NCBI GenBank assembly: GCA_049273855.1
Contig: JBASRN010000022.1
Location: 10,907 to 74,906 of the forward strand
From: Blastocatellia bacterium
GTDB lineage: Bacteria; Acidobacteriota; Blastocatellia; UBA7656
Reading direction: 5' to 3'
DNA length: 64,000 nucleotides
Shown here piece by piece: positions 1-64,000 of this stretch (the first letter of the stretch is position 1; the number at the start of each line of letters is the position of its first letter). The notes below the pieces were generated by a model. It saw nothing but the letters and a program-made list of their open reading frames with translations. It was not told the DNA's origin and did not search any database. The position numbers and the translations under genes were made by a program.

Positions 1-1
1 A

Positions 2-934
2 CTAATCAGTCTACTTGGCGAGCTCTATGTTAAAGCCGGACGGATTCAAGAGGCAGTAGAGCACTTCTTGCGAATTGCCGAGAACTACCTCCAAACCGGA
101 TCCGCAATCAGCGCGACACATGTTCTCAAAAAGGTTCTAAGGCTTGATCCGACGACTGCCCGAGCGCTCATGCATTTGGGTGAGTTGTGTGTAAACGAAG
201 GCAGGATCAACGATGCGCACGGCTTCTTCATTGAAGCGGGAGCTGCATTCTGGCACAAAGGCAATACCAGTGCAGCCATAAAGATGAACGAACGCGCGTT
301 GGCCATTACACCGGACAGCCGGCAAGCCAAAACCGCACTGGCTCTTTTGGAACAGGAGATCAATCAGCCTGAATTGCCAGCCACTCCAAAAAAGGCGCCG
401 CCTACTCGGGAAGTGGAGCAGATCCTGATTTCGATACCTGATGAGCCAGACACGGCAGGCGTGGCTGTAGCGGCAGACCACAGCGGGTTGCTACCTGAAC
501 TGCTATTTGATCCTGGTGAGCCGGTGTCGCCCGAGGAATCCCCGGAGTGGATGGGTGAGGACGAAATAATTGAGCAGATCGCCACAGCCGAACTGCTCGT
601 AGCTCATGGACAAACGGTTCAAGCCGTAGCCCTGCTCAGAGAGACGCTGCACCATAGACCCGATCACATTCAGTTGCGTGCGAAGCTAAAGGACATCTAC
701 CTGAGAACTGCGATGATCGAGCGTGCCAGTGAAGAATGCTTGAACATCGCAGCAATATACGCAGCGCGTGGTGAGAACAGTCGTGCGCGGGATTATGTTC
801 TGAGAGCCCGCCTTCTAAGCCCTTCGGTCGATCCGATCGTCCCGAGTGCGCAGAAAAGCGCACCTGCGCAAGACTCTCCAGAACAAAGCCTGGAGTGGAC
901 CCCTGAACCGATAGAACCGCTTAGGGTCATGTAG
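2..934 (+). CDS. TPR-like repeat protein, 5' end outside the window
   Basis: The frame is open from position 2 (LISLLGELYVKAGRIQEAVEHF...) and runs into the TTG at 68. It has A/L-rich helical-hairpin repeats and a second repeat block near the C-terminus. Stop is TAG 932-934. Confidence 0.6.
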   Translation, partial: LISLLGELYVKAGRIQEAVEHFLRIAENYLQTGSAISATHVLKKVLRLDPTTARALMHLGELCVNEGRINDAHGFFIEAGAAFWHKGNTSAAIKMNERALAITPDSRQAKTALALLEQEINQPELPATPKKAPPTREVEQILISIPDEPDTAGVAVAADHSGLLPELLFDPGEPVSPEESPEWMGEDEIIEQIATAELLVAHGQTVQAVALLRETLHHRPDHIQLRAKLKDIYLRTAMIERASEECLNIAAIYAARGENSRARDYVLRARLLSPSVDPIVPSAQKSAPAQDSPEQSLEWTPEPIEPLRVM

Positions 935-1114
935 GTTGAGTCCTTCTTCCGAGGCTTAATTCCATCAGATACCTTCTCCGGGAACCTGGGGATTATCCCC
1001 AGTCAGCAATTGATCCGCTGCTCCCGGAACCTGCCCGACTAACTTGAACCTTTTGAATTTTACATCTCGACCTCTCCTTGTTATTGTCACTTTTTAACAA
1101 GTCAACACGCCGGA

Positions 1115-1825
1115 ATGCACTGGGCAGCACTTCTTAAGGATCGTTTGATGAATCTGCTTGCGCGCGGTTACCGCTCTTCACTCGGAAAAAAGTACATCAT
1201 GGCGATCACCGGGTTCCTGTTGTTCCTGTTCGTGATCGTCCACATGCTTGGCAATCTGCAAGTCTACCTAGGCCCGGAGCCGATGAATGCCTATGCGGCA
1301 ATCCTCAAGGCCCGACCTGCGTTGCTGTGGGCGGCGCGGGCCGGCTTGCTGGTGCTGGCAATCCTGCACATCACGTCGGCTGTCCTACTGGCGGCGGAGA
1401 ACCGACACGCGCGGCCCACACGCTACGAAGAAGGCAGACCGACCGCTGCCACCTTTGCTTCGCGGACGATTCTCGTTAGCGGGCTGGTCGTCTTCGCATT
1501 CATCATCTATCACTTGATGCACTTCACGATCGGAGTCACCAACCCCGAGTTTATGCGGCTCGAAGACCTCAATGCGCAGCACGATGTTTACCGCATGGTT
1601 GTGCTGGGTTTCAGCAATCCGTGGGTCTCGTTGTTCTACCTGATTTCGATGGGTCTGCTCTGCTTGCACTTGAGCCACGGTCTTTCGAGCATGTTTCAAT
1701 CACTGGGCATCAGGAGCCAGGCTAATCTCCGGGCCGTCACCGTGTTCGCTCGGGTAGCCGCCCTTGTCGTTTTCATCGGCAATTGTTCGATTCCCATCTC
1801 GATTCTGGCCGGGGTGGTGAAATAA
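1115..1825 (+). CDS. sdhC: Succinate dehydrogenase/fumarate reductase cytochrome b subunit (b558 family, 5-TM type)
   Basis: Multi-TM protein with conserved His in the helices (VHMLGN, HITS, HLMH, HLSH). It lies directly upstream of sdhA with a 3-nt gap. The start may instead be the ATG at 1148. Confidence 0.85.
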
Positions 1826-1828
1826 GTC

Positions 1829-3748
1829 ATGACTATTAAACTCGAAGCGAAGATTCCAGCCGGGCCGCTCGCCGACAAGTGGAGCAAACATCGCCGCGAC
1901 ATCAAGCTGATCAACCCGGCCAACAAACGCAAGTTCGACGTGATCGTCGTAGGCTCCGGATTGGCAGGCGCATCGGCAGCTGCTTCGCTTTCGGAGCTTG
2001 GCTACAACGTCAAGTGCTTCTGCTTTCAAGACAGCCCGCGACGCGCGCACTCGATCGCGGCGCAAGGCGGGATCAACGCGGCCAAGAATTATCGCAACGA
2101 TGGCGACAGCGTTTACCGCTTGTTCTACGACACGATCAAGGGCGGTGACTTTCGCGCTAGGGAAGGCAACGTCTACCGGCTCGCCGAAGTCAGCGTCAAC
2201 ATCATCGATCAGTGCGTAGCTCAGGGAGTTCCGTTCGCGCGCGAGTACTCGGGCTACCTGGCTAATCGGTCGTTTGGCGGCGCGCAGGTGTCGCGCACGT
2301 TTTATGCGCGCGGACAGACTGGTCAGCAGCTCCTGTTGGGCGCTTATCAAGCTCTCTCGAAGCAGATTCACGCGGGCGGTGTGAAGATGTACCCGCGCAC
2401 CGAGATGCTCGACGTGGTTTTGATCGACGGTCACGTGAAGGGGATCGTGGTTCGCGATCTGGTAACCGGAGAAATCTCGTCGCACGCCGGCGACGCTGTG
2501 GTGCTTGCGACCGGCGGCTATGGGAACGCGTTTTACCTCTCGACCAATGCGAAGGGTTGCAACGTGACGGCGATCTATCGCGCCTACAAACGCGGCGCGT
2601 TGTTCGCCAATCCGTGTTACACGCAGATTCATCCGACGTGCATACCGGTGACCGGAGATCATCAATCGAAACTCACCCTGATGTCCGAATCGCTTCGCAA
2701 CGACGGACGTGTGTGGGTGCCGAAATCCCCGGGCGACAACCGCCCGCCTGATCAGATATCGGAAGAGGATCGCGACTACTACCTCGAGCGCAAGTATCCG
2801 AGCTACGGCAACCTGGCGCCGCGCGACATCTCGTCGCGAGCGGCCAAAGAAGTGTGTGACGAAGGGCGCGGGGTCGGCCCGGGCGGGCGCGGCGTCTATC
2901 TCGACTTTGCCGACGCGATCAAGCGGCTGGGCGAGGCGACGATCCGCGAGCGCTACGGCAACCTTTTTGATATGTACGAACGCATCACCGGTGAGAACGC
3001 GTACAAGCGGCCCATGCGCATCTACCCGGCGGTGCACTACACAATGGGCGGGTTGTGGGTGGACTACAACTTGATGAGCAACATACCGGGGCTGTACGTG
3101 TTGGGCGAAGCAAACTTCTCGGACCATGGGGCGAATCGTCTGGGCGCCAGCGCGTTGATGCAAGGGTTGGCCGACGGCTACTTCGTGCTACCGTACACGA
3201 TCGGCGATTACTTCGCCTCGGCTAAGCAGCCCAAGCCTTCGACGTCGAACGCGGAGTTCAAGAAGGTGGAAGATGAAATCACCGAGCGCACCAGGAAGGT
3301 CCTTTCGATCAAGGGTCGCAAGACCGTCACCGAGTTCCATCGCGAGCTTGGCAAGCTGTTGTGGGACAAGTGCGGGATGGCTCGCAACGAGGCCGGCTTG
3401 AACGAAGCGCTTCGGAAGATTCCGGCTCTGCGCCAGGAGTTCTGGGAGAACGTCAACGTGCTGGGCGACTCAACCGAGCTGAATCAATCACTCGAATACG
3501 CCGGTCGCGTAGCCGACTTTCTCGAGTTTGGCGAGTTGCTGTGCTACGACGCGCTTCATCGCCGCGAGTCTTGCGGCGGGCACTTCCGCGAAGAGTTTCA
3601 AACCGAAGACGGGGAGGCGTTGCGCGACGACGAAAACTTCTCTTACGTCGCCGCGTGGCAATATCAAGGCGTCGACAAGCGGCCGGTGTTGCATAAGGAG
3701 CCTCTCGTCTACGACGAGGTGCATATGGCGCAACGAAGCTACAAGTAG
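1829..3748 (+). CDS. sdhA: Succinate dehydrogenase flavoprotein subunit
   Basis: [12 protein letters not shown] dinucleotide fold, [15 protein letters not shown] covalent-FAD His motif, [10 protein letters not shown], and a C-terminal [13 protein letters not shown]. Confidence 0.95.
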
Positions 3749-3797
3749 TCTTGAGAGTCTTGAGAAGGCAGACTCTCAGACTCATTTCGGAGGAAGA

Positions 3798-4544
3798 GTG
3801 AACCTGACGCTTCGCGTATGGCGGCAAAAGAATTCGAGGACGGCGGGCAAGTTTGTCCAGTACAAAGCCGATGACGTTTCACCCGATATGTCATTCCTCG
3901 AGATGCTCGACGTGGTGAACGAAGGACTGATCAAACGCGGCGAAGACCCTATCGCTTTTGATCATGACTGTCGGGAAGGCATCTGCGGCTCGTGCGGTCT
4001 GGTGATAAATGGGACTGCGCACGGTCCGCTCCGAGCTACGACGGCCTGTCAGCTTCACATGCGGACTTTCAAGGACGGCGACCAGATCACCATCGAGCCG
4101 TGGCGCGCGCGGCCCTTCCCGGTGATCAAGGACCTGGTAGTCGATCGCGACGCGTTTGATCGAATCATCCAGGCCGGCGGCTACACTTCTGCGGCTACCG
4201 GGGGCGCGCCGGACGGCAACGCTATCCCTATACCCAAGCCTGACGCGGAACTGGCGATGGACGCGGCGGCTTGCATCGGTTGCGGCGCTTGCGTGGCGGC
4301 TTGCAAGAACGCATCGGCGATGTTGTTTGTCTCGGCGAAGGTCTCACATTTGAACTTGCTGCCGCAGGGCAAAATCGAGAAGGACCGCCGAGTGCTGAAC
4401 ATGGTCAAGGCTATGGACGACGAAGGCTTCGGCAACTGCACGGTGATGGGTTCGTGCGAAGCCGTTTGTCCCAAAGAAATCAGCCTCGACTTTATTGGAA
4501 GGATGAATCGCGATTATCTCGGGGCCTTGTGGCGTAGTAAGTAA
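3798..4544 (+). CDS. sdhB: Succinate dehydrogenase iron-sulfur subunit
   Basis: GTG at 3798 is preceded by GGAGGAAG. Cys clusters are [21 protein letters not shown] and [12 protein letters not shown]. The longer ORF from 3528 overlaps sdhA and is rejected. Confidence 0.9.
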
Positions 4545-4624
4545 CCGCAGTTGCTCAGACTGTTGCTCAAGCTGCGACGGACGATGATTTTATGGCCGTA
4601 GCTCAACGGCTCGAGAAGCGCTTG

Positions 4625-5602
4625 TCAATCAGCGTTTCGGAAGCTGCCCGTCATTCTGCCGATCTGGTCGGACACACCGAAAACCGATCTCACGGGTAAG
4701 AAACCCAGCAGACGATGATCGCCCACCGCGTTCAACCCGGCAGACGCCATGCATCCACATTGTGAACAGTCAGGGTTGCCGCCGAACTGGCAAGGTGTAA
4801 TGCGGCCTCTTAGATCCGCAGTGATGTTCAACGTGGTGCGAGCGAATATGCACTGATCGGGTGATTTCGGAGGACTACGATAGCCTTTGATTACCGAGTC
4901 AGGCAGAGACAGCTTTGGAAACTTGAGTCGTAATCTCGCCAGATCTTGCAACACCTCTTCGCGCGCATTCGGGGTCAGAATCTCATCTCCTTCGGCGCCA
5001 ACCTGAGGAGTAAACAAGCTGAAAAGAATCTGCTTTACTTCAGGCCTGCTCGACCAGAAGTGTAGAAACTCTTCAAAGTACCCCTGGCGACTCGCCATCT
5101 GACCCGTGACGGTACAGTGGATCGAGATCTGTTGGCCGGCAATGCTTCGCAATATTCGCTCGTAAGTCGCTGGCGCTCTCCGGATGTCATGCTCCGGCTG
5201 AAGCCCATCGATGGAGACGACGAGGAACAGATTCTCGATTTGACTCCACGCCTGAGGAATATCGCGGACCGCGCTGGTCACAAGCTGTACCGCTATTCGC
5301 ATCTTGCTCAGCCGCGGCAGCAGAATGTCCAGCTCGCGAAAACGTACAAGCGGCTCGCCGCCAACGATCGAGATGTGGAGCGGCCGATATCGGCGTGCGA
5401 GCGCTAAAACGCCGTCGATCAGCATCTCTCCTTTATAGTCGGAGAGCGTTCTTAGCGGTCCAAGCTGATGAAGGTGCTCAGGCTCGTAGGCGTAGCAACC
5501 TGGGCAGCGAAGCGGACACTCGCGGGTAATCTCAATTGACAACGATGGGTAACGTCCTCCCAGAATCCGTCCCCACGCTCTAAGAATGTCACTTGTTTTC
5601 AT
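4625..5602 (-). CDS. Radical SAM protein with a C-terminal Cys-rich auxiliary region
   Basis: CPLRCPGCY is a CxxxCxxC motif near the N-terminus. IVGGEPL is present, and a C-terminal CQFGGNPDCSQCGC cluster. The substrate is unknown. Confidence 0.8.
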   Translation of the reverse strand: MKTSDILRAWGRILGGRYPSLSIEITRECPLRCPGCYAYEPEHLHQLGPLRTLSDYKGEMLIDGVLALARRYRPLHISIVGGEPLVRFRELDILLPRLSKMRIAVQLVTSAVRDIPQAWSQIENLFLVVSIDGLQPEHDIRRAPATYERILRSIAGQQISIHCTVTGQMASRQGYFEEFLHFWSSRPEVKQILFSLFTPQVGAEGDEILTPNAREEVLQDLARLRLKFPKLSLPDSVIKGYRSPPKSPDQCIFARTTLNITADLRGRITPCQFGGNPDCSQCGCMASAGLNAVGDHRLLGFLPVRSVFGVSDQIGRMTGSFRNAD

Positions 5603-5838
5603 CTTGATTCTAACGCTGCCCTACTGGCCACAAGTGTCTGCCAGAACACTTGGTTGGGGACATTCACCCTATCATCTGCGATCCGAGCAGCACAAACAGG
5701 TTCTTGAAAGCGCGAAGCTAATCAAGGTCGCGGTTGCAGAGACTCGAATCAAAATTCTGGACTAATCGTCCTGCAGCGAACCGCTTTGCTGAGTTGCTTA
5801 TTGCTGCTCTATGCTATCTTGGTTGAAAGTTGAGTCAT

Positions 5839-7104
5839 ATGAGACCGCGGTTGCTTCATGCAGCGGGAGGGTATCTTGTAGCCGTGCTGGGCATCGGCGC
5901 AGCCACCGGCGTGCTCAAGCTTTTCCGGACTCACGCCAACACCACAACAGTGGCTCTTGCGTTCCTGTTGATCATCCTCTTCGTCGCTACGAAGTTTGGA
6001 TCTCGACCCGCTGTCGGCGCCGCTTTGGCGGGAGTGTTCTGCTTTAACTTTTTCTTCCTTCCTCCCTTTGCCACTCTCACGATCGCCGACCCGGAGAACT
6101 GGGTTGCGCTGGTTGCGTTTCTTATCACCGCCGTCACCGCCGGCGAGCTTTCAGCCCGCGCGAAACGGCGAGCCGAAGAGGCCGAAGCCGGGCGGCGAGA
6201 AATCGAGCGCTTGTACACCGAGCTGCGCAACGCTTTCGAGCAGGCCAGCCAGGCTGAAGCGCTGCGACGAAGCGAGCGGCTCAAGTCCGCGCTGCTCGAT
6301 GCCGTGACCCACGATATCCGCACCCCACTCACTTCGATCAAGGCGTCAGTCACCACCCTATTGGACGAGTTGCGCGCACGCAGGGACGACACGGCGAAGC
6401 TCGATGCCGAAGGCCGGCGCGAGATGTTGGAAGTGATCGACGAAGAGGCGGACCGCTTGAACAGGTTTGTCGAGGGCCTGGTCGAGCTTGCGCGCATAGA
6501 AGCAGGCCAGCTCGAGCTTCGGCGCCGATGGGGAACCGTTGACGAGATCGTTATGACCGCGCTCGAACGCGCTGAGCCGCTGACTCGCAGCCACGCGGTC
6601 GAAGTGTCGATCGAAAAAGATCTGCCCGTCGTTCGCGTTGACGCCAAAGCTGTAGCCGAGGTCCTCTACACCCTTCTCGACAATGCCGCCAAGTACTCGC
6701 CGAAGGGAACGCGCATCAAAGTCAGCGCCAGCCAGGCTGATGAAATGATGCGGCTGACGGTTGAAGACGAGGGACCGGGAGTTCCAACTGCGCTGCGTGA
6801 GCGCGTGTTTGACAAGTTCTTTCGTGCGATGCGAGACGGCGATATGGGTGCACAGCCCTCGGGAACGGGGATGGGGCTTGCGATCGCGCGCGGGATTGTT
6901 GAAGCTCACGGCGGGCGCATCTGGGTTGACGACGGCAGCGGCGGACGCGGGACGCGAGTGGCGCTCACATTGCCCGTCGGCGATGAAGACGAAGGCAGCG
7001 GTACGCAGATAGAAGAAGCGAACGTCGGCGAGAGTCTTTTAACACGGCCGGAGCCCGGCACGATGGAAAGTCATGAACGAGAAGCAACGAATCCTGATCG
7101 TTGA
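5839..7104 (+). CDS. Sensor histidine kinase equivalent to the C-terminal half of KdpD (DUF4118 TM domain + HisKA + HATPase)
   Basis: N-terminal TM bundle, H-box THDIRTPLTSI, N-box LLDNAAKYSP, and G-boxes EDEGPGVP and GTGMGLAIARGIV. It overlaps the kdpE start by 32 nt. The TTG at 5830 is an alternative start. Confidence 0.85.
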   Translation: MRPRLLHAAGGYLVAVLGIGAATGVLKLFRTHANTTTVALAFLLIILFVATKFGSRPAVGAALAGVFCFNFFFLPPFATLTIADPENWVALVAFLITAVTAGELSARAKRRAEEAEAGRREIERLYTELRNAFEQASQAEALRRSERLKSALLDAVTHDIRTPLTSIKASVTTLLDELRARRDDTAKLDAEGRREMLEVIDEEADRLNRFVEGLVELARIEAGQLELRRRWGTVDEIVMTALERAEPLTRSHAVEVSIEKDLPVVRVDAKAVAEVLYTLLDNAAKYSPKGTRIKVSASQADEMMRLTVEDEGPGVPTALRERVFDKFFRAMRDGDMGAQPSGTGMGLAIARGIVEAHGGRIWVDDGSGGRGTRVALTLPVGDEDEGSGTQIEEANVGESLLTRPEPGTMESHEREATNPDR

Positions 7105-7774
7105 CGACGAGCCGCAAATCACTCGAGTGCTGCGAACAAGCTTGACCAGTCACGGCTACGACGTGCGAAGCGCCGCCGACGGCGAGTCCGCGCTCGAGAC
7201 GTTTGGCGATTGGCGCCCTGATCTCGTTATCACCGACCTCTCGATGCCCAACCTCAACGGCATCGAGCTGTGCCGGCGGCTGCGAAAGGTCTCGACGGTT
7301 CCAATAGTCGTGCTCTCCGTGAAGGGCGAAGAGAAGACCAAGGTCGAAGCGCTCGACGCAGGCGCGGACGACTATGTCACGAAGCCGTTTGGCATGGACG
7401 AGTTGCTTGCTCGCGTTCGAGCGGCGCTGCGGCGCACAACCGAGCTTCAGACTGACGATCCGGCTTCAACGGCGTTGGAGGCCGGAGACTTTCGAGTAGA
7501 CCTCGAAACTCGCAGCGTTATGGTAGAGGATCGGCAGGTTCATCTCACGCCGAAAGAGTACGACCTGCTGGTTTACTTGATCCGCCATCCCGGGAAGGTG
7601 CTCACGCATCGCACGCTGCTCGCCGCGGTGTGGGGCGGCAACTACGTCGAGCAGACCGAGTACCTGCGAGTGTTCATCGGGCAACTCAGAAAGAAGATCG
7701 AACTGGACTCTTCTTCGCCTCGTTACATCCTCACCGAGCCATGGATCGGCTATCGCTTTGATCCAGGCGAATGA
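7073..7774 (+). CDS. kdpE: OmpR-family response regulator KdpE
   Basis: Receiver domain (ILIVDDE, DLVITDLSMP, KPF) plus a winged-helix C-terminus (LTPKEYDLLVYL, GYRF). It lies next to the KdpD-like kinase. Confidence 0.85.
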   Translation: MNEKQRILIVDDEPQITRVLRTSLTSHGYDVRSAADGESALETFGDWRPDLVITDLSMPNLNGIELCRRLRKVSTVPIVVLSVKGEEKTKVEALDAGADDYVTKPFGMDELLARVRAALRRTTELQTDDPASTALEAGDFRVDLETRSVMVEDRQVHLTPKEYDLLVYLIRHPGKVLTHRTLLAAVWGGNYVEQTEYLRVFIGQLRKKIELDSSSPRYILTEPWIGYRFDPGE

Positions 7775-7862
7775 TTCCTTGCCATTTCCCTTCTGATTGC
7801 GATTTGGGTTTCACGCAAAGCCGCAAAGGATCGCAAAGTCGCCTCTCGACGTTCGCCTTCTT

Positions 7863-7906
7863 CCTTACGAACTCTTTATCAGACTTTTACACCGGTCTTA
7901 CGCGCG
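7863..7906 (+). promoter_or_regulatory. Four 11-bp-phased TTAY direct repeats, putative KdpE operator (copy A)
   Basis: The sequence reads ccTTACgaact ctTTATcagac ttTTACaccgg tcTTACgcgcg. A copy at 18799-18842 is 33/44 identical. The central pair resembles the E. coli KdpE half-sites TTTATA/TTTACA spaced 11 bp. Confidence 0.5.
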
Positions 7907-7980
7907 CGGTGCTAGCCTGATCGTGTAAACCAGAGCCGCCAACCGAGCCTGCTCCGGAGTCGAGGTGTGAAGGAAGCAAC

Positions 7981-8271
7981 ATGCAAAAGAATGAGCTGAT
8001 CGGCATAGTCGGAGTATTTGTTCTGACCTTTTGCTTGATCGCGCTGTATCACTTAATAGGTAAGTTAGGCCGCCACCGTAAGCGTTACGGCGCTCAGATA
8101 AAGCGGGCCAAACAACCCGAGGATCGGCGGCCAGATCACGATCCGCGCAGGACTTTTGGCAAGGATGACGCCTGGCTTTTATGGAGTCAGGAACTCGACG
8201 AGCGAGCCGGTCCATCGAAGCCTGGCTTCCCCGACCACCGCGAAACAAGGGGCTCTTGGCTACGTTCGTGA
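7981..8271 (+). CDS. Hypothetical small membrane protein
   Basis: ATG is preceded by GAAGGAAG. There is one N-terminal TM helix (LIGIVGVFVLTFCLIALYHLI) followed by a basic tail. I recognise no homology. Confidence 0.35.
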   Translation: MQKNELIGIVGVFVLTFCLIALYHLIGKLGRHRKRYGAQIKRAKQPEDRRPDHDPRRTFGKDDAWLLWSQELDERAGPSKPGFPDHRETRGSWLRS

Positions 8272-8524
8272 GAGTCGTTAGAGCGATGGTACGTTTCACA
8301 CGAGGTGAATCCCCTGAGTTGGTCAGAAATCAAGAAAGCTGTTGAGCAGGCTAGCATTGCTGACGAGGAGGAAGTCGCAGTCATTCAATGTCAGGCGCAT
8401 GACGGAAACAAGGCGCTTCACAAGATCAAACTCGGAAAGTTCGTAAAGCTCGCCGAGAACGTTTCGGAAAGCGCGCGAGAAGAAGCTAGTGGATGCACTT
8501 GCTGACTTCGAAGGAGGAATTAGC

Positions 8525-8659
8525 ATGACGTGGTTTCGCTACGCCCGTACAACCGACACGCGACTCGACATAGAGCGCGAGCACGAAACATCCTGTAGCC
8601 CGAGCGGTCAGAACCCCAAAAAGGAATCGGGTTTCAGCAGGACTGCTGAGAGAAGATGA
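8525..8659 (+). CDS. Hypothetical 44-aa ORF translationally coupled to the porin gene
   Basis: AAGGAGG lies 7 nt upstream of the ATG. Its stop overlaps the porin ATG (ATGA at 8656-8659). The product is hydrophilic (MTWFRYARTTDTRLDIEREHE...). Confidence 0.3.
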   Translation: MTWFRYARTTDTRLDIEREHETSCSPSGQNPKKESGFSRTAERR

Positions 8660-10200
8660 GTGACGATTCGGAGGTCAATGTGAAACTGATCAGTCGTTTT
8701 GTTTTCGCATCCATTTTCTCGGCGTTCCTTGCCGGCGATTCAATCGCCAGGCAGATGGACGGCAATAAGCCCAAGCAAGTAGTCGCCGCCGCTACTACAA
8801 CCGGTCCGGCCTCCACAGCCGTGAAGAGCGGTTCTTGCGACAGCAACAACGCCCCGGAGCCAGGCGAGCGTGAGCGATTGTTGATGGAGCGAATTGACAG
8901 GCTCGAGCAAAGACTCGCCGAGCTTGAAACCCGCCGCGAAGGTAGGCCGGCCGCTGAGCAGCCGCAGGCTGCCTCGACAACTACGCCGATTGCGGCTCAT
9001 TCCGCGGAGGGAGTCGCAACGGGCGGGACCACTCAGGCCGCTCCCGAACCAACGCAGATCAGCACGGAAGACCGCGGTGTGCTCGACTTCCTGCGTGATA
9101 CAACCTTCAACGTCTCGCTTGATGGATACTACGGCTACAACTTCAACAAGCCTATCGGCCGAATCAACCTGCTTCGCGCATACGACGTGATGAGCAACAG
9201 CTTCAGCCTGAATCAGGCGTCGGTGTTCATCGAGCGAGCGCCCAACGTGGAAGCCGGGCGCCGCTTCGGAGCGCGACTCGACCTGATGTACGGTCAGGCA
9301 ACCGAGACGGTTCAGGGCAGCGCGGCAAACGAACTGCGGCCGCAAGTTTATCGCCCGGTGTGGCAAGCCTTTGGCACCTACATCGCTCCGGTTGGCAAGG
9401 GCATCACGCTCGACTTTGGCAAGTTTGCAAGCAGTCTGGGCTATGAGACGAACTACAGCAAGGACAACTACAACTATTCGCGTTCGTATTACTTCAACTT
9501 TCTGCCCTTTTATCACATGGGCTTGCGGGCGAAGTATCCAGTCAACGACAAGGTCACGGTCATGTACCACCTAATGAACGGCATTCAGCAATCGGAGGAC
9601 TTCAACGGATTCAAGTCGCAGCACTTCGCGGTTATCCTGACGCCGGTCAAACAAGTGACGTGGCAGGTGAATTACTACGTCGGCCAAGAGCAGCGCGACC
9701 TCGTGCCCGAGCTAAACCCAGGCATTCCTGGTTTGCCGACCCAGCCAGGGCTTTCAACCAACATTATTCGGCCTGTGCCGAACGGGCGGCTGCATATCTT
9801 CGATACGTATGCGACCTGGAACGTGACCGATAAGCTGATCCTGGCTGCCGAAGGCGACTACGTCGTCAATCGTGTGCAGGACTTCTCTGCGCTGCACATA
9901 AGCGGCGGGGTGGCTTACGCGCGGTATCAGTTGACCCCCAGGTTCGCGCTCGCCGGTCGCGGGGAGTATCTATCGGACCGGGGTGGACTCTTCAGCGGCG
10001 TAACGCAGGCGCTTAAGGAAACGACGCTGACTGGCGAATTCAAGCTTGCCGACGGATTCCTGCTGCGCGCCGAGTGGCGCCGTGATTTTTCAAACCAACC
10101 GTTCTTCCTGACTGAGACAGAAGGCGTTTTGAAGAAGGCGCAGAACACCGCAACTCTCGGGTTGATTTGGTGGGTAGGTCGGAAGGAAGGCGCGTGGTAG
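8656..10200 (+). CDS. Outer-membrane beta-barrel porin (BBP2/OmpL-like) with an N-terminal coiled-coil
   Basis: Signal-like N-terminus, coiled segment ERERLLMERIDRLEQRLAELE, and a BBP2-like onset LDGYYGYNFNKP...NSFSLNQASVFIE. Beta-strands alternate through to a C-terminal aromatic residue (W). Confidence 0.75.
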   Translation: MSDDSEVNVKLISRFVFASIFSAFLAGDSIARQMDGNKPKQVVAAATTTGPASTAVKSGSCDSNNAPEPGERERLLMERIDRLEQRLAELETRREGRPAAEQPQAASTTTPIAAHSAEGVATGGTTQAAPEPTQISTEDRGVLDFLRDTTFNVSLDGYYGYNFNKPIGRINLLRAYDVMSNSFSLNQASVFIERAPNVEAGRRFGARLDLMYGQATETVQGSAANELRPQVYRPVWQAFGTYIAPVGKGITLDFGKFASSLGYETNYSKDNYNYSRSYYFNFLPFYHMGLRAKYPVNDKVTVMYHLMNGIQQSEDFNGFKSQHFAVILTPVKQVTWQVNYYVGQEQRDLVPELNPGIPGLPTQPGLSTNIIRPVPNGRLHIFDTYATWNVTDKLILAAEGDYVVNRVQDFSALHISGGVAYARYQLTPRFALAGRGEYLSDRGGLFSGVTQALKETTLTGEFKLADGFLLRAEWRRDFSNQPFFLTETEGVLKKAQNTATLGLIWWVGRKEGAW

Positions 10201-10268
10201 AGGGGTTTGACGATGATTGAGGTCTACGCGCGTCGATTGAAACGGCTCAAAATCAGAGTGAGGATAAA

Positions 10269-10535
10269 ATGACGAGGCGAACGCATCGGATTAGCCGATT
10301 AAGAAGACAAATACACCAAAGGGAACTAGAGTTGTTCCTTAATGCACAGGCTCAGGATTCATCTCTGTTAGGCGAAGGGCGAGAGAGCGTCCCGTCGAGA
10401 TGGGGTTTAGTCAAGCGAGCACTGGTGAGCTTTCTCAAAGATCTTGACCGCTTTATAGATTCTCTACTCGCACGTTATATCGTCCGTCGCGAGACTCGCC
10501 GAGGCAGGGCACCAGTCAAACAAGAACGACACTGA
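10269..10535 (+). CDS. Hypothetical basic protein
   Basis: ATG with GTGAGGA 5 nt upstream. The product is Arg-rich with no recognisable domain, and the region could instead be a kdp leader. Confidence 0.25.
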   Translation: MTRRTHRISRLRRQIHQRELELFLNAQAQDSSLLGEGRESVPSRWGLVKRALVSFLKDLDRFIDSLLARYIVRRETRRGRAPVKQERH

Positions 10536-10548
10536 AGGAGGGATGAAG

Positions 10549-10632
10549 ATGTTAGACCTGATATTCATCGTGTTGGTCGTCTTTTTCTTTGCTGTTGCGT
10601 TTTGGTATGTGCGCTTCTGCGAGCGAGTGTAG
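10549..10632 (+). CDS. 27-aa single-TM micropeptide, KdpF-like in shape
   Basis: GAAGGAGG lies 6-7 nt upstream. The product is MLDLIFIVLVVFFFAVAFWYVRFCERV. It is too short for the supplied ORF track. Confidence 0.5.
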   Translation: MLDLIFIVLVVFFFAVAFWYVRFCERV

Positions 10633-10644
10633 GAAGGAGTAAAT

Positions 10645-10755
10645 ATGGATCAGGAAGAAGTCAAACTAGGAATCATAGCTTTGATCCTGCTTGCGTCATA
10701 CGGTGCCTTGCTGTTTGAGGAGGCTTATCGAAATAACACGCGGAGAAAGCAATGA
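10645..10755 (+). CDS. 36-aa single-TM micropeptide
   Basis: GGAAGGAG lies upstream. The product is MDQEEVKLGIIALILLASYGALLFEEAYRNNTRRKQ. Its stop overlaps the kdpF ATG (AATGA). Confidence 0.45.
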   Translation: MDQEEVKLGIIALILLASYGALLFEEAYRNNTRRKQ

Positions 10756-10841
10756 ATGTGGAATACATCATCAGCGGAATCGTCGCACTGTTGCTGCTTG
10801 CGTACCTGACGTACGCGCTGCTCAAACCGGAGAAGTTTTGA
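10752..10841 (+). CDS. kdpF: K+-transporting ATPase subunit F
   Basis: The product MNVEYIISGIVALLLLAYLTYALLKPEKF has the canonical KdpF C-terminal signature YxxYALLxPExF. Confidence 0.85.
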   Translation: MNVEYIISGIVALLLLAYLTYALLKPEKF

Positions 10842-10859
10842 CGGCGCTTGTACGGGCGC

Positions 10860-10927
10860 CCCTCCTTAGAAGCCTACCCGTAAGCTGTTGATTCCATTCA
10901 ACAGCGTTCCGTGGTTTCTAAGGAGGG
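10860..10927 (+). promoter_or_regulatory. Nested RNA hairpin in the kdpF-kdpA spacer that contains an AAGGAGG sequence
   Basis: A perfect 12-bp outer stem pairs ccctccttagaa (10860-10871) with ttctaaggaggg (10916-10927). A perfect 8-bp inner stem pairs gctgttga (10884-10891) with tcaacagc (10898-10905). Confidence 0.6.
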
Positions 10928-10951
10928 AAGCCCTTACAGGTGGAGAACACG

Positions 10952-12745
10952 ATGACACTCAACGGATTCTTACAACTTGCGGTTTACTTTCTGGTGCTGG
11001 TCGCGATAACGAAACCGCTTGGAGTCTATATGGCCCGAGTCTTCGAGGGCGAGAAGACTTTCATGAACCGCGTGGTTGGGCCAATCGAGCGGCTGATCTA
11101 TCGTTTGTGCCGCGTCGATGCTTCAAGCGAGCAACACTGGACTACTTACACGGCGGCGATGCTGATGTTCAGCGTGGTCTCGCTGCTCGTTCTTTACCTG
11201 CTTCAGCGGGTCCAATACTATCTGCCGCTCAACCCGCAGGAGTTCGCAGGAGTCAAACCCGACCTCGCCTTCAACACCGCCGTGAGCTTCACCACCAACA
11301 CCAACTGGCAGGCGTACTCAGGCGAATCGACGATGAGTTACCTGGTGCAGATGGCGGGACTGGCTTTTCACAACTTCACATCCGCGGCCACAGGCATAGT
11401 CCTGGCGATCGCCTTTATTCGCGGCATCGCGCGACGCGAGGCAGAGACGATCGGCAACTTCTGGGTTGATCTTACCCGGTGCTCGCTCTACGTGCTGTTG
11501 CCGCTGTGCTTCGTCGGAGCATTGGCGCTTGTGTCGCAAGGTGTCGTTCAGAACTTCAAGCCTTACACACAAGCCGCGTTGATCGAACCGCAGCAGGTCA
11601 CAAAGACCGACGCCGACACCGGAGAAGAAAAGACCGAGACCCAGACAGACCAGACGATCGCTCAGGGGCCGGTTGCTTCTCAGGAGATCATCAAGGAAAT
11701 GGGAACAAACGGCGGGGGATTCTTCAACGCGAATTCGTCGCATCCCTTTGAGAACCCGACCCCCCTGTCGAACTTTCTCGAGATAGTGGCGATCTTTTCG
11801 ATCGGTTCGGGGCTGACCTACACCCTTGGTCGGATGACCGGCAATCAAAGACATGGCTGGGCAGTGTTCGCGACGATGTCGATTCTTTTTCTCGGCGGCT
11901 TCTTCGTCGCTTACTACTTTGAGGGGCGCGGCAATCCCAACTTCAACCAGTACGGAATTACACAGAACGCTTCTCAAACCACTAGTCTCGAACAGGCGGG
12001 CGGCAACATGGAAGGGAAGGAAGTTCGCTTCGGCATAATGAACTCAGCGCTGTTTGCGACGATTACGACGGATGCCTCGTGTGGCGCTATCAACTCCTGG
12101 CATGATTCATACACTCCGCTCGGCGGCATGATCCCGCTGTTGAACATCATGCTGGGAGAGATTATTTTCGGCGGTGTTGGGGCCGGTATGTACGGGATGT
12201 TGGTGATGATAGTACTGACAGTGTTCATAGCCGGTTTGATGGTCGGCCGCACACCGGAGTATCTCGGTAAGAAGATCGAATCGAAGGACGTGAAGATGGC
12301 GATGCTCTATGTGCTCGTCTTTGCTCTATCGATCCTCTGTTTTTCAGCGTGGTCGAGCGCTGCTCCGTACGGTGCCTCTAAAGTCAACAACAGCGGACCG
12401 CACGGTCTGTCGGAGATTGTCTACGCTTACACTTCGGCGACCGGAAACAACGGCTCGGCGTTCGCGGGAATTAACGTCAACACGTATTGGTACAACACGA
12501 CGCTTGGACTGGCGATGCTAGTCGGCAGATTCTTGATGATCATTCCGGCGATGGGAATCGCCGGGAATTTGGCGATGAAGAAGATCGTGCCGCCCTCGGC
12601 AGGGACGTTCCCGGTGTACACGCCGCTGTTCGTACTGCTGCTCATCGGCGTGATCCTGATCGTCGGTGCGCTGACGTTCTTCCCGATGCTGTCGCTCGGG
12701 CCCATAGTGGAGCATTACTTGATGAACTCCGGAACGACGTTCTGA
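10952..12745 (+). CDS. kdpA: K+-transporting ATPase subunit A
   Basis: MTLNGFLQLAVYFLVLV aligns with the E. coli MAAQGFLLIATFLLVL N-terminus. GGTGGAG lies 6 nt upstream of ATG 10952, and GTG 10940 is an alternative start. NTNWQAY and GTNGGGF selectivity-loop motifs are present. Confidence 0.95.
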   Translation: MTLNGFLQLAVYFLVLVAITKPLGVYMARVFEGEKTFMNRVVGPIERLIYRLCRVDASSEQHWTTYTAAMLMFSVVSLLVLYLLQRVQYYLPLNPQEFAGVKPDLAFNTAVSFTTNTNWQAYSGESTMSYLVQMAGLAFHNFTSAATGIVLAIAFIRGIARREAETIGNFWVDLTRCSLYVLLPLCFVGALALVSQGVVQNFKPYTQAALIEPQQVTKTDADTGEEKTETQTDQTIAQGPVASQEIIKEMGTNGGGFFNANSSHPFENPTPLSNFLEIVAIFSIGSGLTYTLGRMTGNQRHGWAVFATMSILFLGGFFVAYYFEGRGNPNFNQYGITQNASQTTSLEQAGGNMEGKEVRFGIMNSALFATITTDASCGAINSWHDSYTPLGGMIPLLNIMLGEIIFGGVGAGMYGMLVMIVLTVFIAGLMVGRTPEYLGKKIESKDVKMAMLYVLVFALSILCFSAWSSAAPYGASKVNNSGPHGLSEIVYAYTSATGNNGSAFAGINVNTYWYNTTLGLAMLVGRFLMIIPAMGIAGNLAMKKIVPPSAGTFPVYTPLFVLLLIGVILIVGALTFFPMLSLGPIVEHYLMNSGTTF

Positions 12746-12769
12746 GGCCAAGTTTTCTGAGGCCAAGTT
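12740..12769. repeat. Exact 15-bp tandem duplication spanning the kdpA stop codon
   Basis: ttctgaggccaagtt occurs twice in tandem (12740-12754 and 12755-12769). Confidence 0.9.
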
Positions 12770-12830
12770 TCTGGTTTCTGGTTTGTGGTTGGAGCTTGGA
12801 GGAACTAGAAACCAAAAACTAGAAACCAGA
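12770..12830. repeat. Inverted repeat/hairpin of CTGGTTT-type words between kdpA and kdpB
   Basis: tctggtttctggtttgtggtt (12770-12790) pairs with aaccaaaaactagaaaccaga (12810-12830) at 19/21 positions. The right arm continues as (gaccaga)n up to the kdpB RBS. Confidence 0.8.
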
Positions 12831-12850
12831 GACCAGAGACCAGAGGATTC

Positions 12851-14974
12851 ATGTCAGAGAGAGCAGAAAAGAGACCATTGTTCGATGCGCCGATCGTCCG
12901 GCGGGCCATCAAAGACGCATTCGTAAAGTTGGACCCGCGACAGGTAGCGAAGAACCCGGTGATGTTTGTGGTCGAGATCGGCAGCATCCTCACAACGCTG
13001 CTTATCATTCGCGACATCGCGCAGGGCCACACCGGCAACTTGCTCTTCACCGTGCAGGTGACGCTGTGGCTGTGGTTCACAGTCTTGTTTGCGAACTTCG
13101 CCGAAGCGATGGCAGAAGGCCGAGGCAAGGCTCAGGCCGAGACGTTGCGGAGGGCCAAAACCGAAACGATTGCCAATCGCATCATCGGGGATTTGAGCCT
13201 CGGGGTCGAGTGGGTGAAGACCGAGCACGTACCCGCGCCGCAACTTCGCAAGGACGATATTGTGCTCGTTCACGCGGGAGAGTTTATACCCGGGGATGGC
13301 GAGGTAATCGAAGGCGTAGCGTCGGTTGACGAATCAGCCATAACTGGCGAGAGTGCGCCGGTCATTCGTGAGTCGGGAGGAGACCGCTCTGCGGTCACCG
13401 GCGGCACGAAAGTGATCTCCGACTGGATTAAGGTCCGAATCACTTCGAACCCTGGAGAGACATTCCTCGATCGAATGATTGCGCTGGTAGAAGGCGCGGA
13501 ACGTCAGAAGACTCCAAATGAGATCGCGCTGAACATCCTTCTCGCCGGACTGACGATCATCTTCCTGCTTGCCGTCGTCACGCTTTTGCCTTACGCCATC
13601 TACAGCGTGAACGCTTCGGACCCCGCGGCCGGGTTCGCTCCGTCGTCACCGCCGTCGGTCACGGTGCTTGTGGCGTTGCTTGTCTGTTTGATCCCGACCA
13701 CGATCGGCGGCCTGCTCTCAGCGATCGGCATCGCGGGAATGGACCGGTTGATTCAACACAACGTGTTGGCGATGTCCGGTCGGGCGGTCGAAGCGGCGGG
13801 CGACGTCAACACGCTGCTGCTTGACAAGACGGGCACAATCACGCTTGGCAATCGGCAGGCGGTCGAGTTCATCGCCATGAATGGAGTATCGGAGAGAGAG
13901 TTGGCCGATGCCGCACAGCTCTCGAGCCTGTCGGACGAAACACCCGAAGGCCGGTCGATAGTCGTGCTCGCCAAGTCAAAATACAATCTCAGAGGCCGCG
14001 AACTGGCGGCCCACGAGGCCCAGTTCATCGCGTTTAGCGCCCAGACTCGAATGTCGGGAGTCAATATCAGTGGCCGCGCGATTCGCAAGGGCGCGGTCGA
14101 TGCGATTACTGAGTTTATCAACACCGAAGGCGGAGTAGTACCACCCGAGATGAAAGAGACCGTCGAGCGTATCGCACGATCGGGCGGTACGCCGCTCGCG
14201 GTCGCAGATCACAGTCATGCACTTGGGATCATCCATCTTAAGGACATCGTCAAGGGCGGAATGAAAGAGCGCTTTGATCAGCTAAGACGAATGGGGATCA
14301 AGACGGTGATGATCACCGGCGACAATCCGCTGACTGCCGCAGCCATCGCGCGCGAAGCGGGCGTTGACGATTTTCTCGCCGAAGCGAAGCCCGAAGACAA
14401 GATGGCGTTGATCAAACGCGAACAGCGTGAGGGCAAGCTTGTCGCAATGACCGGCGACGGAACCAACGATGCTCCAGCGCTCGCTCAAGCCGACGTCGGG
14501 GTAGCGATGAACACGGGCACGATGGCGGCCAAGGAAGCCGGCAACATGGTAGATCTGGATTCGAACCCGACCAAGCTGATCGAGGTCGTCGAGATCGGCA
14601 AGCAGTTGCTGATGACCCGCGGCGCTTTGACCACGTTCTCGATAGCCAACGACATTGCCAAATACTTCGCGATCATCCCGGCTATGTTCTCGACGCTATA
14701 CGCGCTGGCCGGGTCGAAGTCCGGTCCCCTCGCGGCGCTTAACATCATGCGGCTCGAAACGCCCGAGTCGGCGATTCTATCGGCGGTGATCTTCAACGCC
14801 CTGATCATTGTCGCTCTGATTCCGCTCGCGCTGCGCGGTATAAAGTATCGCCCGATGGGCGCGGCAGCGGTGCTTCGACGTAATCTGTGGATCTACGGGT
14901 TTGGTGGAATCGTCATACCGTTCGTCGGGATCAAGATCATCGATCTGATCATCACCGCAGGCGGCCTGGCGTGA
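12851..14974 (+). CDS. kdpB: K+-transporting P-type ATPase subunit B
   Basis: DKTGTIT phosphorylation site, [10 protein letters not shown], and the [16 protein letters not shown] hinge. Confidence 0.97.
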
Positions 14975-14992
14975 TAATGGCAGGACAAAGAT

Positions 14993-15586
14993 ATGAACAT
15001 ACTCAAACAGATTTATCCGGCGTTCGCGATGACCGTTGTGCTCACGGTGCTTCTCGGAGTCATCTACCCGTTGGCTGTCACCGGACTTGCGCAGGTGATG
15101 TTCCCCGCGAAGGCGGGCGGCAGCCTTATCGAAAAGGATGGCAAGATCATTGGATCGAGCTTGATCGGCCAGCCATTCACCGGACCGGGCTATTTTCATT
15201 CGCGGGCTTCCGCGGCGGGGAGCGGCTACGACGCGACCGCTTCGGCCGGAACCAATCTTGGGCCGACCAATCAGAAGCTCATGGACAACGTCAAGACCGC
15301 GGCGGAATCATTGCGAGAAGAGAATCCCGAATCGCCGATACCGATCGACCTGGTAACGACTTCGGCATCGGGACTCGATCCGCATATCACCCCGGCGGCG
15401 GCTGAGTTTCAAGTTCCGCGCATCGCCAAACAGCGAGGCATGATCGCGGAAGAGGTGCGCAGGCTTGTGCGTGAGCACACTGAAGGGAGACAGTTCAGCT
15501 TGCTTGGCGAGCCGCGCGTCAACGTGCTCGAGTTAAACCTCGAGCTTGACGCGATTCGTCCAATGGCGAGGGCGTCGTCTCGATGA
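14993..15586 (+). CDS. kdpC: K+-transporting ATPase subunit C
   Basis: N-terminal TM helix followed by SGLDPHITPAAA. The length and position match KdpC. Confidence 0.92.
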   Translation: MNILKQIYPAFAMTVVLTVLLGVIYPLAVTGLAQVMFPAKAGGSLIEKDGKIIGSSLIGQPFTGPGYFHSRASAAGSGYDATASAGTNLGPTNQKLMDNVKTAAESLREENPESPIPIDLVTTSASGLDPHITPAAAEFQVPRIAKQRGMIAEEVRRLVREHTEGRQFSLLGEPRVNVLELNLELDAIRPMARASSR

Positions 15587-15625
15587 TCAAGAACTCGAGT
15601 CCTTGAAACAATAATAAACTGACAA

Positions 15626-17485
15626 ATGAACAACCTGACAAGAAAGCTCGCGTTCAGCTACGGCCTGCTGATCATCGTGATCTTCGCGGTGAGCGCATGG
15701 AACATCTATCATCTCGTGCATCTCGGCCGCGCGATCGACGTCATCCTGATCAACAACTACAAGAGCATCGTCGCCGCCGAGAACATGAAGGAAGCGCTCG
15801 AGCGCCAGGACTCGGCCGCGATGTTCTTCATCGCCAGCCACACCGAACAGGCGCGCCAACAGTTCGAGGACAACGCTGCGAAGTTCGACCGAGAGTATCA
15901 GATAGCGGAGAGCAACCTGACCGAGCCGGGCGAGGACGAGATCACTGCCGATATTGAGACCAGGTACCGAACCTACCGGGCTGACCTCAATAGCTTTCTC
16001 TCTTCCTCTAGGCCGATGGCGGGCGGCGAGTTGTCAGCCGTTTACTTCGGCCGGCTTGGTCCCGATTTTCTGGCACTGAAGAACAGAATCGACGACCTGC
16101 TTCGTTTGAACCAGCAGGCGATGTTGAGGGCCAACGACAGCGCGATCGCGGTTTCCAGGCGTGCTGAGATATCCACCGGGCTGATGGCCGTGCTCGCTCT
16201 GACCCTTGCGGTCATCTTCGCGTGGCGCTTTACAAAGTACGTCGTTTCACCCATCTCCGCTCTGACCGATAAGGCGAGGCGGATCGGAGAAGGCGACCTC
16301 GACCAGTACATCGATACCTCTTCGCGGGACGAGATTGGAGTGCTGGCGTCCGAGTTCAATCGAATGGCTGCGCGTTTGCGCAACGTTCGCAAATCTGACT
16401 ATGGGCGGCTGCTTGTCGAGCAAAAGAAATCCGACGCGGTAATCGATTCGATCTACGAACCGGTGATCGTGACTGACGCGCAAGGCCAGGTGATAAAGAT
16501 AAACAACGCGGGCCGTCAATTGTTCGACGGTTCGGCGGTCAACGGTCATGGCGGCGAGTTCAGGCTTTCAGGAGTCGCCGGAGGCGATTTGATATTGCGA
16601 GCGGTTCGCGCTGCGATCGGTATGCAACGTCCAGTCGCCGCTGAAGACTCCGCAGCTCTCGTTCCGCTAAGAGTCGGCGGAACAGAACGAAGTTTCCGGC
16701 TGCGAGCGACACCGATGCGCGATTCGGACGGCCACCTGCTCGGCGCGGTCACCGTGCTGGAGGACATTACAGCGATGGCTGAACTGGACAAGCTAAAGAC
16801 TCAGTTTATCTCGGTTGCTTCGGCAAAGCTCAAAGAGCCGCTTCGCTCAGTGCAGCTTGCGCTTCATGCGGTGATAGAAGGCCGCGCCGGTGAGTTGAAC
16901 GAACAGCAGACCTCTATGCTCGAAGACGCGCGCGAGAACGCCGACCACCTCGATGAGCTCATTCGGGATTTGCTCGAGCTTGCAGAGATCGAATCAGGCG
17001 TGCTCAGACTGACGACCGAACGGCTGCGCCCCGTTGAATTGGCTCGCGATGCCGTGCAGCGATTTCAGTTTGCCGCTGAGAGCCAGCATATCAAGATCGA
17101 GAACAATGTCTGGCCGGATCTGGGGTGGGTCATCGGGGATCGGAAGGCAGTCGCGCGGATTCTTGAGAATCTGTTGTCGAATGCGATACGTCACACGCCG
17201 CGCGACGGAAAAGTCACCATTCAAGCTACAGAGCGGGTGGGCCGTGTATTGTTCAGCGTCTGCGACACTGGTGAAGGCATTCCCGAGGGTCAGCTCCCGG
17301 CCTTGTTCGCGCGGTTTGTTCAGGTAAGTGGCGATGCGGGCGGCACGGGTCTGGGGCTTGCGCTTGTGAAAAGGCTTGTCGAGGCTCAAGGCGGACAAGT
17401 CAGCGTCGAAAGCCGCGTCGGAGAAGGCTCGACCTTCAGCTTCACGTTACCAGTTGGCGGCCCGTCGAGCGTAAAACGAGCATAA
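15626..17485 (+). CDS. HAMP-PAS sensor kinase-like protein with a degenerate H-box
   Basis: Two TM segments flank a periplasmic domain, followed by HAMP (DEIGVLASEFNRMAARL) and a PAS-like region. The DHp reads FISVASAKLKEPL where SHELRTPL is expected. N (LLSNAIRHTP), G1 (DTGEGI) and G2 (GTGLGLALV) are intact. Confidence 0.8.
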   Translation: MNNLTRKLAFSYGLLIIVIFAVSAWNIYHLVHLGRAIDVILINNYKSIVAAENMKEALERQDSAAMFFIASHTEQARQQFEDNAAKFDREYQIAESNLTEPGEDEITADIETRYRTYRADLNSFLSSSRPMAGGELSAVYFGRLGPDFLALKNRIDDLLRLNQQAMLRANDSAIAVSRRAEISTGLMAVLALTLAVIFAWRFTKYVVSPISALTDKARRIGEGDLDQYIDTSSRDEIGVLASEFNRMAARLRNVRKSDYGRLLVEQKKSDAVIDSIYEPVIVTDAQGQVIKINNAGRQLFDGSAVNGHGGEFRLSGVAGGDLILRAVRAAIGMQRPVAAEDSAALVPLRVGGTERSFRLRATPMRDSDGHLLGAVTVLEDITAMAELDKLKTQFISVASAKLKEPLRSVQLALHAVIEGRAGELNEQQTSMLEDARENADHLDELIRDLLELAEIESGVLRLTTERLRPVELARDAVQRFQFAAESQHIKIENNVWPDLGWVIGDRKAVARILENLLSNAIRHTPRDGKVTIQATERVGRVLFSVCDTGEGIPEGQLPALFARFVQVSGDAGGTGLGLALVKRLVEAQGGQVSVESRVGEGSTFSFTLPVGGPSSVKRA

Positions 17486-17487
17486 TG

Positions 17488-17579
17488 TACGGACGGGTCT
17501 CCGTGCCCGCCCCTTAATGCGACGTCTTACGATTTCGACGCTGTGCGCATCAAGGGGCGGGCACGGAGGCCCGCCCGTA
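17488..17579. repeat. 28-bp imperfect inverted repeat (REP-like palindromic element) with a 36-nt spacer
   Basis: tacggacgggtctccgtgcccgcccctt (17488-17515) pairs with aaggggcgggcacggaggcccgcccgta (17552-17579) at 26/28 positions. It starts 3 nt after the stop of the preceding gene. Confidence 0.85.
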
Positions 17580-17622
17580 AAGTCGTTGTCAATCTGATCG
17601 TTCAGGAGAGCTAGAGGAGAGG

Positions 17623-18768
17623 ATGAGCCAGGTTGTTGATGCGCGACCGAAGCCGGAATCGCTGCTCGCAAAAGAGGAGCAGGCGAGGCGCGCGCGGCTG
17701 CGCATCTACATCGGAGCAGCTCCCGGCGTTGGCAAGACTTACCAGATACTCGAAGATGCTCATCAGCTCAAAAAGCAGGGCCTTGACATCGTCATCGGGT
17801 TTATCGAACCTCACGGGCGCGTCGAAACCGAGGCGCTGGTCGGCAACCTCGAATGCGTGCCGCTTCTCCGCATCGAATACCGGGGCGTCACTCTCGAAGA
17901 AATGGACGTCGAGGCGGTGATCGCGCGAAGGCCGCAAATCGCAATCGTCGACGAACTGGCACACACCAACGCGCCCGGCTCGAGAAACAAAAAACGCTAC
18001 GAAGACGTGCTTGAAATCCTCGATGCAGGAATCTCAGTTATCACTGCGGTGAACGTGCAGCACATGGAATCGCTCAACGATGCCATCGCTCGAATCACCG
18101 GGGTTCGGGTACGCGAGGCGATACCGGACTACTTCTTGCGGCGGGCCGATGAGGTGGTGAACGTTGACGTATCCGTGGACACGCTGCGAACGCGGCTCAG
18201 ACAGGGCAAGATCTACAACGTCGAAAAGATCGAGCAGGCGCTTGCCAACTTCTTCCGGAAGGGCAATCTGTCCGCCCTTCGGGAGCTGGCTTTGCGGCAG
18301 GTAGCCGAAGATCAGGCAGCCAAGGCGCACGACTACCGCGAGCGCGAAGGTTTGGAGCAGGCTGCGATTCCCGAAAAGGTCATGGTCTGCATGGCATCGC
18401 GTCGCAGCGCGAAGAGGCTGTTACGAACCGGTTCGCGCATTGCCGGACGGCTTGCGTCGGACTGGTTTGCCGTCTATGTCGAGACGCCGCGCGACGAACT
18501 CGGACGCATTGATCCAGCAGATCACGCATCGCTGATGGAGAACATCAGACTCGCCGAGGAGTTGGGAGCCACCGTTGTAAAGCTCAAGGCGCGGCGTGTG
18601 GCGGATGCGCTGATCGAGTTCGCGCGCCGCGAAGGTATCACTCATGTTGTATTCGGCCAGTCGGCCCGGTCGCGATGGGACATCCTGCTCCACGGCTCGG
18701 TGATCAATCGCTTCTTGAGCGAGGTGCGTGGCGCGACTGTGCAGGTCGTCCCACATCGAGATGAGTAG
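17623..18768 (+). CDS. kdpD: Stand-alone KdpD N-terminal sensor domain + Usp domain protein (short KdpD)
   Basis: RLRIYIGAAPGVGKTYQILEDA is the Walker-A-like motif of the KdpD N-terminal domain, and a Usp-like C-terminal half follows. There is no TM or kinase domain. Confidence 0.85.
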   Translation: MSQVVDARPKPESLLAKEEQARRARLRIYIGAAPGVGKTYQILEDAHQLKKQGLDIVIGFIEPHGRVETEALVGNLECVPLLRIEYRGVTLEEMDVEAVIARRPQIAIVDELAHTNAPGSRNKKRYEDVLEILDAGISVITAVNVQHMESLNDAIARITGVRVREAIPDYFLRRADEVVNVDVSVDTLRTRLRQGKIYNVEKIEQALANFFRKGNLSALRELALRQVAEDQAAKAHDYREREGLEQAAIPEKVMVCMASRRSAKRLLRTGSRIAGRLASDWFAVYVETPRDELGRIDPADHASLMENIRLAEELGATVVKLKARRVADALIEFARREGITHVVFGQSARSRWDILLHGSVINRFLSEVRGATVQVVPHRDE

Positions 18769-18798
18769 CCACAATTGACCCTCGCCATACGTCCCTTC

Positions 18799-18842
18799 CC
18801 TTACGAATTCCTTATAGATCTTTTACGCCATCCTTACGCGCC
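18799..18842 (+). promoter_or_regulatory. Four 11-bp-phased TTAY direct repeats, putative KdpE operator (copy B)
   Basis: The sequence reads ccTTACgaatt ccTTATagatc ttTTACgccat ccTTACgcgcc, 33/44 identical to copy A. It lies about 90 nt upstream of ATG 18935. Confidence 0.5.
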
Positions 18843-18934
18843 CCCCTATACCATTACACTTGAGACTTTTCTGTCAGCCGCAAATCGCCTTCGCTCATTT
18901 ACGGTCGACTGAAAGAGAGAAACCTCTCGCGTTT

Positions 18935-19228
18935 ATGTTATCGGTCGGTCGCGAAATCAACATCGCAGCAAAGCGCTACATCTGCCACCAGTGCGCCTGG
19001 GAAGGCGGTGGCTCCGAACTCTCGACCGGTTTGGTCAGGATTAGCCAAAGCGATTTATATCTTTACGCATACCGATGTCCGGAGTGCGGCAGCAATTCCG
19101 TGGCCTTGAAGGGGAAGCTGCTGCCGTTCCGTTCGCGCGTCGCGTCTGCCTCGCGCGACCGCGTTGGACTACGCGAAGACCAGGCGACTCAGCCTGAAGT
19201 CAAAGCGGAGAAAACACATCGCTCATGA
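18935..19228 (+). CDS. Zinc-ribbon protein, translationally coupled to the downstream permease
   Basis: CHQC...(32 aa)...CPEC forms a four-Cys ribbon. The stop overlaps the permease ATG (ATGA at 19225-19228). The ORF track starts earlier, at the TTG at 18860. Confidence 0.55.
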   Translation: MLSVGREINIAAKRYICHQCAWEGGGSELSTGLVRISQSDLYLYAYRCPECGSNSVALKGKLLPFRSRVASASRDRVGLREDQATQPEVKAEKTHRS

Positions 19229-21636
19229 AAACAAAGGTATCCACGGCGGCTCCGAGCGCCGTTCAGAGTCAAACTCGAATCAGGGTTGTCGTCGCGACGA
19301 CCGTGATGCTTTCGTTTATTTCTTTCTGGCGCGCCGCGGCAATCGTGTTGAACGACCTCGGCTCGTCGGCTTTTTATGTCGGCGGTATCGCCGAGAAAGC
19401 CGTCGGCCCTGCCGCGCCGTGGTTCATTCTCGGAGTAATGCTCTTTTCCTATGCGGTGCGAGCCGTCTATGTCGAATCGTGCGCGATGTTCACACGCGGC
19501 GGCGTGTATCGTGTCGTCAAGGAAGCGATGGGCGGGAACCTTGCGAAGCTCTCCGTTTCGGCGCTGATGTTTGACTATATCTTGACCGGCCCGATCTCAG
19601 GAGTGTCGGCAGGTCAGTACATCGTCGGCCTTGCGGCACAGGCTTCAACCTATCTGGGGCGCCCGTGGAGCCCTGATCCCTCAACGGTAAACCTGATAGC
19701 CGCGGGGATCGCGGTTTTGATCACGATCTATTTCTGGCGGCGCAATACCAAAGGCCTTCACGAATCGTCGGGCGATGCGTTGAAGATCATGTATGTTACT
19801 ACCGCGATGGTAGTGATGCTGATCGTTTGGGCGGGCTTCACGATACTGACCCAGCCGGAAAAGCAGAGACTGCCGCCGTCGCCGTCGCCGCAGAATCTGG
19901 CATTCAATCACGATGCCGTCGGCTGGCTGCCCCAGATCGCGCCAAAGGCCTTTGAAGAACTCCCGACCGAGGCGGCGCCCGCGGATTCCGCTGCGCCGGA
20001 GCGGGCGGCGGTTGAACCGCGATACGGAATCATCCCAAACGCGGGAGCGTTGCTTGGGCTAATCGGAATTCTGATCGCCTTCGGTCATTCGTTCCTCGCC
20101 ATGTCAGGCGAAGAGTCGCTTGCCCAGGTGAACCGCGAGCTCGAATACCCCAAGCACAAAAACCTGATGCGAGCGGGGCTGGTGATCTTTGTGTACTCGC
20201 TGCTGTTTACGTCTCTGGTCTCATTTTTCGCCTACGCAATAATTCCGGACGGCGTGCGTCCTGTGTATTTGGATAACATGATAAGCGGCATTTCGGTCTA
20301 TCTGGTGGGGCCGATGCCGCTAAAGCTTTTGTTCCAGGCGTTCATCGTGATCGTGGGGTTTCTGATGCTAGCCGGCGCGATCAACACTTCGATCATCGGG
20401 TCTAACGGCGTGCTGAATCGCGTCTCGGAGGACGGTGTGCTAACCCCGTGGTTCCGCGCGCCGCACAAGAAATACGGCACCACGTTTCGAATGATCAACC
20501 TGATCGTGTTGCTGCAACTGGCGGCGATCGTGGCCTCGCGGGGGAACACCTATACTCTCGGCGAAGCGTACGCGTTTGGAGTCATCTGGTCGTTTGCCTT
20601 CAAAGCGCTGGCAGTGCTGGTGCTTCGCTTTAAGGACAAATCGCATCGCGAGTGGAAGGTCCCGCTTAACATCAACCTTGCCGGGAACGAGCTCCCAGTC
20701 GCGCTCGGAATAATCACCGTTCTGCTGTTCTCCGTAGCCGGCATCAATCTGGTCACCAAGGAAGTGGCTACCGTCGCGGGCGTGGCTTTCACGATCGTGT
20801 TCTTTTCGATCTTCACGATTTCTGAGCGCATCAACGAACGAAAGCTCGATCGCTCACTGTCGGCGCTCGATCAGTTCAAGCTGAGTTACGAGCAGGAGGT
20901 AAGTCTTGCAACCGTCCACGCGCGGCCGGGCAGCGTGCTTGTTGCCGTGCGAGACACCAACACGCTCTCCCATCTCGATCGTGCGCTGGCTGAGACCGAC
21001 GTCGAAGAACGGGACATCGTGGTGATGACGGTCAGGCTGATTCAAGGACCCGATGCCGGCGAGCGCGACTTGTATGACGCTACGGTGTTCACCGATTACG
21101 AGCAGCGGCTGTTTACAAAAGTCGTCGCACTCGCCGAAAAACACGGCAAACCGGTCAACCTTCTGGTCGTTCCATCAAACAACGTCTTCGATGCAGTAGC
21201 TCAGACCGTGCTGCTTTTGGACGCCGGCGAAATAGTCGCAGGGCTCTCGGCCAAGATATCGGCGCAGGAGCAATCGCGGCAGCTGGGCCGAGCGTGGGAA
21301 CGACTGCCGGAAATGCCTCGCCGGCAGGTGCGATTCAGGATTGCCGCACCCGGGAAGAGCGAGCAGATCTTCTACCTCGGTGCGCACGCGCCGCGTTTGA
21401 CCGACGAAGATCTCGATCTCCTTCACAGAATATGGCTCGAAGTCAGCAAGGTCCCAGCCCGTCGCAAGGTTCATCATCGCGACGTCGTGAGGGTGGCGCT
21501 CCAACGGCTCGAACGCGACCTGAGCGGCCAGACCGACGTGATGCTGGACTTTTACCGGATCGAGCATCGACCAACCGAACGGGAGGAAGCCGCGGTTTCG
21601 GAAGGTGCTCGCCCGGGTGGGGAGAAAAGAAAATAG
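19225..21636 (+). CDS. APC-superfamily permease with a long cytoplasmic Usp-like C-terminal domain
   Basis: About 12 TM helices occupy the first ~550 aa. A soluble tail of ~250 aa follows (VLVAVRDTNTLSHLDRAL...DIVVMTV...LLVVPSNNVFDAV). Confidence 0.8.
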   Translation: MKTKVSTAAPSAVQSQTRIRVVVATTVMLSFISFWRAAAIVLNDLGSSAFYVGGIAEKAVGPAAPWFILGVMLFSYAVRAVYVESCAMFTRGGVYRVVKEAMGGNLAKLSVSALMFDYILTGPISGVSAGQYIVGLAAQASTYLGRPWSPDPSTVNLIAAGIAVLITIYFWRRNTKGLHESSGDALKIMYVTTAMVVMLIVWAGFTILTQPEKQRLPPSPSPQNLAFNHDAVGWLPQIAPKAFEELPTEAAPADSAAPERAAVEPRYGIIPNAGALLGLIGILIAFGHSFLAMSGEESLAQVNRELEYPKHKNLMRAGLVIFVYSLLFTSLVSFFAYAIIPDGVRPVYLDNMISGISVYLVGPMPLKLLFQAFIVIVGFLMLAGAINTSIIGSNGVLNRVSEDGVLTPWFRAPHKKYGTTFRMINLIVLLQLAAIVASRGNTYTLGEAYAFGVIWSFAFKALAVLVLRFKDKSHREWKVPLNINLAGNELPVALGIITVLLFSVAGINLVTKEVATVAGVAFTIVFFSIFTISERINERKLDRSLSALDQFKLSYEQEVSLATVHARPGSVLVAVRDTNTLSHLDRALAETDVEERDIVVMTVRLIQGPDAGERDLYDATVFTDYEQRLFTKVVALAEKHGKPVNLLVVPSNNVFDAVAQTVLLLDAGEIVAGLSAKISAQEQSRQLGRAWERLPEMPRRQVRFRIAAPGKSEQIFYLGAHAPRLTDEDLDLLHRIWLEVSKVPARRKVHHRDVVRVALQRLERDLSGQTDVMLDFYRIEHRPTEREEAAVSEGARPGGEKRK

Positions 21637-21780
21637 TGGATTCTTGGCAAGGCAAGGAGCTGCACGGCTTTGCGCGCACCAAATGACCCCCCGCCCGCGG
21701 GCAACCGATTGACGCCTCAAAATCATCCTGCCTAAGAAGCTTCAACACGAACCACTTAATCAACACTCCGGAGGAGTCAA

Positions 21781-22155
21781 ATGCGAAGCAAGCTGGCAGG
21801 TCTCTTGCTTATTCTCTCACTGATGGTGCTGGCGCTGCCCGCGGCGGCGCTTGGCCAGGATAGAGAAGGGTACGGAGGGTACGTCAGACGCGATAAGAAT
21901 GGCGTCAGGGTCGGTGACGGTCGAATCACTCTGTTCGACGGCCCCGGCATCGTGAATTACCAGTACAGACAAAGATGGATGTCCGGTCCGGGCGGCGCAG
22001 CTACCGTGATTGGTATCGGCGCGGGAGCGGGCGCGGCGACGGGCGCCGTAGTCAAAGGCAAGAAGGGCGCTGTTGTGGGTGCCCTTGTCGGCGCGGGAGC
22101 CGCCACGGGCGTTTGGCTGTACAAGAATAGAACCATAAAACGCAGAATCTTCTGA
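21781..22155 (+). CDS. Small secreted protein with a C-terminal glycine-zipper
   Basis: Signal peptide LLLILSLMVLALPAAALG, GGAGGAG RBS, and GIGAGAGAATGAVVKGKKGAVVGALVGAGAATG. Confidence 0.65.
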   Translation: MRSKLAGLLLILSLMVLALPAAALGQDREGYGGYVRRDKNGVRVGDGRITLFDGPGIVNYQYRQRWMSGPGGAATVIGIGAGAGAATGAVVKGKKGAVVGALVGAGAATGVWLYKNRTIKRRIF

Positions 22156-22162
22156 TTTGGGG

Positions 22163-22183
22163 GCGGCGGTAAATCGCCGCTTT
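22163..22183 (+). terminator. Weak intrinsic terminator candidate
   Basis: gcggcg-gtaaat-cgccgc is a 6-bp GC stem followed by only TTT. It lies 8 nt after the stop at 22155. Confidence 0.35.
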
Positions 22184-22306
22184 CGGGCGCGGGCACTCTC
22201 TCTAAATTCGTCCGCGCTCATTCTGCAGGCTCGGCGGTGTTTGGGCATCGCCGGGCCGTCTGTTTTTGACCGACCCGCCAAACCCGTCTCAACGCCTTAA
22301 GTGCCA

Positions 22307-23245
22307 TCAGTCAGTCAGAATGTTCTTGTAGACCTGTGTATCCACGTTGCCGCCGCTCACGACGCAGCACACCGAGCGGCCGCGATAGCGATCTGGGTCG
22401 GTCAAAAGCGCACCGATCGCGAGTGCGCCCGTCGGCTCGGCTTTCAGGTTCGCAAGCGAGAACATCAGCCGCACCGCTTCTTTGATGTTCTCTTCGGGCA
22501 CTTCGACGATTCCGCCTAATCCATCCTTCAAAATCGCCCAGTTGTGCTGTCCCACGCTGAGAGTGCGCGCCCCGTCGGCGATTGTTTGGGGTTCAGCCTC
22601 GTTAGTAACGATGTGCCCCGCTCGAAGCGAACGCGCCGCATCGTTAGCCAGCAGCGGCTCCGCCCCGACGACTTGAATGTCTCGGCGTGAGGCGCGGATG
22701 CCGGTGATGAGTCCCGATGTGAGCCCGCCGCCTCCGACTGGCGCGACGACTACGTCGAACACGCGGCCGAGCGCGGCGATTTCTTCTCCAAGACTCGCAT
22801 TACCCCCGATTACCAACTCATCGTCGAACGCGCTTGCAACGAAAGCGTCGGGACTGGCAGCCGCAAGCTCAGCGACGCGGGCTGCCCGGCTCGTTTGAGC
22901 CACGTCGATCAAGTCGACCTCGCCGCCGTACTCACGCACCGCGTCGATCTTCACTTGAGCGGAAGTCGCGGGCATCACGATGGTGCAGGACTTGCCTAGC
23001 AAAGAGCATGCATAGGCCATCGCTTGGCCGAAGTTCCCGGAGGAAGCCGCGATGATCTTGTTTTCCTGGACCTGCGAAGCGACGTTGTAAGCCGCCCTGA
23101 ACTTGAAGCTGCCGGTGTGCTGAAAGGTCTCGCTGGCAATGGTGAGGGACGCACCCAGAAGCTTCGCTAACCGCGGAGCTTCGATGATCGTCGTCGGTCT
23201 TATCACTTCTCGAAGAGGTGGCGCGGATCGTCGAGGTTGTTCCAT
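22307..23245 (-). CDS. PLP-dependent serine/threonine dehydratase family enzyme (tryptophan-synthase-beta fold)
   Basis: ETFQHTGSFKFRAAYN carries the PLP lysine, and the APVGGGGLTSG glycine loop is present. At ~312 aa it has no ACT regulatory domain. Confidence 0.85.
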   Translation of the reverse strand: MEQPRRSAPPLREVIRPTTIIEAPRLAKLLGASLTIASETFQHTGSFKFRAAYNVASQVQENKIIAASSGNFGQAMAYACSLLGKSCTIVMPATSAQVKIDAVREYGGEVDLIDVAQTSRAARVAELAAASPDAFVASAFDDELVIGGNASLGEEIAALGRVFDVVVAPVGGGGLTSGLITGIRASRRDIQVVGAEPLLANDAARSLRAGHIVTNEAEPQTIADGARTLSVGQHNWAILKDGLGGIVEVPEENIKEAVRLMFSLANLKAEPTGALAIGALLTDPDRYRGRSVCCVVSGGNVDTQVYKNILTD

Positions 23246-23265
23246 ATGTCAAGATCCCTCTGTTT

Positions 23266-23337
23266 GCCACGAGGACACAAAGGCACCAAGGAAACACCAA
23301 GACTTCGTGCTGCTTTGAGCCTTAGTGCCTTCGTGGC
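23266..23337. repeat. Imperfect hairpin built from CACRAAG/CCAAGG words
   Basis: The arms are gccacga...aggcaccaagg and ccttagtgcct...tcgtggc. The words cacaaag, caccaag and cttcgtg recur. Related word-rich segments lie at 7808-7840, 26741-26816 and 60986-61056. Confidence 0.6.
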
Positions 23338-23356
23338 GGGTACCTTTCGAAGGTCG

Positions 23357-24919
23357 TTAGTGGACGCGCTTATCGTAACCCGACCAGTATTTCTCGCGGA
23401 GTTCCTTCTTCAATATCTTTCCGGTTCCGCCCTTGGGAAGCTCGGCGAAGAACTCGATCGACTTGGGAACCTTAAATCCGGGTAGTTTTGTCCGGCAATG
23501 ATCGATGATGTCTTTCCCAGTCGCGGTCTCGCCGGGCTTTAGCACCACCAGCGCCATTGGTACTTCGCCCCACCGCTCGTCGGGCACGGCAATCACCGCG
23601 CACTCAAGCACCGCCGGGTGTGAGAAGACGGCTTTCTCGACTTCAATAGAAGCGATGTTCTCGCCGCCTGAGATGATAATGTCCTTCGTGCGATCGACGA
23701 TCAGCAGGTAACCCTCTTCGTCGATCACACCCATATCACCGGTGTGAAGCCAGCCGCCACGCATTACGTTGGCCGTGTCCTCGGGCTGCTTCCAGTAGCC
23801 GTGCATCACATTATCGGCTCGCACGACCACTTCACCGACGCTCACTCCATCGTGGGGAACGGGCCTCTCGTCTGTGTCAAAGATGTCCAGTTCGACACCG
23901 GGCATGGGGTAGCCGGCCATCGCTTGCCGCCTCCAGCGTTCTTCGTCGGGAAGGCCTTCCAGATGGTTCTTTATGAAGGATTGACTGAGAACGGGTGTGG
24001 TTTCAGTGAGACCATAGCCGCCGTAGCAACGGCAACCGAGCGCGCGCTCGACATCGCGCATCAGCTCCATCGCGGAAGCCGCGCCGCCGATCGCCACGTA
24101 GTCAAGACTCGACAAGTCAAACTCCTTGATCTTCGGATGATGAATCAACGCGGTCGCCATGGTCGGCACCATCGCGAAATTCGTCACTCGCTCGCGCTGT
24201 ATCAGCTCGAGCACCTCGGTCGGGTCGAACCTCCTGGTCATCACGTGGCGCGCGCCCATACACGTCAGGGTGTGCGGAGTGCCCCAGCCATTCACATGAA
24301 ACAACGGAATGGTGTGAAGCTGGACGATTGATTCTTTGACTCCCAATCCTCCGATGACCTGCATCGCGTGCATATAGAGATTCCGATGAGTCATCATCAC
24401 GCCTTTCGGGTTCGCGGTCGTTCCCGAGGTGTAAAACAGCTCCGCCAGGTCATCGTCCTGGATATCGGAGGGAGGCGCGAAACTGGCTTCGGCAGCCGCA
24501 AGAAGCGGTTCGTACTGGCTCTCGATTGCGATGTAGTGTCTTACGGTTGCGCACTGCGGGCGCAGTGCGTCTACCAGCGGTTGAAAGTCAGCGTTGTAGA
24601 AGACTGCGACTGATTCCGAGTTGTTAAGAATGTAGGCGATCTCTCCAGGCGTCAGCCTGATGTTCAACGGAAGGAGCACCGAGCCCATCTGCACGACGCC
24701 GTAGTAGGCTTCGAGCAGTTCGTGCGAGTTATAACCGAGCCACGCGACTCGCTCGCCGCGCGCGATGCCCAGACCGATCAGCGCGTTGGTCAGGCGATCG
24801 CAGCGCTCGCCGTACTCACGGTAAGTGAAGCGCTTGTCTCCGTCGACTATGCCCAGCTTGTTGGGAAATTGCGAGACAGCGCGTTGTTTGAATCTGATGG
24901 GTGTAAGAGTTCGATTCAT
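23357..24919 (-). CDS. Acyl-CoA synthetase / AMP-dependent ligase
   Basis: YTSGTTANPKGV AMP-binding motif, GYGLTET, TGDMG, and a C-terminal GKILKKELRE. Confidence 0.9.
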   Translation of the reverse strand: MNRTLTPIRFKQRAVSQFPNKLGIVDGDKRFTYREYGERCDRLTNALIGLGIARGERVAWLGYNSHELLEAYYGVVQMGSVLLPLNIRLTPGEIAYILNNSESVAVFYNADFQPLVDALRPQCATVRHYIAIESQYEPLLAAAEASFAPPSDIQDDDLAELFYTSGTTANPKGVMMTHRNLYMHAMQVIGGLGVKESIVQLHTIPLFHVNGWGTPHTLTCMGARHVMTRRFDPTEVLELIQRERVTNFAMVPTMATALIHHPKIKEFDLSSLDYVAIGGAASAMELMRDVERALGCRCYGGYGLTETTPVLSQSFIKNHLEGLPDEERWRRQAMAGYPMPGVELDIFDTDERPVPHDGVSVGEVVVRADNVMHGYWKQPEDTANVMRGGWLHTGDMGVIDEEGYLLIVDRTKDIIISGGENIASIEVEKAVFSHPAVLECAVIAVPDERWGEVPMALVVLKPGETATGKDIIDHCRTKLPGFKVPKSIEFFAELPKGGTGKILKKELREKYWSGYDKRVH

Positions 24920-24937
24920 TTATTCCTGCAAGCCGCC

Positions 24938-25001
24938 GATGAACGCAGATGACGCGGATGGGAGAAGCCGCTTTTCCTATCTGTGTTCATTTGTGTTCAT
25001 C
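24938..25001. repeat. Inverted repeat of GATGAACRC words
   Basis: 24938-24961 pairs with 24977-25001. That gives 19 Watson-Crick pairs, 5 G:T pairs and 1 bulge when read on the + strand. Confidence 0.8.
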
Positions 25002-25025
25002 CGTGGTTCCTTTCTGTTCGTGAAT

Positions 25026-26585
25026 TTAACTGATGAGCCGCGACCGACCCTGCCAGTATTTCTCGCGCAATTGCTTCTTCAATATCTTTCCGGTGCCACC
25101 CTTCGGCAACTCGCCGTCGATGATCTCCACCGAACGCGGCACTTTGTAGTTTGCCAGCCGCTCGCGGCAAAACTCAATGAGGTGTTCGGGCTCGACGCGC
25201 TCACCGTCGCACAAAGTCACGCAGGCGTGAACTGCCTCACCCCAGTCGGCATCAGGCACCGGGATCACCGCCGCTTCCTTGATCGCCGGGTGCGCGTAGA
25301 GGACGGCTTCGACTTCTGTCGAGTAGACGTTCTCACCCCCGGTCACGATCATGTCTTTTTTGCGATCGACCAGGTAAAGGTAGCCCTCTTCATCGACGGT
25401 CGCCAGATCGCCCGTGCGAAGCCATCCATCGATAAGGGCCAGCTCCGTGTCGGCGGGCCGCTTCCAGTAGCCCGCCATGATGTTCGGCCCGCGCGCGATG
25501 ATCTCGCCCACGTCGCCCGGTTTCACATCGTTGCCGTCGGGATCGACCACTCGCACGTCAACGCCCGGCACCGGTTTGCCGCATGAAGCGAGCCTCCGTT
25601 CGGCGTTCTCATCGGTCCTCGCATGATCTTCGGCGGACAGCACGGTCAGAAGAGGCGACGCTTCGGTCAGCCCGTAGCCCTGTCCGAATTGGCAGCCGAA
25701 CACTTTCATCGCTCGCCTCAGCACTTCGGGCGCGATAGGCGATGCTCCGTAGGTGATGTGCCGCAACGATGACAGGTCGTATGAATCGAGGCCCGGCTCC
25801 TGGAGCAGGAAGTTGATCATCGTCGGAACAAACAACGCCAGCGAGATTCGCTCTCGTGCAATCGTTTCAAGGACGTGCTTCGGGTCGAATCGTGGGATGA
25901 ACGCCTGAGTCGCGCCGCGCGCGGTGTTCGAGAAGACCGCTGCCCCATCTGCAAGGTGAAACATCGGCGCGGAGTGCAGGTAAATGTCCGAAGGAAGATA
26001 TTGATAGACGCCTTCCGAATGGGCCATGTTCGAAAGCATGTTAAGGTGCGTGAGCATCACACCCTTCGGCTCGCCGGTCGTGCCCGAAGTGTAGAACAAC
26101 CCGAGCAATTCCTTGTCGTCGATCTTCGGCGCGTCAACAAGAGGAGGGCTACTGGCGATCAGTTCTTCATAAGCGACAAAGCCCGGGGCGGGATGATCGG
26201 CGATTGAGATAAACTGCTCGACCGTTTCAAGCTGCGAGCGAACCGCTTCAAGCGCCGGCGTGAGCGCGGCGTCAACTGCAATCGCGCGCGAACCGGAGTG
26301 GTCGAGGATGTACTTGATCTCCCTGGGAGGAATGCGGAAGTTGATTGGGACCGCGACGGCGCCGATCTGCGCGATGCCGTAATACAGCTCGAAGAACCGA
26401 TGACAGTTGAGCGCCAGGACCGCGACCCGATCGCCCCGCTCGATTCCTAGTCCGAGTAACGCCGTTGAAAGCCGATCGACTCGTTCGTTGAGTTCGCTGA
26501 AGGTATACCGTGTGCTTCCGCAGATCGCCGCCGTCTTGCTAGGGCTGGAAGCCACGGACTTCTTGAGCCCGTCAACGATGCTCAT
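25026..26585 (-). CDS. Acyl-CoA synthetase / AMP-dependent ligase (tandem paralog)
   Basis: YTSGTTGEPKGV, GYGLTEA, TGDLA, and a C-terminal GKILKKQLRE. The start is taken at MSIVDGLKK (26585) rather than the upstream extension to 26771. Confidence 0.88.
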   Translation of the reverse strand: MSIVDGLKKSVASSPSKTAAICGSTRYTFSELNERVDRLSTALLGLGIERGDRVAVLALNCHRFFELYYGIAQIGAVAVPINFRIPPREIKYILDHSGSRAIAVDAALTPALEAVRSQLETVEQFISIADHPAPGFVAYEELIASSPPLVDAPKIDDKELLGLFYTSGTTGEPKGVMLTHLNMLSNMAHSEGVYQYLPSDIYLHSAPMFHLADGAAVFSNTARGATQAFIPRFDPKHVLETIARERISLALFVPTMINFLLQEPGLDSYDLSSLRHITYGASPIAPEVLRRAMKVFGCQFGQGYGLTEASPLLTVLSAEDHARTDENAERRLASCGKPVPGVDVRVVDPDGNDVKPGDVGEIIARGPNIMAGYWKRPADTELALIDGWLRTGDLATVDEEGYLYLVDRKKDMIVTGGENVYSTEVEAVLYAHPAIKEAAVIPVPDADWGEAVHACVTLCDGERVEPEHLIEFCRERLANYKVPRSVEIIDGELPKGGTGKILKKQLREKYWQGRSRLIS

Positions 26586-26740
26586 CGGGGACCCCGCTAG
26601 ATTGTCGTTTGAATCGCTCAAAGCCGCGCTCACTGGCCTCGAGTGCAGGCAACCATCGCACAACTGGAGTTGGCTTGTAAAGCCCGCCAATGCTCGGGTA
26701 GTGGGGTAATAATGTGTTGATGCCTGGTGCCGCCGCTCCT

Positions 26741-26816
26741 GCCACGAAGACACTGAGACACAAAGCCGCACAAAGAAAAGCTTTGTGAAGCTTCGTGTCG
26801 TTGGTGACTTAGTGGC
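26741..26816. repeat. Long imperfect hairpin of CACGAAG/CACAAAG words in a divergent intergenic region
   Basis: gccacgaagacactgagacacaaagccgcacaaag - aaaag - ctttgtgaagcttcgtgtcgttggtgacttagtggc. About 26 of 35 positions pair. Confidence 0.7.
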
Positions 26817-26851
26817 GAGACTCTTCTCAACACGCTATTGCACCACTACCA

Positions 26852-28948
26852 ATGCTCGCGCCAGCGCACTATGCATCAACACCGCGCGCGATGAATTCGA
26901 ACAATGTTAGAATCGTCGAGCACCGCAACCAGGGTGAGATAGTGACCACGCAATCTTTTCTGTCAGCGCTTGTTTGCATAGCCATCGCGTCTGGTTCGAC
27001 TACGTCTCGGACCTCTCAGTCGCGACAGCAGGAGCAACCTTCCCAGAACAACGTTCGCAGGAACCCGCGAGCCACAACCACGGCGAGGGCAAGCGCTGAC
27101 TCGATCAAGACAATCCGTTCGCTTGACCGCATCGAATCGCAAGCTGATTTCGACCGGTTAGCGCGAGTCTACTATCGAGGGCGGTTCTACGCCTTGCCGC
27201 ACATGATGTTCGTGATCGATCGGCGAGCTGGCGATCGCGTCTACTACGTCAACTCGAACGCGTACAAGTTTCACAAGGATTTCGTCAACGCAACCTACCT
27301 GTCGCTCGAGCGCGGGCGTGCCTTCTACGAAAACAACTATCTGAAGGCGGATAGACGCTTCATTCTTGGGACAATTGCGTTTCAAACGGCGTCCGGCAAG
27401 TTCACGTTCGAATTCTGGGAAGGCGACCGCCTAACCGGTGAATTGCTCGCCGAGGGCCACGCGTCTTTAACCGGGAGTTTCTTCGCGAAGCTCTCCTTCA
27501 AGCCGAATTCGCTCGCTCAAGAAAAACTCGCCGCGATGGTAAACGCCGACCGCGGAACAACCCCGATCCCGGTGCTTACAGCGCGCGAGCTTGCGGCGGA
27601 CGGGCAGTATCAACCACTCAATCTCGGCGCGGGGATTGGCCAGCTTCGAATACTCGACCGCGTGACTCCGGAGACCGTCATCGATCGCAACCAGATCGTC
27701 ATCTTCAAGGAAGCGCCCGTGCAACTGACGCCTCTTTCGGGGATCATCACCACCGAGACCGCTTCGCCTCTGTCACACGTCAACATGCTCGCGAAGTCGT
27801 GGGGCATTCCGAACGCGCGAATCAGGAACGCCGACGAGCTCTTCAAACAACTCGAAGGCAAGTACGTCCGGCTCGAAGTCGGCGAGAACGACTACAGCCT
27901 TGCACCCGCCGACCCGCGGGAGGTGGAAGACCGGAATCGCCAGTGGATGAAGCGCGGCGATCTGGTCACGCCTCGCGCTGATCTCGACTACGATCGACTG
28001 ACGGATCTCAGCAGTCAACGAGCGCGCCACGCGCTTCGGTTCGGAGCGAAATCTGCGAACCTGGGCGAGTTAATGAACGCGCGGCTGCCCGGGCTTCGGG
28101 TCCCGCCTGGATTCGCGATCCCGTTTCGCAGCTACCAGGAATTCATTCGCCTGAATAGGCTTGAAGAGCGCATCGCATCGACTGTGGAAGAAGACCGGTT
28201 CGTTCACGATCCAAGGTACCGCAGGACGCGGCTCGCCGAGATTCGCCTGTGGATTCAGTCCGGCAAGCATGACGACGCTTTCAAAGAGAAAGTACTCGCA
28301 AAGGTTCATCGCGAATACGCAGGGAAAGGTCTGTTCGCACGAAGCTCAACCAATGCCGAGGACCTTCCGAACTTTAGCGGCGCGGGCTTGTACACGACCG
28401 TGCCCAACCTGCGCGGCGACCAGCAACTGCTTGAAGCGATAAAGACGGTTTGGGCGTCGGTCTGGAACTACGAAGCGTACGAAGCGCGCGAGAGCTTCGG
28501 GATGAACCATTTTGGAGTTTACCCGGCGGTGTTGATTCAGGAGGGAATCGACGCCGACAGCGCCGGGGTCGTGATCACGACTGATCCATTCAACCCTGCC
28601 GATCGCGGGGCGGTTTACATCAATGCCAAGCGCGGACTCGGAATAAAAGTTGTCGAGGGAAAACGGGTTGCCGAGCAAATCATCTATCGCCCTCGCTCGG
28701 GGACCCTTCAGGTGCTGACTCGCTCGGACGAAGACACGATGCTTGCGTTTGATGAACGCGGCGGCATAAGGGAACTCAAGATCGAGCAGCATCGCGCGGT
28801 GCTCACCGATCAGATGGCGAGACGGCTGGCTGGAGCGGCGATTCAGATCAAACGCATATTTGGCGGGCGCGACCAGGACATCGAGTGGGTCTACTCGAAG
28901 GAACGGCTGTTTATTGTTCAGTCGCGTCCTTACGTCGAGGGAAACTAG
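26852..28948 (+). CDS. PEP/pyruvate-binding (PPDK_N, ATP-grasp-like) domain protein with an unknown N-terminal half
   Basis: The C-terminal half has FGAKSANLGEL...VPPGFAIPF...ARSSTNAEDLPNFSGAG...QDIEW, as in PEP synthase domain 1. The N-terminus has a hydrophobic segment, FLSALVCIAIASGS. The start is uncertain (26852, 26891 or 26942). Confidence 0.75.
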   Translation: MLAPAHYASTPRAMNSNNVRIVEHRNQGEIVTTQSFLSALVCIAIASGSTTSRTSQSRQQEQPSQNNVRRNPRATTTARASADSIKTIRSLDRIESQADFDRLARVYYRGRFYALPHMMFVIDRRAGDRVYYVNSNAYKFHKDFVNATYLSLERGRAFYENNYLKADRRFILGTIAFQTASGKFTFEFWEGDRLTGELLAEGHASLTGSFFAKLSFKPNSLAQEKLAAMVNADRGTTPIPVLTARELAADGQYQPLNLGAGIGQLRILDRVTPETVIDRNQIVIFKEAPVQLTPLSGIITTETASPLSHVNMLAKSWGIPNARIRNADELFKQLEGKYVRLEVGENDYSLAPADPREVEDRNRQWMKRGDLVTPRADLDYDRLTDLSSQRARHALRFGAKSANLGELMNARLPGLRVPPGFAIPFRSYQEFIRLNRLEERIASTVEEDRFVHDPRYRRTRLAEIRLWIQSGKHDDAFKEKVLAKVHREYAGKGLFARSSTNAEDLPNFSGAGLYTTVPNLRGDQQLLEAIKTVWASVWNYEAYEARESFGMNHFGVYPAVLIQEGIDADSAGVVITTDPFNPADRGAVYINAKRGLGIKVVEGKRVAEQIIYRPRSGTLQVLTRSDEDTMLAFDERGGIRELKIEQHRAVLTDQMARRLAGAAIQIKRIFGGRDQDIEWVYSKERLFIVQSRPYVEGN

Positions 28949-29151
28949 AAGCAGCACTCGAGGGCATGGAGTTCCGGCTTTAGCCGGGTTGTGCCGGGCG
29001 ACCGCAAAGCCCAACCCGATGATGGAACGTAGCTCGGAGTTACACCGCGACTCTGGCGACTGCCGTGCGGATCGACAGCGGAGCCTCAAAGGTCAACACG
29101 CGACCGCCCGTCCTAATAGTAACTCCTTAGAAGTCCTGGGCGATGGTGGCT

Positions 29152-29541
29152 TCAAACTACCTTTGGAACCTCTTGTTCGGTTCGGATGACCACAAGCTCC
29201 TGAATGACCGAGGTCGCGATCCGTTCGGCCCCCTTTGTCGAATACAGATAGAACAAGACTCTTGCGCCCGTCTTGAGGTCATAAGAAGTTTCACGCTTCG
29301 CATTCGACTCCTGGGCGAACGACTCGATCAAAACTGCATCGAGAGTATTGTTGCCGAGCGCTCCACCGGTCAGCACACCTCGCCTTTTGGCGGGATCGGT
29401 TATCAGGAATCTATAAGAGCTATTCCTGGTCCGGATCACGACCTTGTCTTTCGGGTTTAAGTCGTCGAAATCGATGCTCATCTGAGATTGTCCGGGAAAG
29501 TGAGTCCACTCTCCGCTGTCAAGAACAACGTGACCGTCCAT
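29152..29541 (-). CDS. Hypothetical protein
   Basis: ATG 29541 is preceded by GGAGGGAG. The ORF codes 129 aa with no recognisable domain. Confidence 0.45.
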   Translation of the reverse strand: MDGHVVLDSGEWTHFPGQSQMSIDFDDLNPKDKVVIRTRNSSYRFLITDPAKRRGVLTGGALGNNTLDAVLIESFAQESNAKRETSYDLKTGARVLFYLYSTKGAERIATSVIQELVVIRTEQEVPKVV

Positions 29542-29898
29542 AACGTCTCCCTCCAATAAAGTGAAGCCACTTGTTTCGTTGGGCTCCCTAATCGAACGAG
29601 CGCATTAGATCATATTGGTGACGGCAGCACATCGGCGCGCGCTCCCAATTTTAGCGGCAGCGGGAGACCAATTATCACGATACAAGTCGTGAGGTTTGCG
29701 CCATCCAGGATGGCATAATTGTGCCGAAGTGTTATTGGAGAGAATTTGGTGATTGGGGCTGCAAATCCAGCATCAAAAGCTCATCCGGTTCAGATGTTTG
29801 ATCAGGGCCGATGTGGAAACGGGCGGTGACGGGACAAGCGAAACTCGCCGCCGCACCACCCGCATCCCGAGGTCGGAACGTCCTTAAATGTAACGTTG

Positions 29899-30987
29899 TC
29901 AATTCCTGGGCCGCGCGGTCTTAACGAGCATTTCCGTGCCGTTGTCGAGGATCAAGTCCTTGTTGCCTTCGATAGCGACTGTTCCGACGCCGGCCGCGCC
30001 TCCGATGATTGCGCCTAGCACTGCGCCCTTTCCTCCGCCGGCGATCCCGCCAAGGATCGCACCAGCCGCCGCTCCGACTCCCCCGCGGACCTGCGAGTCC
30101 TTAGTCCGGCTGCTTGTTTCGACGTTTCCTTCTTCGTCAACCTTCTTGACGTGTTCGGATTCGTACACCCTCTGCAGGTCTGCCGCGAAGGGCAACTGGC
30201 GCCCGCTGGGCAGGGTGATTGTGTCAAACTCGAAAGACAGCTCGGTCTTTCCGCTGATGCGGCCGGAGCGGTTGAGCTTCGAGATGTGGCCGACGACCGT
30301 TGCTCCCTCAAACTCCGAGGGCTCGACGACTACGGCATTGAAGGAGTCGCCCACGCGGTTAGTTTTTGTGTCGATCTTCGAGGTCAGGCGCAGCTTCATG
30401 TCGAGGTCGCCGGGCACGTTAACCGGAGCACGATCTCTGTCACGTTGTCTGCCTCGTTCTCCACGGGGCCGATTATCGCGCGAGGCGTCCCTCGCCTCTT
30501 GCTCGTCGCGCGCTCGCTGCGCGTCCGCTTGTTCCTGCGCTCGTTGTGCATCCGCTTGTGCGCGCGCTCGTTGGGCATCGGCAAGCGCAGCGGCCTTCGC
30601 AAGAACAGCCGCGTTTGCGGGAACTACGACATTACGCGCTCGCCCGTAATACGCATCGGCGTATCCCAGCTCGAACCCGAGGTCGTAACCCTGGCTGTAC
30701 TCCTCGGATGTTGCGAACTGCGGCGCGAACGATTGATCTCTGCGCTGATACGCATCTGAGCGCTGGAAATCACGCGGGACTCCCTTGCTCCAATCCGTCT
30801 GCCCCTGCTTGAACCCGTCACCGTAGCCTTTCTGGTAGCCCTGCCCGTAAACCGTCTGCGGTTGAGCTTTCTTGACTTGCGCTCGAGACGTCTTCTTCTG
30901 TGCGAACGCCTCCACCGGAGCCGCCGAAACGAGTACGCTCGACAGCAGCGCCACTGTTGCGCAGAATAGTCCAAATGTCTTTCTCAT
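29899..30987 (-). CDS. Secreted repeat protein with a C-terminal glycine-zipper
   Basis: Signal peptide FCATVALLSSVLVSAAPVEA, YGxGYxxGY-type repeats, a charged QADAQRA repeat block, and GGVGAAAGAILGGIAGGGKGAVLGAIIGGAAG. Confidence 0.7.
   Translation of the reverse strand: MRKTFGLFCATVALLSSVLVSAAPVEAFAQKKTSRAQVKKAQPQTVYGQGYQKGYGDGFKQGQTDWSKGVPRDFQRSDAYQRRDQSFAPQFATSEEYSQGYDLGFELGYADAYYGRARNVVVPANAAVLAKAAALADAQRARAQADAQRAQEQADAQRARDEQEARDASRDNRPRGERGRQRDRDRAPVNVPGDLDMKLRLTSKIDTKTNRVGDSFNAVVVEPSEFEGATVVGHISKLNRSGRISGKTELSFEFDTITLPSGRQLPFAADLQRVYESEHVKKVDEEGNVETSSRTKDSQVRGGVGAAAGAILGGIAGGGKGAVLGAIIGGAAGVGTVAIEGNKDLILDNGTEMLVKTARPRN
30511..30591. repeat. Three tandem 27-nt repeats inside the CDS
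   Basis: The units start at 30511, 30538 and 30565 (cgctcgYtgNgcRtccgcttgt...). They encode QADAQRAxx three times on the minus strand. Confidence 0.85.
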
Positions 30988-31291
30988 GGTGATTGCCTTC
31001 CTTATGATCCCACTTGTGCCGAAATAGTGTTGAGCTTGATGCCGTTTTCGTTGGCCACTCTTGGCTCGGGCGTCATCAACTTGTTTGCCGCTGGTAAGAG
31101 CCGAACATCGAAGTAATCAAACTTAAAGGTAGCGCTAAAGGGGTGACAGCGTCAACGAGCCCGATCGAAGGATTGCAGCGTATATCGAGCGCACAAATCG
31201 CGCACGTTCAGCTATGCACCGCATGACTGACTGGCGGCGAGCTGTGTATAAACACCGACCCGTCGTTACTACGTTTATGGTTGTGCGCTGA

Positions 31292-31552
31292 TCACGCAGC
31301 CGATCTGCTGCGGATCATCCGCCACAGCCACAGCAACAAGATCGCTCCCAAGATCGAAAGGAGTATGCCGCCAGGCCGGAAGCCGCCGGTTTCGCTCCGC
31401 CAGATCAGGGTGGCTACGAAACCGCCCACGAACGAGCCGGCGATCCCAAGAATGATGGTCATCAAAATGCCCATCGGGTCCTTGCCCGGCATGATCAACC
31501 GCGCAAGCGCGCCTGCGATCAGCCCAACGATCACCATTCCGATAATGTGCAT
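31292..31552 (-). CDS. GlsB/YeaQ/YmgE family stress-response membrane protein
   Basis: MHIIGMVIVGLIAGALARLIMPGKDPMGILMTIILGIAGSFVGGF is typical of this family. Confidence 0.85.
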   Translation of the reverse strand: MHIIGMVIVGLIAGALARLIMPGKDPMGILMTIILGIAGSFVGGFVATLIWRSETGGFRPGGILLSILGAILLLWLWRMIRSRSAA

Positions 31553-31575
31553 ACAAAAGGTCTCCTTTGAAAGAG

Positions 31576-31672
31576 GTCCGTAGCCAGTAGCCCGTAGTTG
31601 GCAAGCTGGCTTAATCGCCTGCGTTCGAACTACTGACTACCGACCGCCTACTGACTACTGGATACTGACTGT
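31576..31672. repeat. GTAGYC/GACTACK hairpin element, copy 1
   Basis: The left arm is gtccgtagccagtagcccgtagtt. The loop ends in cctgcgttcgaa. The right arm is ctactgactaccgaccgcctactgactactggatactgact. Confidence 0.75.
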
Positions 31673-31761
31673 GGAGTGCGCTTCACGGCATGGTATACAC
31701 GGACGCTTACAGCTTGAAAACGAGCGGTTTCAAAGCACTCGTCGGTGTTGAAGCGCACTCC
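31673..31761. other. Stem-loop with a perfect 13-bp stem inside a 226-nt non-coding island
   Basis: ggagtgcgcttca (31673-31685) pairs with tgaagcgcactcc (31749-31761). The loop contains a further gcttgaaa/tttcaaagc pairing. Confidence 0.6.
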
Positions 31762-31897
31762 ATTACGCTGCGAATTAAACCACGGTTCGCTCCGCCGCAC
31801 ATCGTCGAACGCGCCCTTTCTTTCAGGCAGTCCGCGCCCAATTGTCTTGCGTGCGGCATAGGAGTTTGCGGCTATCGAGCGAGGCATCATTGTGCCT

Positions 31898-31978
31898 GAG
31901 TAGTCGGTAGTCAGTGGTTCGCGAGCCGGCTGAGTCTCCTGCGTTCAAACTACGGACTACGGACTCATGACTACTCAG
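31898..31978. repeat. GTAGYC/GACTACK hairpin element, copy 2
   Basis: gagtagtcggtagtcagtgg - loop ending cctgcgttcaaa - ctacggactacggactcatgactactcag. The 23-nt segment 31938-31960 is 21/23 identical to 31618-31640. Confidence 0.75.
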
Positions 31979-31979
31979 A

Positions 31980-32657
31980 TTAACGCGGCGGGCTCGCAAG
32001 CCCATGCCGCATCGCATAGAGCAACAGCTCAACCCGGTCCGAGACCTCGAGCTTGTCGAAGATCGAAGTCAGGTGATGCCGCACTGTCGTCTCGCTTATG
32101 AACAACCGCTCGGCGACTTCTTTGTTCTTGATCCCCTGCCCGATCAGCGCGACGACTTCGCGTTCACGATTGGTGAGCGTGGCGATCTTGTCTGCTTCCC
32201 GGTCACCCTTCTTCGATCTGCCCGACACCTCGTTTAGAACACCCGCCATAATCGAGGGGTCAAGCCACGCTTCACCTGCGTGGATCCTCTCGATGGCTTT
32301 GATCAACACCTCAGCCGCATTCTCTTTCGAGACCACTCCCATCGCGCCGAGCATCACCGCTTTGCGGTGTACTTCCGGGTCGCGAAGGCCGGTCAGTATG
32401 ATAACGCGAGCTTCAGCAGCAACGGCAAGCAGTTGAGAAATGATGGCAACACCGCTCTCGTCGCCAAGGTCCAAGTCAAGCAGGATAATGTCCGGCCGCT
32501 CGCGAGCCGCAAGGGCCAGCGCTTCGTCGCGGTTCGCGGCCTCACCGACGATAGTCAATCCAGGCGAGCCTTGAATGATCAGCCGCAGCCCGGTGCGGAC
32601 GACACTGTGGTCGTCGACGACTAGAACCCGGATGGACCTGGAGATCGCTGAAGGCAT
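31980..32657 (-). CDS. NarL/FixJ (LuxR-type) response regulator
   Basis: Receiver domain (VLVVDDHSVV, DIILLDLDLGDESG) plus a LuxR helix-turn-helix (LTNREREVVALIGQGIKNKEVAERLFISETTVRHH). Confidence 0.9.
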   Translation of the reverse strand: MPSAISRSIRVLVVDDHSVVRTGLRLIIQGSPGLTIVGEAANRDEALALAARERPDIILLDLDLGDESGVAIISQLLAVAAEARVIILTGLRDPEVHRKAVMLGAMGVVSKENAAEVLIKAIERIHAGEAWLDPSIMAGVLNEVSGRSKKGDREADKIATLTNREREVVALIGQGIKNKEVAERLFISETTVRHHLTSIFDKLEVSDRVELLLYAMRHGLASPPR

Positions 32658-32775
32658 ATCGGATGATGCTCAGAGAGTGACGAACGAGCGTCGGGGGTGA
32701 TTCTACTTCAGCAGTCTGAGATGAGCAATCATACCAGGTAGCGTTCCTTGACACTCAGAAATTGCGGCCCGTAGT

Positions 32776-35508
32776 ATGGCCGCGATGCCTCCCTCAAAAC
32801 GCAAGCGGCTATTCCTGGTCGATGGGATGTCGCAAGTCTACCGGGCGTTTTACGCGCTACCCAGTCTTTCGAATTCAAAAGGGTTTCCGACAAATGCGAT
32901 CTACGGCTTCACGATGATGCTCCGGCGGCTGATCAACGAATACAAGCCGGACTATCTGGGCGTCGCATTAGATTCTTCAGGACCGACGTTCCGTCACGAG
33001 TCCTACCAGGCTTACAAGGCAACGCGCCAGACGATGCCCGATGATCTTTCTCCGCAGCTTCCCTACATCACTCGGGTGTGCGAAGCGTTGCGAATCCCGA
33101 CTACGATCGAGCCTCGCTTCGAAGCCGATGACATAATCGGCACGCTTGCGCGTCAGGCTGAGGAAGCGGGTGTCGACGTCGTGATCGTGACCAACGACAA
33201 GGATATGTCGCAACTCGTGACCGATCACGTGACGATACTGCGCACCGAACGGACCGGCGAGATGAAGACGTTGGATGCGGCGGGCGTCGAATCGAAATTC
33301 GGCGTGCGCCCCGATCAGATAGTCGATCTGCTGGGCCTGTGGGGCGACACCTCGGACAACATTCCCGGCGCGCCGGGCGTGGGAGAAAAAGGCGCAAAGC
33401 AGATCATTCAGCAGTACGGGACGATCGAGAAGGCAATCGCTCACGCTGACGAGATATCGCGGAAGACTTATCGCGAAAGCTTGAAAAACAACGCAGAACT
33501 GATTCGGCAATCGCGCGAGCTTGTGACGATTGCTTGCGATATGCCGATCAAGCTCGATCTCGACAAGTTGATCTACGAGCAGCCGGATCGCCGCGCGGCT
33601 TACGAGTTGTTTTCCGAGCTTGAGTTTGCACAGATGGCTCGCGAGTTCGCGGACGCCGCCGTAGCGCGGGACCCGGGTGTGAGTTCGCCGGCTGAATCGG
33701 CGCCGGTCAATTACTCGCGGATAACGACCAGCGCCGAGCTCGGCCGCTTCGTGGAATCGGTGTGGGCTTCCGACCGGGTGGCACTAGCGGTAGCCGAACG
33801 CGCCGGGACGCTTTACGGCGTTGCGCTCTCGACCGGCGCCGGCCAGGCCGCGCTCATAGACTTTGAGCGGTTCGAGTCGAAAGGCGACCCGCTCAAATCC
33901 GTAAAAGAAATCTTTGAGAATGGGTTGGTTCAGAAGTGCGTGCACGACTGGAAAGGCGTGCTAACCGCGTTCGATCGCTATAACTGCAAAGCCGACACCA
34001 CGCCGTTGTTCCGAACCAACCAGGCGTCCGTTGACGGTTGCATTCAGGACTTCACTCCGGCCGTTCGCATCGAAGGCGTCCATGACGACACGTTGCTGGC
34101 TGCTTACCTGCTCGACCCGAACCGAATGAACTACCGGATGAAGGATGCCGCGCGAGAACATCTAGGGGTCGAGATGGCCGACGGGATCGACGGCTTCAGC
34201 GACGACGACGCGCGGGCGCTTCAGACAGCCGACCTTACGCTCCGAATCGCGAAGGCGTTGCGTGCGAAGATAAAGGAAGCCGGGCTCGACCGAGTCTATC
34301 GCGAGATAGAGCTGCCGCTGGTCGAGATCCTCTTCGAGATGGAGCGCATCGGCGTGCGCATCGACACGGCCGCCCTCGACAAAGCCGGCCGCGAGATGGA
34401 ACACGAGCTTGAACGGCTTACCGCCGAGATCTACAAGCTGGCGGGCGAAGAGTTCAACATCAACTCCCCGGCGCAGCTCGGCGACATCTTCGAGAGGCTC
34501 AACTTCGAAGTCGGCCGCAAGACCAAGACCGGTCGCATCTCGACCTCATTCGACGTGCTTGAAGAACTCGCGACGAAATACGAGCTGCCGAAATTGATCA
34601 TCGAGTATCGGGAGCTTGCCAAGTTGAAGAACACTTACGTCGATGCGCTCCCGAAGATCATAGACCCGCGCACGGGACGCGTTCACACGACTTTGAATCA
34701 AGCCGTTTCGGCGACGGGCAGATTGTCGTCAACGAACCCCAACCTTCAAAATATCCCGATTCGATCCGAGATGGGACGTCGCATTCGAGCCGCCTTCGTG
34801 GCCTCGCCGGGTTACGCGCTGCTGTCGGCCGACTATTCGCAAATCGAGCTGCGCGTGTTCGCTCACATCACCGGCGACCCGGCGATGACCGACGCGTTCA
34901 AACACGGCGAGGACATTCACGCTCGAACCGCGCGCGACGTTTTTGGAGCAAAGACAAAGAAAGAAGAGGCCGAATACCGGCGAGTCGCAAAGATCGTCAA
35001 CTTTGCGATCCCTTACGTGATCGGCCCGTTCGGGCTTGCACAACGCACGGGGCTGAGTCGCGCGGAAGCTAAGAAGACGATTGAAGACTACTATAAGACT
35101 TACACCGGTGTGCGCCGCTACATGGAGGAAACTCCCGCCGAGGTTCGCAAGACCGGAGTGGTGCGAACCATATTCGGTCGGATGCGTCCGATTCCCGACA
35201 TCAACAATCGCAATCACAACCTTCGCGCGCGAGCCGAGCGCGAGGCGATCAACGCGCCGATTCAAGGCACTGCGGCCGACCTGGTGAAGATCGCGATGAT
35301 CAAGGTGCACGAGCGCTTGCGACGGGAGAAGCTCGGCGCGCGCATGATCCTTCAAGTGCACGACGAGTTGCTGCTTGAGGTGCCAGAGAAGGAAATCGAG
35401 CGCACGAAGGAAGTGGTCAGAGCAGAAATGGAATCGGTCTACGAGTTGGCGGTGCCGCTGGTTGTCGATGTGGGTATTGGAAAGAACTGGATGGAAGCCG
35501 AGCCTTAG
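32776..35508 (+). CDS. polA: DNA polymerase I
   Basis: 5' nuclease domain (LFLVDGMSQVYRAFYA, GDTSDNIPGAPGVGEKGA). Pol motif A is DYSQIELRV and motif C is QVHDELLLE. Motif B is atypical (see findings). Confidence 0.95.
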   Translation: MAAMPPSKRKRLFLVDGMSQVYRAFYALPSLSNSKGFPTNAIYGFTMMLRRLINEYKPDYLGVALDSSGPTFRHESYQAYKATRQTMPDDLSPQLPYITRVCEALRIPTTIEPRFEADDIIGTLARQAEEAGVDVVIVTNDKDMSQLVTDHVTILRTERTGEMKTLDAAGVESKFGVRPDQIVDLLGLWGDTSDNIPGAPGVGEKGAKQIIQQYGTIEKAIAHADEISRKTYRESLKNNAELIRQSRELVTIACDMPIKLDLDKLIYEQPDRRAAYELFSELEFAQMAREFADAAVARDPGVSSPAESAPVNYSRITTSAELGRFVESVWASDRVALAVAERAGTLYGVALSTGAGQAALIDFERFESKGDPLKSVKEIFENGLVQKCVHDWKGVLTAFDRYNCKADTTPLFRTNQASVDGCIQDFTPAVRIEGVHDDTLLAAYLLDPNRMNYRMKDAAREHLGVEMADGIDGFSDDDARALQTADLTLRIAKALRAKIKEAGLDRVYREIELPLVEILFEMERIGVRIDTAALDKAGREMEHELERLTAEIYKLAGEEFNINSPAQLGDIFERLNFEVGRKTKTGRISTSFDVLEELATKYELPKLIIEYRELAKLKNTYVDALPKIIDPRTGRVHTTLNQAVSATGRLSSTNPNLQNIPIRSEMGRRIRAAFVASPGYALLSADYSQIELRVFAHITGDPAMTDAFKHGEDIHARTARDVFGAKTKKEEAEYRRVAKIVNFAIPYVIGPFGLAQRTGLSRAEAKKTIEDYYKTYTGVRRYMEETPAEVRKTGVVRTIFGRMRPIPDINNRNHNLRARAEREAINAPIQGTAADLVKIAMIKVHERLRREKLGARMILQVHDELLLEVPEKEIERTKEVVRAEMESVYELAVPLVVDVGIGKNWMEAEP

Positions 35509-35860
35509 GGCCTCATTCATCTCGAGGGTCAACTCGGTGCGCTACCTTGTCCGGTTTGCCTTGCACCGTAAGCTCGTCTATTTGATCCGGCGACGTAAAC
35601 TCCCGCTTGCTCCACTATCAACTCAAACTCAGCATAGGACTTCCCACGCCTGGCCGTCCGAGCGCAGCCAGGCCCAGGACCCACATAGATAGCCGAAAGC
35701 CCCGCAGCGTCGCCGATGGTGCCTGCAAAGCGCTTCACCTGGAGCGCCGATCCTGCGCGTGCCTCCGCGCCTGATCGACCATCCCTTTGCTTTTGCGATC
35801 CAAACTCTTGGAACGTCGGTTGCCCTCCCAGGGGCGCTCAATTCCCAAAGGAGGTCACCT

Positions 35861-36352
35861 ATGCGCGTCAAACCTTTGTTGGTTTTCTTCCTTGCAGCAA
35901 CTCTTCTCTCGAATTCCCCATCGCTGTCAGCTCGACAAAAGAACGGAGACTCGACCTGGTCCGCAGTGCAAGCACTTCAGCCAGGAACCACGGTCACCGT
36001 CAAGGACAAGGCTCGAAAGTCCACCAGGGGCCGGCTGGTCACAGTTACCGACCTGGCGTTGACTCTGATCGACAAGAAAGGAACCGTTGCGGTCGATCGC
36101 CAGAGTATCGCGAAGGTAGTTATTGACAACGGCAGATCGGTTGGACGATCTACCTTGATCGGAGCGGGGATCGGTGCGGGCGCCGGGGCCAGCGTCGGCG
36201 CCGTGATCATCGCTGCGTTCGGAGGGGGCGAGGACGAGACCGGACCTGCAGTAATGGCCGTGTCGACCGCGCTGGGAGCGGTCGCTGGCACCGCTGCAGG
36301 AGCACTTGGTGGTTTGTTCCGTCATAGAGAGGTTGTATACGAATCTAAGTGA
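35861..36352 (+). CDS. Small secreted protein with a C-terminal glycine-zipper
   Basis: AAAGGAGG RBS, signal peptide MRVKPLLVFFLAATLLSNSPSLSA, and GAGIGAGAGASVGAVIIAAFGG. The architecture resembles 56256-56642. Confidence 0.65.
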   Translation: MRVKPLLVFFLAATLLSNSPSLSARQKNGDSTWSAVQALQPGTTVTVKDKARKSTRGRLVTVTDLALTLIDKKGTVAVDRQSIAKVVIDNGRSVGRSTLIGAGIGAGAGASVGAVIIAAFGGGEDETGPAVMAVSTALGAVAGTAAGALGGLFRHREVVYESK

Positions 36353-36843
36353 GTCAACGCGCCCCGCATCGGGTAGCCGCTGCATTAGGTCGGGTCGTTG
36401 AACCCGCTTGCGCCCAGTTGACGCTACCGCCCGGTTGCGGGTGGCGCACTGAGTCACCGGATCGACGAGTCGTTCTCAACCTGACTTCTTGTTGACTCAC
36501 AAATTGACGGCATGGTAAACGTTGCCGCATGTCAGCTACGATCCGGCCCAGCGCGCCAACGTATCCGGCAGCTTACTTCCTTCGCGCCACTTATTCATCA
36601 GCTCGTACAATTCCTCACGCCATAATCCACGACTCCGTCCGCGTCGGAACCATTCATCACTCGAGGTTCCCTGACTGGATCTACTACTCGTATGCAGGAG
36701 CGGATAACGTGGTCCGGATTGGACGAATGGCGGTTGCAGCCACCACTCACCGGTGCGCATGGTCTGGCCGAAAGTGTGTCGTTTCCGGGAGACATTGTGG
36801 TTCTGGCCGAGAGTTATCGGCTTCTGTGTGAGGTTGGTGCGCG

Positions 36844-38583
36844 ATGGAAATATCTTCTCACGATGTGCTCCTGGTCGGCGGCGGAGGGGCGGGCCTGCGC
36901 GCGGCCATTGCCGTGGCCGAGGTCAACCCAAAGCTTAACGTGGCGGTCGTCTCGAAGGTCTACCCGATGCGCAGCCACACGGTCTCGGCCGAGGGCGGCG
37001 CCGCTGCGGTTATCAAACCAGACGACAGCCTGGACGAGCACGCGTACGACACGATTTCAGGCGGCGACTGGATGACCGATCAGGACGCGGTCGAAGCCTT
37101 TGTCAAAGAAGCTCCCGAGGAGATGCTGCAGCTCGAGCACTGGGGCTGCCCCTGGAATCGCGAGCCGGACGGCCACATCGCGGTTCGAGCTTTCGGCGGC
37201 ATGAAGAAAAAGCGCACGTGGTTTGCCGCCGACAAGACCGGTTTCCACATGCTCCACACTCTCTTTCAGACCTCGCTCAAGTACAACGCCATAACGCGCT
37301 ACGACGAATTCTTCGTGACCAGGCTGCTGGTCGACGATGGTCAGGTGCACGGAGTCGTCGCCATCGAGCTGATGTCAGGAAAGATTCATGCCATCCTGGC
37401 GAAGGCCGTGATTCTGTGCACGGGCGGCTGTGGCCGCGTGTTTCCTTTCACGACTAATGCCAGCATCAAGAACGGGGACGGCATGGGGCTGGCCTACCGA
37501 GCAGGCGCGCCGCTTAAGGACATGGAATTCATCCAGTACCATCCGACGGGGCTGCCATTCACCGGCATCCTGATCACCGAGGCAACGCGATCCGAAGGCG
37601 GCTACTTGATCAACAAGGATGGCTATCGTTACTTGCAAGACTACGATCTAGGAACACCGCAGCCGAAACCGGTGCTGCGCTCGATGGAGCTAGGCCCGCG
37701 GGACCGCTTGTCGCAGGCATTTGTAAAAGAGATGGAGATGGGCCGCACCATCGAAACGCCTTATGGTCAGGTCGTCTATTTGGACATCCGGCACCTCGGG
37801 GAGAAAGTTATAAACAGCAAGCTGCCCTTTGTCCGTGAGCTGTGCCTGAAGTATGAGAACATCGATCCGGTCAAACAGTTGATTCCGGTGAGGCCTGTGG
37901 TGCACTACATGATGGGCGGCGTGCACACCGATATCAACGGAGCTACGCCGCTCAGAGGTTTGTTTGCGGCTGGCGAAGTCGCCTGTGTCAGCATCAATGG
38001 AGCGAACCGGCTGGGTTCGAATTCACTGACTGAGTTGCTGGTCTTCGGCGCCCGAGCCGGAAGAGCAGCGGCCGCTTTTGCGTCCGAACAGAAAGAACCT
38101 GCCGGCCAGATTCTGGCGCAGGCGATGGATGAGAATCGCCGGCTCGAGCAGTTCTTAGGCAAAACTGGAGGCAGTGAGCGGATCGCGACCGTCAGAGAAG
38201 AGATGCAAAGGACGATGGAGAACGGCGCGGGCATCTACCGAACGGGAGAAACTCTTGCGCAGTCGGCCGAGAACATCCACAGGCTCAAGGAGCGCTATCG
38301 GGACGTCGTGATCGAAGACCACAGTCGCACTTTCAACACTGAACTGACTGCGGCGCTCGAGCTGTCGTTCATGCTGGACGTTGCGGAAGCGATGGTGCAG
38401 TGCGCTTTGCACAGGACGGAATCTCGCGGGGCTCACCAGCGCACGGATTTCCCGAAACGGGACGATGAGAAGTTTTTGGCGCACTCGCTTGTTTACCGGG
38501 ATGAAGATGGCACATCACGAGTAGAGTACCTGCCGGTGACAATCACTCGCTGGCCGCCCGGCGAGCGTGTGTACGGAAAGTAG
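36844..38583 (+). CDS. frdA: Fumarate reductase/succinate dehydrogenase flavoprotein subunit (E. coli FrdA-like)
   Basis: [27 protein letters not shown] covalent-FAD His, [10 protein letters not shown], and [10 protein letters not shown]. Confidence 0.93.
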
Positions 38584-38619
38584 GCCCGTAAGTATGGCAC
38601 ACCGCGACAGGGATAGAAT

Positions 38620-39363
38620 ATGGCTGAAAAAATCACGCTCAACGTTGCCCGCTATCGCCCCGAACACGAGACCGAGCCCACCTTTGACAGCTTCGAGGTG
38701 CCGCTCCGCGATGACTGGGTCGTGCTCGACGCGCTGAATTACATCAAGGACCGAGTGGACGGATCGCTCGCCTACCGTTGGTCTTGCCGGATGGGGGTGT
38801 GCGGCAGCTGCGGGATGATGGTCAACGGAGAGCCGAAGCTGACTTGCGCCACTTTCTTGTCGCACTACAAACCGGGTCCGGTTCGCGTCGAGCCGCTGCG
38901 TTACTTCCCAGTCGTGCGCGATCTCGTCATTGAAATGACTGATTTCATGGTCAAGCTCAGGAGCGTGAAGCCGTGGATTGTGCGCGAGGACGAGAAGCCG
39001 CTTTCCGAAGGCGAGTACCTGCAAACGCCGGAGCAGTTGGACGACTACAAGCAGTTCAGCATGTGCATCAACTGCATGTTGTGCTATGCCGCGTGTCCGG
39101 TCTACGGGTTGGACCAGCATTTCATTGGTCCGGCGGCGATCGCCCTGGCCCAGCGCTACAACAAGGACTCGCGCGATCAGGGGTCCGCGGAGCGCCTCGA
39201 CATTCTCTCGCAGCACGAGGGGATTTGGGGATGCACCTTCGTTGGCGAGTGCACCAAAGTTTGCCCCAAAAACGTTGATCCGGCCGGAGCGATTCAGCAG
39301 TACAAGCTGACCGCCACCAAAGAGTGGTTCAAGGATTTCTTGATGCCGTGGAGGGCGCGATGA
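38620..39363 (+). CDS. frdB: Fumarate reductase iron-sulfur subunit
   Basis: The three Cys clusters are [22 protein letters not shown] and [12 protein letters not shown]. Confidence 0.93.
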
Positions 39364-39776
39364 ACCAGACGCCAATCTACACCCACCACCATCCCAGATG
39401 GTATCGCAAGAGAGTGTCGACCTACTGGTGGACTCAACAGTGGAGTTACCTGAAGTTCACCCTGCGAGAGCTGACCAGCCTTTCCGTTGCTTACTTCGTG
39501 GTGATTCTGTTGCTCCAGGTCGCGGCCTTGAACCAGGGTCCGGACGCGTACACCAGGTTTCAGGAATGGTTGAAGACGCCCGTTGCAATCGTTCTGAATG
39601 TCATCGCTTTGTTCTTTGTGCTCTTTCACACGATCACCTGGTTCAACCTCGCGCCGCAGGCGATGCCGGTACGGGTTCGAGGGAAGCGGCTGCCGGACTG
39701 GATGGTTTCAGCGCCCAACTACGTGGCGTGGGTTGTGATCTCGGCTGTTGTGGCCTGGCTCATCGTGAGGAAATGA
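39360..39776 (+). CDS. frdC: Fumarate reductase membrane anchor subunit C
   Basis: The ATG overlaps the frdB stop (ATGA). STYWW, LRELTS, NQGPDAY and [12 protein letters not shown] parallel E. coli FrdC STWWKK, LREGTA, NGPEAW and HTKTWFELAPKA. Confidence 0.85.
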
Positions 39777-39777
39777 G

Positions 39778-40131
39778 ATGGCGAAGAGATCGAATGAACC
39801 ATTTCTCTGGACGCTGTTCAGTTCGGGAGGTGTTGTAGCCGCCTTCCTGATCCCCGTACTCTTGTTTTTGTACGGGCTGGCGTTCCCGCTGGGATGGCTT
39901 GACCCTCCCAGCTATCAGAGCACGCTGGCTCTGTTCAGGCGCCCGTTGACTCGGCTCGTGCTATTTGTTCTGTGCTCGCTGCCGCTGTTCCACTGGGCCC
40001 ATCGTTTTCGCTTCACACTTTACGATGGTTTGCAGATAAAGCACTTGAACGAAGTGATCAATGTCCTCTGCTATGGCGGAGCGGTCATCGGAACCGCTAT
40101 AGCCGGATACTTGTTGTGGAACATTCCTTAG
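39778..40131 (+). CDS. frdD: Fumarate reductase membrane anchor subunit D
   Basis: SNEPFLWTLFSSGGVVAAFLIPVLL parallels E. coli FrdD [26 protein letters not shown]. There is a 1-nt gap after frdC. Confidence 0.85.
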   Translation: MAKRSNEPFLWTLFSSGGVVAAFLIPVLLFLYGLAFPLGWLDPPSYQSTLALFRRPLTRLVLFVLCSLPLFHWAHRFRFTLYDGLQIKHLNEVINVLCYGGAVIGTAIAGYLLWNIP

Positions 40132-40172
40132 GTCTAGAAAAAACAGTGGCAACATAAGGTCAGGAGCGCGTC

Positions 40173-40670
40173 ATGTTCGAACTTAAACCGCTAAACAAAG
40201 AAGCGATCCCTGCAGCTCTCGAGAAGGCGATGCGGTATCGACTGCTCAACGAGCCGGGCGCGGCCGAGAGCATCTGTCTGGACGTGCTACGGATTGAGCC
40301 GGAGAATCAACAAGCTCTGGTGACGCTTGTACTGGCGATGACCGATCGATTGGCGAAAGACTATGCGGTCGGCGACGCGCAAATTCGGGATGTGCTGGCG
40401 CGGCTTCGAGATGAGTACGAGCGAACCTACTACACCGGAATATTTTGGGAGCGGCGCGCGAAAGCTCGACTCACCAAGGGCACACCCGGAGCGGAGTTTG
40501 CGGCTTATGATTGGTTCCGCGAAGCGATGAACTGGTTCGCGAAAGCCGAAGCGCTCCGCCCGGCTGGGAACGACGACGCGATACTCCGATGGAACTCCTG
40601 CGCACGAATCATAACGGCTAACAATCTTACTACGAGGCCCGAGGAGTACGCAGAGCACTTCCTTGAGTAG
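40173..40670 (+). CDS. Hypothetical helical (TPR-like) protein
   Basis: ATG with AGGAGCG upstream. The product is an all-helical 165 aa with no recognised domain. Confidence 0.55.
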   Translation: MFELKPLNKEAIPAALEKAMRYRLLNEPGAAESICLDVLRIEPENQQALVTLVLAMTDRLAKDYAVGDAQIRDVLARLRDEYERTYYTGIFWERRAKARLTKGTPGAEFAAYDWFREAMNWFAKAEALRPAGNDDAILRWNSCARIITANNLTTRPEEYAEHFLE

Positions 40671-40787
40671 TCAATCCCAACTGGTCGACGCCCGCGGAAG
40701 TCAGAAAGTAGCTCAACGCGGAGGCGTGTCCAGGCGTGATCACCTGCTACTCAAGCCAGCCCTACCACTGCTAAACCACAGCATTGA

Positions 40788-41699
40788 TCAAGCTGCGGGA
40801 GCCTTGCGCAAACTGGCGACCTTTGAGGCGGCAACGAACAGGAGAGAAAGCGCAATGCACGCCGCAAGCTCGTACTGAAGGTAGAGTGCCGTGTCGCGCT
40901 TCCCTGTCAAACGAATTCTGCCTGACCATCGCTGATCAAACATCCTGAGGATCTCGAACCACGAGCAAAGACCAAACGCCGTGGTTGCGATGAAGAACGC
41001 AAGTAAGTCTTTCGGTAGCGTCGAGAACAAGTTGTTCAGTCGGACCGAAGCCAGGTCACGGCGTGCCTCAGGGCGGCGCTGCGTGAGCGCGAGGAAAATC
41101 CCGGCTGCGGCGATGAACGCGATGACTCCGAGAAAATCGTAAAATAAATCGTTCGCTGTGTCGTCCCAGGTGTGGATACGAGTGAAATCCCCGTAGAACA
41201 GCTCATCCCAGAGCTCAAGGATCTCATACCAGCCGCAATAGGTGAAGGCTACGGATGTCGAAAGAAAAGCGAGGAGTCGGCCAGAGAGCCTGAATCCGAT
41301 TCGCATTGTACCTGCGCTCAACAACCAATATGCTGCGATTGCCGAAAAGCCCGAACCAGCAAAGTGCGCGAACTCATCGTAATCTCTCAACGGCCCGAAC
41401 GGATTGCCGTACAACCCGAGCTTGTTACCCAAAATATCGACTGCCACCGCGGCAGCAAGGGAGAAAACGACAAAAAGCGGGGCGGCCAGTTTCTGTCGAA
41501 ACCTGAAATAGAGATAGAAGAATACTAGCAGCGAACAGGTGTACAAAGTGTTGACCAGCCACTCGCGATACGGCAGCCTGATCAACAACATTGACTTGCC
41601 GGCGAAGCTCAATATGCAAAACGCGTAGAATTCAATCTGTCTGTAGATCCACTTGGCGGTCGGCGCGGCGGCGACGTTTTCCATAGTCAACACTCCCAC
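40788..41699 (-). CDS. Hypothetical polytopic membrane protein
   Basis: About 8 predicted TM helices, aromatic-rich. I recognise no family. Confidence 0.6.
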   Translation of the reverse strand: MGVLTMENVAAAPTAKWIYRQIEFYAFCILSFAGKSMLLIRLPYREWLVNTLYTCSLLVFFYLYFRFRQKLAAPLFVVFSLAAAVAVDILGNKLGLYGNPFGPLRDYDEFAHFAGSGFSAIAAYWLLSAGTMRIGFRLSGRLLAFLSTSVAFTYCGWYEILELWDELFYGDFTRIHTWDDTANDLFYDFLGVIAFIAAAGIFLALTQRRPEARRDLASVRLNNLFSTLPKDLLAFFIATTAFGLCSWFEILRMFDQRWSGRIRLTGKRDTALYLQYELAACIALSLLFVAASKVASLRKAPAA

Positions 41700-41851
41700 G
41701 ACAAGGTGGCTCCAAGTTTCGAGAGCATACCAAAAACGATCTGACCGCGCAGGCGCTTAGAGCTCGACTGACTGGTTTTGGTTGCTCGAGCCTCCATGGT
41801 CAGACTTCCATCGTTCGTGATAATTTGTCGATCACCGTCTCAAAGAAAAAC

Positions 41852-43066
41852 ATGGCCTCGACTGTCCCTGACAACATCGGTGCAAACAACCAGGCACTCG
41901 TTGCTGAGCTTCGGCGGTTTTCCACATTCGAAGAGCTGCGGGGGTCTCCATTCTATCGCTCACACGAAGCGGAGATTCGCAAACTGCTGGACGAACCGCG
42001 GGTCTACGTTGTCCCCGAGGCTCGACCGCGCTTGCGATCGTTTCTCAGGGTGGTGGAATGGAACGTCGAACGCGGCGCGCGCCTCAGTGGAATCATTGAA
42101 GCCTTAAATCATCACCCGGTGCTCCGGTTTGCGGACCTGTTGCTGTTGAACGAGCTTGACGACGGAATGGTTCGCTCGGGGAACGTCAACGTCGCCGTTG
42201 AGTTGAGTCGCGCCCTCGAAGCTCACGCAGTGTATGGAGTCGAGTACCTCGAGTTGACCAAGGGTGCTAGTCACGAGCTGAACTTGCCGGGCGACAACAC
42301 CGCCGCGCTGCATGGCAACGCGATACTCACTAGGTACTCATTCTCGAAACCCGAAGTTGTGCGCTTGACCCGTTGTGAGAACAATTTCGAGAGCACAGAA
42401 CGAAGATTGGGCGGACGCATCGGCCTCTTAGTCGATCTCGAAATCACGGGGGCCCACTTAACCGTTGCTACAACTCATTTGGATGTCGTAGACTCTCCGC
42501 GCTGTCGAGCCAAACAGATGCGCGCGATGCTTGAAGCACTGGATCGGCGTGTCAAACCTCCGTGCGCGGGTGTCTCCAGTATCGTCGTTGGCGGCGATCT
42601 GAATACTCATACCTTCGCCCGCGGCGGGCGGCTGCGAACGATGAAGAACACGGCGCTTATTCTTGGCAGCAAGCCCCAAAGCCTTTCGGATCGCCTGCTA
42701 AACCCCGAGCGTATAGAGCCAGCCTTGGGCCAGTTCTCGCGCTTCGGTTACGAGACCAGCGGTCTGAACGATCGCGAGCCAACCAGCCGAAGCGTAGTGT
42801 CTGCGCTTGATGATTCCAGCCGTCTACCGCTGCCGATGAAGTGGTGGGTGCGAAAGCGCGTACCCCCCGAGGGCTTGCTTCTGGAGTTCCGCCTCGACTG
42901 GTTGGCTGCTCGGGGGTTGAAGCCGCTCGCGAGTTGTGAGGCCACCGACCGAGACACGGGTGTTCCAAGCATAGCTGCACAAACGATCGCCGGACTTACT
43001 CAAGAAGGACAACCCCTCTCCGATCACGATCCGATCGTGGTTGACATGAAGGTTCCTCGCCCATGA
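41852..43066 (+). CDS. Endonuclease/exonuclease/phosphatase (EEP) family protein
   Basis: VVEWNVERG, LLLNELD, ATTHLD and LSDHDPIVVDM are EEP catalytic motifs. The start is taken at ATG 41852. Confidence 0.75.
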   Translation: MASTVPDNIGANNQALVAELRRFSTFEELRGSPFYRSHEAEIRKLLDEPRVYVVPEARPRLRSFLRVVEWNVERGARLSGIIEALNHHPVLRFADLLLLNELDDGMVRSGNVNVAVELSRALEAHAVYGVEYLELTKGASHELNLPGDNTAALHGNAILTRYSFSKPEVVRLTRCENNFESTERRLGGRIGLLVDLEITGAHLTVATTHLDVVDSPRCRAKQMRAMLEALDRRVKPPCAGVSSIVVGGDLNTHTFARGGRLRTMKNTALILGSKPQSLSDRLLNPERIEPALGQFSRFGYETSGLNDREPTSRSVVSALDDSSRLPLPMKWWVRKRVPPEGLLLEFRLDWLAARGLKPLASCEATDRDTGVPSIAAQTIAGLTQEGQPLSDHDPIVVDMKVPRP

Positions 43067-43666
43067 AATGTGCCGCTGGGGCCGATTCGATTTGACGTTT
43101 GATCTTGCGTGCATTGGGTTTACCAAGAGCGCTGTCGCAAACTCCTATCGCTGCCAACCCCTTCAATCTGACCGAACCGCGTAAGCACGGTGACCGAAGC
43201 TTGGTTGCGACACGCTCTCACAGAGACCGGACGATGACATCGAAGTCCCGTTGCATGAATAGTTAGCCCGAACGGATCCGAGGCGCTGCGTGCTTGGCAT
43301 TGAGCTTGTATATTCACTCGCTGCGCTGAACCACTTCGACCTTTATCCCCGATCGAGCACGTTTAGAGGTTGAGGCTGGACGCGAGACGACTTTGTCAGG
43401 GTGGATGTCAACAATCACCGCAGTGCCTCCGAGACCCCGTTAAGTGATGTTAGGCGCGGCAGCGAGATACGAAGCTGAAAGGAGAGCAAAATCATGACCG
43501 ATGTAAGAACCTGCAGCGGAACGATCTGGGAGACGGGCTGTAGCAAGCTCCGGCTCTTGTGATGGGGCTTTCCATTTAAAAGACTGGACGCCAACCCGCA
43601 GTGCGCGATCGGGTCCAGCAGAGTCAGTCGAGCGGGGACAGGTCTCTGCTCGGTGAGCAGGAAGAA

Positions 43667-46138
43667 ATGGTTTCGATAGAACCGATCAAGAGCGATCTCA
43701 GAAGCTACGGGCCCAAGGGTGTAGCTCTGCTCGTCTGCCTTACTGTGGTTGCCAGTGCGTTGCTGGCGGTCTCGGTCGCAGGGGTTGTAACGGAGCCGAC
43801 CGAGTTTATCCTGTTCTGGGCGGCGCTGGCGCTTGTCATCGCTTTTACGTCTGCTCGCCGTCCAATTCGTTTCCCTGGCACGAACACAGGCGTTTCGGTC
43901 TCCGAGGCGCTGATGTTTCTCGGCGTGATAATGCTTGGGCCGTATCACGGTACGCTGCTAGCCGTATTCGAGATGCTGGTGGCGGTAAAGCGATTGAAAA
44001 TTAAACCGAGCTTGCAACTGTTCAACCTTTCGAACATAACGATCTCGTTTTTTGTAGCCGGGAAGCTCTACTACGCGCTTTCTGACTTTCTCGTGACGCA
44101 CCAGCTTGCGGAAGGCCTGGGTCAAGCTGTGCTCGCATTCGCGTTGCCGCTGATCGGTCTCGCCTTCGCACATTACCTTCTTCACATTCTGGTGTTGGCG
44201 GCGATGTCTGCCGCGCGTGGAACACATAAGGGACAGGCAGTGCGCGACACCCTGCCCTGGGAGCCGGTGACCTATCTGGCGTGCGCCACGATAGCCGGAA
44301 TGGTGCACTACGCATTCCTCAATAAGGGACTGGTGACGACGGCGGTGCTGCTCGTCCTCGTGTTGCCGATCCCGATCATCATCTACTACACGTTTAAGAC
44401 CTATCACGATAAGCTCGGCGAGCAAGAGAGTCACTACGGGGAGCTTACCAGCATTTACGATTCGATTCTCGAGATGCTGGCGATGGCGATCGATGCAAAG
44501 GACGACGTGACTCACGATCACATTCAGCGAGTGAAGCTGTTTGCTCGAAGGATGGGAGAGCGCGTCGGCCTGTCCGAACTGGAGATTGAAGCAGTGAAAG
44601 CAGGCGCCTTGCTACACGACATCGGCAAGATCGGAGTACCTGCGTATATCCTCAACAAGCCGGGCAAGCTCACAGAGCACGAGTTCGAGCAGATGAAGAT
44701 GCACACCATAATTGGCGCGGACATGCTCTCGAACGTCGACTTTCGTTATCCGGTGGTGCCCATTGTGCGGCATCACCACGAGCGATGGGATGGCCGAGGC
44801 TATCCCGACGGATTGAAGGGCGAAGCAATACCTATAACCGCACGCATTCTCACGCTCGTCGATAACTACGATGCGCTACGTTCGGACCGGCCGTACAAGA
44901 CCGGAATGACCCGCGAAGAGGCGCTAGCGTACATCAAGCAGAATGCGGGGACGTTCTTCGATCCAAAACTCGTTGAGATCTTTCTTGCGATGGCGGACGA
45001 ACTTGAAGTTGAAGCGGCGAGCTTCAAAGCTCCGCCCAGCAACACGCGGAGCAAGTCAACCGCCACGATGACAAACGCGAAGCCGGCTGCCGGGCTTGAA
45101 GCCGAGCCTCAGCTTGATCGCGCGACGGCTGCCTTAAACTCGATAGCCGAAACCAATCAGCGCGTGACGGCGCTATACGAAATGTCCCGCACTTTGTCGA
45201 GTATTCTGTCGGTCGAGGACACAGTGGCGATACTGACCAACCGGCTCTCGAAGCTTATACCTTTCACCACCTGCGCGATCTCGCTCTTCGATGCCACCCG
45301 CTCCGAGTTCGAAGTTGTCCATGCCGTCGGACTTAACGCCGAAAGATTCTCGAAGCGAAGAATGCCTGCCGAAGCAGGGATAACCGGCTGGGTCATAACC
45401 AACCAGAGGCCGATGTTCAACACTAATCCCGTGCTCGACCTCGCTTTTCTTGGCTCAGAGACGGCAGGCGAGTACAAGGCCGTTATCGTTTATCCGCTGG
45501 TGAAGAACGGTGAAGCGCTGGGCGCAATCGCGCTTTACTCGACCGAGATCGCGGCCTACGGCAGCGAGCACATTCAATTGATGGAGTCGGCTTCGCAGCC
45601 CGCATCCGACGCCATCCACAATGCGCTCACCTTCGAACAGGCGCAGCAGGCCGCGTTCACTGATCCGCTGACCGGGCTGGCCAGCCTTCGCGCAATTACC
45701 TCACAGTTCGAACGAGAACGATCGAGAAGCCAGCGGCTCGGCCTACCGCTTTCGCTGGTCGCGATCAGCGTTACCACGCTCGACGCGGCTGTTCTGATCG
45801 GCGAGAACGTACTCAACCAGCTCGGCAAACTCATAAGGCAGCAGGTGCGCGAGACCGACCTGGTCGCCCGCCACAGCGGCGACACGTTTGTTGTGTTGTT
45901 GCCTGAAAGCGGCCAGGACGATGTAAGCGATGTGCGCCGCCGGATACGTGAGGCGGTCGAAGAGCTGGCTTTCGCCGGAGGCGTCTGTGTGAGTCTGGGT
46001 TCGGCTACTAGCCCCGGCGATGGCAGCAACTTCGCAGAGCTGTTCCGCGCCGCGACTCTCGACTGCGTTGCCGGCCGCGACAGCCTCGATCTGATACCAG
46101 GTGACTTGGATCATGCGATAGCCGTCCAGATACGGTGA
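43667..46138 (+). CDS. Membrane-bound HD-GYP phosphodiesterase with GAF and degenerate GGDEF domains
   Basis: N-terminal multi-TM module, then HDHIQRV...HDIGKIGVP...HHERWDGRGYPDGL (HD-GYP). A GAF-like region follows. The GGDEF-like C-terminus reads RHSGDTFVVLL in place of GGDEF. Confidence 0.85.
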   Translation: MVSIEPIKSDLRSYGPKGVALLVCLTVVASALLAVSVAGVVTEPTEFILFWAALALVIAFTSARRPIRFPGTNTGVSVSEALMFLGVIMLGPYHGTLLAVFEMLVAVKRLKIKPSLQLFNLSNITISFFVAGKLYYALSDFLVTHQLAEGLGQAVLAFALPLIGLAFAHYLLHILVLAAMSAARGTHKGQAVRDTLPWEPVTYLACATIAGMVHYAFLNKGLVTTAVLLVLVLPIPIIIYYTFKTYHDKLGEQESHYGELTSIYDSILEMLAMAIDAKDDVTHDHIQRVKLFARRMGERVGLSELEIEAVKAGALLHDIGKIGVPAYILNKPGKLTEHEFEQMKMHTIIGADMLSNVDFRYPVVPIVRHHHERWDGRGYPDGLKGEAIPITARILTLVDNYDALRSDRPYKTGMTREEALAYIKQNAGTFFDPKLVEIFLAMADELEVEAASFKAPPSNTRSKSTATMTNAKPAAGLEAEPQLDRATAALNSIAETNQRVTALYEMSRTLSSILSVEDTVAILTNRLSKLIPFTTCAISLFDATRSEFEVVHAVGLNAERFSKRRMPAEAGITGWVITNQRPMFNTNPVLDLAFLGSETAGEYKAVIVYPLVKNGEALGAIALYSTEIAAYGSEHIQLMESASQPASDAIHNALTFEQAQQAAFTDPLTGLASLRAITSQFERERSRSQRLGLPLSLVAISVTTLDAAVLIGENVLNQLGKLIRQQVRETDLVARHSGDTFVVLLPESGQDDVSDVRRRIREAVEELAFAGGVCVSLGSATSPGDGSNFAELFRAATLDCVAGRDSLDLIPGDLDHAIAVQIR

Positions 46139-46353
46139 CCTCGATTCTCTCCAATCAAATTTGGACCTAGTGGCCCGCCTTTGCCGCCCTCATCTCGTTT
46201 CCGATATTCCTTTCCAGGCCGGACTCGCACGTTATACCTAAGAGAAAAGCGCACGCAGGCCCCGTAAGCCGTCCGGGTAATGCGCGTTGACACTCACCTT
46301 CTCAGGTGGCAACCTTGACCAGTCTTGAAGATGACGGAAGGTGAGCTGCTCGA

Positions 46354-47025
46354 ATGACCCTCGACGATCTAAAGATTGGATTGATTGGCGGGACCGGCGA
46401 AGAGGGAAGGGGACTTGCGCTTAGATGGGCGCTCGCGGGCGCGCGAGTTACCATCGGATCACGCGCCATCGAGAAGGCGAAGACCACGGCGGATGAGTTG
46501 AACACGATCATAGGCGGTGATCGGATCGGCTATGCCACAAATCAGGTCGCGATTGCCCGTTCTGAGTTTGTGTTGCTGACCGTGCCGTTCGCGCACGCGG
46601 CTTCAGCTCTCGACGCTCACCGCCAGGATTTTCGTGAAGGCTCGATACTTCTGGACATCACTGTTCCGGTTTTGTTCGAGCAAGGTAGAGTGCTCCACGT
46701 CGACTTGCCCGAAGGTTCGGCAAGCGAGCACTTGCAGTCGCTGCTGCCTTCGTACGTTTCGCTGGTTGCTGCGTTCAAGACCGAGCCGGCTCACTTGCTT
46801 GCCGATACGCACGAGCCCCTGGAGTGCGACTCGTTTGTAGCTAGCGATTCAAAAGAGGCGAAGACGCGAGTGATGAACGCAATCAAGTTCATCGAAGGTC
46901 TCCGGCCAGTCGATGCCGGAACCTTGTACAGCGCGCGCGCGCTGGAGCGAATGACTGTGCTTGCGATAGGTATCAACCGTCGCTACAAAGTTAAGACCGC
47001 ACGCTATCGAATAGTTGGTTTGTAG
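46354..47025 (+). CDS. npdG: NADPH-dependent F420 reductase
   Basis: IGLIGGTGEEGRGLALRWALAGARVTIGSR Rossmann N-terminus. The ~220 aa length and position beside cofD fit. Confidence 0.8.
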   Translation: MTLDDLKIGLIGGTGEEGRGLALRWALAGARVTIGSRAIEKAKTTADELNTIIGGDRIGYATNQVAIARSEFVLLTVPFAHAASALDAHRQDFREGSILLDITVPVLFEQGRVLHVDLPEGSASEHLQSLLPSYVSLVAAFKTEPAHLLADTHEPLECDSFVASDSKEAKTRVMNAIKFIEGLRPVDAGTLYSARALERMTVLAIGINRRYKVKTARYRIVGL

Positions 47026-47107
47026 AGTCATGCGGGGTGCCACTATGCGCGCTCTCGACCCGCCATGCATTCGTTGAACGGGCGCAGCCGGAGGCCCAGC
47101 CGGAACT

Positions 47108-48058
47108 ATGAAGGTTACTGCCCTCGCTGGTGGAGTCGGTGCTTCGAAGTTCCTGGTGGGACTTGGCGATGTGATGCCCGCCGAAGACATCACCGTCATC
47201 GGCAACACCGGCGACGACATCGAGCTATTCGGGCTTCGCATCTGTCCTGACCTGGACACCGTCATCTACACCCTGGCCGGGATGGTCAATCAAGAAACCG
47301 GGTGGGGATTGGTGGGCGATACGTTCGAGTCTTTGAACTGGCTGAGGCGCTACGGCGAGGCTTCGTGGTTCAATCTCGGCGATCGTGATCTGGCCACACA
47401 CCTTTATCGCACGAATCAGCTTCGTCTCGGCACCTCCCTCACCGAAGTTACCGATAAGATCCGATGCTCGCTCGGAGTCCGCTCGCGAGTACTTCCGATG
47501 AGCGATGCCTACACGCCGACGCGAGTCGTGACCGATGAGGGCGAGATGCACTTCCAGGAGTACTTCGTGCGTCGAAGGTGCGAGCCTCGCGTGACAGAGA
47601 TTCGCTTTGATGGAATCGAGTCTTCCCTGCCTGCAACAGGTGTGCTGGATGCGATTCTTGAAGCCGACGTCGTGATTGTCTGCCCGAGCAATCCCGTTAT
47701 CAGCATCGGTCCGATTCTCGCAGTGCCCGGCGTTCGGGACGCGCTGAGACGGACACAGGCCACGGTCGTCGGTATTACGCCAATCATCGGAGGTCGAGCG
47801 CTGAAAGGCCCGACCGCCGATATGCTTCGAGACCTCGGGCACGAGGTGTCGGCAACTGGCGTCGCAGGAATCTATCGTGATTTCGTCAATATATTCGTGG
47901 TTGATGAAGCAGACGCAGCGAGCAAACCGCGAATCGAGATGTTCTGCAGGCGAGTGGTCGTAACGAATACCCTGATGAGCGGCTTTCAAGAGAAACAAGC
48001 TCTTGCTCGCCTGGTGATTGAAAGGGCGAGCGAACACCAAACCGGCGGAGCGACGTAA
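47108..48058 (+). CDS. cofD: 2-phospho-L-lactate transferase (F420 biosynthesis)
   Basis: MKVTALAGGVGASKFLVGL N-terminus, CPSNPVISIGPIL, and ~316 aa in length. Confidence 0.88.
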   Translation: MKVTALAGGVGASKFLVGLGDVMPAEDITVIGNTGDDIELFGLRICPDLDTVIYTLAGMVNQETGWGLVGDTFESLNWLRRYGEASWFNLGDRDLATHLYRTNQLRLGTSLTEVTDKIRCSLGVRSRVLPMSDAYTPTRVVTDEGEMHFQEYFVRRRCEPRVTEIRFDGIESSLPATGVLDAILEADVVIVCPSNPVISIGPILAVPGVRDALRRTQATVVGITPIIGGRALKGPTADMLRDLGHEVSATGVAGIYRDFVNIFVVDEADAASKPRIEMFCRRVVVTNTLMSGFQEKQALARLVIERASEHQTGGAT

Positions 48059-48061
48059 CCC

Positions 48062-48388
48062 GTGTCAGATACCATCGCAACGACCGCACTCACTTGCGTC
48101 AGACCGACCGGCGACCGAATAGATGTGGTCGTTGAGATCGGCGTGCCGTATCGAGCCGAGGACGGAGAGTGGGCCTGCGCGCTCTCGCTGGGAGCGCTGG
48201 AACTCGGGATGCCTCATGTAAAAGGCGACGACTCGCTGCAGGCACTGTGTCTCGCACTGTCGCTCGCAAGGCAGCTCTTGACTTACTTTGCAGAAGACGG
48301 CGGGCGGATTCTCATAGCGGGAACCGAGAGCGAGTTTCCGATGGACTCCTATTTCTCGTGGACGACGAATGCCAAAACGGATCGATGA
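48062..48388 (+). CDS. Hypothetical 108-aa protein embedded in the F420 operon
   Basis: The GTG start lies 3 nt after the cofD stop, and the stop lies 6 nt before the cofC ORF. I recognise no domain. Confidence 0.5.
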   Translation: MSDTIATTALTCVRPTGDRIDVVVEIGVPYRAEDGEWACALSLGALELGMPHVKGDDSLQALCLALSLARQLLTYFAEDGGRILIAGTESEFPMDSYFSWTTNAKTDR

Positions 48389-48394
48389 CTGGAG

Positions 48395-49093
48395 ATGACA
48401 TTCTCCCGCAATATGAAGGCGCTCCTAATCCCACTCAAGGACCCAGCAAACGCCAAGAGCCGTCTCGCCGGTTTGCTTTTGGCCGATGAGCGGCGCCGGC
48501 TTGCGTGGGCTATGTTCGAAGACGTGAGCCGCGCGGTCTGTGCAACCACCAAGCCTGATCGTGTTGTCCTTGTATCGAACTTCGAACCCGCGATCGAACA
48601 CGCGCGAAGCGTCGGCTGGGAGGTTCTGGTCGAAGCCTCTCAGCAGTCGGAAAGCGCTTCGGTTGACTGGGCATCCCGGGTGCTTGCCGAGCGCGGCTTC
48701 GACACAGTGATGCGGCTGCCAGCGGACATCCCGCTTGTTGAAGCGCGCGACATCGACGAACTGATCTCGGTCGAGCTTCGGGCTCCTGCCGCAGTGCTAG
48801 TTCCGTCGCGCGAAGGCACGGGCACGAATGCGATCCTCCGAACGCCGCCCGATCTGTTTCCATCGCGCTTCGGTCCGAACTCGCTCACGCTGCACAAACA
48901 AGAAGGGTTGCAAGCCGGCGTCGAGTGTCTGATCGTGACGAGCACGCGCATCGCGTTGGATATCGACGAACCGGTTGACCTGAAGGTGTTGCTTGAGACC
49001 GGCGGCAGCACGCAGACACTTTCGGTGCTGGCCGAGATGCGGATAGCTGGTAGGACAGTGCTGGGAGCGCGGCCGTCCCGGCCATCTGTCTAA
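48395..49093 (+). CDS. cofC: 2-phospho-L-lactate (or PEP/3PG) guanylyltransferase
   Basis: MKALLIPLKDPANAKSRL is the typical CofC N-terminus, and GTGTNAI is present. The start may be ATG 48413. Confidence 0.8.
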   Translation: MTFSRNMKALLIPLKDPANAKSRLAGLLLADERRRLAWAMFEDVSRAVCATTKPDRVVLVSNFEPAIEHARSVGWEVLVEASQQSESASVDWASRVLAERGFDTVMRLPADIPLVEARDIDELISVELRAPAAVLVPSREGTGTNAILRTPPDLFPSRFGPNSLTLHKQEGLQAGVECLIVTSTRIALDIDEPVDLKVLLETGGSTQTLSVLAEMRIAGRTVLGARPSRPSV

Positions 49094-49098
49094 ACATT

Positions 49099-49854
49099 GT
49101 GAAGATTCCCGAGATCACAGTACTTGGCGTGCCCGGCTTGCCCGAAGTGGTAGCGGGCGATGACATCGGCGCGCTCATTATTCAAGCTGTGAGCGAGGCA
49201 GATCTGGAAGTCCGCGACCGCGACATCTTCGTTGTCGCTCAGAAGATCGTCTCGAAATCGGAAGGCCGCAGCGTTCGACTCGATTCGATCGAGGCCTCGC
49301 CGCGCGCTCGCCAGTGGGCCGAGGCTTACGACAGAGATCCGCGGCTGGTCGAAGTCGTCCTGCGCGAATCCAAGCGCATCGTACGAATGGAACGCGGCGT
49401 CTGGATCGCCGAGACTCATCACGGCTTCGTCTGCGCGAACGCCGGAGTCGATGCATCAAACGTAGAGGAAGGCACGGCGCTTCTGCTTCCCGAAGACCCG
49501 GACGCTTCGGCGCGGCGAATTCAGAAGACACTCGAAAAAAGCTTCGTCGTGAGCGTGGCAGTGGTCGTCTCAGACACATTTGGCCGCCCCTGGCGTGAAG
49601 GGCTGATCAACGTTGCGATCGGCGTCGCGGGCCTCGCGCCGTTGATTGATTATCGCGGCGAGACAGATTCGCACGGCCGCCCACTTCGAGTGACGATCAT
49701 AGCGGTAGCAGACGAGATTGCTTCCGCTGCGGAGCTTGTGATGAAGAAGAAAGACGGCGTTCCGGTGGCCATCATTCGAGGCTTCGACTACGACTCTCAC
49801 GAAGCTTCGGGCCGGGAGTTGATACGCGCGCCGGAGCTCGACTTGTTTCGGTGA
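49099..49854 (+). CDS. cofE: Coenzyme F420-0:L-glutamate ligase, single-domain form
   Basis: GDDIGALI...VVAQKIVSKSEGR...HGFVCANAGVDASN...SDTFGRPWREG. At 251 aa it has no FbiB-type C-terminal nitroreductase domain. Confidence 0.88.
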   Translation: MKIPEITVLGVPGLPEVVAGDDIGALIIQAVSEADLEVRDRDIFVVAQKIVSKSEGRSVRLDSIEASPRARQWAEAYDRDPRLVEVVLRESKRIVRMERGVWIAETHHGFVCANAGVDASNVEEGTALLLPEDPDASARRIQKTLEKSFVVSVAVVVSDTFGRPWREGLINVAIGVAGLAPLIDYRGETDSHGRPLRVTIIAVADEIASAAELVMKKKDGVPVAIIRGFDYDSHEASGRELIRAPELDLFR

Positions 49855-49926
49855 ACACGGTCCTGTGATAGAATCGCCAAATCCGCGACCAATGTCGTTG
49901 TAGGAAGCCACTCCACGAGGTGAGCA

Positions 49927-51222
49927 ATGTTCACACGGCGAAGTTTCTTGAGATCAGTCGGGGGCGCGACTGCTGTCGGCGCCTTTACGTCAATCAGCGA
50001 GGGTGGTTTGGAGCGGATACTGGCTGTCACCCGCGGACTCAACGACTCGCCGGCAAAGCTCGCCGGAGACGAGAGCCTCTGGCGTGAAATCCAGCAGTCC
50101 TTCTCCGTCGATCGCTCGATCATCAACCTGAACAACGGCGGCGTCAGCCCTTCGCCTCGCGTCGTTCAGGAAGCGATGGCACGTCACCTCGCTTACTCCA
50201 ACGAAGCGCCCGTCTATACGATGTGGCGCATCCTTGAGCCTCAGATCGAAGCAGTTCGCCAGAGGCTAGCCGCCAGTTTTGGGTGCGACCCCGAGGAAAT
50301 GGCCATCACTCGCAACGCAAGCGAAGCACTCGAGATTTGCATCTTCGGGCTGGACCTCAAGCCCGGCGATGAAGTGCTCACCACCAATCAAGACTACCCG
50401 CGAATGCTCACTTCGTGGCGTCAGCGCGAACGCCGCGAAGGCATCAAGCTAAATCTGATTTCATTCCCTGTTCCGCCGCCCTCGATGGACGATCTTTTAG
50501 CACGATTTGAACGAGCGATCACGCCTCGCACGCGGGTGATTCAGGTCTGTCATATCACTAACCTAACCGGTCAGATTTTCCCCGTGAAACGAATCTGCCA
50601 GCTCGGCCGCGAGCGTGGTATCGAAGTCATCGTAGACGGGGCGCACGCATTTGCCCATTTTCCGTTCAAGCACGCTGACCTCGACTGCGACTACTACGGC
50701 ACAAGTTTGCACAAGTGGTTGCTTGCGCCGCACGGCACAGGTTTTCTCTACGTGCGCAAATCGAAGATCGCCAAGCTGTGGCCGTTGATGGCAGCCGACA
50801 GCAAACAGGACAACGACATTCGCAAGTTCGAAGAGATAGGCACCCACCCGGCCGCAAATCACAACGCCATTGCCGAAGCCCTCACCTTTCACGAAGGCAT
50901 CGGCCCCGAGCGCAAGGCCGCACGGCTTCGCTATCTAAAGGAGCGATGGGCGAGGAGGCTTGAAGCTCAGAAGGGCGTACGAGTGCTGACTCCTTACGAC
51001 ACGCAACAGTCTTGCGGCCTCGCGCTGTTTTCAATCGAAGGGATGGACCACGGCAAACTGGGCGCGCATCTGTGGGACCGAAATCGAATCCTCGTAACGC
51101 CAATCGAACACGACGAGTTCAAGGGCGTGCGCGTTACTCCAAACGTCTACACGACTATCAACGAGATCGACGCATTCTGCGAGGCGGTCGAGAAAGCCAT
51201 GCGGTCAGGGCTGTCGGCGTAG
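49927..51222 (+). CDS. Class V aminotransferase-fold PLP enzyme with a Tat signal peptide
   Basis: MFTRRSFLRSVGGATAVGAF is a twin-arginine motif. SLHKWL is a PLP-Lys-like motif. Confidence 0.8.
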   Translation: MFTRRSFLRSVGGATAVGAFTSISEGGLERILAVTRGLNDSPAKLAGDESLWREIQQSFSVDRSIINLNNGGVSPSPRVVQEAMARHLAYSNEAPVYTMWRILEPQIEAVRQRLAASFGCDPEEMAITRNASEALEICIFGLDLKPGDEVLTTNQDYPRMLTSWRQRERREGIKLNLISFPVPPPSMDDLLARFERAITPRTRVIQVCHITNLTGQIFPVKRICQLGRERGIEVIVDGAHAFAHFPFKHADLDCDYYGTSLHKWLLAPHGTGFLYVRKSKIAKLWPLMAADSKQDNDIRKFEEIGTHPAANHNAIAEALTFHEGIGPERKAARLRYLKERWARRLEAQKGVRVLTPYDTQQSCGLALFSIEGMDHGKLGAHLWDRNRILVTPIEHDEFKGVRVTPNVYTTINEIDAFCEAVEKAMRSGLSA

Positions 51223-51225
51223 CCT

Positions 51226-52503
51226 ATGTCCATCTCCTCAGAGACAGCGGTTCTTGATCGCATCGATGAACTCGACGTTGAGATGGTTGAGTTCCTCAAG
51301 CAGATCGTTCGCATCCCCACCGTAAATCCTCCAGGTGAGAACTACGCCGACTGCGCGCGGGTGATTGGCGGCAAGCTGATTGAGTTCGGCTATGACGTGA
51401 ACTACGTCGAGGCGACCGGCCGCCCCGAGTGCACGCGTCGGCATCCGCGAGTCAACTTGATCGGACGTCTTCCCGGCGAGAACTCTCATCCCACGCTTCA
51501 TTTTAACGGCCACATCGACGTAGTTCCGCCCGGCGACGGATGGACCAACGATCCGTTCGCCGCGATCGAGCGCGATGGAAGAATCTACGGCCGCGGAGTG
51601 ACGGATCAGAAAGCCGGCATTACGGCTTCGATCTTCGCGATTGAAGCGATACGCCGAGCGGGAGTGAAGCTAGCGGGTTCGGTCGAGCAAAGCGCGACGG
51701 TCGATGAGGAGAGCGGCGGCTTCGCAGGGGTTGCGTTTCTCTCGGAGCACGGCTACATCAGGCCCGACCTGGTCGATTACGTAATCATCACCGAGCCGCT
51801 CGACTACGATCGCATCTGCCTCGGGCATCGCGGAGTCTACTGGTTTGAGGTCTTGATGCGGGGGCGGATCGCTCACGGGGGCATGCCTTTTCTGGGCGCG
51901 AGCGCGATCGATCGAATGGCGCGGCTCATCGGACTGGTTGAGCGAGAGCTCAAGCCGAAGCTTGCGAGTCGCCGCACTCGAATGCCCGTTGAACCTGAAG
52001 GCGCGCGCAGCGCTACCATAAACGTGAACTCGATCTTCGGAGGCCAGTCGCCTGACGCGCCACAAACGCCGTGCGTTGCCGACACCTGCCGAGCGATCTT
52101 TGACCGTCGTTTTCTTATCGAAGAAGGTTTCGACGACGTGCGAGCAGAGGTTGCCGGTTTGATCGAGCAAATGCGAGTTGAAGATGACGACTTGGGTTAC
52201 GATCTTAACGACTTGATGATCGTTCATCCGACGATGACCGCCCCGGCTTCGGAGCTCGTGTCGACGATGCGCAAGGTCGTGTGCGAGAGACTCGACCGCG
52301 AAGTCCCGTTGATCGCCAGTCCAGGCACTTACGATCAGAAGCACTTCGCGAGGATTGCGGGCATCGAGCAATGCATCGCCTATGGGCCGGGTATCTTAGA
52401 GATGGCGCATCAGCCGGATGAGTACTGCGAGATCGGCCATCTGAAGCAGGCTTCGAAGGCGATGGCGATCGGCGCAATGCGTCTGCTTGGGGTGATCAAC
52501 TGA
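51226..52503 (+). CDS. M20 family metallopeptidase (ArgE/DapE-like)
   Basis: LHFNGHIDVVPPGDGW, RGVTDQKAG and DEESGG are metal-binding motifs. Confidence 0.88.
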   Translation: MSISSETAVLDRIDELDVEMVEFLKQIVRIPTVNPPGENYADCARVIGGKLIEFGYDVNYVEATGRPECTRRHPRVNLIGRLPGENSHPTLHFNGHIDVVPPGDGWTNDPFAAIERDGRIYGRGVTDQKAGITASIFAIEAIRRAGVKLAGSVEQSATVDEESGGFAGVAFLSEHGYIRPDLVDYVIITEPLDYDRICLGHRGVYWFEVLMRGRIAHGGMPFLGASAIDRMARLIGLVERELKPKLASRRTRMPVEPEGARSATINVNSIFGGQSPDAPQTPCVADTCRAIFDRRFLIEEGFDDVRAEVAGLIEQMRVEDDDLGYDLNDLMIVHPTMTAPASELVSTMRKVVCERLDREVPLIASPGTYDQKHFARIAGIEQCIAYGPGILEMAHQPDEYCEIGHLKQASKAMAIGAMRLLGVIN

Positions 52504-52512
52504 GTCAAAGAT

Positions 52513-53613
52513 GTGTGGAGCCTTAACACAGTGACGTCATCAAAGAAGACCCACACCACGCGACGCGAGCTTTTGCGCGGAGGCCTCGCGGCCGCTTCCC
52601 TGGGGTTGCTTGGCGACGACCAGATCGCGAGCTCCCAATCGCGCAACACAGGCGCGATCACTGACGTAACCGGAATCAACGTGGGCCACTTCACGGACTC
52701 GCGCAGGCCCACCGGATGCACTGTGATCCTCTTCGAAGAAGGCGCTGTCGCCGGTGTAGATGTTCGCGGCGCAGCTCCCGGCACTCGCGAAACCGACCTG
52801 CTCGATCCGGTGAACACCGTTCAAGTGGTTCACGCGATCGTGCTCGCCGGCGGAAGCGCGTTCGGTTTGGAGGCTGCGACTGGAGTAGTTCGCTATCTCG
52901 AGGAGCGCGGCATCGGATACAACGTAGGGGTTGCGAAGGTGCCGATCGTGCCGGCTGCGATCTTGTTCGACCTCGGAGTCGGTGACTCACGGATTCGACC
53001 CGACGCCGAAGCCGGATACAAGGCTTGCAAGGCTGCTACAGCGAGCTCCCCTGCAGAAGGCAACGTGGGCGCGGGCGCAGGCGCGACCGTAGGAAAGCTG
53101 TTTGGCATGTCGCGCGCCATGAAAGGCGGAATCGGCACTTCTTCGATAAGGCTCGGGTCGGGAGTGACGGTTGGAGCGATCGTTGCGGTAAACGCGGTTG
53201 GAGACATCTTGGATCCGTCCACCGGCAAGCCGATCGCCGGAGCGCGGACAAAAGACGGGAAATCGCTGCTCAATTCGATGGCTGCGATACTCGGAGGTGA
53301 GCCGCTTCCTCCGATGCTCGCAGGGGCGGCGACGACTATTGGAGTTGTCGCGACCGACGCTGTTTTGACAAAGGCTCAAGCAACCAAGGTCGCGCAGATG
53401 GCTCATGACGGATTGGCTCGTGCGATCAACCCGGTTCACACGGCCGCTGATGGCGACACGGTCTTCGCGCTTGGGACAGGCAAATCAACGAAAGCTGCGA
53501 ACGTGACGCTGATCGGCGCTCTTGCCGCAGAGGCGATGTCGCGCGCGGTGGTTCGAGCGGTCCGCGCAGCTCGCGGGATCGCGGGTCTGCCGGGCTCGAT
53601 CGATCTCAGGTGA
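52513..53613 (+). CDS. P1/S58 (DmpA-like) aminopeptidase family protein with a Tat-like signal
   Basis: RRELLRGGLAAASLGLL at the N-terminus. GVDVRGAAPGTRETDLL, GGSAFGL and TTIGVVATDA carry the self-processing-site signature. Confidence 0.8.
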   Translation: MWSLNTVTSSKKTHTTRRELLRGGLAAASLGLLGDDQIASSQSRNTGAITDVTGINVGHFTDSRRPTGCTVILFEEGAVAGVDVRGAAPGTRETDLLDPVNTVQVVHAIVLAGGSAFGLEAATGVVRYLEERGIGYNVGVAKVPIVPAAILFDLGVGDSRIRPDAEAGYKACKAATASSPAEGNVGAGAGATVGKLFGMSRAMKGGIGTSSIRLGSGVTVGAIVAVNAVGDILDPSTGKPIAGARTKDGKSLLNSMAAILGGEPLPPMLAGAATTIGVVATDAVLTKAQATKVAQMAHDGLARAINPVHTAADGDTVFALGTGKSTKAANVTLIGALAAEAMSRAVVRAVRAARGIAGLPGSIDLR

Positions 53614-53829
53614 ACCACTGTTAAGCACCGCCGATGGAAATCGAACAGAGATGACTCGCCGACTAGCAGCATATCTACATGTCATAGGCCGGCACCAAAT
53701 CGTCTGCTGCCTTATGGCGCGGCCGTTCGGTTACTTGCAGGATCCCCAGCCGACCTGAGCGCCTCGAGTCCGCGTTTTGTGAACAAAGCGAAGGGACTCA
53801 CGTCCGAGAGGACTGACCTTTCATCCAGC

Positions 53830-55281
53830 ATGACCTTCTTGCTAATCCTCATCGCCTACGCAGCACTGATGATCGCGCTCGGGGCGTTCGTCTCGCGTCA
53901 TGAGAGCGGCTCAAGCTCCTTCTTCGTCGCGGGTCGAGGGCTCGGCACGGGCTTGCTCTTCTCGACGCTTCTCGCTGCCAACATCGGCGCCGGCTCGACG
54001 GTTGGAGCGGCGGGACTCGGCTATCGCGACGGGTTGTCGGCGTGGTGGTGGGTTGGCTCGGCCGGGATCGGGTGCCTGATGCTGGCGTTCACCGTCGGGC
54101 CGAAAATTTGGCGAGTAGCCCGGGAGCGGAACCTCTACACCGTCGGCGACTATCTGGAGTTTCGCTACAACCGAAGCGTGCGCGGACTCGTGGCGTTGCT
54201 GCTCTGGATCGGTTCGCTTTCGATCCTGGCTGGTCAATTGATCGCGGTCGCGTGGATATTGAACGTCGTGATTGGGCTGAACAAGGCGGCGGGTTGCTTG
54301 ATAGGCGCCGCGGTGGTCACGGCCTACTTCACGTTTGGCGGCTTGCACGCGGCCGCGCGCGTGAATGCCGTTCAGCTTGCGGTAAAACTGTTCGGTTTTG
54401 CGCTGGCGCTGATTTATTTGGTCGAGGCAGTGCAGGGCATTTCCGGGATTCGAGCTGATGCGTCAACGACGATAGCCGCTGAACAAGCGGAAGCCTACTT
54501 CGGGTTCGCGGGCACAGGCTGGAGCTCGGTGCTTCGGTATGTTGTGATTCTAGCGCCGTCGTTTGTGATCTCGCCCGGCTTGTTGCAGAAGATATTTGGA
54601 GCACGCGACGAGCGGACCGTTCGCTCGGGCGTAGGGTTGAATGCGGCGGTGTTGCTTGTGTACGCAATCGTGCCCGTGCTGTTGGGCATCATCGCGCGCG
54701 GCAGCTTTCCTAACCTCACCAATCACGAGTTGGCGCTTCCTACCCTGCTGACTGAGTCGTTGCCTGTATGGCTTGGCGCTTTGCTGCTGGCTTCAATCTT
54801 CTCGGCCGAAGTGAGCACGGCCGATGCGGTTCTGTTCATGCTCAGCACGTCGTTGAGCAAAGACCTGTATAAGGGGTTCATCAACCAGCAAGCCGATGAT
54901 TCACAGTTGATGCGCGTGGCGCGAGGCTCCGCCATCGCTTGCGGGACTGGCGGTGCGTTGCTTGGGATGTTGCTCCCCAGCGTGATCTCGGCGTTGACAA
55001 TCTTTTACACGCTGCTTACCGCGTCGTTGCTGTTGCCATTGATAGTAGGGCTCTATTCGACTCGCGTAACTTCACGCGCGGCAATCGCTTCGATGGTCGC
55101 GTCGGTCGCGGTTGTCGTTGCTTCGGAGGTGATGACGAAAGGGCAAGGCTGGTGGAATGTGCCGGGTGCGGTGTTCGGCTTCGTAGCCGGCTCACTCGTG
55201 ATGCTCGCAGTCACGCTCGCGACAAGCAAAAGCGCCGGCGTCGAACGCATTGCCGGTGTGAATCCAGAATCCAAGATATAA
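53830..55281 (+). CDS. Sodium:solute symporter family transporter
   Basis: About 13 TM helices and an SSF-like FFVAGRGLG motif. The start is taken at ATG 53830; the ORF is open from GTG 53779. Confidence 0.85.
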   Translation: MTFLLILIAYAALMIALGAFVSRHESGSSSFFVAGRGLGTGLLFSTLLAANIGAGSTVGAAGLGYRDGLSAWWWVGSAGIGCLMLAFTVGPKIWRVARERNLYTVGDYLEFRYNRSVRGLVALLLWIGSLSILAGQLIAVAWILNVVIGLNKAAGCLIGAAVVTAYFTFGGLHAAARVNAVQLAVKLFGFALALIYLVEAVQGISGIRADASTTIAAEQAEAYFGFAGTGWSSVLRYVVILAPSFVISPGLLQKIFGARDERTVRSGVGLNAAVLLVYAIVPVLLGIIARGSFPNLTNHELALPTLLTESLPVWLGALLLASIFSAEVSTADAVLFMLSTSLSKDLYKGFINQQADDSQLMRVARGSAIACGTGGALLGMLLPSVISALTIFYTLLTASLLLPLIVGLYSTRVTSRAAIASMVASVAVVVASEVMTKGQGWWNVPGAVFGFVAGSLVMLAVTLATSKSAGVERIAGVNPESKI

Positions 55282-55300
55282 TATACAAAGCGGTTTCGCC

Positions 55301-56086
55301 ATGAACTACGAACAACTCTTTCGTCTTGAGGGCCGCATTGCCGTTGTCATCGGCGCGGGATCGGGGATCGGACAAGCGGCCGCGAAAGGTCTCGCTGCGC
55401 ATGGCGCTTTTGTCGTTTGCGCCGATGTGAGCCGCGATGCCGCCGAGCTTACCGCAAGCGAACTGGGCCAGGAGCGCGGCCGGGCGCTGACCGTAGATGT
55501 CACCAGCACTCAAAGTGTCAGCGAGTTGTTGCACGGCGTGGTTGGCGAGGACGGCCGGATTGATGTCGTGGTGACGACGCCCGGCGCCAACGTGCGCAAG
55601 CCGCTCATCAACTATCGCGACGATGAATTCGATCGAGTCGTAGAGCTGAACCTCAAAGGGACCTTTCGAGTTCTGAGACATGCCGGGCGAATCATGGCTG
55701 AACAACGCCGCGGAAGCATCATAGCTTTCTCGTCGATTCGATCTCAGGTAGTCGAGCCGGGCCAGGGAGTCTACGCCGCAACAAAAGCCGGGATCGTTCA
55801 ACTGGTCCGCGCGCTTGCCTCGGAGCTTGGACCGCATGGCGTGCGAGTGAACGCGATCGCACCCGGAGTCGTTGACACGCCTCTCACCAGTCAGATCAAA
55901 GACCGGCCGGACTGGTACGACGCTTACGCCGCCAAGAGCGTCTTCAATCGCTGGGCCAGCGTGGATGAGATGGTAGGCCCGGTTGTTTATCTCGCCTCGG
56001 ATGCGTCGACCTACGTGACGGGAAGCGTTTTAGTGGTCGACGGCGGATGGACCGCTGCGGATGGCCGCTTTACGCCACCGCTGTAA
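55301..56086 (+). CDS. Short-chain dehydrogenase/reductase
   Basis: GAGSGIGQA cofactor motif, the NLKG segment, and the YAATKAG catalytic YxxxK. Confidence 0.9.
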   Translation: MNYEQLFRLEGRIAVVIGAGSGIGQAAAKGLAAHGAFVVCADVSRDAAELTASELGQERGRALTVDVTSTQSVSELLHGVVGEDGRIDVVVTTPGANVRKPLINYRDDEFDRVVELNLKGTFRVLRHAGRIMAEQRRGSIIAFSSIRSQVVEPGQGVYAATKAGIVQLVRALASELGPHGVRVNAIAPGVVDTPLTSQIKDRPDWYDAYAAKSVFNRWASVDEMVGPVVYLASDASTYVTGSVLVVDGGWTAADGRFTPPL

Positions 56087-56255
56087 AAGAGCTCAACTCC
56101 CGGTTGCGACGAGTCACAAGTAGATCATCTTCGCCGGAGGGGGCATACTCCGGGCGACGTCCACGGACGTCCCTCTACACGCGCCGCTCTTCGCGTCGTC
56201 CTAACAACCTCTGCCGACTCCGGTCACACGCTGAGCGTAACTTGTTTCCAACCCG

Positions 56256-56642
56256 CTAGTGCGAGGCAAAAATAATCAGAGCAGTCACCGCGAAGCCAAT
56301 AGCTATGCCGATGCCGATCTTCGCTCCAGTGGAAAGGTTGTGTCCCTTTACCTGCGTTACGTTGGGGTAGCCAACGGTGGTGACCGCGCCTGTTGTCTCG
56401 CTTTCGATGACAAGCGAGTCCTCACCGACTTCGCGGATAAAGCCGCTGAGCCGAGTTTGGTCTCGCAAACTCAACTGAACGCGCGCATCGCGCCCGACGC
56501 CCAGCTTAAGGACCGAAGTCCTCACCTTCTTGACGTGTCCGGCCTGGTCAGAGAGCCTGTCGGCACCCGCGGCTGATTCACCGCAGACAGTGACTGTAGC
56601 CAACACCAGACCGAGCACTACTGACAATGTTCTTCTTGACAT
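56256..56642 (-). CDS. Small secreted/membrane-anchored protein with a Gly-rich C-terminal helix
   Basis: Signal peptide LSVVLGLVLATVTVCG and a C-terminal GAKIGIGIAIGFAVTALIIFA. The layout is the same as 35861-36352. Confidence 0.6.
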   Translation of the reverse strand: MSRRTLSVVLGLVLATVTVCGESAAGADRLSDQAGHVKKVRTSVLKLGVGRDARVQLSLRDQTRLSGFIREVGEDSLVIESETTGAVTTVGYPNVTQVKGHNLSTGAKIGIGIAIGFAVTALIIFASH

Positions 56643-56907
56643 ATTTCCCCCTTCGTTCCGGAATCCAGCCGCGCGTCAACGTGGATATCCAATGTCTCGT
56701 TAACTAGCGACTAGCATACCAACAGCAAAGCCAACCAGACAGGGCAGAGCACAGATGACGGTTTATCAAAACCGAGAAACATATCGGGCTTGAAGGGAGT
56801 AGGAAGATCGGTGCTATATTAGGTTGATAAGAGTTCGTGTACGCTTGCGACAGCGGCTCCGATGTCGTCTGCTGAATTCGCTTGCTTCCTCACTTTAAGT
56901 TTGTTGT

Positions 56908-57894
56908 TTGGGAGGACAGCGCTTGGAATTTCTAGTGTTAATTCAAGAAGACCCATCTTCGTACTCAATCGGAGACTCGGTGCTAGAGCGAATCATCAAG
57001 ATCCTGAACTATCCATTCGTGAATCAAAAGGAGTTCAAGGTGTCGATCTTGAGTCTTCTTTTGCTTGTCTTCGTCGTAGGCATCGCGACGATTGTCTCGC
57101 GCTATCTCAGACGATTCTTAGAGAATCGCTTCCTGCCAAAAGTCAACGTTGAGGCGGGACTAAGATACACGCTGCTCAGGCTGGTTCACTACATGATAAT
57201 CGCGCTCGGAGTGCTGTACGGGTTGAAGATCGGCTTTGGAGTAGACCTGACCAGCGTTGCGGTAATCCTGGGTTTTCTCTCAGTAGGCATCGGCTTTGGC
57301 CTACAGTACATCGCCTCGGATATGGTGTCGGGGTTCATCCTGCTGTTCGAAAGGCCGATCCGCGTTGGTGACCGCCTCCGGCTAAAGGAAGGGATCGAGG
57401 GCAGCGTAGAGAAGATAAGCCTCCGGTCGACAATAATACTAACGAACGAGAACATGGCGGTCATCGTGCCAAACTCGAAGCTGCTTCAAAACGAAGTAAT
57501 AAACTATTCCTACCCCACCCAGGAGGTGCGACTCAACATCCCGGTCGGCGTCGCATACGGAAGCGATCTGGACAAGGTGTTGGAGGCGTTAATTGAAGCG
57601 GCTCGGTCGGTGGACGATGTATTGACTAGCCCCGAGCCCCGGGTCCACTTCGGCGGATTTGGCGACTCCTCGCTCGATCTGGAGGTGCGTGTCTGGATAG
57701 ACGAGCCGCACAAGCATCCGCAAATTCGCAGCAGAGTAAACTTCGCGATAGAACGAGTGTTTCGAGAGCGCAACATCGAGATACCTTTTCCCCAGCGCCA
57801 CGTACATCTGAGCAACGCTTCAACCAGGATCAACAGCGACGCGTCGGTCAAGGGTCAACGCCGGCCAATCAACGATGACCACCAAAGCGATTGA
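56908..57894 (+). CDS. MscS-family mechanosensitive channel
   Basis: Three TM helices are followed by GFILLFERPIRVGDRL and a beta-domain. The start codon is uncertain (TTG 56908, or a GTG further downstream). Confidence 0.85.
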   Translation: MGGQRLEFLVLIQEDPSSYSIGDSVLERIIKILNYPFVNQKEFKVSILSLLLLVFVVGIATIVSRYLRRFLENRFLPKVNVEAGLRYTLLRLVHYMIIALGVLYGLKIGFGVDLTSVAVILGFLSVGIGFGLQYIASDMVSGFILLFERPIRVGDRLRLKEGIEGSVEKISLRSTIILTNENMAVIVPNSKLLQNEVINYSYPTQEVRLNIPVGVAYGSDLDKVLEALIEAARSVDDVLTSPEPRVHFGGFGDSSLDLEVRVWIDEPHKHPQIRSRVNFAIERVFRERNIEIPFPQRHVHLSNASTRINSDASVKGQRRPINDDHQSD

Positions 57895-58042
57895 GCACTG
57901 GTTAAGGGTCGCGTTTGCCTGTTTTCCTTGACGATCAACAGCTCGAATCCTTAAACTGAAGCTCAGTCTGGCACGGCCCACTTTTGGAACTCACGCTCCG
58001 CGCATACCTTGCATAGTGGCGGTTCGAGCTGGCCCGAAACCT

Positions 58043-60913
58043 ATGACACATAACCTCTTTAACTCGCTCCACTCCTTCACCGCAGGAAGCCTCAGCGGCA
58101 AGTTCTACTCATTGCCCGAAGTTGAAAAACAGGGCATCGGCCGGGTCTCGATCCTGCCGGTCAGCATTCGCATCGTGCTCGAATCCGTGTTGCGCAATTA
58201 CGATGGCAAACGAATCACCGAAGCGAATGTACGCCAGATTGCCGGCTGGCAGCCAAACGCCGAACGAACCGAAGAGATTCCATTCGTCGTTGCCCGAATC
58301 CTGCTGCAAGACTTCACCGGCGTGCCGTTGCTTGTTGACCTGGCGGCGATGCGATCGGCGGTTGCGCGCCTCGATAAAGATCCGGGGATAATCGAGCCGC
58401 TCGTCCCAGTCGATTTAGTGATCGATCATTCGGTTCAAGTCGATTTCTCGAGCACTCCCGACGCGCTGCGGCTGAACATGGAGATGGAGTTCAAGCGCAA
58501 CCGCGCCCGCTATCAGTTTCTGAAGTGGGGCATGCACGCATTCAATAGCTTCAAAGTCGTGCCGCCCGGCATCGGCATCTGTCATCAAGTCAATCTCGAG
58601 TATCTTGCCAAAGGCGTTCAGGAAAAAGACGGAGTTTTCTATCCTGACACATTGGTGGGTACCGATTCGCACACGACGATGATCAACGGGCTCGGCGTCG
58701 TAGGCTGGGGAGTAGGCGGCATCGAAGCCGAAGCCGGAATGCTTGGCCAGCCGGTCTACTTCCTGACACCCGACGTCGTCGGCGTCAATATGACAGGCAA
58801 GCTCAAGGAAGGCGTCACCGCTACGGATCTTGTTCTTACCGTGACCGAAATGCTCCGCAGCGCTAAAGTCGTCGGCAAGTTTGTCGAGTATCATGGCGAG
58901 GGCGCGGCCTCGCTGTCGGCGACCGACCGCGCAACCATCGCGAACATGTCGCCGGAGTACGGTGCGACGATGGGCTTCTTCCCGATTGACGAGGAAACGT
59001 GCGCGTACTACAAAGCTACGGGCCGTTCTGAGGAACAAGTTGAGTTGATCCGAAGCTACTTCAAGGCGCAAGGAATGTTTGGAATCCCCCGGAAGGGCGA
59101 ATGCGAGTACAGCACGGTGCTCGAACTGGATTTGGGTTCGGTTCTCCCGAGCGTCTCGGGACCGAAGCGCCCGCAAGATCGCATTACGCTTTCAAATCTC
59201 AAGAATAAATTTGTCGAGCTTCTTCAGAAGCCTCTGGGCGAGGACGGGTACAACAGGCCGAGCGATGAGATCGGCAGACGCTTCCCGGCCTGGATTGGAG
59301 CCGTACAAAATGGCACGCGCAGCGGAGGTGGCGAGCAGCGAAACGAGACTGCTCCGGTCGCTGTTTCCAATAAAACAAGCGCGAACAACACAAACGTCGA
59401 AACCGAAACGGAGATGATCAACAACCGGCCTACCCCCGACCGCGTAGAGGCGAACGAAGCAATCTCCGCGCGAGGTGTAGGGGTCGAACTGGCGCACGGA
59501 GATGTGCTGATAGCCGCGATCACGTCCTGTACCAACACCTCGAACCCGAGCGTGATGCTTGCGGCTGGATTGCTTGCCAAAAAGGCAGTCGAGAAAGGTT
59601 TGAGCCTCAAGCCGACCGTCAAAGCCTCACTTGCGCCGGGTTCGCGAGCGGTGACCGATTATCTTGCAAAGACTGGGCTTCAACCCTATCTGGATCATAT
59701 CGGATTCAATCTGGTCGGATACGGCTGCACAACCTGTATCGGCAATTCCGGTCCGCTCGATCCCGGGCTCGAAGAGGCGCTTAGCAAGAACGACATCGTC
59801 GCCGCAAGCGTGTTGAGCGGTAATCGCAACTTCGAAGCCCGTGTGCATCAGAGCATCAAAGCGAACTTCCTGATGAGCCCCCCGCTGGTGGTCGCGTTCG
59901 CGCTTGCGGGCCGCGTTGATATCAACCTCTCCGAAGAGCCCATCGGCAGGGGCCGGGATGGAAGCGACGTTTTTCTCCGTGACCTCTGGCCAACCAGCGA
60001 AGAGGTACGCGAGTTGATGCGCGCCGCGTTTGATCCTGAAACCTATCGCCGCTTGTACAGCAGCTTCGTCGAGGAGAACCCGATGTGGAATGAGATTCCA
60101 ACGACCGGCGGCGACGTCTACGAGTGGGATCCGGAATCGACTTACATTCAAGAGCCGCCTTACTTCCAGGGCTTCTCGATGCAGCCCGGATCTGTGACTA
60201 CCATCAAGAATGCGCGGGCGCTTGCCGTCTTCGGCGATTCGGTGACCACGGATCACATCTCGCCTGCCGGCGCGATCAAACCGACGTCCCCGGCCGGGCT
60301 CTATCTTCAAGAGAAGGGCGTATCGGTCGCCGACTTCAACAGCTACGGCGCCCGACGAGGCAACGATCGGGTTATGACGCGCGGAACCTTCGCGAACGTG
60401 CGAATCAAAAACCTGATGGTTCCGGGGGTCGAAGGCGGAGTTACTATTCATCAACCCGACGGCGAGCGCATGAGCATCTATGACGCGGCGATAAAGTATC
60501 AGGCCGCGGATGTTCCGCTGATGGTGTTCGCAGGTCAGGAGTACGGGACGGGCAGCTCGCGCGATTGGGCTGCGAAGGGGACGCGCTTGTTGGGCGTTCG
60601 CGCGGTTGTCGCTCAGAGCTTCGAGCGGATACACCGGTCGAACCTTGTGGGGATGGGCGTGTTGCCTTGCCAGTTTAAAGAAGGCACGAATGCGCGCACC
60701 TTAAAGCTCGATGGCAGCGAGACGTATGACCTGACCGGATTTGAAGAATCGATTACGCCTCGCCAGGATTTGACGCTTGTGATTCACCGCGCGAGCGCAG
60801 AAACCGAACAGGTGCCCGTGATATTACGCATCGACACACCGATCGAAGTTGATTACTACCAGCACGGGGGGATACTGCAGTACGTCTTGAGGCAATTGAT
60901 CGCACAGAGTTAA
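58043..60913 (+). CDS. acnA: Aconitate hydratase A
   Basis: [42 protein letters not shown] and SGNRNFEAR are present. Confidence 0.97.
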
Positions 60914-61115
60914 CTTTCGGATGGTTAGCCATCGAGGTATGCTGCCCGAGACGCTAGCAGGCTGCTGAAAGAGGGAGGGCGCCACCAGGGCACAAAGACA
61001 GGAAGCTGCACCAAGTCAGTGATTGCAATATGTTGTGGGCTTCGTGTTCCTTGGGGGCTTAGCGGCGATGGGTCAGGTTTTCAGCAGGCTGTTCGAGTTT
61101 GATCTTCAACGTGGT

Positions 61116-61706
61116 TCACTTCGCGCCAACAATCTTCCTCACTTCTTCAATTATCGTCTCATCAGGCGGGCGATCTTGGGGGTCTTTGCCTACGTGCAGG
61201 AATCTGATCTTACCTTCTCGGTCCACGATGAAGATCGCTGGATGAGCAATCCCGCCGTGTTCCGCCGGATTAAGGACTCCGTACGAAGTTATGACCGTCT
61301 TGTCGGCGTCGGAAAGTATCTGAAACTTCGCGCCCGTAGTCTGGCCCATCGACCATGAAAACGACTGCTGGTCGGAGCTGATTGCGATCACATCTCCGCC
61401 CGCACGTTTGAAGTTGTTGTAGTCCTCAGCCATCCTGGTGAGTTGCTGTGTGCAAGCGGCTCACCAGTAGCCTCGATAGAACACCAACACGACCGGCGAG
61501 CGTTGCGTATATTCCGAGAGTATGACGAGCTTGCCGTCGCCGTTTGGAAGCGCGAAGTCCGGTGCTTTGTCGCCGAGCTTGAGCGTCGTTGACTTCGCGG
61601 TGACGGTTGGTTTAGGCAGAACGGGCGGCGCAAGCGGCGATTGCTGCGCAGCTACCGCACCGGCAAACAGGATGGTCAACGATAGAGCTGCAAGAAACGG
61701 CTTCAT
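61116..61706 (-). CDS. Exported Prx-like (AhpC/TSA, WCxxC-type) thiol peroxidase with an in-frame TGA at 61461-61463 (candidate selenocysteine, or else a pseudogene)
   Basis: Two same-frame ORFs are joined by a single TGA. The junction reads ...VVLVFYRGYW-[TGA]-AACTQQL..., where the family has WCxxC. A signal peptide is present at the N-terminus. Confidence 0.65.
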
Positions 61707-61960
61707 TGAAGTAAGAAATCTAAGAGTGCGGTCCAGCTTCTGTCAATCGCTCACGGGTCAGAGTTCATCGGTGACCAAGAGAAGTCCACCACGTCCAGGT
61801 CTTATCACCAGACCACGCTTCAGTCACAGATTCCTGTTGAGTCGAAAAGGAAATCTGCTTATACTGGGCGCATCCTGGACAAGGCTGATCCGATGAGATC
61901 GAATACACAAGTCTCTCCTACGCCCATGGAGTCTCGCCAACCTAAAGGAGCGGTTTTCGT

Positions 61961-62437
61961 ATGTCGGGCTTATGCGACCGATGCAACGAACGAACAAGCC
62001 AGTTAGCTAACATTGCCAACCTGCCGGAACTGGCTCCAGTGGCCCATCTCGGCTATCGCCAGGTTTGCACTCCCTGTTACGACGATTTGCTGGCGGAAGC
62101 CAACGAGACCGAAGATCCCGACGACGGCCGGCGCGCAGAACCGCGCGTTAACGTCTCGATCAAAGCGCGGGTCGAGGGCAATACCTCGCATCTCGACAGC
62201 TTTGTCGACGAGATGACGATCGAAGAGATCAGCCCGTCCGGACTCCGATTGCACACCGTTCGTGACCTCGAGCCGGGCACGCTGGTAAAGCTGTCGGTGC
62301 CTTCCGTTGATTTCGAGGCCACCGCTCTGGTTCAGGCCGTCTGGCGAGACGCAGGCCAGCACAGCATAGGCTTAAAGCTGGTCGAACCGAGCGAAGGATG
62401 GGAAAAGCTCTGGCAACAAAACGCCCCGGAAGAATAG
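61961..62437 (+). CDS. PilZ domain protein with an N-terminal Cys4 zinc-ribbon
   Basis: CDRC...CTPC ribbon. RRAEPR (RxxxR) and EISPSGL (D/N-x-S-x-x-G-like) are c-di-GMP-binding motifs. Confidence 0.7.
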   Translation: MSGLCDRCNERTSQLANIANLPELAPVAHLGYRQVCTPCYDDLLAEANETEDPDDGRRAEPRVNVSIKARVEGNTSHLDSFVDEMTIEEISPSGLRLHTVRDLEPGTLVKLSVPSVDFEATALVQAVWRDAGQHSIGLKLVEPSEGWEKLWQQNAPEE

Positions 62438-62600
62438 TCAGTAGTCCGTAGTCAGTAGTTGATAAGTGCCAAGACATTGTTGACGCCGAAAGTGCAATGA
62501 CTTGGCACTTGAGGACCGCTGGGAGTTACTACTGACCACTGATTACTGACTACGGGCTACGGACTATGGACTACGGACTACTGGCTACGGACTCCTCCTA
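62435..62600. repeat. GTAGYC/GACTACK hairpin element, copy 3, enclosing a 16-bp stem-loop; it fills the PilZ-thrC spacer
   Basis: The left arm is tagtcagtagtccgtagtcagtag. The central stem pairs aagtgccaagacattg (62464-62479) with caatgacttggcactt (62495-62510) at 15/16 positions. The right arm is ttactactgaccactgattactgactacgggctacggactatggactacggactactggctacggact. Confidence 0.8.
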
Positions 62601-63938
62601 ATGAACCAAGCCGATCAGTCGAGAGCATTCTTGCGATGCATCGAAGCCGAGTGCCGGCGCTATTACCCGATCGATGAGCGCCTCTACACGTGTCCTTTGT
62701 GCGGGGGGCTGCTCGACGTAGCTTATGACTTCCACCTGCCTTACACCATCCAGGAGATGATCGCGCTCTTTCAGGAACGTAAGACGATTGAGGCCGATCC
62801 CGATCGCAGCGGAGTGTGGCGCTTTCGCGAGCTGCTGCCTTTCACCGACGATTGCTCTCATGTCGTGACGCTTGCCGAGGGCAACACGCCGATTTACACG
62901 GCTCCGCGCTCGGCTGAGTATGCGGAGATCACATCCCTCCGCTTCAAGCATCAAGGGATGAACCCGACCGGCTCGTTCAAAGACAACGGCATGACGACGG
63001 GCGTCACTCAAGCGGTGCGCATTGGAGCTAGGGCGGTTGCCTGTGCTTCGACGGGAAACACTTCGGCATCGATGGCGGCTTACGCTGCGCGAGCCGGAGT
63101 GCGCGCGGTTGTGTTCATACCGGCAGGCGAGATCTCCTGGGGCAAGCTCTCACAAGCGCTCGAGTACGGCGCTACGGTTGTGGAGCTGGAAGGAAACTTC
63201 GACGACGCCATGCGAGTCGTGCGCGAAGTCGCCGCCGAAACCGATCTGTATCTTCTGAACTCGATCAATCCTTTCCGTCTCGAAGGTCAGAAGACGATCA
63301 TCGTCGAGATGATCGAGCAATGCTCGTGGCGGGCGCCGGAGTGGATTGTGCTGCCCGGTGGAAACCTGGGCAACGTATCGGCATTTGGCAAGGCGCTGCA
63401 CGAGCTGGCCGAGCTGGGCTTCATCGATCGCGTGCCTCGACTTGCGGTGATTCAAGCGGAAGGCGCCGCGCCTTTCTACGAGCTGTTCGCGTCATCCGAT
63501 CGTTCGCGACTCAACGCGGTGCAGAAGGCCTCGACGCTTGCGACTGCCATCAAGATCGGCAATCCGGTTTCCTGGAAGAAGGCGGTGCGCGCGCTTGAAT
63601 GGACCGATGGAGTTGTCGAGCGAGTGAGCGAACAGGAGATCGCCGACGCCAAAGCAATCATCGGGCGAGACGGCATCGGGTGCGAGCCCGCGTCTGCAGC
63701 CACGCTTGCAGGGATCAAACGACTGGTCGCCGCCAGCGTCATCGAGCCCGACAGCGATATCATCGCGGTGCTGACCGGCAATCTGTTGAAGGACCCGAAC
63801 TACACGGTCGACTATCACACCGGCAAACTTGGTATTGGCGCCGGCGACGAAAGACGCGCGATCACGGGCAACTTCGCCAATCGCCCGATGCGCGCGCCGG
63901 CGGACAAGGACGAGATCAAACGACTGTTGAGCTTGTGA
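62601..63938 (+). CDS. thrC: Threonine synthase
   Basis: N-terminal Cys-rich segment (CIEAECRRYYP...CPLCGG), GSFKDNGM PLP lysine, and ASTGNTSAS. Confidence 0.92.
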   Translation: MNQADQSRAFLRCIEAECRRYYPIDERLYTCPLCGGLLDVAYDFHLPYTIQEMIALFQERKTIEADPDRSGVWRFRELLPFTDDCSHVVTLAEGNTPIYTAPRSAEYAEITSLRFKHQGMNPTGSFKDNGMTTGVTQAVRIGARAVACASTGNTSASMAAYAARAGVRAVVFIPAGEISWGKLSQALEYGATVVELEGNFDDAMRVVREVAAETDLYLLNSINPFRLEGQKTIIVEMIEQCSWRAPEWIVLPGGNLGNVSAFGKALHELAELGFIDRVPRLAVIQAEGAAPFYELFASSDRSRLNAVQKASTLATAIKIGNPVSWKKAVRALEWTDGVVERVSEQEIADAKAIIGRDGIGCEPASAATLAGIKRLVAASVIEPDSDIIAVLTGNLLKDPNYTVDYHTGKLGIGAGDERRAITGNFANRPMRAPADKDEIKRLLSL

Positions 63939-64000
63939 AGAACGCGTTGCAGACCGATCAGCATATTGAACATAAAAGATCGTAGTACCGCCTTTCAGGA

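Follow-up and report, generated by a model that had tools for sequence, protein, structure and literature searches.

We find that positions 61116 to 61706 on the minus strand of the window, by which we mean the whole 64,000-nt stretch of Blastocatellia DNA that was analysed, are best explained, taking the evidence as a whole, as a functional bacterial selenoprotein gene, and we regard this reading as very probable. Two minus-strand open reading frames, 61461-61706 (81 aa) and 61116-61433 (105 aa), lie in the same frame with a lone TGA between them at 61463-61461, which confirms the layout described in the original prediction. Reading through this codon gives a complete, frame-intact gene of 81 + 1 + 114 = 196 codons, including one UGA for selenocysteine (Sec), with a stop TGA at 61118-61116. 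The product is an AhpC/TSA (peroxiredoxin-fold) protein, as had been proposed, matching PF00578 with an E value of 5.2e-33 (114 bits against a cutoff of 26) and Redoxin as well. The Sec codon at 61461..61463 (residue 82) lies at the first position of UxxC in the motif VFYRGYW-[TGA]-AAC-T, giving the redox motif W-U-A-A-C, and the TGC codon of Cys85, the second residue of UxxC and its presumed resolving partner, lies at 61452..61454 and is invariant in two ortholog/homolog alignments. The family motif FYRGxWCxxC that had been given for this position is borne out by distant homologs, which all read FYRG[FY]WCxxC with TGC or TGT, and never Trp, at the Sec position. Two hallmarks of a selenoprotein gene are found here: the in-frame UGA aligns with a homolog Cys as a Sec/Cys pair, and conserved coding sequence under purifying selection continues past the UGA. 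When we scanned the window for other read-through candidates, 58 TGAs had open flanks, and only the one at 61463 fell in a redox motif. Just upstream of the ATG, a consensus match to a sigma-70-like promoter (TTGACA, an 18-nt spacer, and TAGATT) is present at 61717..61746 on the minus strand; two such sites were found, compared to 0.4 expected from shuffles.

The original prediction had pointed to the ortholog column at this codon and to the conservation of a downstream hairpin as the places to look. Among 111 orthologs drawn from independent assemblies of Blastocatellia genomes and of soil metagenomes, the codon is TGA in 106 and TGC in 5, and the ortholog motif is FYRGxW-U-[GAS][AS]-C-T. Downstream of the TGA, we identified a predicted bacterial SECIS core hairpin, CUCACC-AGGAU-GG(C)UGAG, at 61425..61442 on the minus strand, with its loop at 61436-61432, a bulged C at 61429, and a distance of 24 nt past the UGA. 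Over the TGA forms, this 18-nt core has the consensus CUCACC-AGGNU-GG(C)UGAG, its stem of six pairs and one bulged C is 98.8% paired over 69 distinct sequences, and RNAalifold found the same core independently. Codons +7 to +12 lose nearly all synonymous variation, but only in the TGA forms, where CTC (25/26), ACC (24/24), AGG (22/22), YTG (25/25), GCT (24/26), and GAG (25/25) are near-fixed, while the Cys forms carry ACG/ACA, AAG, CTT, GCG, and CAA/GAA in this stretch. The hairpin folds in all 106 TGA forms (-2.5 to -8.1 kcal/mol) and is lost in four of the five Cys forms (0 to -0.7 kcal/mol); in the fifth, L169, the nearest relative of the window gene, the stem is kept and the loop Gs are lost (AGG to AAA). 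At pair 28-39, A-U, G-C, G-U, and U-A all occur, and covariation as a whole is thin (one varying pair and three to four uncompensated mismatches) because the element is almost invariant. The hairpin had been drawn earlier at 61421-61447; its conserved core at 61442-61425 stands, but the two extra lower pairs do not, with A20-U46 failing in 21 of the 69 sequences.

The published bSECIS model describes an apical loop of 3-9 nt, an upper stem of 4-16 bp, a distance of 16-37 nt from the UGA, a G in the first two loop positions (N1-G-[G/U]-N-N2), and an energy of -7.5 kcal/mol or lower, and some genuine elements fail it (PMC13188914). The geometry of our hairpin fits this description, with the loop A-G-[G/U]-N-U, 6-7 stem pairs, and one bulge, and the GG that had been placed in the apical loop about 25 nt past the UGA is indeed at a spacing within the published range. 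The window core is weaker than the energy threshold: its 18 nt alone give -4.5 kcal/mol, and a 33-nt stretch around it gives -6.1 kcal/mol. Its folding energy is unremarkable against shuffles (z = -0.71, not significant), and it is the comparative evidence, not its stability, that gives the hairpin its significance. Like the fdhF-type SECIS of E. coli and the bSECISearch consensus, it is an intracoding hairpin past the UGA with a small G-[G/U] apical loop, an N1-N2 closing pair, a bulged stem nucleotide, and a spacing of 16-37 nt; unlike them, it has a shorter and weaker stem (6-7 bp, -4.5 to -6.1 kcal/mol) and carries its bulge on the 3' arm. The loop of the fdhF SECIS, AGGUCU, resembles that of the Blastocatellia element. 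Rfam returned no match, either at gathering thresholds over the whole window or at E values up to 10 on 61300-61560, and so evidently has no model that covers this SECIS element.

The minimum free energy (MFE) fold of the naked RNA forms another hairpin at 61436..61466 on the minus strand, in which CUCACCA is the partner of UGGUGAG, a run made up of the Trp codon, the Sec-UGA, and the G after it. This hairpin excludes the SECIS, since both need the CUCACC[A] arm, and it is 99% paired among orthologs; the coding constraint on its 5' arm leaves no room for covariation within it. The recoding site UGGUGAG is nearly copied in the SECIS 3' arm, GG(C)UGAG. We also considered the UGA-containing hairpin as the SECIS itself and rejected it, as it leaves the synonymous constraint on GCU GAG unexplained, its loop is too near the UGA, and RNAalifold favours the downstream hairpin.

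Genes of the Sec machinery were sought in the window and in related DNA. None of selA, selB, selD, and tRNA-Sec is found in the 64-kb window, where ARAGORN detected no tRNA, nor did it detect tRNA-Sec in 33 related loci, and tblastn with E. coli SelB and SelD on 1.38 Mb of related DNA gave no match, with only SelA matching. The gene after selA was examined as a divergent selB and set aside, as it encodes a low-complexity, Pro/Glu-rich protein that has two membrane segments and matches no family. selA itself (TIGR00474, 582.7 bits; cutoff 267.9) was found on the same contig as the TGA gene, at a distance of 3.7 kb, in three related genomes (L023, L164, and L165), and Blastocatellia is the named source of many SelA proteins at ≥70% identity. 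Within the L023 clade, the position of selA is two genes past thrC, which is out of view here because the window ends at 64000. To our knowledge, selA has no role beyond making Sec-tRNA(Sec).

The rival explanation that survives best, although we consider it quite improbable, is that the UGA is read through without Sec, by an opal-suppressing allo-tRNA or by a SelB-dependent tRNA(Cys)-UCA (selC*-like), inserting Ser, Cys, or another residue. Such a reading would accommodate the failure to find selB, selC, and selD in the DNA searched, and Mukai et al. reported allo-tRNAs, possible nonsense suppressors, from Acidobacteria, as well as selC* tRNA(Cys) opal suppressors in other phyla, with no report of the selC* variant from Acidobacteria (PMC5389517). 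However, the read-through is specific to its site and goes together with a conserved hairpin whose loop matches the SelB-type SECIS pattern, and TGA is otherwise the commonest stop. Furthermore, the recoding falls on the position of the redox-active Cys, just as it does in known Sec/Cys pairs, and selA, known to us for Sec-tRNA(Sec) alone, is Blastocatellia-wide and near the gene in three genomes.

Less probable again, and in our view very unlikely, is the production of two polypeptides, the first an exported N-terminal peptide of 81 residues and the second a C-terminal protein with a start of its own. In its favour, the window gene has Met92 after the TGA, and database entries begin with M/V-QLTRL. 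On the other hand, nearly all orthologs have Leu in place of Met92, the alternative starts (Q87 as M or V) vary, and the TGA falls midway in a compact thioredoxin-type fold, where a split would divide the active-site motif. In public protein collections, the gene is found mostly as fragments (C-terminal ones of ~110 residues and N-terminal ones of 80-150 residues, called "peroxiredoxin" or "hypothetical"); at least one NCBI gene model (180 residues, L165) appears to span the TGA.

A recent TGC-to-TGA nonsense mutation, leaving a pseudogene or a truncated 81-residue product, was the alternative raised at the outset, and the comparison of orthologs refutes it to the point where we find it scarcely credible. 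One in-frame stop does look like such a mutation in a single sequence, and gene callers do split the gene, but the TGA is shared by orthologs whose protein sequences differ by up to about 40% with dS saturated, and Sec forms occupy all deep branches of the tree, so that the TGA forms are not one recent clone. The frame of ~114 codons after the TGA, which had been judged coding-like from family similarity, is unbroken in all complete orthologs, with no second stop and no frameshift, and it is under strong purifying selection (dN/dS = 0.090 upstream of the TGA and 0.117 downstream, with dS about 1.4-1.6). The pseudogene-like relaxation 3' of the TGA that would have spoken against a selenoprotein is thus absent. 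Genome-wide reassignment of TGA (translation table 4 or 25, to Trp or Gly), to which two database entries with a spurious Trp ('WW') at the Sec position (JGI gene calls P0002 and P0006) might seem to point, has a negligible chance of being correct, being refuted by stop-codon usage, as TGA is used more often than any other stop codon in the window, ending 9 of its 20 Pfam-supported genes (the selenoprotein gene included), and terminates the ortholog in 9 other genomes, while all relatives carry Cys at the homologous position. Altogether, the orthologs, the conservation of the hairpin, the downstream selection, and selA in relatives strongly support the reading of the TGA at 61463-61461 as a Sec codon that replaces the first Cys of WCxxC, as originally suggested.

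The Sec and Cys forms share one locus, thrC-PilZ-[gene]-acn, and this common position indicates that they are orthologous. In the window, the conserved neighbours are a divergent PilZ-domain gene (PF07238) at 61961..62437 and threonine synthase thrC at 62601..63938, both on the plus strand; there are no cytochrome-maturation genes near the selenoprotein gene. In the tree, the Cys forms are nested at five places among the Sec forms. Judged from this tree, Sec is ancestral in the Blastocatellia ortholog group, with at least five Sec-to-Cys reversions, each followed by decay of the hairpin. Repeated reversion in situ, with visible SECIS decay, makes this locus a tidy natural experiment on Sec/Cys exchange.

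The N-terminus carries a predicted signal peptide at 61641..61706 on the minus strand, MKPFLAALSLTILFAGAVAA followed by QQ, and then a Pro-rich linker, QSPLAPP.... The signal peptide had been noted before, and its architecture (K/R, a hydrophobic core, and A-x-A followed by Q) recurs in 85 of the 89 distinct N-termini among the orthologs, although the residues themselves vary. The original prediction considered an exported selenoprotein unusual; this does not hold, as signal-peptide-bearing selenoproteins are already documented in the literature.

For the fold, we used a structure model of a natural Cys ortholog, P0001, in place of the Sec protein of the window. The model has a pLDDT of >90 in the domain and <50 for residues 1-44, so that the Pro-rich linker is of low confidence, and it shows a peroxiredoxin fold. 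Foldseek matched it to 3hjp (TM 0.90, rmsd 1.8 Å), AhpE 1xxu (0.89), and also 4gqf, and the best matches of a PDB sequence search are of the PrxQ/BCP type (2cx3, E 4e-18). PrxQ/BCP and AhpE are thus the nearest solved structures, but the protein departs from their active-site signature. Where the Prx motif is PxxxT/SxxC(P), it has R-G-Y-W-U-A-A-C, in which Arg78 stands for the Pro, Sec82 stands for the Thr/Ser, and Cys85 alone is kept, aligning with the peroxidatic Cys of PrxQ/BCP (2cx3). Sec82 also aligns with the N-terminal Cys of DsbE WCGPC. The Prx catalytic Arg (R-x-x-F-I-I/V-D) is replaced by Pro156 (A-H-P-A-I-F-I-V, compared to A-K-R-A-V-F-I-V in 2cx3), and this Pro is invariant throughout the WCxxC family. 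All NCBIfam peroxiredoxin models score far under their cutoffs, and the best NCBIfam match, NF040769 'SelL-related redox protein' (E 7.5e-18), reaches 64.8 bits against a cutoff of 120; the ResA/DsbE models also stay below theirs (NF002854, 62.9 against 170; TIGR00385, 24.5 against 123), with an E value of 3.5e-17 for ResA.

With its pfam00578 domain and UxxC motif, the protein belongs with the Prx-like thiol:disulfide oxidoreductase selenoproteins (pfam00578; UxxC/UxxU), which are the 'Prx-like 1' of the GOS survey and are graded 'predicted with high confidence' (PMC13188914, PMC9312934, PMC2398784). It shares with them the AhpC-TSA domain, Sec as the first residue of UxxC, abundant Cys homologs, and a SECIS in the coding region. 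Earlier examples came mainly from Deltaproteobacteria, Clostridia, and marine metagenomes, whereas the Blastocatellia group is from soil, is class-wide, and has a signal peptide, the FYRGxW-U-[GAS][AS]-C-T motif, and its own near-invariant SECIS. Set against the descriptions of those examples, the Blastocatellia gene is a distinct lineage-specific ortholog group in the known Prx-like UxxC family, and since the family is already known as a kind, it is not new biology. SelL/PRX-like2 proteins likewise have a peroxiredoxin fold in which a thioredoxin-like CxxC-type motif replaces the Prx active site, and SelL is itself a selenoprotein family (PMC2398784), but it has UxxU where the Blastocatellia protein has UxxC. 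The TlpA/ResA/DsbE(CcmG) proteins are likewise exported, with a thioredoxin-type fold and W-C-x-x-C, whose nucleophilic N-terminal Cys aligns with Sec82 (3gl3); the fold of the Blastocatellia protein, however, is nearer to Prx than to TlpA.

From the conservation described above and the known bacterial mechanism, we infer SECIS/SelB decoding of the UGA. The UGA at 61463-61461 would be read as Sec, with the hairpin at 61442-61425 and its A-G-G-A-U loop acting as the SECIS that recruits SelB, GTP, and Sec-tRNA(Sec) as the UGA enters the ribosomal A site. Unless the alternative hairpin is a mere by-product of complementarity, the UGA and half of the SECIS could be sequestered until the ribosome melts this first hairpin, and the hairpin that binds SelB would become available only as decoding takes place. 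We think it improbable that both such a ribosome-driven switch between two exclusive hairpins and an unrecognised reliance of Acidobacteriota envelope redox chemistry on selenium will prove true. The 196-residue precursor, with its Sec-type signal peptide, would be exported to the periplasm, judging from its sequence features, and the mature protein would have a PrxQ/AhpE-like fold with a thioredoxin/TlpA-like W-U-x-x-C at the start of the active-site helix. Its putative reaction is most likely an attack of the Sec82 selenolate on an oxidised envelope substrate, which may be a peroxide or a protein or low-molecular-weight disulfide or sulfenate. Cys85 would then resolve the intermediate to an intramolecular selenenylsulfide, to be re-reduced by a putative envelope thiol-reducing pathway.

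A 2006 survey listed Acidobacteria with three selenoprotein families and four proteins, and our literature search found no paper linking Blastocatellia with selenocysteine. The gene leaves the understanding of how selenoproteins work unchanged; it adds a well-supported selenoprotein and SECIS to a soil phylum with very few reported, and once it is recognised as such, its gene model is put right throughout the class Blastocatellia. Our findings indicate that a redox selenoprotein, predicted to be exported, is common to nearly all Blastocatellia soil bacteria, with ~95% in the Sec form. If true, a periplasmic selenoprotein in ~95% of a mostly aerobic soil class would mean an unrecognised selenium dependence of Acidobacteriota envelope redox.

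The candidate selenoprotein gene occupies the minus strand at 61706-61116 and consists of an upstream ORF of 81 codons (61706-61464) and a continuation of 114 codons in the same frame (61460-61119), separated only by a TGA at 61463-61461 and ended by a second TGA at 61118-61116, a layout that matches the original description. We found that the 196-residue read-through product matches AhpC-TSA (PF00578, E 5e-33) and Redoxin, and that the internal TGA lies in the context VFYRGYW-[TGA]-AAC-T, while every more distant homolog retrieved has FYRG[FY]W-C-xx-C at the same position. MAGs of Blastocatellia (Acidobacteriota) account for the great majority of close orthologs (58-85% identity); 3 are labelled otherwise. 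Across GTDB species-representative genomes, JGI metagenomes, and individual contigs, the ortholog codon at this column is TGA in 106 cases (TGA forms) and TGC in 5 (Cys forms); distant CPxC-type homologs from Gemmatimonadota, Bacteroidota, and other phyla use TGC or TGT in all cases.

Genome-wide reassignment of TGA is ruled out, since TGA is the commonest ordinary stop in the window and ends 9 of its 20 Pfam-supported genes, this one included. A recent TGC-to-TGA nonsense mutation had been offered as the alternative to selenocysteine (Sec), with pseudogene-like evolution 3' of the TGA as its expected mark. Besides the recurrence of TGA in 106 orthologs, the frame after it (~114 codons) is unbroken in all complete TGA orthologs, and Nei-Gojobori estimates from the 26 genome-derived TGA forms gave a dN/dS of 0.090 upstream and 0.117 downstream of the TGA, with synonymous sites saturated (dS ~1.4-1.6). 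Together, the intact frames, low dN/dS, and saturated dS reveal purifying selection beyond the TGA and exclude a recent nonsense mutation, a pseudogene, or a sequencing error.

We next turn to the RNA downstream of the TGA. In TGA forms, four-fold-site codon usage is unconstrained (~1.8 bits) on either side of a short stretch, and codon choice collapses at codons +7 to +12, which are nearly fixed as CTC (25/26), ACC (24/24), AGG (22/22), YTG (25/25), GCT (24/26), and GAG (25/25); Cys forms have ACG/ACA, AAG, CTT, GCG, and CAA/GAA there. These codons encode an 18-nt core hairpin, CUCACC-AGGNU-GG(C)UGAG (61442-61425, minus strand), with its loop at 61436-61432 and a bulged C at 61429. In an alignment of 84 TGA forms (69 distinct), its six pairs are 98.8% paired, and one pair varies among A-U, G-C, G-U, and U-A, with a few mismatches, across the 69 distinct sequences. 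RNAalifold finds the helix independently and adds a loop-closing A-U pair. The hairpin folds in 106 of 106 TGA forms (-2.5 to -8.1 kcal/mol). Among the five Cys forms, only L169 keeps a stem remnant (-3.6 kcal/mol), and it has lost the Gs of the loop, which reads AAA in place of AGG; the other four no longer form the hairpin (0 to -0.7 kcal/mol).

The published bacterial SECIS model has a loop N1-G-[G/U]-N-N2, with N1 pairing N2, and an energy threshold of -7.5 kcal/mol (PMC13188914, Fig. 2). Our hairpin conforms in its loop (A-G-[G/U]-N-U), loop size, stem size, and 24-nt spacing, but falls short of the energy threshold, and its single-sequence fold was not significant against shuffles (z = -0.71). 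Since the threshold is missed and the shuffle test is non-significant, the case for this putative SECIS is built on conservation, not stability. The hairpin originally proposed includes this conserved core, plus two lower pairs that lack conservation. Together, the 106 TGA against 5 TGC orthologs and the conserved hairpin support the reading of the TGA as a Sec codon at the first Cys of WCxxC.

By minimum free energy, the naked RNA favours another hairpin (61436-61466, minus strand), in which UGGUGAG (the Trp codon, the Sec-UGA, and the next G) pairs with CUCACCA. Because CUCACCA also makes up the SECIS 5' arm, the two structures are mutually exclusive. This alternative is 99% pairable, but covariation is no test of it because its 5' arm is set by coding, and it does not account for the constraint on GCU GAG. 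The SECIS 3' arm, GG(C)UGAG, nearly duplicates the recoding site. The UGA-containing hairpin may be a by-product of this complementarity or a ribosome-driven switch.

Within the 64-kb window we found no tRNA genes and no homologs of E. coli SelA, SelB, or SelD (queries from NC_000913). However, on L023, a contig from Blastocatellia on which the TGA gene is also found, the SelA query identified a homolog. Over its full length this protein fits the selA equivalog model TIGR00474 (582.7 bits; cutoff 267.9). Used as a query, it matched thousands of SelA proteins; among those at >=70% identity, many bear the NCBI name 'L-seryl-tRNA(Sec) selenium transferase [Blastocatellia bacterium]'. In one Blastocatellia subclade, bona fide selA lies ~3.7 kb upstream of the TGA gene (L023 4908-6332; L164 10001-11401; L165 10001-11428), in the shared order selA, unknown membrane-protein gene, thrC, PilZ-domain gene, TGA gene. 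The TGA genes of L164 (484 kb) and L165 (GCA_036277095.1) carry the same SECIS. The window has the thrC-PilZ-TGA-gene part of this order and ends 62 nt past thrC; in the closest genome, L001, selA was not found within 10 kb. Neither selB, selC, nor selD was found in the related DNA searched, which is unsurprising given that ~20 kb per genome was covered. The gene after selA (L023 6398-7927; L164 11505-12923; L165 11505-13067; L166 11521-13119) is always present in that place in these Acidobacteriota. Its Pro/Glu-rich, low-complexity product of ~470-530 residues has two hydrophobic segments and no Pfam or NCBIfam match, and is not SelB.

The sole rival still standing is that a non-Sec suppressor tRNA reads through the UGA, and allo-tRNAs of this sort have been reported from Acidobacteria (PMC5389517). 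Against such read-through stand a hairpin specific to this site, the fact that TGA otherwise serves as an ordinary stop, a selA that is conserved and lies close by, and the location of the recoded codon at a redox Cys.

Sec forms (L001, L020, L026, L032) and Cys forms (L009, L013, partly L017) share a thrC-PilZ-[gene]-aconitase neighbourhood and are therefore positional orthologs. In a neighbour-joining tree, Sec forms make up every deep branch, with Cys forms arising from within them at five distinct points; the outgroups are all Cys. The simplest history starts with a single Cys-to-Sec change at the base of the group, after which Sec reverted to Cys at least five times, with the hairpin lost after each reversion. 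At 82% identity, the Cys form L169 (Logan SRR25722000 contig, gene 267-860, protein P0001) is the window protein's closest relative and appears to have switched from Sec to Cys only recently, its SECIS half decayed. The small PilZ-domain gene (61961-62437, plus strand), divergent from the selenoprotein gene and its neighbour in many genomes, is joined in the window by a large HD-GYP/GAF/GGDEF protein (43601-46138, plus) as cyclic-di-GMP signalling genes. Elsewhere in the window, a class-V aminotransferase (PF00266; 49927-51222, plus) belongs to a family that takes in cysteine desulfurases and selenocysteine lyases. A coenzyme F420 cluster (46354-49854, plus) encodes an F420-dependent NADP oxidoreductase, cofD, cofC, and F420-0:gamma-glutamyl ligase (cofE), and F420 biosynthesis in an acidobacterium may merit attention of its own.

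Signal-peptide architecture (an early K or R, a 14-18-residue hydrophobic core, and A-x-A|Q) is present in 85 of 89 distinct ortholog N-termini even as the residues themselves vary, and we infer that the window protein is exported via a Sec-type signal peptide. An AlphaFold model, built for P0001 as a natural Cys ortholog and with pLDDT >90 from residue 45 onward, can be superposed on peroxiredoxins of the PrxQ/BCP and AhpE types (TM up to 0.90, rmsd 1.8 A) and places the Sec-equivalent residue directly before the active-site helix. When the sequence is aligned with solved structures, Cys85 falls on the peroxidatic Cys of PxxxT/SxxC peroxiredoxins, whereas Sec82 stands for the Thr/Ser and Arg78 for the Pro of that motif, and the catalytic Arg is replaced by Pro156, invariant in the wider WCxxC family. 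In the comparison with DsbE and ResA, Sec82 takes the place of the nucleophilic, N-terminal Cys in WCxxC. Together, the superposition and alignments indicate a peroxiredoxin fold with a thioredoxin/TlpA-style U-x-x-C centre. Most likely, the Sec82 selenolate would attack the substrate (peroxide, or disulfide/sulfenate), after which a Sec82-Cys85 selenenylsulfide would form.

By the definition of the GOS survey, the gene belongs to 'Prx-like 1 (pfam00578, UxxC)', which had 225 members there (PMC2398784). Its kind of selenoprotein is thus already known, and the gene itself is a new member. The protein falls below the cutoff of its best NCBIfam match, 'SelL-related redox protein' (64.8 vs 120 bits), and below every cutoff of the peroxiredoxin and ResA/DsbE models. 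Export had been considered unusual for a selenoprotein, which is not borne out, as SaoB, SaoX, and SaoC are documented examples. A 2006 survey counted 3 selenoprotein families and 4 proteins in Acidobacteria, and our literature search found no paper connecting Blastocatellia with selenocysteine.

Protein-database homologs include about nine full-length Cys forms, ~35 clusters of C-terminal fragments (~110 residues, starting right after the motif), and about eight N-terminal fragments that end exactly at ...FYRGFW, the expected trace of gene callers around a conserved in-frame TGA. Two JGI calls (P0002, P0006) give Trp for the TGA, leaving 'WW' at the site ('FWWGAC'). In public sets (P0002, P0006, P0012-P0054), the gene mostly appears in pieces annotated as 'peroxiredoxin' or 'hypothetical protein'. 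A single NCBI gene model (L165 15156-15698, 180 residues) crosses the TGA, so that pipeline may already treat this gene as a selenoprotein in the L165 assembly. Altogether, our findings support a genuine selenoprotein gene of the Prx-like UxxC kind, present lineage-wide together with its SECIS and predicted to encode an exported protein; it is of use both for annotation correction and as a clean series of Sec/Cys exchange.
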